A DNA stretch of 63,372 nt, the filler included, from Octopus bimaculoides (lineage: Eukaryota), in NCBI RefSeq assembly GCF_001194135.2. It is 10 parts of 9 records of this genome, joined end to end, with 100 filler letters (N's around TTAATTAATTAA, not from the genome) between each part and the next. Parts side by side here need not be neighbours in the genome. Positions count along the whole stretch, not along the records: positions 55,233 to 60,916 come from NC_068997.1; 9 more parts are not named here. The stretch is one strand, 5' to 3'. Below the pieces are notes generated by a model. That model saw nothing but the letters and a program-made list of their open reading frames with translations. It was not told the origin of the DNA and ran no database searches. The number at the start of each line of letters is the position of its first letter. Within the stretch, counting starts at the first letter, position 1. Below are positions 1 through 63,372 of the stretch, piece after piece. The position numbers and the translations under genes are program-made.

Positions 1-177
1 ATAATTATCACTGGAAAATACCCACACGGATTCTATACATGGATATTTAATTTTTGAATGGAACTATACTCCAAGTACTTTTTCTTCTTTGTTTTTTCTT
101 CTCTGCATCGCTCTCATTTCTTACTGCAAATCTCCTCATACAGATTTAATAATCCTTATCCTCTACTATTACCGTCT

Positions 178-222
178 CCGATGAAGGGATACGTTGAATT
201 TTCCCTGAAACAGCTGTATAAC
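178..222 (+). ncRNA. Degenerate type I hammerhead ribozyme motif (5' of PLE)
   Basis: CCGATGA (U4C variant of CUGANGA), stem II AGGGA/TCCCT (185-189/202-206), GAAA, perfect palindrome ACAGCTGT, GUA triplet. Stem I does not pair. Confidence 0.55.
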
Positions 223-474
223 ATTCTACATAAAATGTAAATTTATTTATGCCATTGGTCTCTTTATCTTTTTTTTTTTATATATATACACACGCTAATT
301 CACGACCCATGTTATATTCCCCATTCATGTTGCAACCACATCTGGGGCAAAACTAGTCGGTATACAGCACTTACTCGGTATTACCTGTATCATTCGGGTC
401 TGGTTGACTCCATTACCCTTCATAACCTTTATTATTTGCTATTATTAACACTTATAACAGGTAACACTTCAATA

Positions 475-3025
475 ATGGATAAAGAATTCCTTGGCTTCTC
501 CCTTAAAGACACTCCTATTCCTTCACAAAAAGCTTTCACTATACTCCTTCTTGCTAAAACTAAGGACCTCATCCGAAGAATGAGATGGAATGCTTTCTTC
601 CACGACAACCAAAAATATAAGAATGACATAAGCAAAAACAATTTCAACCTCACATCATATAAGAATCCTCCACACACCCCCACATCTCGAAAAATTCGAA
701 GCGGATATGATCGATCTAATCAGAAATATTAAATTCTCAAAATACAAATCCCCCTTTCAAAGAAGACTATCGCATACCATAAAACGGATTATTACATCCC
801 CTAAATTACACGTATTTTCAGATAAAACAGGAAATATGTATCCCATTACCATAGAGGAATACAATAAATTCATTAGGAACGAGCTCAACAAATCCTACAA
901 GCTAGCATCAACATCTGCTTTAAATGATATCAACACCATCCACTGCAAACTCATGAGGAAACTACACGTGGACGACAGAACAGAACCATATTGCCCAGCA
1001 CCTCCACACTTCAACCTCAAAGATCACAAGAAGGATTTAATCACCAAAGCTTCAATACGCCTAATATGCCCTACCGAATCCGACCTCGGAAGGGTTAGCA
1101 AAAACATTCTGGACAAAATTATACCTGTTGTCAAAGAAAAATTAAATGCAAATCTACGGTACCATACCGGGGAGGTCATTACATGGTTTCACACCTTAGA
1201 TAACAAAAACTCATTTTCATTCCTTCAATTCGACATAAATAACGACTACTCCTGTATCTCTCCTAAACTTTTAAATAAGGCTATTCTTTTCGCTAGGAAC
1301 TTTACTAACATAACCCTACTAGAAATCAACATAATACTTAAAGCACGCAAAACACTTATATCCTTTGAAACAAACTCTCGTGCCGAGCTAACCAACATAA
1401 TAGTAACTGTAACAACTTATTCGATGTAACAATGGGATCATCCGATTCCGCTCAGGTCACTGACTTAGTTGGGTTATATATACTTCACCAACTGCACTCA
1501 CATTTCCCTAAAATCCGAGGGGGTCTGTATAGGGACAACGCCTTACTACTTACCAAGGCCATTAATAAATCTTCTCTGGAAAGGACTAGAAAATATCTAC
1601 ACAAATTCTTCTCTAATCTAAATCTATCCATCACATTTGAAAACGCATATAAAACTGCTAACTTTCTAGATGTTACTCTAAACTTATCAAACTCACAATA
1701 CTCCCCCTATCATAAACCTAACCAATACCTGAAATACCTCAACGTACACTCCAATCACCACAAGTCTACTTTCGATAACATAGTCAAGGGTATTTCAACC
1801 CACATNNNNNNNNNNNNNNNNNNNNNNNNNNNNNNNNNNNNNNNNNNNNNNNNNNNNNNNNNNNNNNNNNNNNNNNNNNNNNNNNNNNNNNNNNNNNNNN
1901 NNNNNNNNNNNNNNNNNNNNNNNNNNNNNNNNNNNNNNNNNNNNNNNNNNNNNNNNNNNNNNNNNNNNNNNNNNNNNNNNNNNNNNNNNNNNNNNNNNNN
2001 NNNNNNNNNNNNNNNNNNNNNNNNNNNNNNNNNNNNNNNNNNNNNNNNNNNNNNNNNNNNNNNNNNNNNNNNNNNNNNNNNNNNNNNNNNNNNNNNNNNN
2101 NNNNNNNNNNNNNNNNNNNNNNNNNNNNNNNNNNNNNNNNNNNNNNNNNNNNNNNNNNNNNNNNNNNNNNNNNNNNNNNNNNNNNNNNNNNNNNNNNNNN
2201 NNNNNNNNNNNNNNNNNNNNNNNNNNNNNNNNNNATAGCAACTTATAAACTCTCACTCTATTATCAAAACTCACACAATTATAACTATGGTAATACTAGT
2301 ACTCAGCGCACACATATACCCAACATAGACATTCACACACGTACATCTAGCACGGATACTCGTACACTTGAACACGACCATAATATATCCCAGCCCACTA
2401 GTATACTATATCTTCTAATAATAGCAATAGAGGTAATAATAACTATAACAGTAACGACTGCATTGATCTAGATTCCTCTACATCCTCACATAACCTATCC
2501 TCCGACAATATCACCTCATCCACCACAGAACACAACCCCCAAGCTTCATCTACTTGTAACTGTTGCTCCGGGACAATCTGCCCGCTACAAACACATTGTG
2601 TAAGATACAACGTAATATGCAAATGCACTGTCACTAATCTGCTACATAACTCTACAGCTACATACATAGGTTCAACTAAAAATTTCAAGCAACGTTATGC
2701 AGCTCACCTTCACTCTTTTAGATATGACAAGCACAGCAAATCTACAACACTAGCCAACCACATTCGCCACCTCAAAAACACAAATATCCAGTATACATTA
2801 ACACGGTCCATTCTGGACTCAGGAATTCCATACCAAGGCCAGCGCTTTAATTGCAAACTTTGCTTGAAGGAGGCGTTCCATATTTTAAAATACAATTCCC
2901 CCACACTACTTAATAGGTATAATGAAGCACTTAGCACCTGTAATCACTGTTTCTTCCATACGTTCAAATCCTATCACAGACACAAATGCATAAATGACCA
3001 CACAACGTACTCCCACGATTATTAG
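475..3025 (+). pseudogene. PLE polyprotein (reverse transcriptase + GIY-YIG endonuclease), disrupted
   Basis: N-terminal KDTPIPSQKAF...LIRRMRWNAFF; RT motifs FLQFDINNDY, MGSSDSAQVTDLVGLYIL, GLYRDN (YRDD-like), NFLDVTLNL, PYHKPN, YLNVHSNH. After the gap, frame 2555-3025 reads CNCCSGTICPLQTHC..NVICKCTV..TYIGSTKNFKQRYAAH..SF..CKLCLKE..LLNR. Frameshift near 720, stop at 1427-1429, N gap at 1806-2235. Confidence 0.9.
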
Positions 3026-3559
3026 TTAGCTATTAGGTTCCCCTACTACCATCCTTCAAATAAGTTTCAGCTCTATTTATAGATTAACTCTACTACCTTT
3101 CTCTCTTATTATACATTTTTCCTTTTTATTACTATTTTTCGAATAGATATATTCTTAATAATTCTCCAATATCCACAAAATGACTTTCTAAAATGAACTT
3201 CCATTATGCAGCTGAGGCTGTTCTGTTGATATCAATTTACCAGTTTATTCTTCAACTAAGAGGAAAATAAAACAATATACAAACACATATGACATAGTGT
3301 GTCATATCTGTAATTAAAATTAAAAAGGACATCTAGTGACCGAAGAAGGGACAATGTCTTACAGTTGTTACAGCCTAGAGGTGACACACCTCATTCTATC
3401 TATATAACTCCAGTAAGCTGGAGTAATTGATAGATGANNNNNNNNNNNNNNNNNNNNNNNNNNNNNNNNNNNNNNNNNNNNTTAATTAATTAANNNNNNN
3501 NNNNNNNNNNNNNNNNNNNNNNNNNNNNNNNNNNNNNAATAATAATAATAATAATAATA

Positions 3560-3703
3560 ATCCCTCCCACTATATGCTCAGGGCCTGGAATTTGTGGGAC
3601 GGGAACTAGTCGATTACATCGACCCCAGTGTTTCACTGGTACTTGCTTTATCGACCCCGAAAGGATGAAAGGCAAAGTCGACCTCGGCGGAATTTGAACT
3701 CAG
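3560..3703 (-). mobile_element. tRNA-derived SINE family B, 5'-truncated, flanked by (AAT)n
   Basis: Shares GAGTTCAAATTCCGCCGAGGTCGACTTTGCCTTTCATCCTTTCGGGGTCGATAAA with more than 10 other copies in the window. Confidence 0.85.
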
Positions 3704-4237
3704 TAATAATAATAATAGTAGTAACTGATTTTTTATTTACCATAAAGGTAGAGACAAAAGGCGGACAAACAAAGGGGTCGGGGGATCGAATGAGACCCCA
3801 CCGTTTTATTACTACTACTACTACTACTACTACTACTACAACAATCAAGATGATATATATACCATAATGGTTTCTGTTATACCTCCCCTCATGTCTTAAG
3901 GACTTTTATATTAATGAAGAGAAATAAATGGAAAAAGAATCCACAGGCGTGTCTCTAAATGAGAGATTATTATAAATAGCACACCTTGATTGCAGGTAAG
4001 AACATGAAGAAAGTTTAGATGGAACTTGTCACGAATGGGCTTCGAAGACCACAACATCTGATTTTATAGCAGTTAGGGATCGTATAATTAGCAAAGACCA
4101 GAAATAAAACCAGTCAAGACGTGGAGACCATACTTAACATGCAATTAAATAAGCACATTTATTATTTACAGTCTGTAAGCAAAGAAAGACACAAATATTG
4201 AAAATATCCTTCTGGCCTGTTATTTTTAGTCGCAATA

Positions 4238-4383
4238 AGACGGCGAGCTGGCAGAGTCGTTTACGCGCCGGACAAAATGCTTAGAGCCATTCCTTCCGGC
4301 TTTACATTCTGAGTTCAACTTTGCCTTCCAGCCTTTAGGACTCGATAAATAAGTACCCATCCTTCAAAGTTGCTAGCCTTGTG
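4238..4383 (+). mobile_element. SINE family B, internally deleted
   Basis: GGCGAGCTGGCAGAGTCGTT head, TTCTGAGTTCAA, TCGATAAATAAGTACC. Confidence 0.75.
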
Positions 4384-5169
4384 TCTGTCTCAAACGAGGG
4401 AAGAAACGGCGTCGTGGCTGGCTTTCATCGTTCTCCAATGGGTTTGTATCTCTGCGAGTTCATTTGGTGTTGCAGATTCGAAAGCTTTTGGAACGTATAA
4501 GCACAAACAATTTCGTTAAATTCTCGTTTCAGAGAGAAAAAAAAAAATGTTTTCTTTCATTAAATTCTCTCGAAAAAAAATTTTAATTGTTTCTTTCCAA
4601 TGAATTATTTTTATTCTTTAAAAAAAAAAAAAGATATTCAAGGTTCCGTAATATCTTCATTTTCGTATCGTCTTTCATTTTAAAAACATTCGAACAAAAT
4701 TCGTATTTTCGTATCTCATTTCATTCAATTCTTCTTTAAGCCTTCAAGGTTCCGTCGTCTTTTCATTTTCTTACTGTCTTCGTATTGTCCATCGACACAC
4801 AAGTAAACAACGATACATTGGAGTTGCTATGACAATAAATAGTCTCAACTCCCATTATGCAGTCAATCGAATAACTCGATTGGCTAAAATTACATAACTT
4901 TAATGGCTTGTAACTTTTTTTTTATCATTAATTATTTCTAGAAGAAACAAAACAACACAAAACATACAAATGAGTGCGATTTTCGTCATCAGCAAATAAA
5001 AGTGCATTAGTGTTGAGAATTGGAAAACGATCAGGTGAAAATGTGATATTCTTTAAGTGGCTGGAAGAAATTTAACAAAGTCGCTATCCTGTAGTTTTTA
5101 GTTAGGTTTGATGCACCTCGAAATACCTATCGAATGCGTCTTTACATTTTAAGATGATATGGTGCATTT

Positions 5170-5915
5170 TGAGGAGTATTTAATTGCTATCTCTTGCAAA
5201 AGTATCTGCATCCGTTTTAATATGGTTTATCATTTGCGCGTTTATAGGAACAGAAACGATTACAGCAACAGTCGCAAGACATGTCAGACTCTCCCCAGAC
5301 TCCCGCGACCAGGCTGCTTTGCCCAAACGGTTTGGGGATCTAGATCTGCGCAGGTGCTCGTCTTTATCTCTTTATCTCTTCCCTGTTTTCTTTCATCCAT
5401 CCACGCTTGTTCCCCTTTGGTAGGCAACATCCTATCCTCTCCAACATGGACTAATTCCAACAGGGAGATGGATGAAGCTCTATCACAGTAGAGAGAGCTG
5501 GATTTGTCAGTTCCGGTTACAGTGAAGAATAGACGGAAACAGAAAGTATGGGACAAACCAGCGTTCAGGTGTCACTTCCAATTTTCTCCTTGATCAATCT
5601 GATCAATTTTCAAGGTGTCGCCTACTTTCAACTAGAGCAAAATTCTCAGGGAACTGGAGTGATGCCCTGTCTGTGGCCAACATTGGAGGTCTACTCACTC
5701 TAAATGATAGTGAATTATCTCTTGCAGCCGTGGCATTTGAGACGTTCGGAGAGACTGGGCCGCCAACCGCGAAGTTCTTGTCAATGTCGGCAGCTCGCCT
5801 CACTGAGGTGTCAGGTGATGCCCGTGAGGGTGCTTGCCTTTCCTAACGCCTTAGCCTCGCCTCGCCATCGCCCGTGGTAGTGCCTCGAGCGTGCTGGCTT
5901 GCTTCAATAAGTTCC
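5170..5915 (+). mobile_element. CRE-clade (restriction-like endonuclease) non-LTR retrotransposon, 3' fragment with internal deletion
   Basis: Fragments translate to RDQAALPKRFGDLDLRR (Q-x-x-LP-x-R-x-GGLGLR-like), RKQKVWDKP, SGNWSDAL, AVAFETFGETGP..LTEVSGDAREGACL*RLSLA..IARGSASSVL, which matches the CRE/Cnl1-type C-terminus. Confidence 0.75.
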
Positions 5916-6579
5916 GTTAAACCTTGTGTGCGAATAGTTGGTGTGATAAAAAGAAATTCCTCACAAATGGTTTCAATTCCGTGTTATTTGTACACATTCA
6001 AAAAACATACACACACACACACACAGTGTACTGTTCCGTGATAGTGAGATCAATAAAAAAGTACTCCATCTGGTGAGAGATAGATATTATTTAATAAACA
6101 CAATATATGGTTCTATGTGCTCCTATTAGCACATAGTTTCCTGTGCTGAGAACATGCCAAACACTGTTTCACACACACACACACACACACATTGATAAGT
6201 GTCTAGATAGATGGTTTGAGAGAAAGAGAGAGCTGTTGTTGTTGTCATTGACTACCTATAAAAGACGAACGTTCGTTTTCTACATCAGTCCTGAGGACGA
6301 AGAACCAAGGCGGACTATTTGTTCGGCCTCCCCTCCTCCACTCTCTAAAAGAAAAGGATCCTTACAACTCACTTGAATTTTTACAGGGCTTCCTATTCCG
6401 TCCCCGTTGTCCCGAAACCAGGCTTATTAGATAGATATTCCATTGTATTTGTATTTATTTATGAAGGTCAAAGAGTGCACATATGCGGTGGGGTTTCTTT
6501 AAGTCGCCGACATAATTAAAAAACAACCCCACAGATCTTTTTCGTTTCCCCCAACAGATCCGATGTATTTGAATACATA

Positions 6580-6626
6580 CAGGCGCAGGCGTGACTTTGG
6601 GGCAAGAAGTTTGCTTCCCCGTCGTT

Positions 6627-6662
<36 letters not shown>

Positions 6663-6995
6663 TGTCTTTGTGTCTGTGTTTGACTCCCACCACTGCTTGA
6701 CAACCGGTTTTAGTGTGTTTACGTCCCCGTAACTTAGAGGTTCGGCAAAAGGGGGCCGATAGAATAAGTACGAGGCTTAAAAAAAAAGTACTGCAGTCGA
6801 TTTGTTCGACTAAAATTCTTCAAGCTGACTGATAGTGCCGCCTGACTGGCCCCGTGCCAGTGGCACACGTTAAAAGCATCCACTACATTCTCGGAGTGGT
6901 TGGCCTTAGGAAGGACATCCAGCTGTAGAAACACTGCCAGATCAGATTGGAGCCTGGTGCAGTCTCCCGGCTTGCCAGTCCTCAGTCAAACCGGA
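6580..6995 (+). mobile_element. Composite SINE: family C head, (TG)n, family C 3' module, RTE-like tail
   Basis: AGGCGCAGG head with deletion, (TG)n, GTTTACGTCCCCGTAACTTAG module, then GAAGGACATCCAGCTGTAGAAAC tail. Confidence 0.7.
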
Positions 6996-7375
6996 TGGCA
7001 CCGTATATTGTTTTAGCAACAGTGGCATATCACGTAAGCATAAGAAAGTTATGCCTTGATAACATTTTTAGACAGATGCAGATCACGTGTGATGTCTTTT
7101 ATACAGAAATATGACATAATCGACATTTTTGGTTGTGCTTTGGGACTCCGAATGTTTCACTGTCTCTTTCGTTTATTACGTATTTAGATGCAATTTCCAA
7201 TGTGTGTATAACCTGTTCACCACAGTTATATGCAATAATCAAACTTACTTTGGTGTGTGTGTGTGTGTGTTTGCTGATTTGCTGTGCATTTCAATTTTTG
7301 TGTATGAGGAAGCCCAGCAAACCTCAACAGCCCCAGGTCCTCTCAAGTAAGTGTTAGGGTATTAAAGACCCTAAA

Positions 7376-7556
7376 CCAGTCCTATAATGTGTGCCTCCTC
7401 CCTCCAGTTCTACAATATATTCTCCTTCTCATAGCCCCTCAATGTGCGCCTTGTTTTCCTGAGGTCAGTTCTTTCAGCCCTACAATTGGGCTTCTTAGTT
7501 CTTCCAGCCCTAGAATGTGTACTCCTTTCCTCAGCTCTACATTGTGCACTCTCTAT
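7376..7556 (+). repeat. Degenerate ~27-30 bp minisatellite, about 6 units
   Basis: Recurring CAGCCCTACAATGTGTACTCC-like units at about 7376, 7403, 7430, 7474, 7504, 7531. Confidence 0.6.
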
Positions 7557-8641
7557 ATCAATTTTTTTCACCCCAAATTCCTCCAGCCATCATCTTCCTA
7601 ACATCAACTGAAAAATGCAGTCGTAAAAAGTATAATTTACATCACGCAAGAAACCTATAATATTATTATATCATTATTACCATACATAGACCATATGATT
7701 GTGTTTACTTGTAAAATTTTAGATGTTTCTCACCAAATCATGTGACAACACAACTCTCTTATCTTCACTGCCCTACGCCACTTCCGTCCTCCACCCTACA
7801 CTCTCCGGCGGGGGTGGGGCTCCTCTTGCTATCTTCCGGGCGTGACCTCCTCTACTCACACTATTGTTGAAATTAATTTTTTTAAAAATTGAATCAAGAA
7901 AATGTTGTTCGGAATTTATGCGGTGCGGCCAGATTTTTGCGCCCTAGGCACTCGCCTAGTTTGCCGAGTGTGGGGGGCCGCCCCTGTCCCCGGTGTGCAT
8001 ATAGAGTATGCAGAAATATGAGATAACATGTAGAATTTAAGTTCAATTGAACTGAAGTCCACGTGTATTTCATTAAGAAAAAAATGGTGACTTGTTCAAT
8101 GGAACCGAGTGTTATATTTCCGTTGATATATTTAGGAAAGCAGTGGGTGTCGGTGTGCCGACAGATCGCGATGATACCAAGCCAGGAATCTGGACCAGCA
8201 ACGAAGCGAAATCTGCTAAAGGTAGCTTCGAGCTAAGATATTAAAATTCCGGATGGCGTATAAAGGTTTGCATCTGTTCAAGGTGAAATATCTTCTCGTT
8301 TTGAAATGGAAACACATTTTTTGTGAGCAATAAACGTTTGTTTTGCTTAAAGAACAAAAGAATGCCGATACTGTGGTCTGTTTCTTTGTTGAGATCCAAT
8401 GAAAAGTTGTGATCTTCTGCAATGTCTCGCAAAAACTCATGACGTCACAAATAGAGACGATGACGGGAGCCCGTCTTCATCGTTATCTCAAACTTTCCAC
8501 AGAAAGCTGAAACAGGGGAATTTAATGCCAGTTTTCGGAACCAGTTTAACAACACACTGTTAAAACGAGTAGAAAAAGTCTATGAAAAATTAAAATTAAA
8601 AAAGACAAACCTAAACTAATTATAGTTATATATAATTTTGA

Positions 8642-9205
8642 TTGTACCAATCTCTTCAATGTTTAACATTTCGGAATCGTGTTATAATTATGCAGAAATC
8701 TGTGAAAGCTCAGACAAAATTATTAAAAAATAAAATAATTAGTAACATAAGATATAATCATATTACACATGGCCAAAGTCTTAGAGGTAATCCCCGGCTA
8801 CTTTCTGCAAAAGTTCATCCAGCAGAGAAGAAGCAGAGAATTCTTCGTTCGGTAACTTACGTGAAGACTCAACGTGACAAACGTACAAATAAAGTTAGTT
8901 TGGGCGAACGTATGAGACAGATCGAACTCCTCGAGAGGAGTTTGAGTCGAACATTGCGTCAGTTAAACGAGGGATTAAGCGACCTGACAAACACAAACAA
9001 AAAAATCCAAAGAGACTTGAAGAAATATATTCAAAAAAAGGAATTCGAATCTTTAAACAACTTAACCAACCGTGTTGAATTTTTGACCAAAGACTGCGAG
9101 GCCGTATCAAAGGATTTGTCAAGATTAGTTCGCCAAGGTGACGATATCATTCAATTTGGTTTTACTCTCATAGAAACGTTATTTTTCTCTGCAATGAGGG
9201 GTTAC
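8642..9205 (+). CDS. Unassigned ~185-codon ORF with coiled-coil-like C-terminal half, cut off by a SINE
   Basis: Long stop-free frame in AT-rich DNA; heptad-like RQIELLERSLSRTLRQLNEGLSDLTNTNKKIQRDL. The last ~30 codons of the ORF-track entry are SINE sequence. Confidence 0.35.
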
Positions 9206-9208
9206 AGT

Positions 9209-9431
9209 GGAGGCGCAATGGCCCAGTGGTTAGGGCAGCGGACTCGCGGTCATAGGATCGCGGTTTCGATTCCCAGACCGGGCGTTGTGAGTGTTTATTG
9301 AGGGAAAACACCTAAAGCTCCACGAGCCCTCCGACAGGGGATGGTGGCGAACCCTGCTGTACTCTTTCACCACAACTTTCTCTCACTCTTACTTCCTGTT
9401 TCTGTTGTGCCTGTAATTCAAAGGGTCAGCC
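9209..9431 (+). mobile_element. tRNA-derived SINE family A (runs into gap)
   Basis: A box TGGCCCAGTGG, B box GGTTTCGATTCC; matches the complete copy at 23658-24045. Confidence 0.9.
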
Positions 9432-11065
9432 NNNNNNNNNNNNNNNNNNNNNNNNNNNNNNNNNNNNNNNNNNNNNNNNNNNNNNNNNNNNNNNNNNNNN
9501 NNNNNNNNNNNNNNNNNNNNNNNNNNNNNNNNNNNNNNNNNNNNNNNNNNNNNNNNNNNNNNNNNNNNNNNNNNNNNNNNNNNNNNNNNNNNNNNNNNNN
9601 NNNNNNNNNNNNNNNNNNNNNNNNNNNNNNNNNNNNNNNNNNNNNNNNNNNNNNNNNNNNNNNNNNNNNNNNNNNNNNNNNNNNNNNNNNNNNNNNNNNN
9701 NNNNNNNNNNNNNNNNNNNNNNNNNNNNNNNNNNNNNNNNNNNNNNNNNNNNNNNNNNNNNNNNNNNNNNNNNNNNNNNNNNNNNNNNNNNNNNNNNNNN
9801 NNNNNNNNNNNNNNNNNNNNNNNNNNNNNNNNNNNNNNNNNNNNNNNNNNNNNNNNNNNNNNNNNNNNNNNNNNNNNNNNNNNNNNNNNNNNNNNNNNNN
9901 NNNNNNNNNNNNNNNNNNNNNNNNNNNNNNNNNNNNNNNNNNNNNNNNNNNNNNNNNNNNNNNNNNNNNNNNNNNNNNNNNNNNNNNNNNNNNNNNNNNN
10001 NNNNNNNNNNNNNNNNNNNNNNNNNNNNNNNNNNNNNNNNNNNNNNNNNNNNNNNNNNNNNNNNNNNNNNNNNNNNNNNNNNNNNNNNNNNNNNNNNNNN
10101 NNNNNNNNNNNNNNNNNNNNNNNNNNNNNNNNNNNNNNNNNNNNNNNNNNNNNNNNNNNNNNNNNNNNNNNNNNNNNNNNNCCCCCCCCCCTCATACTTC
10201 ACCTCCTACGTTCAGGGGTTCATTCATTTTTTTTTTTTTGTATTGTTGTTTTACTGTTTGCCTTTTGTGCTTGTGATTTGCGGTGTAGGCTGTTGTGTCC
10301 TGTTGCGTGTTGCTGTGGGTTGTTGTGAGTCGTGAGGTGTTGTTGTGGGTTGTGGTGTGTTTGTAGGTTGCCGTGTGAGGCAGTGGTTGTAGTCAGGAGT
10401 GCATTCCCTTCAATGACTTAGTCGAAACAAGTCAGCCCCCAATACTAATTTGGTACCGATCTGGGATTTATGGTGGATGTAAACAAAGCAAAACAAGTTC
10501 ACATGTGGTGTAAATGCACACACACGAAGTGTGCGTTTGGCAGGCTTCCAAACAGTTTCCATATACCAAATTACTCTGAAGGCATTGGTTAGCTCAAGTC
10601 CGTAGTAGTTGGTTGTTGTTTTTACATAGGTATGGTTTGAGGGAGATTTGGCTGCTATTTCTACATGGTTGGGTGTATGATTTGTGAGAGAACTGACTGC
10701 TACAGAATGTGGTGTGATTTGAGGGAGAATTGACTGCTATTTCTAGCAGATTGAGTGACTACGTAATGGTACTCTTTTACTTGTTTCAGTCATTTGACTG
10801 TGNNNNNNNNNNNNNNNNNNNNNNNNNNNNNNNNNNNNNNNNNNNNNNNNNNNNNNNNNNNNNNNNNNNNNNNNNNNNNNNNNNNNNNNNNNNNNNNNNN
10901 NNNNNNNNNNNNNNNNNNNNNNNNNNNNNNNNNNNNNNNNNNNNNNNNNNNNNNNNNNNNNNNNNNNNNNNNNNNNNNNNNNNNNNNNNNNNNNNNNNNN
11001 NNNNNNNNNNNNNNNNNNNNNNNNNNNNNNNNNNNNNNNNNNNNNNNNNNNNNTACACACACATA

Positions 11066-11233
11066 TATACGATGGGCTTCTTTCAATTTCCGTCTACCAA
11101 ATCCACTCACAAGGCTTTGGTTGGCCCGAGGCTACAGTAGAAGACACTTGCCCAAGGTGCCACGTAGTGGGATTGAACCCGGAACCATGTGGTTGGTAAG
11201 CAAGCTACTTATCACATAGCCACTCCTACGCCT
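11066..11233 (-). mobile_element. tRNA-derived SINE family C, 5' module
   Basis: Minus strand AGGCGTAGGAGTGGCT..GGTTCCGGGTTCAATCCC..GGGCAAGTGTCTTCTAC..GAAAGAAGCCC. Confidence 0.85.
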
Positions 11234-12717
11234 TGTCCCTCTTCGTTAATGTGGGATTGTAATTGTGTCCAGAAAATTTGCCACAGACATTTTTGTTGTG
11301 GGAAATTTCATCATAAAGGAGGCACACAATCAAACTGTAAATAAGATAACTCATTTGAAATAAATTACCTTTCTCTAATTGGTAGGTTAATTGATGAAGT
11401 TACCATTTTAAGAAAACACCTAATCTTTTTTTTCTGTAATTTATAGATATTTTTTTATGGCAAATTTTCTTAAATTTAAAATTCTGTAAGATCTGATCAA
11501 GATAGCATTTGGTAGGATTGAACCTGGAATCTTATAGTTCTGAAGAGAACATTTTAACCAGTCAACCATGCTGTCTTTTTTTTTTTATTTTCTTTTGTCT
11601 TATCGGACTCTGGCCATGCTGGGGCACTACTTCAATGGGGTTAGTCAAACAAATTGACTCCAGTTCTTAAGCTTTAAGTCTGCCTCATATCCTCTGTGTA
11701 TCTCTTGCTGAACTACCAAGTTACAGGGCTGTAAACAAACCAACACTAGTTGCCAAATGGTGGTAGGACACACACACACACACACACACAGAAGCCCCCT
11801 CTACACACACAGAGAAGCCTCTACACACACGTATGCACAGAAGGCTACCACACAATTTCTATCTACCAAATTCACTTGCAAGGCATTAGTCCACACAGCC
11901 ATGTCTGCTCCTGCATGTCTATAAACTTGTACATAGAAAACTTCACACACACACACACACAAAGGGCACACACACTTTTATATTAGAAGCACAGTCATTC
12001 ATATGCATACACCCACTTATACATGCACACCCATGCATGCTTCTCTTTCTCTCTTTTACACACACACACACACACATCATGAAGTTGTTTGTAACCTCAA
12101 TAAAGTTACGTTAATTTGTTAGTGTGGCACCAGTTAGAGCTGTTTAAAACCAACATTTAAATGCTCGGAATAACCTCAAACACTCAAGTGGTTACCCAAA
12201 CACAACACACACACACACATACACACACACACTGAAGTTAACGTTGACTCGGGACACACACACACATATCTAATCACATGCATATATCATTTCCATTCTG
12301 AACATTAACGATGTTAGTGAAAGGGGACAAGTTTAAACATGTTTCTTTTTTGCTGTTGAGAATAAATAAATAAATTGTCCAGCTGTTTTTATTTGTTAAG
12401 CTGATTGAGTTGGTTAATTAGATCTGAATGAACGAACCAAATCACTGACAAAGATAATAAAACTCCAATATGAAGTTCCGAGAATAAAATGAAATTTGCG
12501 TGCTGTGGGGAGGGGCTAGGGCATGAGGTTTGGGGAAGGGCCCCACCTGCTTTGAATGAAAGTGACCCAGTGAAGTGAAGTTTATATGGTTATTTGGGCT
12601 TGATAGAAATAATAGCCCAATCTTCCTTAAGTCACACTCTATTGTCTTTTAAAAAAAATTAAGGAAATATAGGATAAAATATTCCTTGGTCCTCTCACTA
12701 TGTCTGTAAAATAAGGA

Positions 12718-13130
12718 GTGATGGCCATGATAGGAAATCCTTTGATTATAGCTGTGTTGAATCAGGTCTGCCCGAGGAGTAAACAACAGCAGAAACAGGA
12801 AGGACACATCAGTTAATGTAGTCCTAGATACACCATGCTGGAACAAGAAATGGAATGGTCATAACTGGGACATCTGTGATCATAGATGTGCTAGATCATG
12901 GCTGACCGAGGGCTGAACAACGATATAAAGGAATGGCACATTGGTTAATATAGTCCTAGATACATTGTGTCCATGTAAAACAAATAGTTATAACTGGTAC
13001 ATATTTTATGATAGAATGGCTGGATGAGGGCTGACCTAGGGTTAAATAACGACAGCAATAATGGAAACATAAACTGGAAGGATACATTAGTTAGTGTAGT
13101 CCTAGATGCACTATGCCAGACAGAGCTAAC
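12718..13130. repeat. Degenerate tandem trimer, ~135 bp unit
   Basis: Three units, each with a GGGCTGACC-AGGG-TAAAC-AAC-like segment and a GTTAAT-TAGTCCTAGATAC segment. Confidence 0.65.
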
Positions 13131-13221
13131 AATAAGATGGGAAATAATGCTTATTTTTCTATACTTCCACTTCATTTACAATTGAAAAGTTTTTTTTCCT
13201 TTTTTTTAATTGCAAATCCCT

Positions 13222-13285
13222 TGGGCTGACCAAAGCCTTGTGAGTGGATTTGGTAGACGGAAACTGAAAGAAACCCGTCTTATAT
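13222..13285 (+). mobile_element. SINE family C fragment
   Basis: GACCAAAGCCTTGTGAGTGGATTTGGTAGACGGAAACTGAAAGAA followed by (TA)n. Confidence 0.8.
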
Positions 13286-13526
13286 ATATATATATATATN
13301 NNNNNNNNNNNNNNNNNNNNNNNNNNNNNNNNNNNNNNNNNNNTTAATTAATTAANNNNNNNNNNNNNNNNNNNNNNNNNNNNNNNNNNNNNNNNNNNNA
13401 TGGATGGATGGATGGAAACGTAAATACTCACTCGTTTTGCTGGTGATTTCACTGTGGTAGATGTGATGGTAGTACTGTTGTTGTTGTTGTTGCTGTTGTT
13501 ATTGTTGTTGTTGTTATTGTTGTTGT

Positions 13527-13560
<34 letters not shown>

Positions 13561-13937
13561 AGGAGAGCTGGTGGTGGTGCTTATGGCAGGAGATGTGTTA
13601 ATGCCTTCCTCTAATTCCATTCTGGACACCTGACCTTTCTCAAAACCGTGTGTTACAGATCTATAAAGAATAGATAGGTAAAACATAAATAAAACATAAA
13701 TAAACAAATAAATAAATGGTTTGAGCGTCGTCGTCATCATCATCATCATCACCATTCTCGAAATATATGAATCAAATAGCTTCCATGGCCTAGCTAGAGT
13801 ATGTGCCGCCTGTGGAAGCCCTTGAGCTTACTGCCTCGCCCCATCCCGAGCCCCTGGGCCTACACGGGTTTATGCAGCAAACCCAAAAGTGACGTCCCTA
13901 TAAAAACGTCACCAGGGACCGACCGACCGACCGACCG

Positions 13938-14262
13938 TCATGCGTTGTCCTGGTCACCGTCTGATTACGCTGGAGCGTATACTACTCCGCTTCTTGTGGA
14001 AAGGACACCTCCCGATGGTTCCGATAGTCTGCTGTCAACATCCGCTGAGTGGTGGCCTGGGCATGCCGTGGTTGATGATGTGCGCAGACATGCATTGAGG
14101 CTACAACATCTCCAGTGCTTCCTTGACGGTGAACAGGTGTGGTCGCCGTTCGACAGACACGTATTTCCGGCCCGGGACCAATGGATAATTTCCAAAAATC
14201 TCTGGCCAGGCAGTGCTACCAGAGAGCTTTTCCTGTTCGAGATAAACTTTACAGGTACGAAA
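13938..14262 (+). mobile_element. Tx1/L1-clade LINE ORF2 fragment
   Basis: LERILLRFLWKGHLP..CCQHPLSGGLGMP, GEQVWSPF, PGPMDNFQKSLARQCYQRAFPVRDKLYRY; homologous to 45975-46640. Confidence 0.8.
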
Positions 14263-14798
14263 NNNNNNNNNNNNNNNNNNNNNNNNNNNNNNNNNNNNNN
14301 NNNNNNNNNNNNNNNNNNNNNNNNNNNNNNNNNNNNNNNNNNNNNNNNNNNNNNNNNNNNNNNNNNNNNNNNNNNNNNNNNNNNNNNNNNNNNNNNNNNN
14401 NNNNNNNNNNNNNNNNNNNNNNNNNNNNNNNNNNNNNNNNNNNNNNNNNNNNNNNNNNNNNNNNNNNNNNNNNNNNNNNNNNNNNNNNNNNNNNNNNNNN
14501 NNNNNNNNNNNNNNNGCATACGCCTGGAGTTGGGAAAAAAACGGAAAGGAAAAAAGGCCCCTGCACCAAAAGTCAGGGTACTCATGGTTTTTTTTATGGG
14601 GTTTTTCCATGAGCAACCCTCGAACGTCTCCTCCCAATTGAGGATCACACATCGTTGATATTTTAACATTTTGTTGGTCTTGTTTACACGCAAAACCCCC
14701 AAAACAACACACACTCACACACATACACACACACATTCTTTGTTTTCTCCTATACTGTCCATAATGTTTTTCTTAATATAAAACCTTGTAGTTAATAA

Positions 14799-14831
<33 letters not shown>

Positions 14832-14986
14832 ATATGATCATTATTATTATTATTATTATTATTGTTCAGTAGTTTTATTTTTATAACGTGCTTTCACTTC
14901 ACTACCGAGCGCAGCTCTGTGCGCCTTGGGTATGTGCTGTGGTTTGCTGTGATGCTCTTATGGTTACTGTATTGAAAGTGTTTTGT

Positions 14987-15018
<32 letters not shown>

Positions 15019-15179
15019 GTTGTTGTTGTCTACCTGTGTAACATTGCTAGTACCAGGTCAATGGACATTACCCAATGAATGGACTTGTCACTTTGTGCAG
15101 AGTTTATTCAGTGTGTTCATAAGAAGGAGAGAGAGAGAGATATATAGGGATAGAGAGAGAGAGAGAGAGAGATAGGGAT

Positions 15180-15211
<32 letters not shown>

Positions 15212-15415
15212 TGTGTGGTAACTACGGCACCAATCTATCAGATAATAGAACGTTTTAGATGTTGCTTCCTGTTACACAATACGCATAAATGGACACGCAG
15301 AAACACGTGTCCACGCAAACACAGACACGTGTATACGTGTACGAATACATGTATGTGTGTATACATGTGTGTGTGTGTGTGTGTGTATGTGTGTGTATAT
15401 GTATATACATATATA

Positions 15416-15448
<33 letters not shown>

Positions 15449-15929
15449 NNNNNNNNNNNNNNNNNNNNNNNNNNNNNNNNNNNNNNNNNNNNNNNNNNNN
15501 NNNNNNNNNNNNNNNNNNCACACACACACACACACACACACACGCTTACATGAGTAAGCACATAAACGTGAAACAAGGTGGGAAATAATAGTACTCGAAT
15601 ACCGAAGATAGAGTAATATGCTTTTTTATTAGAGCTGCAAAACTATCACAAAATCTTATCTCTCCTGTCCGACGATCGGGAAAGTGAAACTCTGGGTAAC
15701 AGTTTTTTTGTGAAGTTTTCGCAGCTTTAATTAAAAACCTGTATACACACACACATAATTAATTACCCCCCCCCCCACAAAAAAAAACGAAGAGAAAACA
15801 CAAGATAAAAACGGGAGGTCGTGGTACATGCAAAGTACTAACAGATGCTAAGGGAAGGAAAGAAAGGTAGTTTTGCGTTTCGAGACAGGAAATCCTAGAG
15901 AAAAGGAAGACGGAGAAAGAAAATTGCCA

Positions 15930-16118
15930 ACGATCCACATGCTGCCAGACATAGGGTCTTCTAGCAGCTACCCTCTTCACCCAGGGCAGCACTACCTCCT
16001 CCAGGCACTTGATGTAGGCGTCCGTGTTGAGTCTGAGGCCGAGTGGGAAGATGAACGGAGGCATAGCCTCGCCATCACTAGTAATCACTCCACACATCAT
16101 CATATTGACATGGTAGGG
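15930..16118 (-). mobile_element. maT-like transposase fragment, inverted relative to the neighbouring copy
   Basis: VNMMMCGVITSDGEAMPPFIFPLGLRLNTDAYIKCLEEVVLPWVKRV is nearly identical to the protein at 16380-16550. Confidence 0.85.
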
Positions 16119-16978
16119 TGGGTAAATTGTCGCCATTTTATATTTTTAATTTCACGCATGCGCATTGTTTGTTTCCGATTTTGTCGACTACACAGTATTG
16201 TAGGGTCAGTTGAGCAGCGTCTGTTAGAAAAATAGCACCATGACGCAATTCACTCTGCCTGAAATTTGGGAACGACAAGCTGTACTGCATGGCATTTGCG
16301 CCGGAATTTCTAATACGAACATTTCAGAGTGTTTGGGTGTCAATCTGAGGACATCTACCGAGAGTGATAAAATTCAAACATCCAATCAACATCATGGTGT
16401 TTGGAGTGATCACTAGTGATGGTGACGTTATACCTCCATTCATTTTACCACATGGCCTCAGACTAAACACAGGGGTCTACATCAAGTGCCTGGAGGAGGT
16501 GGTGCTACCCTGGGTCAAGACGGTGGCTGTGGAAAGATCCTATGTCTGGCACAGGACTCTGCACCATGCCACACAAGTAGGAGAACCCAGTCATGGCTGT
16601 CAGACAATTTCTGCGACCACATCACCCCCTAACATCTGGCCACTTAACTCCCCAGACTGCAACCCCCTTGATTATTATGTGTGGAGCGAAAGACCAACAA
16701 AACTCCTGGTAACACAAAAGACAAACTGAGGGCAAGAATTATGGCAGCATTTACCAACTTGAACAAGGAGACTGTCCAGAGGAGTTGCAGGAGATTCCAA
16801 AGTCGTCTGGAGGCCATGGTTGAAGCCAATGGCGATTTTATTGAATAAATTTACTCTTTTGTATTTGTAGATATTTTTATGTAATTTTGGTAAATATATC
16901 TGTTAAAATGAGATGTCAGTGTTACTTTCATTTTGTGTAATTTAGACGACAATATATTCACCGTACACTGTACACATA
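16119..16978 (+). mobile_element. Tc1/mariner-superfamily DD37D (maT-like) element, internally deleted
   Basis: N-terminus MTQFTLPEIWERQAVL..ISECLGVNLRT is joined to the catalytic region VFGVITSDG..D-SAPCH..WPLNSPDCNPL-D. There are 37 residues between the last two Asp after correcting a 1-nt frameshift. Confidence 0.85.
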
Positions 16979-17046
16979 CACTTACATATCTATACATATA
17001 TACATACACACATATACATTTATCTATATACATTTATCTATCTATA

Positions 17047-17262
17047 TACCCGCTAGAAATAAGAGTTAAAACTCTCATTTAGACCACCAAAATTATACTG
17101 AAAGTGACAGACACATGAATATACGGGCAAGCGAACCGGAAAAGATAACTTTTTCCTATTTTGGTATGTGAGAGATTTTTTTCGGTTCGCTTAACCGTAT
17201 ACTATTGTATCTGTTGTTTTGGTGGTCCAAATGAGAGTTTTAGCTCTTATTTCTAGCGGGTA
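17047..17262. mobile_element. Fold-back MITE, ~216 bp
   Basis: ~46 bp imperfect TIRs (TACCCGCTAGAAATAAGAGTTAAAACTCTCATTTAGACCACCAAAA and its reverse complement), an inner inverted pair AAGCGAACCG/CGGTTCGCTT, and TA termini. Confidence 0.8.
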
Positions 17263-17418
17263 AACATTATGTAATTTTAATTTTATAGCTATATAACGCT
17301 GATTTAGGCCTGCAACCACCTGTATTAATATTGTTATTATGGACTATTTGTATTGACTTCGATAATAATAACAATATTAATATCTATAATAATATTCAAT
17401 TCTGAATATCATCTTTGC

Positions 17419-17462
<44 letters not shown>

Positions 17463-17481
17463 AATACATACATATATATTT

Positions 17482-17578
17482 ATACGACGGGCTTCTTTCA
17501 GTTTCCGTCTACCAAATCCACTAACAAGTCTTTGGTCAGCCCAAGGCTATAGTAGAAGACACTTGCCCAAGGCGCCAC
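17482..17578 (-). mobile_element. SINE family C fragment
   Basis: ATACGACGGGCTTCTTTCAGTTTCCGTCTACCAAATCC..CACTTGCCCAAGG. Confidence 0.8.
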
Positions 17579-18070
17579 TGCCCCTGAAACGGCGATCTTT
17601 ACCAAAGATCGGCGGCCTTTTCCGTAATATATATATGTACTTACATATACATATATATATGTATATATGTATATATACATATATATATATATAACAAATA
17701 ATAAATGAGTATATGCATATATGCGTACAGGTATGTGCATACCTACGTATACCTGTATACATAGGTGCATATCTGGGTACAGGACATTGCAAACAAAACG
17801 TAGACAAGAAAATAATAATAACCAGAGTACAGAAAGCACACAAGCCACATAGAGAACATTTTCCTTCATCAGCAACCCCCGTTTTAACACCGGCGTTTCG
17901 AATACATATATATATAGAATATGAGGGGTTTAGTTCATTGTGATCTAAATGAATAGGTATGCTGGGTAGATGCTATAGTTGGTTGACCATTAGGTTCCAA
18001 GATCACAGCTAAAGGCTAGATCTTGGGATCCATGTTAGGGTTTTGTTATAGCATGTGTATATTATATTAG

Positions 18071-18228
18071 AGGAAAAACCAAAACGCAAGGCAGAACAAG
18101 TATCTCGAGTCATTTAGAATGGTTTAATTAGAACAATTAAATTTATTCTAAATTATTCACCCTACCCTAATTAAATTATGCTAAATAACTTGAGATACTC
18201 GTTCTGCTTTGACTTTGATTTTTTTCCT
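18071..18228. repeat. Fold-back (inverted repeat) element, probable MITE
   Basis: GCAGAACAAGTATCTCGAGTCATTTAG (18091) pairs with CTAAATAACTTGAGATACTCGTTCTGC (18181); outer arms AGGAAAAA/TTTTTCCT. Confidence 0.7.
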
Positions 18229-18346
18229 GTAATATATTATATATATNNNNNNNNNNNNNNNNNNNNNNNNNNNNNNNNNNNNNNNNNNNNTTAATTAATT
18301 AANNNNNNNNNNNNNNNNNNNNNNNNNNNNNNNNNNNNNNNNNNNN

Positions 18347-18378
<32 letters not shown>

Positions 18379-19011
18379 GTATATATATACATATATATAC
18401 ACACACGTGCACATTCATGCCCACGGTCGTTTATACACGTGTATGTATATATGTATATGTTTATGTATATTTGCATAGATGTGTGTGTGTTTCTGTGTTT
18501 AGGTGAGGAACCCCTTTAGGGACAATCTTCCCTTTCAGCAAATATGTAATTCCTTCTATTCCCTGTTAACATTCAGTTTTAGGGTGTTTAAAACATGAAA
18601 GGAACTTGACCGGAAGTGACGATAATGAAATCCGATAATTTCATGTAAACAATCTTTGGAACATAACCAATACACAGAAGGCATATCGACAGAAACAATG
18701 ATACCACTTCCCGCTGGTTCTTTGCGGTTCTATGCTGCTAAGTAGTCGAGCAGGATTATTCCATTGCTCACATATAACAGCAGTGTCTATCATGCGTCGA
18801 CATGTAAGTCACCGTAGTCCCTTCTCAGTGATGTTTGTTCGTTGTTGGGAATAGCACACTGGAACAGTCCCTGTTTCTGAAATACTTAGGATATCACTAG
18901 ATGGTATGATAAATGTAGATGCCCGAAAAATTGACAATTTTAAGGAAGTTCTGTAAATAAAATTAAGGGATTTCACCAGTTCTTTTTGTGCTCTCTTTAT
19001 GAAATTATCCT

Positions 19012-19482
19012 TTCTACTAAAGGCACAAGGCTTGAAATTTGGAAGGAGGGGATTAGTCGATGACATCGATCCCCAGTGTTTCCCCTGATACTTAATTTAT
19101 NNNNNNNNNNNNNNNNNNNNNNNNNNNNNNNNNNNNNNNNNNNNNNNNNNNNNNNNNNNNNNNNNNNNNNNNNNNNNNNNNNNNNNNNNNNNNNNNNNNN
19201 NNNNNNNNNNNNNNNNNNNNNNNNNNNNNNNNNNNNNNNNNNNNNNNNNNNNNNNNNNNNNNNNNNNNNNNNNNNNNNNNNNNNNNNNNNNNNNNNNNNN
19301 NNNNNNNNNNATTAAGTCGATTACATCGACCCCAGTGCGTAACTGATACTTAATTTATGGACCCCGAAAGGATGAAAGGCAAAGTCGACTTCGGCGGTAT
19401 TTGAACCCAGAACGTAGCGGCAGACGAAATATCGCTGAGCATTTCGCCCGCCGTGCTAACGATTCCGCTAACTCGGCGCCTT
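19012..19482 (-). mobile_element. SINE family B (segments 19012-19100 and 19311-19482 on either side of a gap)
   Basis: Family B tail, core and head sequences. Confidence 0.8.
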
Positions 19483-19727
19483 GTTCACTTATTGTACTGC
19501 ACCCTGACGAAAGGAACCAAGATATAATGTAGTCGTACATATACGATGTCCGAACGAGTAAGACGCGATGGTCACAATTGGAAGGCTGTTAATCAATGCT
19601 CTGTCCGATGAGGATTGTAACAGAGGCTTGCTTGCTCCATCTTGTTCGGATTTTCCTCTATGGATCAGTGTAACATTCGTTGTTGTTGTTATTTAGCAGT
19701 TCCACAGTTAAGGGTTCGCGCATCGGT

Positions 19728-19759
19728 TAGTAGTAGTAGTAGTAGTAGAAGTAGCAATC

Positions 19760-19808
<49 letters not shown>

Positions 19809-19813
19809 CAATC

Positions 19814-19868
<55 letters not shown>

Positions 19869-19937
19869 CAATCGTAATAGTAGTAGTAGTAGCAGTAATA
19901 GTAATAGTAGTAGTAGCAGCAGCAATCGTAATAATAA

Positions 19938-19976
<39 letters not shown>

Positions 19977-20010
19977 CAACAGCAACAGCAGCAGCAGCAG
20001 TAGTAGTAGT
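19728..20010. repeat. (AGT)n microsatellite with 54/60-bp higher-order period
   Basis: AGCAATCGT interruptions at 19753, 19807, 19867 and 19921. Confidence 0.85.
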
Positions 20011-20096
20011 TTTGAAGACGGTAGGGATATGATATGAAGGATGAGGTGCTGCTGCTATTTCTAGCATGCTGATAAAGCGCATAGAGGCTCCCTTGT

Positions 20097-20288
20097 TGTG
20101 GCAGAATCGTTAGCATGCCGGGCGAAATGTTTTGTCCGTCTTCATGTTCTGAGTTCAAATTCCGCCGGGCTTAACTTTGCTTTTCATTCTTTCGGGGTCG
20201 ATAAAATAAGTACCAGTTGACTACTGCGATCGATGTAATCGACTAGTCCCCTCCCCCAAATTTCAGGCATTGTGCCTGTAATAAAAAG
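20097..20288 (+). mobile_element. SINE family B
   Basis: GGCAGAATCGTTAGCATGCCGGGCGAAATG..GAGTTCAAATTCC..TCGATGTAATCGAC..GGCATTGTGCCT. Confidence 0.85.
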
Positions 20289-20834
20289 GTTGTTGTTGTT
20301 GTGCTTACTTTTGTTGTTTAACCCAAGGTCGGCCCTGGTCATGCTGACCTATGATCTAATACTTCCATACCATTCGCCTCTATGTTACAGACTCTGTCAT
20401 TTAACGACAGCGTTGCTCTTTATGGTTTTGTCAACCTGAACAGAAAGAAAAAAAAACAAAAAAAGAAACAAAGAAAAATGTAAAAGAAAAAAGAAAAAAC
20501 AATAGAAAAACACGAAGCGAAAGAGAAAAGTAAAAGAAATAAGGTGAACATGGGAATCCAAACAGATGGTTCGATTCTTAGATCTTTCTAAGATGGGGCG
20601 AAATTTGATTTGTAAGAAACAAATACATCAAATAATAAAATATATAAAGGATAACAGGCGGTCTTCGGTTTCAGGTTATGTATGTATGTATGTATGTATG
20701 TATGTATGTACACACATGCGCGCGCGCGCACACACACACACACATATGTATATAATAGAAACAGCAGAAACAGCTGTAAGTTAATGAATTTCATTGCATA
20801 ATTTCCTCTTCTTTGTCATTTGTACATTACATAT

Positions 20835-20878
<44 letters not shown>

Positions 20879-20968
20879 GGGAGAATATACAAATAATAAC
20901 AACAGACGAGGACAGGTGGTGTAAATAACAAAAGTATATATTAGTATGACGCTCGGGAATACGGAAAG

Positions 20969-21005
20969 TCTTTGACGTTTCGAGCTACGCTCTTCAACAG
21001 AAAGA
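20969..21005 (-). ncRNA. Minimal type I hammerhead ribozyme (A6U core variant)
   Basis: Minus strand TCTTT-CTGTTGA-A-GAGC-GTA-GCTC-GAAA-CG-TC-AAAGA: 5-bp stem I, 4-bp stem II, palindromic ACGT stem III, GUC site. Confidence 0.75.
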
Positions 21006-21213
21006 ATACGGAGACAAGGAGAAAAACACGGAGAAAAAAAATTGAATAGTGTTCAGTCAACGGTCAATCATAATAATGGCCGATCATAACAATGATTGAC
21101 CGGAAGTTAGAAANNNNNNNNNNNNNNNNNNNNNNNNNNNNNNNNNNNNNNNNNNNNTTAATTAATTAANNNNNNNNNNNNNNNNNNNNNNNNNNNNNNN
21201 NNNNNNNNNNNNN

Positions 21214-21258
<45 letters not shown>

Positions 21259-21580
21259 TAAGCTTGGTCTGTGTATTGCGCTTCATCCTTTGGTCAACTA
21301 CTTGCATACCATAAGATTACTCAATCTGATCTACTAAGACCCACACAAGAGTAACAACATTATCTACTTCATTTATTATAACTAACTATTTACCAGTTTC
21401 TGTGTCTGCTTACCAGTTGTGTACTTGCCTATCTAGTTAGCCGACATATTTCTCTCCATGGCATTTTCACACACATACGTTTTCCCTCACATTCCATTTC
21501 CAACTTTCTGTATTACAGCGAAATATCTAACTATACATTTCACCAATTAATATATTTTCTAGTACATATACATACATACA

Positions 21581-21616
<36 letters not shown>

Positions 21617-21736
21617 GACCTGACGAGTAACTATATTTTTGAGACTGTAGATCGATTTGATTATTAATCGAATTATTAATTGAATTGGTTTTATTAGTTT
21701 CCTATTTAAAAATATAGCTACGAAACGTGCGTAGTC
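21617..21736 (+). ncRNA. Type I hammerhead ribozyme with extended AT-rich stem II
   Basis: GAC-CTGACGA-GTAACTATATTTTT...AAAAATATAGCTAC-GAAA-CGTGCG-TA-GTC: intact core, 13/14 pairs in stem II, GUA site after 21733, 3-bp stem I. Confidence 0.8.
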
Positions 21737-23657
21737 ATTTTATACCATTTACTAGTTATTCTTTTTTGTACTTTACCGTTTGTAATATCCAAATATCTTA
21801 CAAATATCTTTAAAAAATGGAAAAATTATCAGAAAAGCCATTTCTATTCAATTTTTTTAAATATATAATNNNNNNNNNNNNNNNNNNNNNNNNNNNNNNN
21901 NNNNNNNNNNNNNNNNNNNNNNNNNNNNNNNNNNNNNNNNNNNNNNNNNNNNNNNNNNNNNNNNNNNNNNNNNNNNNNNNNNNNNNNNNNNNNNNNNNNN
22001 NNNNNNNNNNNNNNNNNNNNNNNNNNNNNNNNNNNNNNNNNNNNNNNNNNNNNNNNNNNNNNNNNNNNNNNNNNNNNNNNNNNNNNNNNNNNNNNNNNNN
22101 NNNNNNNNNNNNNNNNNNNNNNNNNNNNNNNNNNNNNNNNNNNNNNNNNNNNNNNNNNNNNNNNNNNNNNNNNNNNNNNNNNNNNNNNNNNNNNNNNNNN
22201 NNNNNNNNNNNNNNNNNNNNNNNNNNNNNNNNNNNNNNNNNNNNNNNNNNNNNNNNNNNNNNNNNNNNNNNNNNNNNNNNNNNNNNNNNNNNNNNNNNNN
22301 NNNNNNNNNNNNNNNNNNNNNNNNNNNNNNNNNNNNNNNNNNNNNNNNNNNNNNNNNNNNNNNNNNNNNNNNNNNNNNNNNNNNNNNNNNNNNNNNNNNN
22401 NNNNNNNNNNNNNNNNNNNNNNNNNNNNNNNNNNNNNNNNNNNNNNNNNNNNNNNNNNNNNNNNNNNNNNNNNNNNNNNNNNNNNNNNNNNNNNNNNNNN
22501 NNNNNNNNNNNNNNNNNNNNNNNNNNNNNNNNNNNNNNNNNNNNNNNNNNNNNNNNNNNNNNNNNNNNNNNNNNNNNNNNNNNNNNNNNNNNNNNNNNNN
22601 NNNNNNNNNNNNNNNNNNNNNNNNNNNNNNNNNNNNNNNNNNNNNNNNNNNNNNNNNNNNNNNNNNNNNNNNNNNNNNNNNNNNNNNNNNNNNNNNNNNN
22701 NNNNNNNNNNNNNNNNNNNNNNNNNNNNNNNNNNNNNNNNNNNNNNNNNNNNNNNNNNNNNNNNNNNNNNNNNNNNNNNNNNNNNNNNNNNNNNNNNNNN
22801 NNNNNNNNNNNNNNNNNNNNNNNNNNNNNNNNNNTATATATATGAATATATATATTTGTATATATATCTATATATATATACATATATATATGTATATATA
22901 TGTTTGTGTTTGTGTATATGTGTGCACATATACATATAGATAGATAGATTTACGAAGAAATATTAAAGCGGGTACCAGATATGTTTATTAAGTACTAAGG
23001 TCTATGCATTAGTTAGTATGGTTTTGTTTAAAAAAAAAAACATCTCGAATGAAATCGCACCTTTAAAACGGTTCAGAAAGCTCTCCAATCTTAATGAACA
23101 CTAAGTTAAGATAGCTAGAGTATGGAATATGGACACAAGAATAGTCTCAGATAATGTAGAAGCGGTAGTACTTGCAGCACAGGATGACCTCCACCACCAC
23201 CACTACCAAACTGTAAGAGTTATTTGGGAAGCTATATGTAAAAAAATGTTTTCAGATTTGGTAACCAGACAGACTATTCACATTTCCGATCACTCTGCGG
23301 AGTCATTCCTTTTACAGTGCGTCGACAAATTTATGAATTGGTTGAGACGTCACAAATTTCCACTTCCTTTCCCTTTAATCCAAGATGTATCTGTGCTAAA
23401 AATACTAAATCATAATTCAGTACAATTTAGAATAGGATAGTTAGTATTTTTAGCATATTTTAGATGAGTAATCCAAAGTCCTAGGTTTCGCATTAAAAGC
23501 CCACAAAGCCTTACCTTCAAACCAATTTCTATTCTGCTTTAAACAATTTTCCATTTCATATCTTATCTCTTGTAATCTCGGGAAAAGGCTAAGGCTTAAA
23601 AATTATTCTTTCGTTAACAATGGTGTTATTTTAAAGCAGAAGTCCTTATTAATACAT

Positions 23658-24045
23658 GTTTTTGTTAGCACTCCGTCGTTTACGACGTCGAGGGTTCCAG
23701 TCGATCCGATCAACGGAACAGCCTGCTCGTGAAATTAACGTGCAAGTGGTTGAGCATTCCACAGAAACGTGTACCCTTAACGTAGTTCTCGGGGATATTC
23801 AGCGTGACACAGTGGGACAAGGCTGATCCTTTTGAATTACAGGCACAACAGTAACAGGAAGTAAGAGTGAGAGAAAGTTGTGGTGAAAGAGTACAGCAGG
23901 GTTTTCGCCACCATCCCCTGCCGGAGCCTCGTGGAGCTTTAGGTGTTTTCGCTCAATAAACACTCACAATGCCCGGTCTGGGAATCGAAACCGCGATCCT
24001 ATGACCGCGAGTCCACTGCCCTAACCACTGGGCCATTGCACCTCC
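23658..24045 (-). mobile_element. SINE family A, complete, with 10-bp target-site duplication
   Basis: tRNA head with A and B boxes; ATTAATACAT at 23648-23657 and 24046-24055. Confidence 0.9.
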
Positions 24046-24864
24046 ATTAATACATAACAAAGCAATATGTTTCATTTTCTGAATGCATCGGGGCACAGTC
24101 GGCTTTAACACTATTACTTGTGTCGTCGATATCTGTTGCCGAGTTTGTATTTTAACAGAGGGTTAATACAACACTTGACCCTTCCTTTACATAAATAAGA
24201 CCATTTATTTTTTCATATGGAGCAAGTTGAATGAATAAAGCATACGCAGGTTCGTATAGAGTAAGAAGACGTCGTTTTTTTATTTATTTATTTATGACCC
24301 AAACAATTTAGAATAAATTGCTTTGGCCACATATAAAACTCGGTGTTTATGAGAGGGTACGAACAGCTTAACTCGCCGATGAAGGCTGTTTGTTATCAGC
24401 GTAAGCAGCAGACAGAATGTGATAACATCTGCCTCATTTATAAATCATTTGGCGACGAAGGGTTTACCCTACATAAGCGTTAAACCTGTTACGGTTAGCT
24501 ACGAAATCTTCTAGAAATTATGATCTACGGTTACATTGGATGATGAGTTCCTACGTACTCAAAGCTCAAGAGAATGACGGAATGATCATGGGTGAAACAC
24601 CCTTGATTTTAGGCGCGCTCAAGGAATGTTGACTTGTAGTTAACAACCCCGACACTAGCAATAGATCAAGTATTGTTGATGGTAACTCGGAGATGGTTAA
24701 CATTACAAATTATACATTTTCCGATATGTGTGTGTATGTGGTGTTAGTTGTGTGTGTGTGTGTGTGTGTGTGTGTGGTATGTATGTGTGTGTGTACGACT
24801 TCGCCATAATCGTAGCCACAATAGGGCTTTTTTTATGCATTGATATGCGAGTTGAAACATTATA

Positions 24865-25318
24865 AACAATTTGTCGTGTCTTTACGTTCTGAGTTCGAAT
24901 TCCGCCGAGGTCGACTTTGCCTTTCATCCTTTCGAAGTCGATAAAATAAGTACCAGCGAAACACTGGGTCGATGTGATCGACTAGTCCCCTCCCGACAAA
25001 TTTGAGGCCTTGTGCCTAAAGTAGAAACCATTATAAACAATTTGTAAGTTGACAATCAATAAACCAATCCTTCTCTGTTTTCTCTCTTTTTAAAACAGAA
25101 TGTTTTACAATCGTGGATTCTTTCGCATCTGATGTTGTTACAGAAGTATACGGATTATATCCTTAGTGGCATTTCGTCCGTCTTTACGTTATGAGTTGCA
25201 ATACCGCAGAGGTCGACTTTGATTTTGTTTCTTTCAGGATCGATATAAGTACCAGGGGACTAATGGTGTTGACTAAATCCCTCTCCCAAAATTTTAAGCC
25301 TTGTGCTTATTACAGAAA
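24865..25318 (+). mobile_element. Two adjacent SINE family B copies (24865-25030, 25140-25318)
   Basis: Both contain CGTCTTTACGTT-TGAGTT..GAGGTCGACTTTG and GCCTTGTGC. Confidence 0.8.
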
Positions 25319-25768
25319 ACATTATTATGGGTGCTTTCATGGCCACGTGGTTAAAAAGTTCGTTCCACAATAAAGGGTTTATTAGTTCTATCTCATTGCG
25401 CAGTATCTTGGACAAATGTCTCCCTCTATATCCTCGGATTGATCAAGTTTCTGCTACGAAATCGGGTGGAGAGAAACTGTGTGGATGGAAGCTGAATGAG
25501 CTCAAGATGACTCGATCATAATCTTTTCCACTTCAGCTAATCCTGCGCTTTTTGCAAGCTTTCTGATCAGGGATTTATTCAAAGGATGATTCCAATCTTT
25601 TCCTTAAACACTCTCGGAGTCTTGAAAAATGTAATGGGCCATTTATCACAATGATANNNNNNNNNNNNNNNNNNNNNNNNNNNNNNNNNNNNNNNNNNNN
25701 TTAATTAATTAANNNNNNNNNNNNNNNNNNNNNNNNNNNNNNNNNNNNNNNNNNNNATATATATATAT

Positions 25769-25808
<40 letters not shown>

Positions 25809-27109
25809 TAGAGATAGAGGAGGAAGGACTAAGAGAGAAAAGCGAGAACGAGAGGGTGAGGGAGACACGCACACGAATGTATGTATGTATGTTTGTATAT
25901 GTATGTTTGTATATGTATGTTTGTATATGTATGTATGTATGTATGTATATGTATATATGTATGTATGTATGTACGAACCTTAGATATACAGTAACATGGC
26001 TATGCACATCACCAGATATTCTAGATAACCCTTAAAGACACAATTGCTCACCTATTGACATACTAACTGAGAAGGTAGGCTCAGACCTAGAAATTGTTCA
26101 AGACTCGGCTAGCCAAAAGTTCCCTAGTTTCCCATATCATTCTACACACCATCGAAAACTGTTCCACCACTTTGCATCACAGAGGTTAGGAATCAATCAA
26201 ATTCAGTCCGAATTGTACATCATACATTATTGAAAGGACATCTGGTAGGGTAACAACTCATCAGTGCTTTGTTTGTTCTCTCGTTAAAACACTTTTCATC
26301 TGTGCCCTCAAAATGCGGTGGTTTTTATAGAAATGGCTAGCCTGAATCTAGGGGCTGTCTCCTATCTTACGCCTGTTGATCACTTGAAACCAATTATTAA
26401 TCCCGCCACGAAGAAACTGGAGCTTATTGCTCCATGTTGGGAGTTCAACTGATATTGTGTGTGTCCTGAGTGACTTTACTCTACAACATTAGATCGGAGC
26501 AGCTGGTTCGTCAAAATAAACTTTGAGCCTTCATTACTTTATTCAGAGAGAAAAACGTGCACAGATACACCCCCCGTATATATATATATACATATGTATG
26601 TATATATTCTGTGTGTGTCTGTGTCTGTGTATGGGCGGACGCGTATACAAATATCGGACAATGAGGATGAGTGCTGAACATCACATTGGTGGATAAAAAT
26701 TCTGTTTATGTGTATTACAATTATNNNNNNNNNNATATATATATATATATATATAATATATATATGTATGTATACATATATGTATATATATATATACATA
26801 TGTATGTATATATTCTGTGTGTGTCTGTGTCTGTGTCTGTGTATGGGCGGACGCGTATACAAATATCGGACAATGAGGATGAGTGCTGAACATCACATTG
26901 GTGGATAAAAATTCTGTTTATGTGTATTACAATTATCATTGGTTTCATGTTAAGGAAGCTTTTAACAATTATCGAGCCTATCACATAGAAAATCGGTTTC
27001 GTGTTTTAATCGAAAATGCCGACAAACACCAAGGCTCCATGTGATAGGCTTTATACTTGTTAAAGTCTTTCTTAACATGAAACTAATGGTAGCCTTAATA
27101 CACAAATAA

Positions 27110-27143
<34 letters not shown>

Positions 27144-27904
27144 CTAGCAAACACACCTGTCTTTTGGACCGTTTAAGTTGCTTTGGTGATATTTTTTCAC
27201 TATCGAGAACGTTTATGAGTAACATGGCAATCTATGTTTCCGATTAATCTAGGAACAGAAAATCAGATTGAAGGCTGGTTATTGTGGAGGTCGTTGTACT
27301 TTAATAATCACAGAACATATAATTTGCAAGCGATGCAAAGTAGAGCTGCTGAAGTATTTTGAGAGTAGATTACGGATAATGACTACAAAATATAGTTGTT
27401 TTACATGAAAATGAAATTTCTTGTCAGAAACAGCCACATAAATGGCGTAATGAAATTGAAAGAAGACGTTGAAACTCTCCTTCTGCAAGTTTATTTTTTT
27501 CAATAGCAAAGGGAGCTCTTTTTTCGGAGAGATAAACTAACAAAATCCCCTTTATTCTGTCTTCTCACATAACCTGCGCATAAACTAACTGCGAATACTG
27601 CATAAAGTTAAATTGGTATGGAACTTTCTGAAAGATACGTATAGCTTTCGCTAATGGAAGCAAAACTCTTATTTAAAGATTAATTCTGTGGGACGCATCA
27701 TATGTGATTGTTTAAAAAAGGCTAGAATGACAATGCTAAAATTTATTTGAAACAATAGACAACAGTCGAAATATCATAATGGATGGGTAAATAAGCATCC
27801 TTAAAGTGAAACAACGCATTAGAAGGTAAACAAAGGTATCAACAAACTTTGGCAAGCTTACCTTTACCTATTCTGAGTTACATCAAAGGTGATGTTCTCT
27901 TCCC

Positions 27905-28132
27905 TCTCTTCTGTTTGTTGGGGGTACAAACACAGACACACGAACACACACACATACATATATATATATATACACATACATATATACGACGGGCTTCTTT
28001 CAGTTTCCGTATATCAAATTCACTCACAAGGCTTTGGTCGGCCCGAGGCTATAGTAGAAGACACTTGCCCAAGGTGCCACGCAGTGGGACTGAACCCGGA
28101 ACCATGTGGTTAGTAAGCAAGCTACTTACCAC
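27905..28132 (-). mobile_element. SINE family C with internal microsatellite
   Basis: Head module 27985-28132 plus a (CA)/(TA) tract and GGGGG-ACAAACACAGACAC. Confidence 0.85.
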
Positions 28133-28714
28133 GAAAAAATTGTACATTTCAACCTTGGCTATGTTTTTAGGTATTTTTACTTGTAACTATTGGGAGATAG
28201 TATTTGGTTATGTAATTGTCTCAGTAATCAATCTTGAGAAGCTGGGCTTCACAAAGCCAGAAGGAATGGCTAATTAGGAATTTGTAATTACAAGCCGTTA
28301 AGGATCTGAAATAAATATTTAATATTTCAGGCGTTTAGCCTTGAAGTATATATAACGTATACCTGAGTAGACATAAAAACATCTATAGGTATTCATATAC
28401 AGGGCAAAAAGACAGATACGTACAAACCGGAAAGAAAAATAAAACGGTAAAGCCACCAGCCATCCGTTCACAAAATCAAAATGACAATGTAAACAAAGTA
28501 CCAGACTTAATCTTCAAGTTTAGTTAATATAACAGAAACAAATAGCATAAATAGATGTGAGTGGCATTTTATCAGCTTATTTCACTGTCACCCTCCACTG
28601 GAAAACACAATATTCTTGCATAAAATTTGGAGAAGAAATAACTCTGATCTAAAAGTAACTTTTGATCCCAGCAAAACAGTTAATTTAACATAGATACATA
28701 GGTATATACAGAGA

Positions 28715-28767
<53 letters not shown>

Positions 28768-29242
28768 GTGAGTACTTAGTTCGTGTTGTCTAAATTCTAA
28801 TGAAGGAGGCATGTTTTTGAGGTGTAGGCGAATTTTTTCTCTACTGTAAGAGAAATTTGAAAACTAAACCAGAAAAATATACATAGAAACACCATACACA
28901 CACACACACACATACTCTGTTTCTCACCACCATCCCCACACATTCACGCACGCACGCACACGCGCTCAGGCTCACGCAGAGGCACATATATAAAGATGGA
29001 ATGCTGCATGTGTGCGTGGGTGTGTGAAAGAGTAAGAGGGTGAGTGTGTGCAGACACCGTTTGATGTATACGCATGTAACGTGCTACCTTACAATTAAAA
29101 TACAGTCGTACAAATTATACACACGAACGGATATATACAGCAATGTGTATGCACACGCATATACGCAAACACTAGCAGATGTGTTTTCCATAATTACGTA
29201 AATATACGCATAAAGAACGAATAAAATTGAACTTAGCGGTTC

Positions 29243-29294
<52 letters not shown>

Positions 29295-30399
29295 TGTGTG
29301 TGTGTGTGTGTGTGCGTGCGTGTGCGTGCGTGTGTGTGTGTGTATTTAGTTATGTTTCGTACTTGGATTGGTGTCTTTGGGTGCTATTATGTATGTGCAT
29401 ATGTTGGTGTGAATATATATATATGTCTATAAGTAAATATACGTATGTATGTATGTATGTATGTATGTATGTATGTCTGCATGTCTGTCTATCTGGTTGT
29501 ATGCATTTATGTATGTATGTATGTATGTATGTATGTATGTATGAATGTACGGATGTATGGAAGTGTATGTCTGCATGTATGTATGTGTGTATGTATATAT
29601 ATATATATATATATGTTTTTATATATGTAATATATATGTCTACATTTATGTTTATGTGCGTTTGCTTGTATGTATATATGTGTTTCTGTAAGTGTATATT
29701 CTGTAATGCCGTGTATTTAGATTTGTGGCGGAGGGATGAAAAAGAGAGAGAGAGAGAGAGTGTGTGTGTATGTGAGTTTTCTCTGTGTGTTAGGACGAAA
29801 ATGGTGGTGGTGGTGGTGGTGGTGGTGGTGCAAGGAAGAAAGTGGGTGCGGCGACGGTGGTATTGAATAAAAACACGTGTTGGNNNNNNNNNNNNNNNNN
29901 NNNNNNNNNNNNNNNNNNNNNNNNNNNNNNNNNNNNNNNNNNNNNNNNNNNNNNNNNNNNNNNNNNNNNNNNNNNNNNNNNNNNNNNNNNNNNNNNNNNN
30001 NNNNNNNNNNNNNNNNNNNNNNNNNNNNNNNNNNNNNNNNNNNNNNNNNNNNNNNNNNNNNNNNNNNNNNNNNNNNNNNNNNNNNNNNNNNNNNNNNNNN
30101 NNNNNNNNNNNNNNNNNNNNNNNNNNNNNNNNNNNNNNNNNNNNNNNNNNNNNNNNNNNNNNNNNNNNNNNNNNNNNNNNNNNNNNNNNNNNNNNNNNNN
30201 NNNNNNNNNNNNNNNNNNNNNNNNNNNNNNNNNNNNNNNNNNNNNNNNNNNNNNNCCCCCCCCAGTGTTTAATTGGTAACTTATTTTATCGACTCCGAAA
30301 AGATGAAAGGCAAAGTCGATGGGCGAAATAGCACTAAGCATTTCCTCCAGCGCGCTAACGATTCTGCCCGCTCGCGGCCTTCATAATAATCGTAATAAT

Positions 30400-30880
30400 A
30401 ATGGTATGAACACAAACCTCAGAAAGTGGCAGAGTTGGAGACTTGGAAAATCCTCTGGGATTTCCCGATCCAAACAGATCAGGTGCTAGAGCGTAACAGA
30501 CCGGACCTAGTGGTGGTCGATAAGATGCACCACCTATGCTACATAGATGATGTTGGATGCCCCGTTGACCGAAGAATAGTCAAGAAGGAAGAAAAGACAG
30601 ATAAATGCAACACTCTTAAGTACGAAATAGCCAGGTTATGGAAAATGAAGAAGGTGAAGATAGTACCAATTATTGTTGGGTCCTTAGGAACAGTATCAGA
30701 AGCCATCAAGAGGAATATTAAAGGAAATTGGAATAGAGTGCCCGGTAGAACTGTTACAAAAGGTTTGCCTCCTTGGCACGGCCAGAATAATCAAGAAAGT
30801 ATCAGATAGTTTAAAAGAATGGGTAGCATGATACGCCAGGAGTTCCAACAAAACATGAGATAAAAAGAAATAATAATAAT
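30400..30880 (+). mobile_element. R4/Dong-clade LINE 3' fragment (RLE domain), flanked by (AAT)n
   Basis: ILWDFPIQTDQVLERNRPDLVVVDK..DVGCP..K..LKYEIARLWKMKKVKIVPIIVGSLG; AAT runs at both ends. Confidence 0.85.
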
Positions 30881-31028
30881 GATAATAATAATCGTTTCTA
30901 CTAAAGGTACAAAGCCTGAAATTTTTGTGGGGAGGGGACATATCGATTACATCGAACTCAAGGTTTCACTGGTACTTACTTCATTGACTCTGAAAGGGTG
31001 AAAGGAAAAGTCGACTTCAGCGGAATCT

Positions 31029-32070
31029 ATGCCCGGATGCAGTACCAGGCAGTGGCTCTCATGGCTTCTGATCTTAACTGATTGGAAGTGTTATCATGTA
31101 CATTGTTTTGTTTTGGTATAAAAGATGGTCGACAGCAAATATTCTGCTCACGACAACAAATTTGCTTGTCAGTTGTTTGACTTTAACCAGTTGAGCATGT
31201 CCCTTGGTGGCTGACAGTATGTGCATCTCTGATCATGAGCAGAAGTAGTGGGAGAGCATCATAGCCATGTGTTGAGAGGAATTCTTTGGGGTTTGAATAA
31301 TTCACAACTGGAAACATGGGTGTTTTGCTCAACATCCTTAAACAAACCTTATTCAAAGACCTTTCGAGCAGGATGGGCTACTCGAACTGAAGAAGATTCT
31401 AACTGGGCCTCACCTGCAAGGTCATGCGTTGTTTATCATGATATGAGATCACCATGTCACGTACATATAGTTGTGATGCATATGCCTGGTGTACCATAAT
31501 CAGACGGGTAGTCATGATGGGTATACTTGATGGGTATACTGGGCTTCGTATATTTTACCTCAGTGTCACTTTGATGGCATGCACTGCTCTCTCACTCAAT
31601 AATAATAACAATAATAATAATTTTTGCCACAGGGGCAGCTTGAGGGAAGTGGGGGATGAGTCGATTACATCGACCCCAGTGTTCGATTGGTACTTATTTT
31701 ATCGACCCTGAAAGGATGAAAGGCAAAGTCGACATCGGCAGAATTTGAACTCAGAATGTAGTGACGGGCGAAATACCGTTAAGCATTTCGTCCATCGTGC
31801 TAACGATTCGGCCAGCTTGCTGCCTTAATAATAATCCTTTCTACTATAGGCACAAGGCCTGGAATTTGTGGGGAAGGGGATAGTCGATTACATCGACCCC
31901 AGTGATCAACTGATACTTATTTTATCGATCCCGAAAGGATGAAGGGCAAAGTCGACCTCGACGGAATTTGAACTCAGAACGTAAAGACGGACGAAATGCC
32001 GCTATGCATTTTGTCCGATGTGCTAACAGTTCTGCCAGTTTGTCGCCTTAATACCAACAACAACAACTGC

Positions 32071-32105
<35 letters not shown>

Positions 32106-32420
32106 TGCCCGGATGCAGTACCAGGCAGTGGCTCTCATGGCTTCTGATCTTAATTGATTGGAAGTGTTATCATGTACATGTTTTGTCTTCGTGTAATAGA
32201 CGAGCTACAGCAAATATTCTGCTTAATACCACAGGTTTGCTTGTCAGTTGTTTGACCTTAACCAGTTTATCTTAATATGAGATCACCATGTCGCACACAT
32301 ATGGATGTGATGCATGTTCCTGGTGTACTCCTATCAGACGGGTAGTCATGATGGGTATATTGGGCTTCGTATATTTGTACCCAGTGTCACTTTGATAGCA
32401 TGCGCTGCTCTTTCATTCAG
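31029..32420 (+). repeat. Interspersed repeat family D, two copies (31029-31598 full; 32104-32420 internally deleted)
   Basis: Both start ATGCCCGGATGCAGTACCAGGCAGTGGCTCTCATGG and end GCACTGCTCT..(AAT)n; no ORF; probable retroposon 3' UTR or non-autonomous element. Confidence 0.75.
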
Positions 32421-33710
32421 TAATAATAATAATCCTTTCTACTATAGGCACAAGACCTGAAGTTTTTTTGGTGGGGAATAGTTGATTACATCGACCGCAG
32501 TGTTGGACTGGTACTTTCTTAATAGACCCCGAAAGGATGAAAAGCAAAGTCGACTTCGGTGTAAAGACTGACGAAAAGCCATTAAGCATTTAGCTTGGCA
32601 TTTCGCCACCTTATGTTATACATATATATGTAGATAGATATGCACATCAGTATTTCGTACAAGCAAATGACATATTCCAGTAGAAAACCGCCCGGAGAGC
32701 GGTGTTTGTGTTGGCATGTACAAATATGTGAAACTCATTAAGGTTAAATTAAAAGTATCGTTTGTGTTGCAGCTGCATGTCTCCCAGACTAAGTTGCAGG
32801 CATATTACTGGTTGTACCGGCATTAGATGGAAGATGCAAAATATTTTACGAACGGACATCTCTACCTAAGATCCGAACGTATCTTTGTTAACCCGCACGA
32901 CGGACGATGCGTTGCGATTATTCCTTTGAACCTTTTTCCTATTACAGCTTTCTGTGCTCTTATTCGCCGCCAGCCGCCAGACACCAAGCTGGTATTTGTA
33001 TTGGACCTGCGTTGAGCTCCACCACTGTTGTAAGCGTTCGGGTCAGGTTAGCACTTTGAAGATAACTAACTTTCTCTCTCCTTCCGATCAATTATGCAGT
33101 TCATGTAAAGGAGCATGGCTACGAAAAAGAAAACGAACTTTCGAGCCACTTGGAACAGTTCATATTCATTTCATTTATCTCTTCCGCTCTCTTACTCTCT
33201 CCTTTTCCCCTGCCTTTAAAACCTTCTCGCTTTCTTTACATGTACGCCTATCTGTGTGTTTCTGTCTCTCTGTGGCCGCTGTTTTTATCTAAGCCCTCTC
33301 GTTGTCTGACTGTTTGCCCGTCTGCCTGCACGCCTACCCTCTCACCGTCTCTTTCCCGTCGTTTTCTGTCTTCAGAATTTTTTGCTTCGTTCCAAATCCC
33401 CATTCTTAATCACCCACACGCTTGCTACTTCCTTCTACGTTAACTCCTCCGTCCTAGAATGTGTCAGTCTTTTGTCTGTCTGTCGGTCTGTTTGTCTGTT
33501 AGTCTGGCTCTCTGTGTCTCTGTCTATCTATATATGTCTCTCTGGTTATTGGCCTCTCTTCCTCTCTCCCTCTCTCTCCAAACATTACACACAAACCCAA
33601 ATAGACAGACACACACACACATTTGTCTGTGTGTGTGTGTATGTTCAACTCCGTCTCTATTACGCATGCACACGCCCGTCTGTCTGTTTGTCAGTCTGTC
33701 CCTCTCCCTC

Positions 33711-33802
<92 letters not shown>

Positions 33803-34364
33803 GCTAGCTAGCTAGCAAGCTAGCTAACTAGCTGTCTGTCTAGTTATTTATCTTCCCTATCTCCCTGTCTGTCTGTCTAGCTATTTATATTCTCTCTCTG
33901 TCTGTCTGTCTAGCTATTTATCTTCTCTGTCTGTCTGTCATCACTCTTCTCACTCCTCACCTTGCTTTACCTAATCACATATGCCTATTCTTCGGCAGAT
34001 ATACACAGTATGCACGTATATATTTATCTTTATAGCTGTATATGTGTACCTTGTACTCGCATCTACAATGTTGCACTTCTTAGCCTGAGAAACAGACAAA
34101 CCGTTAGCTTTGAAGTAATCCGAGGAGAATTACTGGACCCTCAGTTGTGGTTCCTTTGATCCCTTCTCAAGCAGCAGATAATGGTGTCTTGTCCAAGAAC
34201 CTAGCTGCAAGTCTGAGTCGTTCAAGAGGACGGCTCTGTCTTTCTCATAGAAAAACGCCGCCGTCCGTCACTTTAGCCATGGTGCGACACGGCGGCCATC
34301 TTGAGTGATTTTAATTTCTTTTTCTTTTTCGTATTTCGCAGCGATTTGGAATGTTTCTACTTGT

Positions 34365-34411
34365 AATAGATGTTAGAGAGTGATAGAGAGGGAGAACAAG
34401 GAACAAGAGAG

Positions 34412-34443
<32 letters not shown>

Positions 34444-34950
34444 AAGAGAGGAAAAGTGAGTGTAAATAGGGAAAAAGTAGAGCGAATAAGGTGAGAGAGG
34501 AGAGGAGAGAGGGACGGTGGTAGAATGGAGAGAAAAGAGAGAGAGAGGACATAGATTGGAGAGTAGGAAAGAAGGAGAGAGGACATAATATGAATAACGG
34601 AGAGGAAGGAAAATGGCGGACATAGAGCGAAGAGAAAGGAAAGAAAGAGGGAAGGATGGGAGAGATGGAGTGGATATAGAGAAGAGAAGAAAAAAGAAAG
34701 ATTGAGTGAGTGAGAGAGAGAGGGGGAAAAGAAGAGTAAATTAGAGGGAAAGAAGGAGAGATGGAAGGGAAAGAAGGAAGGAGAGTGGGGATAAAGAAGA
34801 AGTGAGGATGAATATGAGTGGGGGAGAGAGAAAAGAAAGAAGGCAAGAAGGGGAGGGGGAAGTGAATGAAGTGTCTCTGACTAAATAAAGAGAGAGAGAG
34901 AGAGAGTGAAAGAGAGAATAAATGAGAGAGAGGGGTAGAGAGAGAGAGAG
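34365..34950 (+). repeat. ~600-bp polypurine (GA-rich) low-complexity tract
   Basis: Almost exclusively A/G on the plus strand, with (GA)n runs. Confidence 0.85.
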
Positions 34951-35050
34951 NNNNNNNNNNNNNNNNNNNNNNNNNNNNNNNNNNNNNNNNNNNNTTAATT
35001 AATTAANNNNNNNNNNNNNNNNNNNNNNNNNNNNNNNNNNNNNNNNNNNN

Positions 35051-35846
35051 ATATAAATATGTTGTATTTGGGGACGGTCATATTGCCAGTTTAGCCAATA
35101 AAAACACACGCACTGTATATTTGGTGTTAATTTGCTTCAGCTTTATATTACATTACATTACATTAATCCTATTTCGGCCAGAGTTCTTTCGTCACACTTC
35201 TGTGACCTCATCAGTGGTCCTTTGCTTTCTTCTTTCTTATGTGTGTCCCACCTTGCTAACTATCAGCCATTTTGTATTTTGTATTCCTATTGTATGTGTC
35301 TACGCATGTGTATCCCTCAATGTGTGTCTATGTTTTTGTAAGTACATGTGTGTGTATGGGGAGTGCCTGTATTATCTATATCCTCTGTTGATACATGTTC
35401 GTTTATTTTTGTTTTTATTTATTTATTTCTTCATGTATTTATACCTACTTCTTTTTTTGTGTTTTGTTTTGTTTTGTTTTTTGTTTTTTTATTTTTTCGT
35501 TTTTTTTGTTGTTTTTTTTGCATTTAATTTAATTTTGTTAATGTATGTAGTATTTAATTCTATTTGTTTATCTATGTATTGTATTATATTCTGTTCATAT
35601 TGTTATCGGTTATCTATTATCGGTTATCTATTAGCTACACACATAATAGAAGATAAACCTAGCCTGAATAGGAAACTGGAATGGAACCCTAACACATACA
35701 ACAAACCCCAACAAACCACAACATATGACAATAAATTCCCCATAAACCGATAACATTATGAACAAAATATAATACAATACATAGATAAACAAATGGAATT
35801 AAATACTACATACGTTAACAAAATTAAATCAAATACAAAAAAAAAA
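35051..35846. mobile_element. Penelope-like element remnant with inverted pseudo-LTR duplication
   Basis: ~100-bp inverted repeat (35511-35610 vs 35744-35846). The spacer encodes a GIY-YIG-end-like ATHIIEDKPSLNRKLEW, and the left arm continues into a hammerhead on the minus strand. Confidence 0.75.
35176..35219 (-). ncRNA. Minimal type I hammerhead ribozyme
   Basis: Minus strand GACCA-CTGATGA-G-GTCAC-AGAAGT-GTGAC-GAAA-GAAC-TC-TGGCC: intact core, 5-bp stem II, CUC site, stem I with one mismatch. Confidence 0.8.
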
Positions 35847-36010
35847 CGATGCTGGTGTTTACGTCCCCCCGTAACTTAGCGGTTCGGCAAAAGTCAACGA
35901 TAGAATAAGTACTAGGCTTACAAAGAATAAGTCCTGGGGTCGATTTGCTCGACTAAAGGCGGTGCTTCAGCATGGCCGCAGTCAAATGACTGAAACAAGT
36001 AAAAGAGAGT
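35846..36010 (+). mobile_element. SINE family C 3' module
   Basis: CGATGCTGGTGTTTACGTCCCC..CAGCATGGCCGCAGTCAAATGACTGAAACAAG. Confidence 0.85.
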
Positions 36011-36440
36011 AAAGGAGTATATGTAATGTATGTAATGCATGTAATGTATTATATATATATATAATACACATACATACAGTCATGCACGCGCACATATTTG
36101 CACTCACATATCATGATGAGAATTTACCCGTCGTATTGCCCACAGCCTTGGACAGATGCTAGATTAATGCAAACATGTGTTTTATTTGGTGAGAAATAGC
36201 TGCGCTAACATAGGAGTAAGTTTTTCGTTCTTATACGATATATCCAGTTGCCAAATAATTGAAGACAAGTTGCCGAGTATGCCTAAGGAGATCTCCAGAT
36301 CTCGTAGTACCATCTGACTTAGTGTGTGTCCTGGCAAATAAAATATCATACCTGATGTTCGTCCCGCCTCATTTACGCACTTAATCACATATACACACTT
36401 GAATACAAACATACACTTATTATATAAGTACACATACAAT

Positions 36441-36502
<62 letters not shown>

Positions 36503-36832
36503 AGCATCTATATTTTTGCATCTATTTATATTATATACATACACTCAGACATACACACACACGTGCATACACACACACAAACACACACATATATATATAT
36601 GTAGAGTACCCACACACATATATGCGTATATAAGAATATGTTTATACAGTCAAGGTGCGTAAAGTCTTTTGTGTTAATGTCATATGTGGCTGTTCGCTGC
36701 TTTTCGGTTCACGAAAATAACATTATGCACTGATAACCAGAGGAATTGAGCATCCCCACCTACATATACATATATGTGAGCGTGCGCGTGTGTGTATATA
36801 TGTATGTATGTATGTATGTGTGTATATATAAT

Positions 36833-36938
<106 letters not shown>

Positions 36939-37424
36939 CGCCTTAAGGAATTTAGTCGAACGAATCAACACCAGTAGTTCATTCTGTTAAACTTGGGATT
37001 TATTCTATCGGGATCGTTTGCCAAACCGCTAGATGCAGGAACGTAATGAAAACAACACCAGTTGTTAAGCTGTGGTGAGGGACAAATACAGATACACGCA
37101 CACACACGCACACACACACGCACACACACACGCACACACTACCGAATCTACTCACAAGTGTTTGGTCTATCCTAGGCTACAGTACAAGACACTCATTCAA
37201 GGTGTCATGCAGTAACTTTGAGAGGAAGTGAAATAATTCTTTTAGAGAACGTTGGATCTCGATGCAGATAGAACTATAAATAATGGCGTTGTTAAATACT
37301 AGGATAAAAAGCCCCTTGATTAGAAAAAAATCGAAGGCTGCCTATGGGCTTATACACGTGCCTTTATGTGTGTGTATGTATATACACATATATATACATA
37401 CATAAACATATATATATATACACA

Positions 37425-37473
<49 letters not shown>

Positions 37474-38855
37474 CGTCAGAGACAGAGACAGACGTACATA
37501 TAATTGGAAAAAGTGATATTATTTATTCAAAACTTCATTAAATACAAGTGTCACTTATGGAAAATTATGCTTTATTTAAAGAAGTTTACTCTCAGTTGGT
37601 ACCGAAAGTCATGCATGTTCAGTACATATTCGAAAATATTACAATCATTTTCTCATATTACTTACGGATAACAAAAACAGGATGAAAATGAAGTCCAGGA
37701 ATAATCTCCCACTTGGAATACTGTAGACATTCCTTTGAAATCAGAGCTTACATTCATTGTGTTGTTTATTACTGTGAAAACTGTGTTACTTTCTTTTGTT
37801 TGTTTAAATAAATTTACCATGTTGCTTTCAGATTGGTAAACTTGCAGATTTTTGATAAACTAGCCATGATGGATCGAATTAAAACATTTGTTGCAGACAA
37901 TCTTTGCATGTGATTAACTCTTTCGTCGTTCGTTAGTCACATGAAGAAGCTTTTGGTTCATGAGCAACCAATCCATTGTCCCCCGTATAACTGATGTGAT
38001 GTACTCTGTCAGCTCTACGGTCTTATATTTTTTCATAACGATCAGACGAATGATGGCGTACATGATATTAGATGGATAATGTATCAAATTGTTATTGTAG
38101 CTCGTTGTTCTTCTACGCCTGAGGCATCTATACACTTGGTACAGATTCCTTAAGAGATTTAAGGGAGTATTGAAGAAGGTAGTTGCCTGGGAATAGTATG
38201 TGTCAAACGAAAACCAGTTGTTTCGAATTCTGTTTAATGCCTTCATTTTGGAAGAATGTTTTCAGTGTTTATTGTTGCTGCTTATTAGTTTAACTGAAAC
38301 ATTTTATATACTTCTTTATTATGCTTTGTTTCATCTGAAAAATAAAATGGGTTTCGAAAATTTTTCAGATGTTTCTTTATTGAATTAACAGTATCGTTAG
38401 ATATTCGGACAAAATGCCTTGTGGTTTTCGCTTTAGAACTTTTGTTCCATGTTCAAATTGCGTCGAAATCATTTTAATCTTTCATGCTTTAGCACGAATG
38501 TGCCGGATATTTACGATATCAAAGATACATGTGTGAGACACAATGAATCGATTACATTCGACAAAATCGAGAGCAGTGATTGCTATGAAATAACATAAGT
38601 AAAGAACATCGGAGAAATTCGAAAAAAGACCCTTTAATGCCGATGAAATACATTGAGTAAAGAGTTGCTTCATTTGAGAAATTTACAAACCATAACACGA
38701 AATCAGATACAGTTTAGTGTTGTTATGATAAATCAGAATGAATAAGTTCACTCAACATACGTATATGGGCAGATCATGACCTTATAGATACTTAGATACT
38801 CATTCAGATTCAGAAATTATCCTCTTCAGACTTAAATCTATTTTTGATGGGGAAC

Positions 38856-38970
<115 letters not shown>

Positions 38971-39265
38971 GCGAAAGTGCTACTTTGGAAACTGTGCGAA
39001 AAGTGGTGGCTAGAGAGAGGCAAAACGTAGTATGAGCACAGACCGCGGAGAGTGGCAGAGTCGGAGAGTGGCAGAGTCGGAGAGTGGCAGAGTCGGAGAG
39101 TGGCAGAGTCGGAGAGTGGCAGAGTCGGAGACTAGCAAAATTCTCTGGCATCTCCCATTCTAAACAGATCAGGTGCTAGAGCATAACAGACTGGACCTAG
39201 TGGTGGTGGACAAGGTGCATCGCACATGCTATGTAGTTGATGTTGCATGCCTCATTGACCCACGA
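38971..39265 (+). mobile_element. R4/Dong-clade fragment after a long (AAT)n tract, with internal 5x16-bp tandem expansion
   Basis: QVLEHNRLDLVVVDKVHRTCYVVDVAC is homologous to 30470-30570; CGGAGAGTGGCAGAGT x5 at 39046-39125. Confidence 0.8.
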
Positions 39266-39826
39266 ATAGCAGACGAAATACCACTAAGCATTTCGTTCAG
39301 CGCTTTGACGATTCTGCCACACCGGGCTCCCTATACAAAAACAAATCTAATCCAATAACATCGATGGAATTACGCAAAAGAACCGGTGGAAGATTTGAAG
39401 GAAGCGGTCTTTTAACGAAGATAATTTTTTTAAAATGAAATTTTACTGCCATACAAAGCACAGGTTCTCCTATGCACGATGTCTCAGTGAAACACGTGCG
39501 ATCACACACGCAAAACCAACACCGGAAAGTTTACAAACTATAAAAAAGAAATGGAACAAAATAGTAAGTACATATATTGAATAATTACGCATACACTCGA
39601 ACGCATACACAATGATATATACGTTTTGATACCCATAGAANNNNNNNNNNNNNNNNNNNNNNNNNNNNNNNNNNNNNNNNNNNNTTAATTAATTAANNNN
39701 NNNNNNNNNNNNNNNNNNNNNNNNNNNNNNNNNNNNNNNNAATTATTCTGATAGTTGTAATCCTTTGAAACATATGTAGGAATAAAGTATGCAATTATAA
39801 CATGCGTTTTCTCCATTCCTTAAATT

Positions 39827-39864
<38 letters not shown>

Positions 39865-40905
39865 CTAGTATTCAAAAATGCGCACGCTCAAAAGGGTTTC
39901 AGAATGTCATAATAAACCTTAAAATGTATGGGACTGGTATTGTTGTTCAAAAGTATTAGAATCACTATATGTTGTTCATTCTGTGGCAGCTTAAAATGAA
40001 AAGAGACTCATGTGTGAATTACATTGCCACGATAATTATTAAACGGAGTTTTTAATATAAGAATTTGAAAATGTACAATATGCGATCTTTAGCTTCGAAA
40101 GAGTAAATTTATTATAATACTCTTCATACCAAAGTATATAAAAAAAACATAGTTCACAGTGCATTCAAATTATCATGATAATTAAAAAAAAACTGTATTT
40201 ATAATGAAGTCAATTCTATATACTGTAACAGCGAAGTACGAAAACAAAATAATCATAAGCAAAGATAATTCGCATTATGATACACATATTAATGGAATAG
40301 TTATGCGAATTAAGCAAATTATTACTGAATGTATTTGATTGAATACATGTAAATTGATAAAAATTATCATTCGTAGATTGAATTATTTACGTAAAGATTC
40401 GTACACAATTGTCTTGTTAAAATTGAGTATATGATAATTTAACTTAATCAATTTTTAATGTTATCTAATTTCCATGAACTAAACAAATTTCTTGTGATAT
40501 CAGGATGCCACACAATGTACAACATATAGTGATTCCAAAATTTTGAGCAACAATTCGAGTCCCACATATTTAAGGTTTATTGTGGCATTCTGTAATCCAT
40601 TTGAGCATGTGCAGTTTACAATTCTACTTTCTGAGGCAACGCTTGTGATATTTTATATATGTACCGTATTACCCCTAATGGTGTGGAAGTCTCTAATAAA
40701 CTGACACCCAGACGCCGGCCAACTGAAATTATGTGACTGATGTCACTGATGATGATTGAAGATTAACCAATGAAACGCGATCACCACGCAAACAGCCACG
40801 GCCTCCTTACACTTTCATTTGCAACCTAGGGATATATTGTCAGACACAAAGTAGACTCGACTATAACATTCTGTTGTCGGTCACTGCGTGGCTGACAGAT
40901 AGATA

Positions 40906-41750
40906 AACGAGGTATCATCAATAAGTATCCTGCTGTTGCCATAGTAATAAATCTAAAGCACGCACGCGAAACCGCTGTGCATGCGCACGAATGTTTAACG
41001 CTCTAGGTTACTACCGCTGTGCATGCGCACGAATGTTTAACGCTCTAGGTTACTACCGCTTGTTACAAAATAGCTTGGAAGGATCGTATGTAGTGTATTA
41101 TCATCGCATTCACCATGACAGAGCCAGTTATCATGCTGATGCCTGCTCAGAGGCCTGCGCTAATTTGCAGAAAGTGTCTGGAGAGAAGTCTATGAGCCGC
41201 ACACAAGTGTACGAGTGGTTCAGATGTTTCCAAGATGGCCGAAAAAAGGATGATATTGACGAACGTTCTGGGATACCCGCAAATAGCAGAACTGAGAAAA
41301 ATATCGCGGATGTGCGTGCAGCTGTAAGGGGAAATCATCGAATCACCATCCGTGAGTTATCAGAGTTATGGATATGAGTTTCTGCCAAGTTTGTGCCGAA
41401 ATTGCTTTCAGCTGACCAAAATGACACTGAGGTTTCCGTTGCACAGGCTCTCGTTGAATGTGTCGACAACGATGAAAACTTTTTGAAGACTTTGTGTAGG
41501 CCCCTGAGCAGGTATCACCCAGCTTTTGGCAAATTTGATACAAATTCTCTGCTCAGCTTTCTCTGTCATGTTTAATACGACGATCACACGCTACACACCT
41601 TCCTTCCAGGCAATGCTGTAAACAGAGGAAGTTAGCTAGAACGTTAAAACTCAGTTTGCATGCACAACAGAGACCAAGGTCAATCTGTGGCAAGGGGCGT
41701 TAATCTATGCGCTTTAGCTTCGTTACTATGTCAACAATCCGGATATTTAT
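40906..41750 (+). mobile_element. Mariner-type element, internally deleted
   Basis: HTH region LQKVSGEKSMSRTQVYEWF..DERSG.P and VPKLLSADQ; imperfect inverted ends (40920-40963 vs 41707-41750); 42-bp tandem duplication at 40971-41054. Confidence 0.8.
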
Positions 41751-41764
41751 CAGCGAGGAACACT

Positions 41765-42421
41765 GAAGGAAATATCCTTTTAGATTAATTCAGAAATCGA
41801 GCCGATACGGTGATAACCAAATTTTACGAATTTCTGTTGGCTTGCTTCCTCATTTCGACAGGTGCGTAGTAATAATGGTGAACATATTTAATGTGGTTAG
41901 ACAATTTAGCGTCTATTTCAGTATGTTGACAAAGAAAAGTTTTTTTCTTTTGTCCTTATTTATAATTCTATTTATAATTTCACCTTTAAAGGTATTTTTT
42001 TCAGATACTGGCCACTGATAAAATTTTTCTTAAAAGATTTACCCTTATATTTAAAGTGAATTAATTCGCATTGACTTCGGAACAGGTTAACCACTTAAGT
42101 GCTATTCCTGACCGGCTGCACGCGTGTCGAGTCTTGCTACGGAATTATTTCTATTTGGATATATTTGGGGTACTTATATGTATATATGTCATTGCGTCTG
42201 CTTTTCCGCGGGTATGTGTGAGTATTCCATTTATTTTCATTTTCAGTGTTCCTCGGTGATGAAGGAAAAACCCTTTTGGATTAATCCGGAAATCGGATCT
42301 ATACTGTGATAACTAAATTTTTACGAATTTCTGTTGGCTTCCTTCCTCGATTCGACATCTGTGTCATAATAATAGTGAAAACATTTTATGTGGTTAGACA
42401 ATTTGGCGTCTATTTCAGTAT
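41765..42421 (+). repeat. Diverged ~160-bp direct repeats ~497 bp apart
   Basis: 41765-41924 and 42260-42421 share TTTTACGAATTTCTGTTGGCTT and ATGTGGTTAGACAATTT-GCGTCTATTTCAGTAT. Confidence 0.8.
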
Positions 42422-42734
42422 ATATGTACCCTTACTGAAATTTTCCGAGAAAAATAAGTTTGGTTTTGAAGTACTCTTTTGAGGAGAGAGTATTCTCGAT
42501 CAAAGTAAGTAAAAAAAGCCCACTAGATACTGTATCAAAACTGTTAACGAAATTGGTGATGAGTATTTACAATAGTGTTAGGAATCCACATACTAGCAGA
42601 TTAACGCCTGTTTATATGCGCTGGCTACTACTGTAAGACAGTACATGAATGATATTCAAAAAGTAAACAAAACCGAAATAACCATCGGAAATTACCATCA
42701 TTGGTTTTGAAGACAGAGTAAAAGATAACTGGTT

Positions 42735-45310
42735 TACGGAAGACCATCAGTCATGTAATGAGGCTTATTTCATGCAAACAAGCAAATCAGTATACGTCCC
42801 GCCATCAGAAAGTAAAGAATGAGATAGAAATGATGCTTAGAGACAGCAAAAAGAGGACACTCACTTGCAAACTGATTACCCTCAAGCAAGAGCTACAAGC
42901 TGTCAGTGAAAAACTCAGACATCAGAAGAGAATAACCGACAGAAGAACAATAAACCAAAAATTTAACCGCAACCAGGCAGCAGTATACGGAGACATGAGA
43001 GGAGGAGCAGTAAACATCATGGAAGCTCATTCAGGAGAAGACAGAGACTCCTTCTGGAGGGAAATCTGGAATGAAGAGAAGGAATTTAACCAAGATGCTC
43101 TGTGGCTGGAAGAAATTCGAAAAAGTTACGTCCAAGACATACAACATTGATGGTGAAACTCTTGCAACTGTTATCCAGAAACTCCAGGATGAAAAAAACA
43201 CCTGGAAGAGACTTGATTGTCGAATACTGATCCCCAAATTGAGAACCACCCACATGGCAAAAAACTACCGGCCAATTGCATGCCAGAACTTAATGTATAA
43301 GATATATAGAGCATGTTTAAATCTCTTCCTCCAAGACCATTGTGAAACCAATAACATTATCTCAGCAAACGAAGCAGCTGTGAAGAAGGGGGTCTGGGGA
43401 TGTGCCGAGCAATTTCTAATCAACAAAACTATGATGTCAGAGGTGTGAGAGCATAGGAGGAATCTAGTTTCAATGTGGCTAGATTACAAGAAAGCCTTTG
43501 ACTTTGTTCCCCACTCATGGATTCTAGAAGCCCTACGACTTGCTAAAGTTCCAGTGAAAATAGTCAAAGCAATTGCTGACCTGAGTTCAACGTGGGCCAC
43601 CATATTGAAATTAAACAAAAAGAGTGACTGTATCATCACCGATAGAATACGATATCGCAAAGGCATATTCCAAGGAGACAGCCTCTCTATGATGTTGTTT
43701 ATACTTTCTGTAAATCCCTTGTAGTTCATGTTATGGAAGTCCGATGGATATCTCACTGGTTCACAAAGGAACAGAAATACCAAAATTACACACTGTTTCT
43801 TTGTGGAAGACTGAACACTTTATGCAAAGAATATGCATACGAGATGAAAAAGAGCGTTTGAAATAGTTACAACATTCTCAAAGAATGTAGGGTTGCAGTT
43901 TCATCAGGATAAATGTTGTTATAGGGTTGTGAAAAGGGGGAGCTATAAAACAGACTAGTAACATCTCCATTCGACAGTTTCCACGGTATCTGACGAGGAG
44001 TGTTACAGGTATCTAGGTGTGGATGAAAATATATCTTACAATGGCATTTGTAACAAAACACGTACCACTAAAGAATATTACAGCCGAAATAAGAAAATTT
44101 GGACCTCAGAACTCTCTGCATTAGATAAACAGTGGCCCACAATGTATTTGCTGTGCCAGTACTCATACCAACAATTGGGCTGCTTGATTGATGAGATCCG
44201 AGCAATTGATGTGAAAACCGGAAAATTACTAACAAGCACACATAATTTCCACATAAACAGTGACGTAGACCGCCTCTACCTAAAACGTAAACAAGGCGAC
44301 AGAGGCTTAACATCGATCTAAAATGCCTTTGAATGTCGAATTATATAACTTCGGCAACATCTTGCAAGCGCCGAAGTGCGTCCATTGACCAAGTTTACAT
44401 ACATTGGGCTCATAATATCATAAGACTTGTAAGGCAGTTCCTTCAGCAATACTCTTTGTCTGATAGTCTAGAATACATGCTCAAAGAAGTCGCACGACTC
44501 TACCTCAACATATTATGAGATGAAAGAACTAGCCTATATGTGCAAAAGACTGCATGGATATGTTAATAGAAAGCTCCATGATGATAGTAACATCGACAAT
44601 CAAAGCAGTTTAAAATGGACGAATAACCGGACTACTACCTCTCACTTTGAAGGGTATGCGTTTGCAATCCAGGAACAGGAAATATCAACCAAGTATCTGA
44701 TGCACAAAAGGGATCACGATGCAGACTTTGTGGAGTTAACACTGAAGATATCACCGACATCATAAGCAGTTGTCCGAAAATGTCATGACGGTATTATCTA
44801 CCGATGAGACATGACGTTGTAGCTAGGACATTCTATATTGAAATCCGCCGGAAGAATAATCCCGACGACAAAGAAACAAAATCCACAGTATGGTAGAAAT
44901 CATAGTCACTCATAATAAAAAAAAGAATACTGGTAGAATGTTCCAGTGAATACCTCAATAAAATGTAAGCACAACAGACCTGATTTAATAATTTGTGATA
45001 GAGAAAAGAAACTGTGCACAGTTGTGGAAATTAGCTGCCCAGCAGATGTTAACAAAAAGCTGAAGATCAGTAAACATGAGAACACCTATGCTGAACTATT
45101 GAGGAATCTGCAGTTACTCTATCCAGATTACAAGTTCATGTTTATACCGATAAATATTGGGGTCCTGGGATACGCAACACATTAACTAAATACCATTTTT
45201 GAAAAAATAGGCTTCTCAAAAGCAGAAAGGAGAAAGCTAATTCGAAGACTGCAGTTCTAATCCATCACTGGAACTGTAAAAATCTGTAAAACTTTCCAGA
45301 AGTCTATCAT
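42735..45310 (+). mobile_element. R4-clade RLE non-LTR retrotransposon, near full ORF, decayed
   Basis: NYRPIACQNLMYK, WLDYKKAFDFVPHSW, KGIFQGDSLS, CFFVED, RYLG, LYLKRKQG.RGL, FEGYAFAIQEQEI, CRLC zinc knuckle, RHDVVA, NRPDLII..VEISCP..K..YAEL; many stops and frameshifts. Confidence 0.9.
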
Positions 45311-45893
45311 TTAAATATATATGAACATGCCTAGATATGTAATTATATGCATGAAAATATAGACATAAAACATACAAATCTGCACATACATAAATACATA
45401 CATACATACATACATGCATACATGCATACATACATGCATACATACATACGTACATACATACATACATATATACATACATACATGCATACATACACACAAA
45501 TACCTGCATTACCCTTCAGTAGAATATTTTTCACGCTAGAAAATTATACAGTCATACACGACGCACATACATATCGTCCTCAATAAGATAAAATTGTATT
45601 GGATCCAATTCATTGGAGTTAACTCCCTTATAGCGGCTCCTGGAATACTTTTCGCCTACTATTTAATTGCCTAGATAATCTTAGATAATCGAATTTTCTC
45701 AGATCATAGTATCACTGATGAGAGACACTAGCTTATTAATATTTCAGTTCTTTTCTGCAATTAATTCACTTTGAAGTGAATGTAAATAGCAGATTCTAAT
45801 ATTTATTCCACTTGATCATCTACACAGTTTTATATTGAACATAGACATATTTCCAAGCATTCCAAGAAATTCGGGTCGTTCATCCATCCATCC

Positions 45894-45961
<68 letters not shown>

Positions 45962-45974
45962 ATATGTCTATCTA

Positions 45975-46989
45975 TCTCCGGCGCTTCATAGACGACGGTG
46001 AACAGGTGTGGTCGCCGTTTGTGCGGCGCGCTTTCCCGCAGCTCGTCTCCTTAGCCGAACTGCAGTCGTGGATTAAAGAGAGACCTAGGCTCGGCGAATG
46101 GCACCGCGAGTGTCGCGTTGCTCTCAAGCAACTCTGCCGTCCGGGACCAATCTTGTGCAACCTTGTTTCCACAAAAGCGTTTTGTAGAGGACTAGTGGAG
46201 GGGAGGTGCGACGACGATCTCGGGCAGAATCTGGGCATCGAAGAGGAACACCTAACCCGCCTGTTCAGGACAACTTTCGGGCCGGGACCTATGGACAACC
46301 ACCACAGATCTCTGGGCTGGCAGTGCTATCGAGAAGCATTACCCGTACGGGATAAGCTGTACAGGCATGGTTCGAGACACACCGGACCGACCTGCCCGAG
46401 ATGCGGTCAGAGCGACGAAACCGTTCTGCACGCACTCGTGCAGTGTCCAAAGATTTCCGACCTGTGGGCTTATGCTGAACGGCTGCTGTCACGTGTGGGA
46501 CGAGTCCGCCTGTCAGCCGAGTCTATTGTGCAAATTGCTCCGCCACCGTCCCTAAACAGGGAAGGCAAGGCAGTGTTCATCATACTGGTGGTCATGGTGA
46601 AAAATGTGTGTGGTGGACCCGAGCGAAAGGATTAGAGACGNNNNNNNNNNNNNNNNNNNNNNNNNNNNNNNNNNNNNNNNNNNNNNNNNNNNNNNAAAAA
46701 AAAAATTTAAAGAGAGAGAGAGAGAGCACTTTGCTTTCATGTGTCTATTCCCTGCTGAGGTTACCATGGCCTTTTCCGTAGGCTTTTTTTCCATGGATAA
46801 ACCTAATGTTACCCCATTTTACACAATTGACATTTTCGTGATATACGATACCCTTTTTTTTTTGCCCCTACCGATCCCTTTTGATCGGATTTGTTAATTT
46901 TTATTTTACCTTTTTTTTTTTAAGAAAAGCTCTACATTTATATTTGTCCCCTCTGTGTGCAGCCCTGTGTGGCTAATAAAAGAAAATTC

Positions 46990-46990
<1 letters not shown>
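45975..46990 (+). mobile_element. Tx1/L1-clade LINE 3' end inserted in (CTAT)n
   Basis: ~220 stop-free codons with zf-RVT-like ALPVRDKLYRH..CPRCGQSDETVLHALVQCP; 3' UTR ends AATAAAAGAAAATT; (TCTA)n on both flanks. Confidence 0.85.
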
Positions 46991-47026
<36 letters not shown>

Positions 47027-48266
47027 TTATCTATATATATGTATATACATATATATATAGCTGGGCAGCTAATTTCCCCAACTAATTTCCCAAATATATC
47101 TATATACATATATATATGTGTATGCGTGTGTGTGTGTATGTGCGTGTGTGTGTGTGTGTGTGTGTGCGTGTGTGTATGTGTAACGACAACCACTAAGTGG
47201 ACAGTTAATGTGCTAGAAGATCACATGTAATACCAAACCGTATGCGGGCAAGACAGTGAAAATTACATAAATAGAACCTTATTATTCGTGGACGGTTTCC
47301 AAATTAACACTCTCTTACCGAAAATATCTGTTTCTCTTCAGCACGATTTGTAAGGAAATCATAATTCTCAGAATCTTATACAAGTTGTTCACCCCTAGAG
47401 GCGAACGCGTATGTGGTTCTGCTAATTACAACTTAATGGTAAAAATCCAATGCCTTGTTTTGGCGCGCTAATTCCGAAAATCTCTCTGCAGAAAATGGTT
47501 ACTGCATCGCATATATCTTGGTTATGGTTAATCAAATTAAAACATCGTAAAAATCAGATATTAATTAATATCGATTTATTACCAGGAAGCCAGCACATTG
47601 AAAGAATCAGAGAGATTCAGAAAAAAAGTATCTGAGATCTCAGGGGATTAATGTATATGTGTATATAACCACGACCACTAAGTGGACAGTTAATGTGCTA
47701 GAAGAAGATCACATGTAATGTGTCTACTCAGACCTAATAGTTCGCAAAAGAAATTCAGTGAAATACCAAACCGAATGCGGGCAAGACAGTGAAAATAGTG
47801 GTCACTGTTACCCACAATGATGTTCCCATAGTGACTGTGACGTAATGATACCAAATCGCATTTTACTAGTAGATGGTGATAATCCGCATAATGAAAACCT
47901 TGTGTTACGTTACATTTTCTAGACTTTCATTCAGTCTCTACATACGCTTGGCTCACGTATCTCTATGAAATCAACCAGCAGAATAACCTGCAAGGTAACA
48001 GGATCAACAGTATTCAACATTTATAAGTTATTGGCATTTAACGCAACGGTGGGTGGGTGTTTACTTACATGAGTGAGACAGCTTTTCGATTCCCATTGGG
48101 CAACTAGCATCTACCTAGTTGGGTATTATATAACTTGTAATTTGTAGTCAATGTATACTCCTTAGTTGCATGGAGATTATTATGAGCTGTCTGATGGGAA
48201 GTTAAAAGTCACTGATAATGATAAAAATTACCCGGAATTTTTTTTTTTTTTTTTTTGCCATATGCG

Positions 48267-48284
48267 ACACCTGATGAAGGCTGG
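48267..48284 (+). ncRNA. Hammerhead 5' half truncated by an assembly gap (same family as 49109)
   Basis: ACAC-CTGATGA-AGGCTGG then Ns. Confidence 0.55.
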
Positions 48285-48294
48285 NNNNNNNNNN

Positions 48295-48356
<62 letters not shown>

Positions 48357-48981
48357 GTGTGTGTGTGTGATTTCTTTGATTTCTTTTTCTTTTCTTTCTT
48401 TTTTTTTGTTTTTAGTCGAGCAGATTCTTATAGAAATACCTTTGTATCATTCTTCTACTACTTGAACAGTTCTGCTGAACTTTAGGTCTCTTAGTATGAA
48501 CTATTAGCTGGGTAATTACCTTCAAACATACAATAGCAGCAATGTGGTTGTATTGACACCACACAATACTTCTTCTTTGTACTCCTCTTCTAGAAGGAAC
48601 AAAAGCCATTTGTATTGCTTATTGCATATATTATGAATAAAATCTCGATACGCACAATAGTTTTCCATATATAATTTTTAACGCATTTTTATATTATCAA
48701 TAAACTAGAAAGGAACCTGGATGCGATGTCAGGCTGCCTTTTCCTCCACTACTACTCGGTGCATTTAAATCATGCCTATAGTACAACATACTGTGTACTC
48801 TGTTTGCAATTATTCATCGACTAGATTGCAGAAACGCTGTCCCTATAGTGATCATCGTCTCGGGATAACTAGTGCCCTCTCCTTGCCAGTAGATCACCCA
48901 GTCCTTCTTTAGTGTAAACGAGTCTCCCAACAGCTATTCAATACTTACCCCCATGATTCTGAGTTCGATTCCAGGCAGTGA

Positions 48982-49056
<75 letters not shown>

Positions 49057-49108
49057 CAACATCGAAAAATACCTTAGGAATGAGAACCCAGCTCTGAAAT
49101 TTCCCCAA

Positions 49109-49154
49109 AACACCTGATGAACGCTGGAGGGTATATCAGCCGAAACGTTGTGTT
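49109..49154 (+). ncRNA. Minimal type I hammerhead ribozyme
   Basis: AACAC-CTGATGA-A-CGCTG-GAGGGTATAT-CAGCC-GAAA-CG-TT-GTGTT: 5-bp stem I, palindromic ACGT stem III, GUU site after 49149. The base of stem II is a C:C mismatch here but G in the 48271 copy. Confidence 0.8.
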
Positions 49155-50520
49155 AACAACAAATATGATGATGACAAATATCCGTCAATTGTAAATAACG
49201 TAAATAATGTACATAATTCCTCATCACTGAAAAGGAGAATTGTATCATTTTATACATATTTTCCACATTTATTTTATAGGTCATGAGCAATAAGGTCTCG
49301 CACCATCTCTAGTCCCAGGAAATTTCATGTCAAACTCTTGTCAATTAAATACTTGAGTTGACATCCATTATTTAAACATCACACCGATTAAATAACTCAA
49401 AATAAATTCCAATGAAACTCATAATGTGTCGGACTAAAAATTTTCATTGAAAGTATATACAAAGTACGCACACACACAAACACACATCGCTCTCTCTCTC
49501 TCTTCTTCTCTCTATGTCTCTCTCTCTCTCTCAATATATATATATATACACACACACACAAGCACACACACACACATATGTGCGTTTTTGTTCGCGCATA
49601 TGTACGTATTTGTGTGCGTTGGCGGTATTTGTGTGCGTCTACAAGTTTAAGACAGAACCTACACTTAATTTAAAAGAAACGAATGTTATAGATGTGAATT
49701 ATTCTCTTTATATTGCGCTCTATTGTACAGAAGTTATTGGTTCTACGTACGCTAACAAGAAAGGAAAAACAAAGAGAAACAAATTTGTTAAATGGTCTAT
49801 TGATATACAATTCTATATTCTGTGGAAAAGAGCCGGCGGGAATGTCACCTGAATAATAAACTTGCATGACACATGACAAAAATTGAAGTCATGTCGCTAC
49901 AGCAAGTCGCCGTCATACCCAAGAGACAGTAGGAAATAGATCATTCATTATTCATTACGCAAAGATAACAGAAAATGTCTTCCACTTTGAATTTATCTAG
50001 TGTAGAGGACTGAAGCAAATGAAAATAAAAGAAAAGAAAAGAAAGAAGAAATGCATTTAATATTCACATAAAATGAATTTCCCAAATGAAGTACAAACAT
50101 CTTTATTTAAATATAGAGATGCGGGGAGGTTTATGAATAAGAAGTGCAAGTGTTGCGTAATGAAACACTAAGATTTCTTTCAAAATTTACCTTTTATCCT
50201 ACCTAAACATGTTCAATACACACACATACATACACGCTCACATACGTATAGATAGACACATTTGTGTATATATACTTATATACATAAAAGTGTGTGTGTG
50301 TGCTTGTGTGTCTATGTGTGTGCGTTTGTCTATGTGTGTGAGAGTGTGCGTGTGCGTGAGAGAGATTGTGTGTATGTGTGTATGTGTGTATGTATACGTG
50401 TGTGCCACAGTCATAATTATACATGCATTCCGCACGCACACGCATACAGACATACAGACACATATAGACACAAATACGCGCACATATACTCTGAGTTAGA
50501 CAGACAGATACACAGATAGA

Positions 50521-50605
<85 letters not shown>

Positions 50606-51683
50606 CACGAAGGCACGTATTCACGTGTTCGCTGTATATCTGCAAAAATTGGTTTCTTAACCTTTAATTCCGAAGTTGCCCGAAACAATTTATGATATCA
50701 ACCGATCCGTATTGCCATGTGATTATCAATTTGAATTTTAATTATTTCAATTTTATTTAATTTATTCATTGTTTATGTAATTAGTCTATGCTAATGATTT
50801 TCGATATGACTGAACGTTATTCTTAGCAGTTCAGTTAATTATGTATCTATAAGGTGAGATATGCAGGAAGGGCTTCCAAGTATACTCAGTCCTATCAGAT
50901 AACATGTCTCCATAGGTTTAACCCAACAACGACTAGATTTAATGCTATATATCACAGTTATCCCTGGTAAGTTACTTGAAACCAGATATCTATATGATTG
51001 CTTATAGAAGAAAAGTTTATTTTAATTCTAAAATAAAATAAAATAGATACAAATTTCTTCTGCACCACAGCTATAAAAACCTCCTCTGCTGTAGACATAT
51101 CACACGATATCAACGTTGCTACGTATACTCGATCTCCTATTAACCAGTCTAATTACTCTTAATTATCAATATATCTAATAGATCAAATATATATAGATGC
51201 TACGCACCATGTAATATTACACTGATTTCCTCGATGCCTCATACAAAAGATTCTCTTAAAATCATTCCCCAATATTACTTCACCGGAGAAAGTTTAGTAA
51301 TAATCTAATCAATGCAAATATTCATGATTCAGTTAACCAGTTATGTTAGGTGAATTACATTCGGTTAGGTATTGCATTATGAATAAACTTATACTATACT
51401 CATCCCCAGCTGTTGCTGTTTTACTTCAGTTGTTGTCGTTACACTTTTCGTTTCGTAGCTCCCGTGAAACATTTCTGAGCAGACCTATCTAGCTGTGTTG
51501 TAGTTTCAATGTCTTTTCGCTTTACGCTATGACAACATTAATCTTTATTCCGCCATGTCGAAAGACAATGGAATAGATTTGATCAAGACTTGGCAGCTAT
51601 TTTAAGCATGCTAAGCTTTTAGACGTTGTCGAAAAATATTCGTAAAATGTACTGAAACAAAAAGAAAATTACGAGAAAAAAAA

Positions 51684-51735
<52 letters not shown>

Positions 51736-53224
51736 CTGTATGTATGCATGTATGTATGTATGTATGTATGTATGCATGTATGCATGCATGTATGCATATA
51801 TGTATATATGAATGACTGACTGAATGAATGAATGTATTTATATAAGTATGTATATATGTATAGTGAGATTCTTTACATTGGCCATTTCTTCAACAAACGA
51901 GAAGAGGAAGTAGTTGGATGTAGCTTCCACATATTAACCTATTTAGATTTCAAACAAATAAAAGTATCGATTATAAATCTCCTTTAAATATGTCGAATGA
52001 CACATCAAAGACTCTTCAACATTATTAATGTAATGAATTTTTAATAGCAATTGTTAACAGAAATTTTGTTTAAAACGAGTTATTAAAATGATTTTTAGAA
52101 AAGTGATTATTTTGTTGTATATAGATTATTGTTATACTCTTTTTTATATAAATGCTTTACTATCTTTATCATCCATGCTTTGACAAATAAACTGAAATTT
52201 TCCAATAATTAGGTACATCTCGTACAATGCTAAAAATAGTGCATGCCCTAACAATGATTACAGATTCTATTTCCAGTAATATCAGTAACTGTCCTAAGAT
52301 GTAATATTTCAGTAAGTTTAAATTTCAATTGTAGGGTCTAAATTATGATTTTAGAAAAATTAACCGCTATTATGTTTTGCAATTTCATACCTGTATCAAT
52401 CCAATACTTTAGCTTTTCAGATTGATTCTGCACAGGATTATAACCATTGTAATTTGTACGGTGTGCATGAGTACAATATCGTCGACATTTTCTAAGAAAA
52501 TATTTTCTGTTTCATGTCCTACGAATATAGTAGAGCATCTTCGATTACTGTGAGCGACTGAGCGATAGAAAAGCGACTTGCTGTCGATATGATGTCATTG
52601 AGAACATTCTTTCAGAAAATACACTACACAGATGTCATTCATCATCAGTATTGCAGGAATTACGATTAACTATTCCAACCTACTTTGGTATGTGAAAGCA
52701 TACAGCTGCCTCACAAATTTTGTTGTTTATTTTATCATATTGAGGTTGAATCTTTTGATCCAAGCCAGATAGCATTTGTGTTATTTGTTTAGGTTTTACA
52801 CATTTCTGTTGTATACTTGAAATATATTTTTCCATAGATTCTCATCGAATATCACTGTTTCAGCGACACTTCTGTTTTTCATGATATAATCTTCTTACAC
52901 ATTATACGTCATTCAAATCGTATTCGACATCAGATATCACTTCTCAATAGTTTGCCAAGTATATACATTCTAAACTATGCCAGTTCTGGTTAGCCATTGA
53001 CTCTTGATATCCCTCCTTGTGAATTCCCTCTCTCCTAGAATGGTATAGCTCAGAGTACTTTTATGGGGTGAAGAAAACAGCTGTTTACTTCCAAACAAAT
53101 GCTAGGAATATTTCCAAACATAGTTATAGTGTCTTCTATACTGTATACATATGTTGTTCCAAGACCAACAACTTTATTTTCTAGATCTTTAGGTATAAAT
53201 TTGTAGCATACAAAATATTATGTA

Positions 53225-54240
53225 TTCTTTTTCTTCCAAGAATCGTAAACATAGCGGTTCTGTTGACGTTGTCAATTGCTTTACGAAAGTCTATGAACAG
53301 TGCAACCGTTGGGAGACACCACTCAAAGCAAGTCTCCAGTACCGTCTTCACTGTGATTTTTTTTCAATTCAACTACAGTTCTGTCTAAAGCCACACTGGT
53401 AGACACTTATATCCTTATCTATCTTTGCACGTATGTGATTTAACAGAAGAGCTTTGTTCCATGAATCATGAGACTTATTCCCCGATAGCGAGACATTTGT
53501 CGCAGATCACCTTTCATTCATAAGTGGTGCTATGTTTGATAACCTCCATTCACTGGGTGCAACACTTGTCAGAAGAATCTTATTGCATATGTCAATGAAT
53601 GCTGATTGAGGTGCTCCTCCTCCATACTTGAGCATATGTCCTTGTTAATGGAAAACAGTCCCCTGACTTCACAACTTGGTGTGGGATTCTGCAAGTTGAT
53701 ACCTTAGCACCTTATCTGTTTTTGGTGGTTATGATCATGTGATGAAATCTGCGACCTGTATGCAAGAGGGAATTCTTATATTGACTTGTCTTTCATTTGC
53801 AGATGACATTGTTCTCTGTACTCTTATCATCATAGAAGCACTAGATCGTGTCATGCGAGAACCTGAGACAGTGGGGCTAGAAATAAACGAACTGAAGACA
53901 GAGAACATCACCATTAATATGAACACACACAAAAAACAGGCGTCCTAGCAAGTGGAAAGTAGTTATCAAGGGATGACAAATCCAGTTTCGTTGGATCAAC
54001 TGTAACTGGTTTCTCTTACAACTCAAGTAGTGACGTCATAGACAGAAGGAGAGCGGCATGTGGGGCAATGTCGCAGCGTCAACACCTCTGGTCATCTGGC
54101 ATGAAGCCAACAACGAAGATAGTGATGTACACAACTCTATGTCTTCCGACTTTTACATATGGATGCGAGACATGTGTAATGAATACATGATGGAAAGTTT
54201 TAATAAACTATATCTGAAGTAAGCACGAATCATACTGGGA
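53225..54240. mobile_element. RTE-clade LINE fragment with inverted 5' part
   Basis: Minus strand 53225-53635: MLKYGGG..KGDLRQMSRYRGISLM..QCGFR..LFIDFRKAIDNVNR. Plus strand 53637-54240: VNGK..GILQVDTLAPYLF..FADDIVL..GLEINELKT..TK..Y..PTFTYGCET. Confidence 0.85.
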
Positions 54241-54986
54241 TCTGTATTTTTAAAAAAGAGAGTCTCTTTACTAATTCGTTGGCTACAGGTTGTATCGTCC
54301 CTGAATTAGTAAAGGGGAAAAAATTCTGAAGCTTGGATTTTTCTTATTGGTGCAAATCTCGATGTGTTGGCTGAATGCTATTTTTCTGTTTTGGGGAATT
54401 TTGATCTGGGATTTGTGCAGAGCCATCCTTTTACGGAGACTGTTTTTTGTTTGACCTATGTATTATTCTTGACTACTAAAGCAGGTTAGTGCGTATATCA
54501 GGTTCTCCGAAGCACAATAAACACTCTCTTTATTACAAAATACAAACCCCTTTTGAACGCTTCTACAACAAACGACATATCCACCACGGCTTGAGAATAA
54601 CACAAACACACGCGCAAATATCAAAAATGATACACTGAAGAGATTCTCAAGAATTCATTAAACAAACAGTCCGAATCACTGTTATAATCCATAACGAGCC
54701 ACTTTTAAGTCACTTCACCATTTAACACCCTACTACTATCATACCACCTACATTCCTTTCTTATTCTCCCTTCTCTTTCTCCGCTTTCTGATTTGTCTTC
54801 TTCCTCTCCGCCACCTCCTTCTTAACTTTACCACTATTGCTGTTTAGAATAACACCTACGCAAAGATTATAAACAATGCATTCAAAAGGGATGCCTCAAC
54901 AATTTAATCACTACTACCACTCAAAACAAGTCACTTTCAGGACACTTCACCATTTAGCATGCTACTACTGTCATGGCATTCCCGCA

Positions 54987-55131
54987 TTCTTCTTCTTCTT
55001 CTTCTTCTTCTTCTTCTTCTTTTTCTTCTTCTTCTTCTTCTTCTTCTTCTTCTTCTTCTTCTACTTCTTCTTCTTCTTCTTCTTCTTTTTCTTCTTCTTC
55101 TTCTTCTTCTTCTTCTTCTTCTTCTTCTTCT
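54987..55131. repeat. (TTC)n microsatellite (representative; many more (AAT)n, (TAGA)n, (TACA)n, (TG)n, (TA)n and (TTG)n tracts throughout, e.g. 13476-13561, 38855-38970, 62668-62885)
   Basis: Direct inspection. Confidence 0.95.
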
Positions 55132-55232
55132 TNNNNNNNNNNNNNNNNNNNNNNNNNNNNNNNNNNNNNNNNNNNNTTAATTAATTAANNNNNNNNNNNN
55201 NNNNNNNNNNNNNNNNNNNNNNNNNNNNNNNN

Positions 55233-55267
<35 letters not shown>

Positions 55268-55805
55268 TATACATATATATATATGCATATACATAAGCAA
55301 GAACAAGAGAAAGTCACTGCGAGAGGGTCAATTTTAGAGTTATCATAGTACAACATTTGAAAGGAAAAGGAAAGGGTTTTTATACGTATATATACATCTA
55401 CATACAGCTCTATATACATACATACATACACATATACATGCATATATAAACATACATGTGCATGTAAACATACATGCACACATATACATACGTGCGTTTC
55501 AATATGTATTTATTTTCTATCCGAGAGTGGTACACAGCTGTAAAATAACTAATGAATAAAAACGGAGCGAAACATTTTGTGTGTGGAAATGCAAAAGAAA
55601 TTAACCATTCTGTCGGTTTCTGCGGAGGATGTTGCAGGATATTACAATGGGATCTTCTAATGAAGTATTTGGCTGTTAAACAGTACATTATACTTTGCAA
55701 TGCTATCCGCAGGAAAGACTATATAGACACAACCCCCCCCCCCTTCAAACACACACATACACACGTGCGCACACACACATATACGCGTACACACACACAC
55801 ACACA

Positions 55806-55845
<40 letters not shown>

Positions 55846-56668
55846 GATACATATATTTTAGGAAGTTAAAAGTTATGACCAGTCATAGAGTGACCATTGG
55901 CTTCGCACCTATAAAGCGCTTAGCAGAATTGACGACTCGTTCGATTCAGTCTTTAACTTTCTATAAAATATATTACTGCTTTAGAGCATGCTTCTTTCTC
56001 GGNNNNNNNNNNNNNNNNNNNNNNNNNNNNNNNNNNNNNNNNNNNNNNNNNNNNNNNNNNNNNNNNNNNNNNNNNNNNNNNNNNNNNNNNNNNNNNNNNN
56101 NNNNNNNNNNNNNNNNNNNNNNNNNNNNNNNNNNNNNNNNNNNNNNNNNNNNNNNNNNNNNNNNNNNNNNNNNNNNNNNNNNNNNNNNNNNNNNNNNNNN
56201 NNNNNNNNNNNNNNNNNNNNNNNNNATATATGTATATTATGTGTATATATATATATATATAAATTTCCAATTTTTATGCATGAAAAATGAGGGCTTTCTG
56301 TCAAAACAATGACCAGGTAATGCTCATACTGGCGAATATATTCTGTAAACGAGACAGTAAATGTATGCAAGGCTTTCTTAAAATTCAACATGTATATCTC
56401 GGCCGTTGCTGTTCCTATAAGTTCTGACTGGGGCTCGTTTATCTGTTTGGAACATATTCGATTTTTATTGGAAAAATTCAAATAATTATAAAGGTAAGAT
56501 AGCATACTTACGTACGTACAAACAAACAAACAAACAAACAAACAAGCAAGCAAACAAACATACATACATACATACATACATACATACATACATACATTCA
56601 TACATACACACATACATACACACATACATACATAAACACATACATGCATAAATAAATGTTTAAAATGT

Positions 56669-57616
56669 TTAAGATTCCTTTTCTCGAGGAGTTAACTCGA
56701 TATCATCTTTTGTATCTTCTTGTTTCGCATTTCCTTTCGTCATTTTTTTCCATATACTCTGCCGTATTGAGGAATCACAGAGCCAGAAAAACGGTAACAA
56801 TACACTGGCTATCATGTATATAAAGTCAACAAGGTTGTACAAATTCATCAGTTGTGAGTGAATATACACAAACATAACAATAGATGCTGATATGGAAATC
56901 ACGTCAAGAACTGTCAGGAACAAAGCTATGATTGTTTGGGCTGCCAGAGTGTTGAAAGTCAGCATTAAGGGTTCTTCTCGTTTAGCCGCTATATATAGCT
57001 GGAGAATGACACAGATGATCAGTAAACAGTCAAAGAATAGAGCAAACCCGAGCTGGTACCATATAAGGGAGACATGAATGTAAAGAAGGCAGAAATTTAA
57101 ATCTTTTTCTGACGTTCCTGAGTAGATGGAAATTGTTTGGGTGAAGAGGATACCCCAAAGAACAGCAAGAAAAATTGCCTGAAAGGTGAGAAATTTTTGC
57201 TTCTCATGTAGTTTCGGCTTAAAATATTGCACTATAACATCAATACAGATCGGAAGTATGAAACAGCGTGTTCCATCTTTAAACACGGTATACATGGTAT
57301 GGATGAAAACGCAGCTACTATGCGACATCTTTTCATGGATGTGAATATGAACATTGTAAAAATAATAGAACAATCCAAAGAAGGTGTAGTTAAGTAAATA
57401 ATTCAGCAGTGGTAATGAATAGCATTTCCTGTAAGTTTTTTTGTCTTGGTTTACGACACACAAGAGAAATCCGTTATAAAGGAACATAATAGTTGCACAA
57501 ACACAAGCAACCGCGTCCTTCCAAAAATATGATATTTCCTGTAATTCGACTTCAGTAAAATTCATACTAATGTTACTAAAGTTTCCATAATCAAAAACAA
57601 ATGACAGGTTTTCCAT
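56669..57616 (-). CDS. Intronless divergent rhodopsin-like (class A) 7TM receptor, 315 aa; candidate chemosensory/orphan GPCR
   Basis: Intact 948-nt ORF from ATG 57616. Four N-terminal N-glycosylation sequons (NLS, NFS, NIS, NFT) and seven hydrophobic segments. TM1 Asn (LYNG); TM3 Cys exactly 24 residues before Asp (C3.25/D3.49 spacing, but DVI instead of DRY); TM4 Trp; ECL2 Cys (NFCLL); TM7 Pro (SVLLPFFW) then a helix-8-like DSSIR. Downstream AATAAA at 56464-56469. Confidence 0.8.
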   Translation of the reverse strand: MENLSFVFDYGNFSNISMNFTEVELQEISYFWKDAVACVCATIMFLYNGFLLCVVNQDKKTYRKCYSLPLLNYLLNYTFFGLFYYFYNVHIHIHEKMSHSSCVFIHTMYTVFKDGTRCFILPICIDVIVQYFKPKLHEKQKFLTFQAIFLAVLWGILFTQTISIYSGTSEKDLNFCLLYIHVSLIWYQLGFALFFDCLLIICVILQLYIAAKREEPLMLTFNTLAAQTIIALFLTVLDVISISASIVMFVYIHSQLMNLYNLVDFIYMIASVLLPFFWLCDSSIRQSIWKKMTKGNAKQEDTKDDIELTPREKES

Positions 57617-58159
57617 TTTGTTAATTCTTTTACTAAATAAAACAAACAATTACAAAAAACGTGCTTACCGAAGGACAGTTTTCAGGCCTGTAAGAAAAAT
57701 AAATATTTGTCAAATAAGATTTCTTAAAACCATTGAAATATCATCTAGATAATAACAAGACAATCAACAAAATGTGCAGTAGCTCTTTCCATATGTTACC
57801 ACTCGATTAATAGACACTTTGAGGTCAACATGAACATCAATACGATTGTTTTGAACCTGCAAAATGGACATCTTCTTTAGCGTCTTCAGTTTCTTGAAAT
57901 ATATTCTGTTTTATGTGATTAATCACTCATTACACATACCGGTTTGGAGTTAAATATTCTTAAATATGTAAACTGCAATTGTAAGATTTCTTCTGGCTCC
58001 AGGTTAAACATCTTTTTGGAGGTATGTTAAGTTAGTATTAACATATTTAAATACAGGATGCTTCAGAAGAACTAAAATACGCTGTTAGAACATAAAAACG
58101 TTATTAACTAATGATTCAAACTTGAAATGTAAAAGGTACTTAACTACAAATTGCAGGAT

Positions 58160-58207
58160 ATGTAATTGTGAGTGGATTTGGTATATGGAAACTGGAAGAA
58201 GCTCGTC

Positions 58208-58251
<44 letters not shown>

Positions 58252-58290
58252 NNNNNNNNNNNNNNNNNNNNNNNNNNNNNNNNNNNNNNN

Positions 58291-58335
<45 letters not shown>

Positions 58336-58545
58336 CGCGTGTCTTTGTCCTCCGCAACATCGTTTTCCAACGGATGCTGGTGTGTTTATGTCCCCGAAAT
58401 TTGCGGTTCGGTAAAAGAGACCGATACAATAAGTACTGGGCTTACAAAGAATAAGTCCTCGGGTCGATTTGCTCGACTAAAGGCGGTACTACAGCATGGC
58501 CGCAGTCAAATGACTGAAACAAGTAAAATAATAAAAGGATAAAAG
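58160..58545 (+). mobile_element. Bipartite SINE family C with internal (TA)n/(TG)n
   Basis: Head remnant, microsatellite and gap, then the 3' module. Confidence 0.8.
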
Positions 58546-58609
58546 AATATATATTCTATATTGATATACTATATAGATATACTATATATATATATATGTA
58601 TATATCATA

Positions 58610-58915
58610 TGTTCTTCCCTCTGGCGACTCCTTACTGTCATCCAACAACCCTAGGGACCTTGGAGTAATTGTTCATAACAATCTAAGCTGGAGTTCCCAC
58701 GTAAACAGCAAGGTTCCCTTGGCCTGCAGGATGTGCTCCTGGATTCTGAGAACTTTCCGCTCTATAGATACCCACACCATTATCCTTCTCTACTCTAGTT
58801 TTGCCCGACCCCAGCTTGAGTACTGTTGCCCACTGTGGTCCCCCCCCCCATACGAAGCAACTCATTATGAAAGTGGAAGCACTCAAGAGGTCAATAACAA
58901 GAAAGATAGACGGCA
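58610..58915 (+). mobile_element. CR1/L2-type LINE RT C-terminal fragment
   Basis: RDLGVIVHNNLSWSSHV..ILRTF..LLYSSFARPQLEYCCPLWSP. Confidence 0.85.
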
Positions 58916-59014
58916 TACTATATATATATATGTATGTGTGTGTGTATTATATATATATTATATATATACATATATATTACATATGTATTATATACTCTCT
59001 TATTTACATGTTTC

Positions 59015-59240
59015 AGTAATTTGACTGCGGCCATGCTGGAGCACCGCTTTTAGTCGAGCAAATCGACCCCAGGACTTATTCTTTGTAAGGCTAATACTTA
59101 TTCTATCGGTCTCTTTTGCCGAATCGCTGGTTTACGGGGACGTAGACACACCACCATCGGTTGTCAAGCGATGTTGGGGGGACAAACACAGACACACAAA
59201 CATATACACACACATATACATATACATATATACGACGGGT
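59015..59240 (-). mobile_element. SINE family C 3' module
   Basis: Reverse complement of the family C 3' module, followed by (CA)/(TA) and ATACGACGGG. Confidence 0.85.
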
Positions 59241-60807
59241 TTCTCTGGGCAGAGCACACATGTGTACTCATCTATCTATGCTTTTGTATCCATAGATATC
59301 TACGTATGGTTATGTACACAGGCACAGACGTGTGTATTGGAGTGTTTAAAACTGCTTATATGGTCTTATATACTGTTTGTAGGCTTTTTATGTGCCTTAT
59401 ATTTTNNNNNNNNNNNNNNNNNNNNNNNNNNNNNNNNNNNNNNNNNNNNNNNNNNNNNNNNNNNNNNNNNNNNNNNNNNNNNNNNNNNNNNNNNNNNNNN
59501 NNNNNNNNNNNNNNNNNNNNNNNNNNNNNNNNNNNNNNNNNNNNNNNNNNNNNNNNNNNNNNNNNNNNNNNNNNNNNNNNNNNNNNNNNNNNNNNNNNNN
59601 NNNNNNNNNNNNNNNNNNNNNNNNNNNNNNNNNNNNNNNNNNNNNNNNNNNNATATTTGTAACCTTAATTGTTAATATGACATGGTATGTCATAAGCATC
59701 TGTATATTGTAGTTTTTGTCATTTTAGTTATAAAATAAACAAATTAATCAACGAATACACTGTCTGCAAGTCGATGGATACTGCATATTCTCCTCCATTT
59801 TCTTATTGCTATATAAATTTAGGGTAAAATAGCCCCCTTTTACCCGCACCCATTTATTGCACTTGGTATAACACTAGTGTAACAATAATTGGGTACCCTC
59901 CCAGCAGTATATTGGATAGATACTATCCCTTAGTGGGTTGAAGCCTCAATCCCTAACTCACTTGCATTATATATATATATATGCAAAATGGGACAAGAAC
60001 GCAAAGTATCCAGACAGTTAGGTGATATAAAAAAGGGACGACAAAACATCCAGATAGACGATACAAAGAAAACAAGGACGGGTAATTCGGAATTTTCTTT
60101 CCTCAGTCGAGTTCCAGATTATCTTTGCAATTTCGTCTGGTTACACTCGAAATTGCTCCAATCTGGCCAGCCCCAAATATATATTAATAATTACAGGTAC
60201 AAGCAAGCCGTACCAGCATGCTGACATAGCAGTCAAACTGACCAAACCACAAGTTATCACTAAACACAAAGGTGAAATCGGGTAAATGAATAAAGACCGT
60301 AAGAGCCATATTCTAATAACGAAACAAATCGAAAACAGAAAGCCAGATATGTCTGGCTTTCATTTTACGATTATTTTCGCTTATCCGGGTTCCCAAAAAT
60401 GTGAATGCTTTCGTTGGTATAAAGGGAAAGATTCTGCGATAGCGTTAAGTATCTCTTGCATTTTCTATCTCTGTTCACCACCTATGGTGTTATGGAATAA
60501 TTTTTGTGACTGACATTTTCGATCAGAAAAGGTTACTAGTCTCTAGCTCTTAATCCTCCTCCATTCCATGGAGGCAAGGTCCCAACCACGCCCCTGACAG
60601 AGGTTGCCAAGATTCTTTCACACTGCAGTGTAGCTGAATCTGAGGGTGAGGGAGGGGTGGAACGAGAGAGATAAGCGGGAGGGAAAAGAGGAAAGAGAAT
60701 AGAGTATGGCATTCGAATGAACTTTATTTATTCAACCCAAAAGGAAGTAGAAAATGTTGGCTTTCGTGGAAGTGGGATTGAAACACAGAGTACCGCCTTA
60801 TATATCA

Positions 60808-60901
<94 letters not shown>

Positions 60902-61185
60902 GTATATATATGTATANNNNNNNNNNNNNNNNNNNNNNNNNNNNNNNNNNNNNNNNNNNNTTAATTAATTAANNNNNNNNNNNNNNNNNNNNNNNNNNNN
61001 NNNNNNNNNNNNNNNNATACATACATACAAATATATGTATATGTCTCTATGTATATATGTATGCATTTCCACCTGTATATATGTATGCATTAAACACACA
61101 CACACACACATGTATATGCAGATATAGATATAGATAGATAGACAGATAAATTGATAGATAGATAGATAGATAGATAGAAATGTAA

Positions 61186-61217
<32 letters not shown>

Positions 61218-62317
61218 ATCTGTCTGTATGTATGTATATATGTATGTATGTGCGTATGTGTGTATGTTTGTATATATATATATGAATCTGTACGTATTTA
61301 TAGTTAGCGCATATACAACTTACTCAAGACCTCGAAAAGTTCGTATGATACTATTCACCGTCTCACTCTAGTAATACTAGCATAATATAAGCACAAAGAA
61401 ATATATATATATATATATATATATANNNNNNNNNNNNNNNNNNNNNNNNNNNNNNNNNNNNNNNNNNNNNNNNNNNNNNNNNNNNNNNNNNNNNNNNNNN
61501 NNNNNNNNNNNNNNNNNNNNNNNNNNNNNNNNNNNNNNNNNNNNNNNNNNNNNNNNNNNNNNNNNNNNNNNNNNNNNNNNNNNNNNNNNNNNNNNNNNNN
61601 NNNNNNNNNNNNNNNNNNNNNNNNNNNNNNNNNNNNNNNNNNNNNNNNNNNNNNNNNNNNNNNNNNNNNNNNNNNNNNNNNNNNNNNNNNNNNNNNNNNN
61701 NNNNNNNNNNNNNNNNNNNNNNNNNNNNNNNNNNNNNNNNNNNNNNNNNNNNNNNNNNNNNNNNNNNNNNNNNNNNNNNNNNNNNNNNNNNNNNNNNNNN
61801 NNNNNNNNNNNNNNNNNNNNNNNNNNNNNNNNNNNNNNNNNNNNNNNNNNNNNNNNNNNNNNNNNNNNNNNNNNNNNNNNNNNNNNNNNNNNNNNNNNNN
61901 NNNNNNNNNNNNNNNNNNNNNNNNNNNNNNNNNNNNNNNNNNNNNNNNNNNNNNNNNNNNNNNNNNNNNNNNNNNNNNNNNNNNNNNNNNNNNNNNNNNN
62001 NNNNNNNNNNNNNNNNNNNNNNNNNNNNNNNNNNNNNNNNNNNNNNNNNNNNNNNNNNNNNNNNNNNNNNNNNNNNNNNNNNNNNNNNNNNNNNNNNNNN
62101 NNNNNNNNNNNNNNNNNNNNNNNNNNNNNNNNNNNNNNNNNNNNNNNNNNNNNNNNNNNNNNNNNNNNNNNNNNNNNNNNNNNNNNNNNNNNNNNNNNNN
62201 NNNNNNNNNNNNNNNNNNNNNNNNNNNNNNNNNNNNNNNNNNNNNNNNNNNNNNNNNNNNNNNNNNNNNNNNNNNNNNNNNNNNNNNNNNNNNNNNNNNN
62301 NNNNNNNNNNNNNNNNN

Positions 62318-62355
62318 AGACGGAAACTGAAAGAAGCCCGTCGTATATATGTATA

Positions 62356-62425
<70 letters not shown>

Positions 62426-62625
62426 TGTGTCTGTGTTTGTCCCCCCAACATCGCTTGACAACCGATGCTGGTGTGTTTAAGTCCACGTAACTTAGCGGTT
62501 CGGCAAAACGGAACGATGAAATAAGTATTAGGCTTACAAAGAATAAGTCCTGGGGTCGATTTGCTCGGCTAAAGGCGGTGCTCCAGCATGGCCGCAGAAA
62601 AGGATTGAAACAAATAAAAGAATAT
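62318..62625 (+). mobile_element. Bipartite SINE family C with internal (TA)n(TG)n
   Basis: GACGGAAACTGAAAGAAGCCCGTCG, microsatellite, then GTCCCCCCAACATCGC..CAGCATGGCCGCAG. Confidence 0.85.
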
Positions 62626-62669
62626 GTACACATACACACGCCCACGGACACACACAGATAAAATGATAA

Positions 62670-62713
<44 letters not shown>

Positions 62714-62736
62714 GTAGATAGATAGATAGATAGACT

Positions 62737-62777
<41 letters not shown>

Positions 62778-62778
62778 G

Positions 62779-62822
<44 letters not shown>

Positions 62823-62824
62823 CT

Positions 62825-62884
<60 letters not shown>

Positions 62885-63372
62885 TAAACAATTACTGGTA
62901 TATTTATGGGTGGCTTTATGTGAGTGTTTGTGTGTTTGTGTATATAGCTATTTACCTATCTAACTATACATATATAGAAATATGTGCGTGTATGAATGTG
63001 TGTGTGTGTGAGTGTGTACAAGAGTGTGTGTGAGTATACACACTAACAAGTACACACGCATTCTTCGGTGGAGCATTATATATTTGGTGGTGGTGATGGT
63101 GGTGGTGGTGGTGGTGGTTGTGGGGTTGGAGCCACCCCAACGAACATTGCTATCTCCACCACAGATGGGGAGGCAGCGAAGGGAGGTAGGCGGGACAGAC
63201 AGACAGACAGACAACCCTCTTGTTATCTCTTCTCAGCTGTAAAGAGGCCGCTTGTAATCCAGGCCGTCGCCACAACTATCTTACTGCGGTTAAGAAGGGA
63301 GATCGATTTGAAGACATTTCAGCAATTATTTATCTCTCATCAGAGATTGATTACTCGTTCGCGTCTACACAG

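What the first reader, a model, noticed from the sequence alone, without database searches (positions are those of the whole stretch)
56669..57616. Intact orphan 7TM receptor lacking DRY/NPxxY in a transposon desert
Seen: the only clean host-like ORF in 63 kb, with class A spacing landmarks but DVI instead of DRY and SVLLP instead of NPxxY. Established: rapidly evolving intronless rhodopsin-like receptors form lineage-specific chemosensory expansions in molluscs. Inference: a member of a possibly undescribed cephalopod receptor family.
Basis: partly seen in the sequence, partly recalled or inferred. Interest (0 to 1): 0.7.

Follow-up and report, generated by a model that had tools for sequence, protein, structure and literature searches.

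The report
Octopod-specific divergent rhodopsin-like receptor gene
This is a real, conserved octopus gene for a seven-helix, rhodopsin-like membrane receptor that lacks nearly all the usual signalling motifs; it is one copy of a small tandem gene family so far found only in octopods, and nobody has studied what it does.

Summary
Window 56669-57616 (minus strand) is an intact 315-codon ORF, far longer than chance allows in this AT-rich DNA. It has seven hydrophobic segments and an N-glycosylation-rich N-terminus.

It is a working gene. dN/dS is 0.13-0.20 against an 89%-identical Octopus-like orthologue and 0.15-0.17 against a 60%-identical Argonauta hians orthologue.

It is not solitary. Octopus bimaculoides chromosome CM046617.1 carries at least four intact same-strand paralogues within about 65 kb. 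A. hians has a matching array.

No Pfam or PDB sequence match exists. Two lines still place the family with class A GPCRs:
- AlphaFold models of two members (pTM 0.72-0.73) hit class A GPCRs in nearly all of the top 50 Foldseek matches.
- A profile-profile alignment to rhodopsin, beta2-adrenergic and A2A receptors runs end to end in register (E 4e-5; controls 0.1-0.8).

Conserved across the family: C3.25, the ECL2 Cys and W4.50 in all 11 members; an acidic 3.49 in all (Asp in 10, Glu in 1); P7.50 in 10 of 11. Missing in all 11: R3.50, D2.50, CWxP, N7.49 and Y7.53.

UniProt already auto-labels three paralogues as "GPCR family 1 profile" proteins, but I found no paper on them. A chemosensory role is plausible and untested. 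RefSeq lists two paralogues 49 kb apart as isoforms of one gene, which hints at a shared 5' leader exon.

The parts
56669..57616 (-). Complete single-exon coding sequence: 315 aa plus a TAA stop. It encodes a divergent class A-like 7TM receptor.
   Evidence: ORF. (far longer than chance). (dN/dS 0.13-0.20). (7TM plus helix 8 model; class A GPCR structural matches). (in-register hhalign to class A).
57557..57616 (-). Codons 1-20 of the extracellular N-terminal tail, which runs to about residue 33. They carry four N-x-S/T sequons, at N3, N12, N15 and N19.
   Evidence: Every one of the 11 family members has at least one sequon in its first 26 residues. This fits an N-out topology.
57233..57241 (-). 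D126-V127-I128, the counterpart of the E/DRY motif at the cytoplasmic end of TM3. The acidic 3.49 is kept; Arg3.50 and Tyr3.51 are lost.
   Evidence: aligned to ERY/DRY. (the family has D/E followed by V/L/F/I/Y then I; no member has Arg).
57311..57313 (-). Cys102, the counterpart of C3.25 and half of the conserved TM3-ECL2 disulfide pair.
   Evidence: Invariant in the family. Aligned to rhodopsin C110.
57089..57091 (-). Cys176 in extracellular loop 2, the presumed partner of Cys102.
   Evidence: Invariant. Aligned to rhodopsin C187. The disulfide bond itself was not tested.
57155..57157 (-). Trp154, the counterpart of W4.50 in TM4.
   Evidence: Invariant in 11 of 11 members. Aligned to rhodopsin W161.
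56783..56797 (-). L274-P275-F276-F277-W278, the counterpart of NPxxY in TM7. Only Pro7.50 is kept, and Trp replaces Tyr7.53.
   Evidence: aligned to NPVIY. (P in 10 of 11 members, W in 10 of 11, N in none).
56738..56773 (-). Helix 8 (residues 282-293, SSIRQSIWKKMT), including I284-R285, the counterpart of the helix-8 F-R.
   Evidence: helix H282-293. (IRQS aligned to FRNC). The IRQSI consensus appears.
56690..56701 (-). Conserved motif (H/I)-E-L-T, residues 306-309, seven residues before the C-terminus of this protein and 3-9 residues before the end in its relatives.
   Evidence: E307 and L308 are invariant in the 8-sequence alignment A1. The full HELT/IELT motif is kept in 9 of 11 members, including the most divergent (P0007, 22% identity). 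Its function is unknown.
57688..57704 (-). Candidate 3' splice acceptor (atttatttttcttaCAG) 71 nt upstream of the ATG. It implies one or more non-coding 5' exons further upstream.
   Evidence: It is conserved in the Octopus-like orthologue L001, and similar Y-tract+CAG sites lie 24-72 nt upstream of the ATG in most family members. Not verified with RNA data.
56503..56654 (.). (CATA)n microsatellite starting 15 nt after the stop codon, in the presumed 3' UTR or flank.
   Evidence: The orthologous contig L001 also ends in the same repeat.

Best explanation
The ORF is a functional single-coding-exon gene of Octopus bimaculoides (chromosome CM046617.1). It encodes a highly divergent rhodopsin-like (class A-type) seven-transmembrane receptor.

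Shown:
- Topology is N-terminus out (glycosylation sequons) and C-terminus in.
- The protein has 7 TM helices plus an amphipathic helix 8.
- The structural landmarks of class A are conserved: C3.25 and the ECL2 Cys, an acidic 3.49, the ICL2 Pro, W4.50, P7.50 and the helix-8 Arg.
- The gene is one of at least four intact same-strand tandem paralogues in about 65 kb. A syntenic array exists in Argonauta hians. The family could be traced only to octopod sources.
- Orthologues are under purifying selection.

Inferred mechanism: it acts as a cell-surface ligand sensor whose binding pocket faces outward between the TM helices and ECL2. The whole family lacks the canonical activation switches (D2.50 sodium site, R3.50, CWxP, N7.49 and Y7.53, with W at 7.53 instead). 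Signal transfer therefore cannot follow the textbook class A route. It would have to use a family-specific route, as in other motif-poor chemoreceptor GPCRs such as nematode serpentine receptors and vertebrate T2R/V1R. The conserved ICL1 (D58, K64), helix 8 and C-terminal HELT motif may take part.

The tandem, lineage-restricted architecture with single-exon coding sequences makes a chemosensory or other lineage-specific ligand-sensing role the most likely function (my estimate about 0.4). It is not demonstrated.
For: Real gene:
- The open frame is 326 codons against at most 155 in shuffles.
- Coding sequence is 90% nt identical to L001, with a single one-codon indel and no frameshift. The 5' flank is 77% identical with 35 gap columns.
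- dN/dS is 0.13-0.20 against L001 and 0.15-0.17 against the A. hians orthologue.

Family and locus:
- Paralogues are 22-46% identical, all about 300 aa.
- Four intact copies lie at CM046617.1 231-296 kb, all on the same strand.
- In A. hians one orthologue plus two paralogues lie next to an ABI gene. Species identities come from PMC13652810.

Fold:
- AF2 pLDDT 74.6 and pTM 0.73, with 7 long helices plus helix 8. Foldseek against the PDB gave 411 hits at E<=1e-3. Nearly all of the top 50 are class A GPCRs, apart from three class B calcitonin/amylin receptor chains; TM-scores are 0.47-0.75 over about 270-320 columns.
- The same holds for paralogue P0006: pTM 0.72, and all top 50 are class A.

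Sequence-level homology:
- hhalign of the family against rhodopsin/beta2AR/A2A gives Prob 69%, E 4.3e-5 and 282 columns end to end, with the landmarks in register.
- Reversed, shuffled and bacteriorhodopsin controls give E 0.13-0.84 over 7-47 columns.
- The reference sequences were verified against the PDB.

Topology:
- N-terminal sequons occur in every member.
- K+R residues cluster in the loops predicted to be cytoplasmic (read from the sequence using the helix limits).

Independent label: UniRef names three paralogues 'G-protein coupled receptors family 1 profile domain-containing protein'.
Against: - No Pfam family matches any member at E<=10. No PDB sequence matches the single protein or the family profile.
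- The hhalign probability is only 54-69%.
- The AF2 models rest on an 8-sequence alignment, and any 7-helix bundle tends to find GPCRs in the PDB.
- Every microswitch that defines class A signalling is missing, so G-protein coupling is doubtful.
- There are no expression data, no ligand, and no tissue information.
- Orthologue omega of about 0.15 is lower than is usual for fast-evolving chemoreceptors (my general knowledge).
Confidence: 0.72

Rival explanations
1. A signalling-silent 'atypical' 7TM protein. It keeps the GPCR fold but, having lost R3.50, D2.50, CWxP and NPxxY, does not activate G proteins. It would instead work as a scavenger or decoy, a scaffold, or an accessory or chaperone subunit for other receptors, perhaps through the conserved C-terminal HELT motif.
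For: All canonical activation switches are lost in all 11 members. Cytoplasmic elements are strongly conserved: ICL1 D58/K64, helix 8 IRQSI and the C-terminal (H/I)ELT. Purifying selection on orthologues shows that a function is maintained. Loss of DRY is a hallmark of atypical chemokine receptors (my knowledge; DRY variation in viral 7TM receptors is reviewed in PMC3414077, listed but not read).
Against: Several well-established signalling chemoreceptor GPCR families also lack these motifs, including T2R, V1R and nematode SR (my knowledge). Tandem diversification into paralogues only 22-46% identical fits ligand diversification better than a single scaffold role.
Confidence: 0.2
2. A non-GPCR seven-helix membrane protein, such as a 7TM ion channel of the insect GR/OR type, a PAQR-type protein or a transporter-like protein, that only superficially resembles GPCRs.
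For: No Pfam 7tm family matches. Sequence identity to any GPCR structure is 10-18%. Gustatory-receptor-like proteins exist in molluscs (my knowledge).
Against: In both Foldseek runs the top 50 matches are GPCRs, with full-length alignments; all are class A except three class B chains in the first run. A helix 8 is present. The in-register alignment matches the class A-specific landmarks C3.25/ECL2-Cys, W4.50, P7.50, the ICL2 Pro and N-Y at 2.40-2.41, and the bacteriorhodopsin control fails. N-terminal glycosylation sequons and the K/R distribution indicate N-out topology, opposite to insect GR/OR. At about 300 aa it is shorter than GR/OR proteins.
Confidence: 0.03
3. A chance ORF, a recently dead pseudogene, or a receptor gene carried by a transposon or virus rather than a host gene.
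For: The surrounding DNA is microsatellite-rich and holds a transposon-like fragment. The ORF has no Pfam match.
Against: The ORF length is far beyond chance. dN/dS is 0.13-0.2 in two independent comparisons. The array is conserved between Octopus and Argonauta next to a host ABI gene. No transposase or terminal repeats are associated with the copies, and no family member came from a source identified as viral or non-cephalopod (the source of one, ENA P0007, is unknown).
Confidence: 0.02

Closest known systems
Class A (rhodopsin-like) GPCRs (Pfam PF00001 7tm_1; PROSITE 'G-protein coupled receptors family 1' profile)
   Same: Predicted 7TM plus helix 8 fold, with TM-scores of 0.47-0.78 to solved class A receptors. 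N-out topology. In-register counterparts exist for N1.50 (6 of 11 members), N-Y 2.40-2.41, C3.25 with the ECL2 Cys, an acidic 3.49, the ICL2 Pro, W4.50, P7.50 and the helix-8 Arg. UniRef gives three paralogues the family 1 profile name.
   Different: No PF00001 hit at E<=10. R3.50, Y3.51, D2.50, C/W/P of CWxP, N7.49 and Y7.53 are absent in all 11 members. There is no affinity to any particular class A subfamily: the two models' top hits range from cannabinoid, lysolipid, chemokine and adenosine receptors to peptide and aminergic receptors, all with similar E-values.
Cephalopod- and octopus-specific GPCR expansions described by Ritschard et al. 2019 (PMC6408891): class A groups 1-2 and class B groups 3-4
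   Same: Lineage-restricted, tandemly clustered GPCR genes in O. bimaculoides.
   Different: Those groups were collected by Pfam signature and sit next to neuropeptide-receptor, adhesion or Methuselah clades. The present family matches none of those Pfam models at E<=10 and would not have entered that census (an inference from their method). It is also much smaller: four copies seen so far, against 21-63.
Motif-poor chemoreceptor GPCR families: Aplysia-type molluscan chemosensory receptors, nematode serpentine receptors, vertebrate T2R and V1R
   Same: About 300 aa, short N- and C-termini, single-exon coding sequence, tandem arrays, lineage restriction, strong paralogue divergence, and loss of DRY/NPxxY-type motifs. 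The comparison rests on my knowledge of those families; the features of this family come.
   Different: No detectable sequence relationship. No Pfam 7TM_GPCR_Sr*, TAS2R or V1R hit appears at E<=10, and phmmer finds no relative outside the ~7 family clusters. Expression in chemosensory tissue is unknown. Orthologue dN/dS (about 0.15) is rather low.
Octopus chemotactile receptors (CRs; nicotinic-acetylcholine-receptor-like pentameric channels of the suckers)
   Same: Octopod lineage-specific receptor genes in tandem arrays that are proposed or shown to sense chemicals (my knowledge).
   Different: A completely different fold: a Cys-loop pentameric channel with a large extracellular domain and 4 TM helices, against a 7TM GPCR-like monomer here.

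Membership tests
Class A (rhodopsin-like) GPCR | Seven transmembrane helices with an extracellular N-terminus, an intracellular C-terminus and helix 8 | tested here: met
   There are seven hydropathy peaks. AF2 gives 7 long helices plus H282-293, and likewise for paralogue P0006. N-terminal N-x-S/T sequons occur in all 11 members. K/R residues are enriched in the predicted cytoplasmic loops (read from the sequence).
Class A (rhodopsin-like) GPCR | Match to Pfam PF00001 (7tm_1) at or above the gathering score | tested here: not met
   No Pfam family at E<=10 for the window protein. No 7TM receptor family matches any of the 8 members scanned.
Class A (rhodopsin-like) GPCR | Profile-level sequence homology to bona fide class A receptors, in register over all helices | tested here: met
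   hhalign of A1 against rhodopsin/beta2AR/A2A gives Prob 69%, E 4.3e-5 and 282 columns. A re-run gave 54% and 1.3e-4, while reversed, shuffled and bacteriorhodopsin controls gave E 0.13-0.84. The strength is moderate, not overwhelming.
Class A (rhodopsin-like) GPCR | Three-dimensional similarity to solved class A structures | tested here: met
   Foldseek against the PDB gave 411 hits (window protein) and 228 hits (P0006) at E<=1e-3. Nearly all of the top 50 in each run are class A receptors, with TM-scores of about 0.5-0.78. The models are predictions from a shallow alignment.
Class A (rhodopsin-like) GPCR | Conserved Cys3.25 and ECL2 Cys pair | tested here: met
   C102 and C176 are invariant in 11 of 11 members and align to rhodopsin C110 and C187. 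Bond formation cannot be tested here.
Class A (rhodopsin-like) GPCR | E/DRY motif with Arg3.50 | tested here: not met
   The window protein has D-V-I. The family has D/E, then V/L/F/I/Y, then I. No member has Arg.
Class A (rhodopsin-like) GPCR | NPxxY in TM7, CWxP in TM6 and Asp2.50 | tested here: not met
   At 7.49-7.53 the protein has LPFFW: P is kept in 10 of 11 members, with no N and no Y. At 6.47-6.50 it has LDVI, with no W or P. Position 2.50 is L, V or I.
Class A (rhodopsin-like) GPCR | Trp4.50 and Asn1.50 | tested here: met
   W154 is invariant in 11 of 11 members. N48 is present in the window protein but in only 6 of 11 members.
Class A (rhodopsin-like) GPCR | PROSITE family 1 profile match | not tested
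   PROSITE cannot be run here. UniRef names for three paralogues (A0A0L8HPW6, A0A0L8HPW3, A0A0L8HR87) imply such a match for them. The tool hides the name of the window protein itself.
Class A (rhodopsin-like) GPCR | Ligand-dependent coupling to heterotrimeric G proteins or arrestin | not testable with these tools
   This needs heterologous expression and signalling assays.
Molluscan chemosensory GPCR expansions (Aplysia type) | Tandem arrays of lineage-specific receptor genes with single-exon coding sequences | tested here: met
   Four same-strand copies lie in about 65 kb of CM046617.1. Three copies lie in 14 kb of A. hians. All coding sequences are uninterrupted.
Molluscan chemosensory GPCR expansions (Aplysia type) | Detectable sequence homology to gastropod chemosensory receptor families | tested here: not met
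   Exhaustive phmmer over 1.84 billion representatives returns only 7 proteins. Those whose source could be identified are octopod (O. bimaculoides, A. hians); the Logan contigs look Octopus-like and one source (ENA, P0007) is unknown.
Molluscan chemosensory GPCR expansions (Aplysia type) | Expression in chemosensory epithelia | not testable with these tools
   No RNA-seq or in situ data are accessible here.
7TM ion channels (insect GR/OR-like, GRL) | N-in topology, about 350-450 aa, GR/OR fold | tested here: not met
   N-terminal glycosylation sequons point to N-out topology. The protein is 315 aa. No GR/OR structure appears among the top 50 Foldseek hits of either model, and there is no Pfam 7tm_6/7tm_7 hit.
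Nematode serpentine receptors / vertebrate T2R and V1R | Match to the corresponding Pfam models | tested here: not met
   No such family matches at E<=10 for any of the 8 members. The resemblance is only in general architecture.

The most novel reading that the evidence does not exclude
The octopus cluster may be a single multi-receptor transcription unit. One promoter and one or more non-coding 5' leader exons would be spliced alternatively to one of several complete receptor-coding exons spread over tens of kilobases, so that splice choice decides which receptor of this octopod-specific, motif-less class A-like family a cell makes.

Three observations point this way:
- RefSeq lists two paralogous full-length proteins encoded about 49 kb apart as isoforms X2/X3 and X4 of one gene, LOC106869328, and a third as 'isoform X2' of LOC128246974 (positions).
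- Nearly every family member, in three or four species, has a polypyrimidine-CAG acceptor 24-72 nt upstream of its ATG.
- All copies share one orientation.
Probability: 0.2. Interest if true: 0.7.

Novelty: new variant of a known kind. Interest (0 to 1): 0.42.

Why it matters
Octopus chemosensation is currently explained mainly by channel-type chemotactile receptors. GPCR censuses of cephalopods have relied on Pfam signatures, and this family escapes them. That makes it a ready set of candidate receptors that expression and ligand screens have not yet considered.

The family also keeps the class A scaffold while every member has lost R3.50, D2.50, CWxP and NPxxY, with a conserved Trp at 7.53. 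It is therefore a natural test case for how a rhodopsin-type receptor can work, or what else it can do, without the textbook activation switches.

If the cluster really uses a shared leader exon spliced to alternative whole coding exons, it would be an unusual way to choose among receptors.

Tried and rejected
- Pfam scans of the protein and of 8 family members at E<=10 gave nothing relevant, only weak chance hits such as TgpA_N and T4SS_pilin.
- PDB sequence searches with the single protein and with the family profile gave only chance hits: a designed TM pentamer and tetraspanin-15.
- The word-indexed homologue search found only the protein itself, P0002 and P0007, even with the family alignment as query. 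The exhaustive representative search was needed to find the family.
- The bacterial promoter/terminator scan is irrelevant for a eukaryotic locus and is disregarded.
- A search for the sequencing-run prefix SRR118693 returned one unrelated paper, so the species of the Logan contigs remains unknown.
- Searches for the LOC and UniProt identifiers returned no paper. Two topical literature searches found no description of this family.
- Pfam scans of three other ORFs in the piece were negative.
- Rejected readings: chance ORF, pseudogene, insect-type 7TM channel, and microbial-rhodopsin-type protein.
- I could not survey CM046617.1 248-276 kb, so the copy number of four is a minimum. I could not test decapodiform or Nautilus genomes.
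Full report
**1. The observation**

Window 56669-57616 on the minus strand is an intact ORF of 315 codons plus TAA. It starts at an ATG in a good context. The stop-to-stop frame is 326 codons. The next longest in this 5.7-kb piece is 165, and the longest in 200 shuffles of the same base composition is 155. With a stop-codon probability of 0.071 per codon, the expected number of such open frames is about 3e-7. The piece is about 65% A+T, rich in microsatellites, and contains several runs of N.

**2. It is a conserved, selected gene of Octopus bimaculoides**

An exact look-up places the protein on CM046617.1 of GCA_001194135.2. PMC13652810 identifies that assembly as O. bimaculoides.

An 89%-identical, 314-aa orthologue lies on a 1.3-kb genomic-looking contig from a public sequencing run, Logan SRR11869391. 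The coding region is 90% nt identical, with a single one-codon indel and no frameshift. The 5' flank is 77% identical with 35 gap columns.

- dN/dS against this orthologue is 0.13 (NG86) to 0.20 (ML).
- Against a 60%-identical orthologue in Argonauta hians (GCA_054771915.1, L004 2791-3819) it is 0.15-0.17.

This is purifying selection on the protein.

**3. It is one of a tandem family**

- An exhaustive phmmer search of 1.84 billion cluster representatives returned only seven proteins. Six are 296-314 aa; the seventh, P0008, is a 111-aa fragment of a gene with an in-frame stop.
- The window protein and the five full-length relatives whose encoding contigs I retrieved carry no precomputed Pfam hit. 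Direct scans of 8 members found no relevant Pfam family either.
- In O. bimaculoides the window gene sits at record 295,032-295,976. It is followed on the same strand by paralogues at 286,065-286,964 (34% identity, BLASTP E 9e-51), 237,498-238,400 and 231,212-232,123.
- The stretch 248-276 kb could not be fetched, so four is a minimum.
- In A. hians the orthologue is followed by two near-identical paralogues and then an ABI (Abl-interactor) gene. Further A. hians copies lie on another contig.
- Paralogues are 22-46% identical to each other.
- One divergent member, P0007 (22-27% identity), comes from an ENA assembly of unknown organism.

**4. What kind of protein it is**

Sequence-to-profile methods are blind to it. 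There is no Pfam family at E<=10 for any of 8 members. There is no meaningful PDB sequence hit for the protein or the family profile.

Three independent lines nevertheless point to the class A GPCR fold.

(a) *Topology.* There are seven hydrophobic segments and four N-x-S/T sequons in the first 19 residues, with at least one such sequon in all 11 members. Lys and Arg are concentrated in the loops predicted to be cytoplasmic, taking helix limits.

(b) *Structure prediction.* AlphaFold2 on an 8-sequence alignment gives pLDDT 74.6 and pTM 0.73, with seven long helices and a short helix 8. Foldseek against the PDB gives 411 matches at E<=1e-3. Nearly all of the top 50 are class A receptors (CB1, GPR3, apelin, LPA1, CCR1/2, A2A and others), apart from three class B calcitonin/amylin receptor chains; alignments span about 270-320 columns with TM-scores of 0.47-0.75. 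The paralogue P0006 behaves the same way: pTM 0.72, with top hits to ghrelin, BRS3, GPR119, beta1-adrenergic and other receptors. No particular subfamily is favoured.

(c) *Profile-profile comparison.* The comparison was with an alignment of bovine rhodopsin, human beta2-adrenergic and human A2A receptors. hhalign gave Prob 69%, E 4.3e-5 and 282 aligned columns from TM1 to helix 8. Reversed profiles, ten column shuffles and bacteriorhodopsin gave E 0.13-0.84 with only 7-47 columns.

In addition, UniRef names three O. bimaculoides paralogues 'G-protein coupled receptors family 1 profile domain-containing protein'.

**5. Motif anatomy**

Retained:

| Window residue | Class A position | Conservation in the family |
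|---|---|---|
| N48 | N1.50 | 6 of 11 |
| N72-Y73 | N2.40-Y2.41 | 9 of 11 |
| C102 | C3.25 | invariant |
| D126 | acidic 3.49 | D in 10, E in 1 |
| P134 | ICL2 Pro | 10 of 11 |
| W154 | W4.50 | invariant |
| C176 | ECL2 Cys | invariant |
| P275 | P7.50 | 10 of 11 |
| I284-R285 | helix-8 F-R | IRQSI consensus; E307 and L308 further downstream are invariant |

Lost in every member:

- R3.50 and Y3.51.
- D2.50, which is L, V or I.
- CWxP, which is LDVI in the window protein.
- N7.49 and Y7.53. The motif is LPFFW, with Trp at 7.53 in 10 of 11 members.

Family-specific conserved elements have no counterpart known to me:

- LLNYxLNYTLF in TM2;
- a His-containing ECL1, (N)VHIHI, with H90 invariant;
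- FILPICxDxIVKYF(K/R)P at the TM3-ICL2 boundary;
- D58 and K64 in ICL1;
- a near-C-terminal (H/I)ELT motif kept even in the most divergent member.

**6. How it most likely works**

Shown: a conserved, selected, N-out 7TM protein with a class A-like scaffold that belongs to a lineage-restricted tandem family.

Inferred: it is a surface receptor that binds a ligand in the extracellular-facing helical pocket. Because all canonical microswitches are absent, it must either couple through a family-specific route or not activate G proteins at all. The first case has precedents in T2R, V1R and nematode serpentine receptors, which also lack these motifs (my knowledge). The second case is the 'atypical receptor' rival.

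The tandem, lineage-specific, strongly diverged architecture with single-exon coding sequences is what chemoreceptor families look like. I rate a chemosensory or other ligand-sensing function as the single most likely role, at roughly 0.4. No expression or ligand evidence exists here.

**7. Comparison with what is known, and novelty**

The published survey of cephalopod GPCR expansions collected receptors by Pfam PF00001, PF00002, PF00003 and PF01534. It found class A groups next to neuropeptide receptors and class B adhesion or Methuselah-like groups. The present family matches none of those Pfam models at E<=10, so it would not have been included (inference).

No paper in the held library mentions the RefSeq or UniProt identifiers of the paralogues. 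Two topical searches found no description. The gene models themselves do exist in RefSeq and UniProt as 'uncharacterized' proteins.

I therefore class this as a new variant of a known kind: an uncharacterised, octopod-restricted, motif-less branch of rhodopsin-like receptors. It is not categorically new.

**8. A lead seen in passing**

RefSeq names the proteins of two different paralogous coding exons, about 49 kb apart, as isoforms X2/X3 and X4 of one gene, LOC106869328. A third is named isoform X2 of LOC128246974.

Most family members have a polypyrimidine-CAG acceptor 24-72 nt upstream of the ATG. In the window this is atttatttttcttaCAG at 57688-57704, and it is conserved in L001. This fits coding exons that receive one or more shared upstream non-coding exons. 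It could equally be an artefact of automated gene modelling on read-through transcripts. It needs junction-level RNA-seq.

**9. Limits**

- The AlphaFold models rest on a shallow alignment.
- The hhalign probability is moderate.
- Only octopod sources could be tied to the family; squid, cuttlefish and Nautilus genomes could not be searched directly.
- The species of the Logan and ENA contigs are unknown.
- No expression data were available.

Noticed in passing
L002 19013-19915 and L009 3724-4629 (O. bimaculoides CM046617.1, about 286 kb and 238 kb): RefSeq calls these two different paralogous full-length proteins isoforms X4 and X2/X3 of one gene, LOC106869328, although their coding exons lie about 49 kb apart. 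P0006 is 'LOC128246974 isoform X2'. This suggests shared 5' exons spliced to alternative complete coding exons, or a gene-model artefact.
   Followed up: partly
window 57617-57704 (-): Upstream of the ATG lies an acceptor-like site (…ttcttaCAG|GCCTGAAAACTGTCCTTCG). It is followed after 19 nt by a donor-like GTAAGC and, 36 nt later, by a second acceptor-like ttgttttatttAG only 16 nt before the ATG. All of these are conserved in the orthologous contig L001 but not in A. hians. This may be a micro-exon and mini-intron in the 5' UTR, or a coincidence.
   Followed up: partly
window 56690-56701 (-) and the equivalent C-termini of all relatives: A near-C-terminal (H/I)ELT motif, 3-9 residues before the end, is conserved in 9 of 11 members, including the 22%-identical P0007. 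It sits in an otherwise variable tail. It may be a trafficking or partner-binding signal; its function is unknown.
   Followed up: no
window 57332-57352 (-), residues 89-95: Extracellular loop 1 is His-rich (VHIHIHE) and H90 is invariant across the family. This might be a metal- or pH-sensitive site. That is pure speculation.
   Followed up: no
L004 10001-10918 and 15836-16753 (Argonauta hians): Two tandem paralogues are 98.8% nt identical yet differ at 10 amino acids. dN/dS is 2.4-2.9, based on very few substitutions (dS about 0.005). This could be a recent duplication under diversifying selection, or noise.
   Followed up: partly
L004 2791-3819 (A. hians orthologue of the window gene): The orthologue is 342 aa because its tail, after the IELTP motif, is extended by a poly-Lys stretch and a run of about 20 Glu residues.
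   Followed up: no
L010, L011, L012 (Logan contigs; P0008, 111 aa): This family member has an in-frame stop after codon 111, with homology continuing in the same frame for about 180 more codons. It is probably a pseudogene in the unidentified Octopus-like species.
   Followed up: partly
window 58596-59024 (+): A 142-aa ORF contains '…DLGVIVHNNLSWSSHV…LYSSFARPQLEYCCPLWSP'. From memory this resembles the region just after the reverse-transcriptase domain of non-LTR (LINE) retrotransposon ORF2 proteins. There is no Pfam hit, and it is flanked by TA/GT microsatellites.
   Followed up: partly
L002 20408-20929 (-), outside the window piece: A 173-aa ORF has a sequence typical of a mariner/Tc1-type transposase fragment (my reading; not scanned). 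It lies just downstream of the second paralogue.
   Followed up: no
window 56503-56654 and L001 1283-1319: A (CATA)n/(TATG)n microsatellite begins right after the stop codon in O. bimaculoides, and the same repeat follows the stop in the orthologous contig. The repeat is therefore positionally conserved between the two species.
   Followed up: no
L003 (ENA ERZ21867824, contig ctg66120l): The most divergent family member, P0007, sits on a 16.9-kb contig of an ENA assembly whose organism I could not identify. It is the only ORF over 100 aa in the 12.8 kb I fetched. If the host is not an octopod, the family is older than shown.
   Followed up: partly
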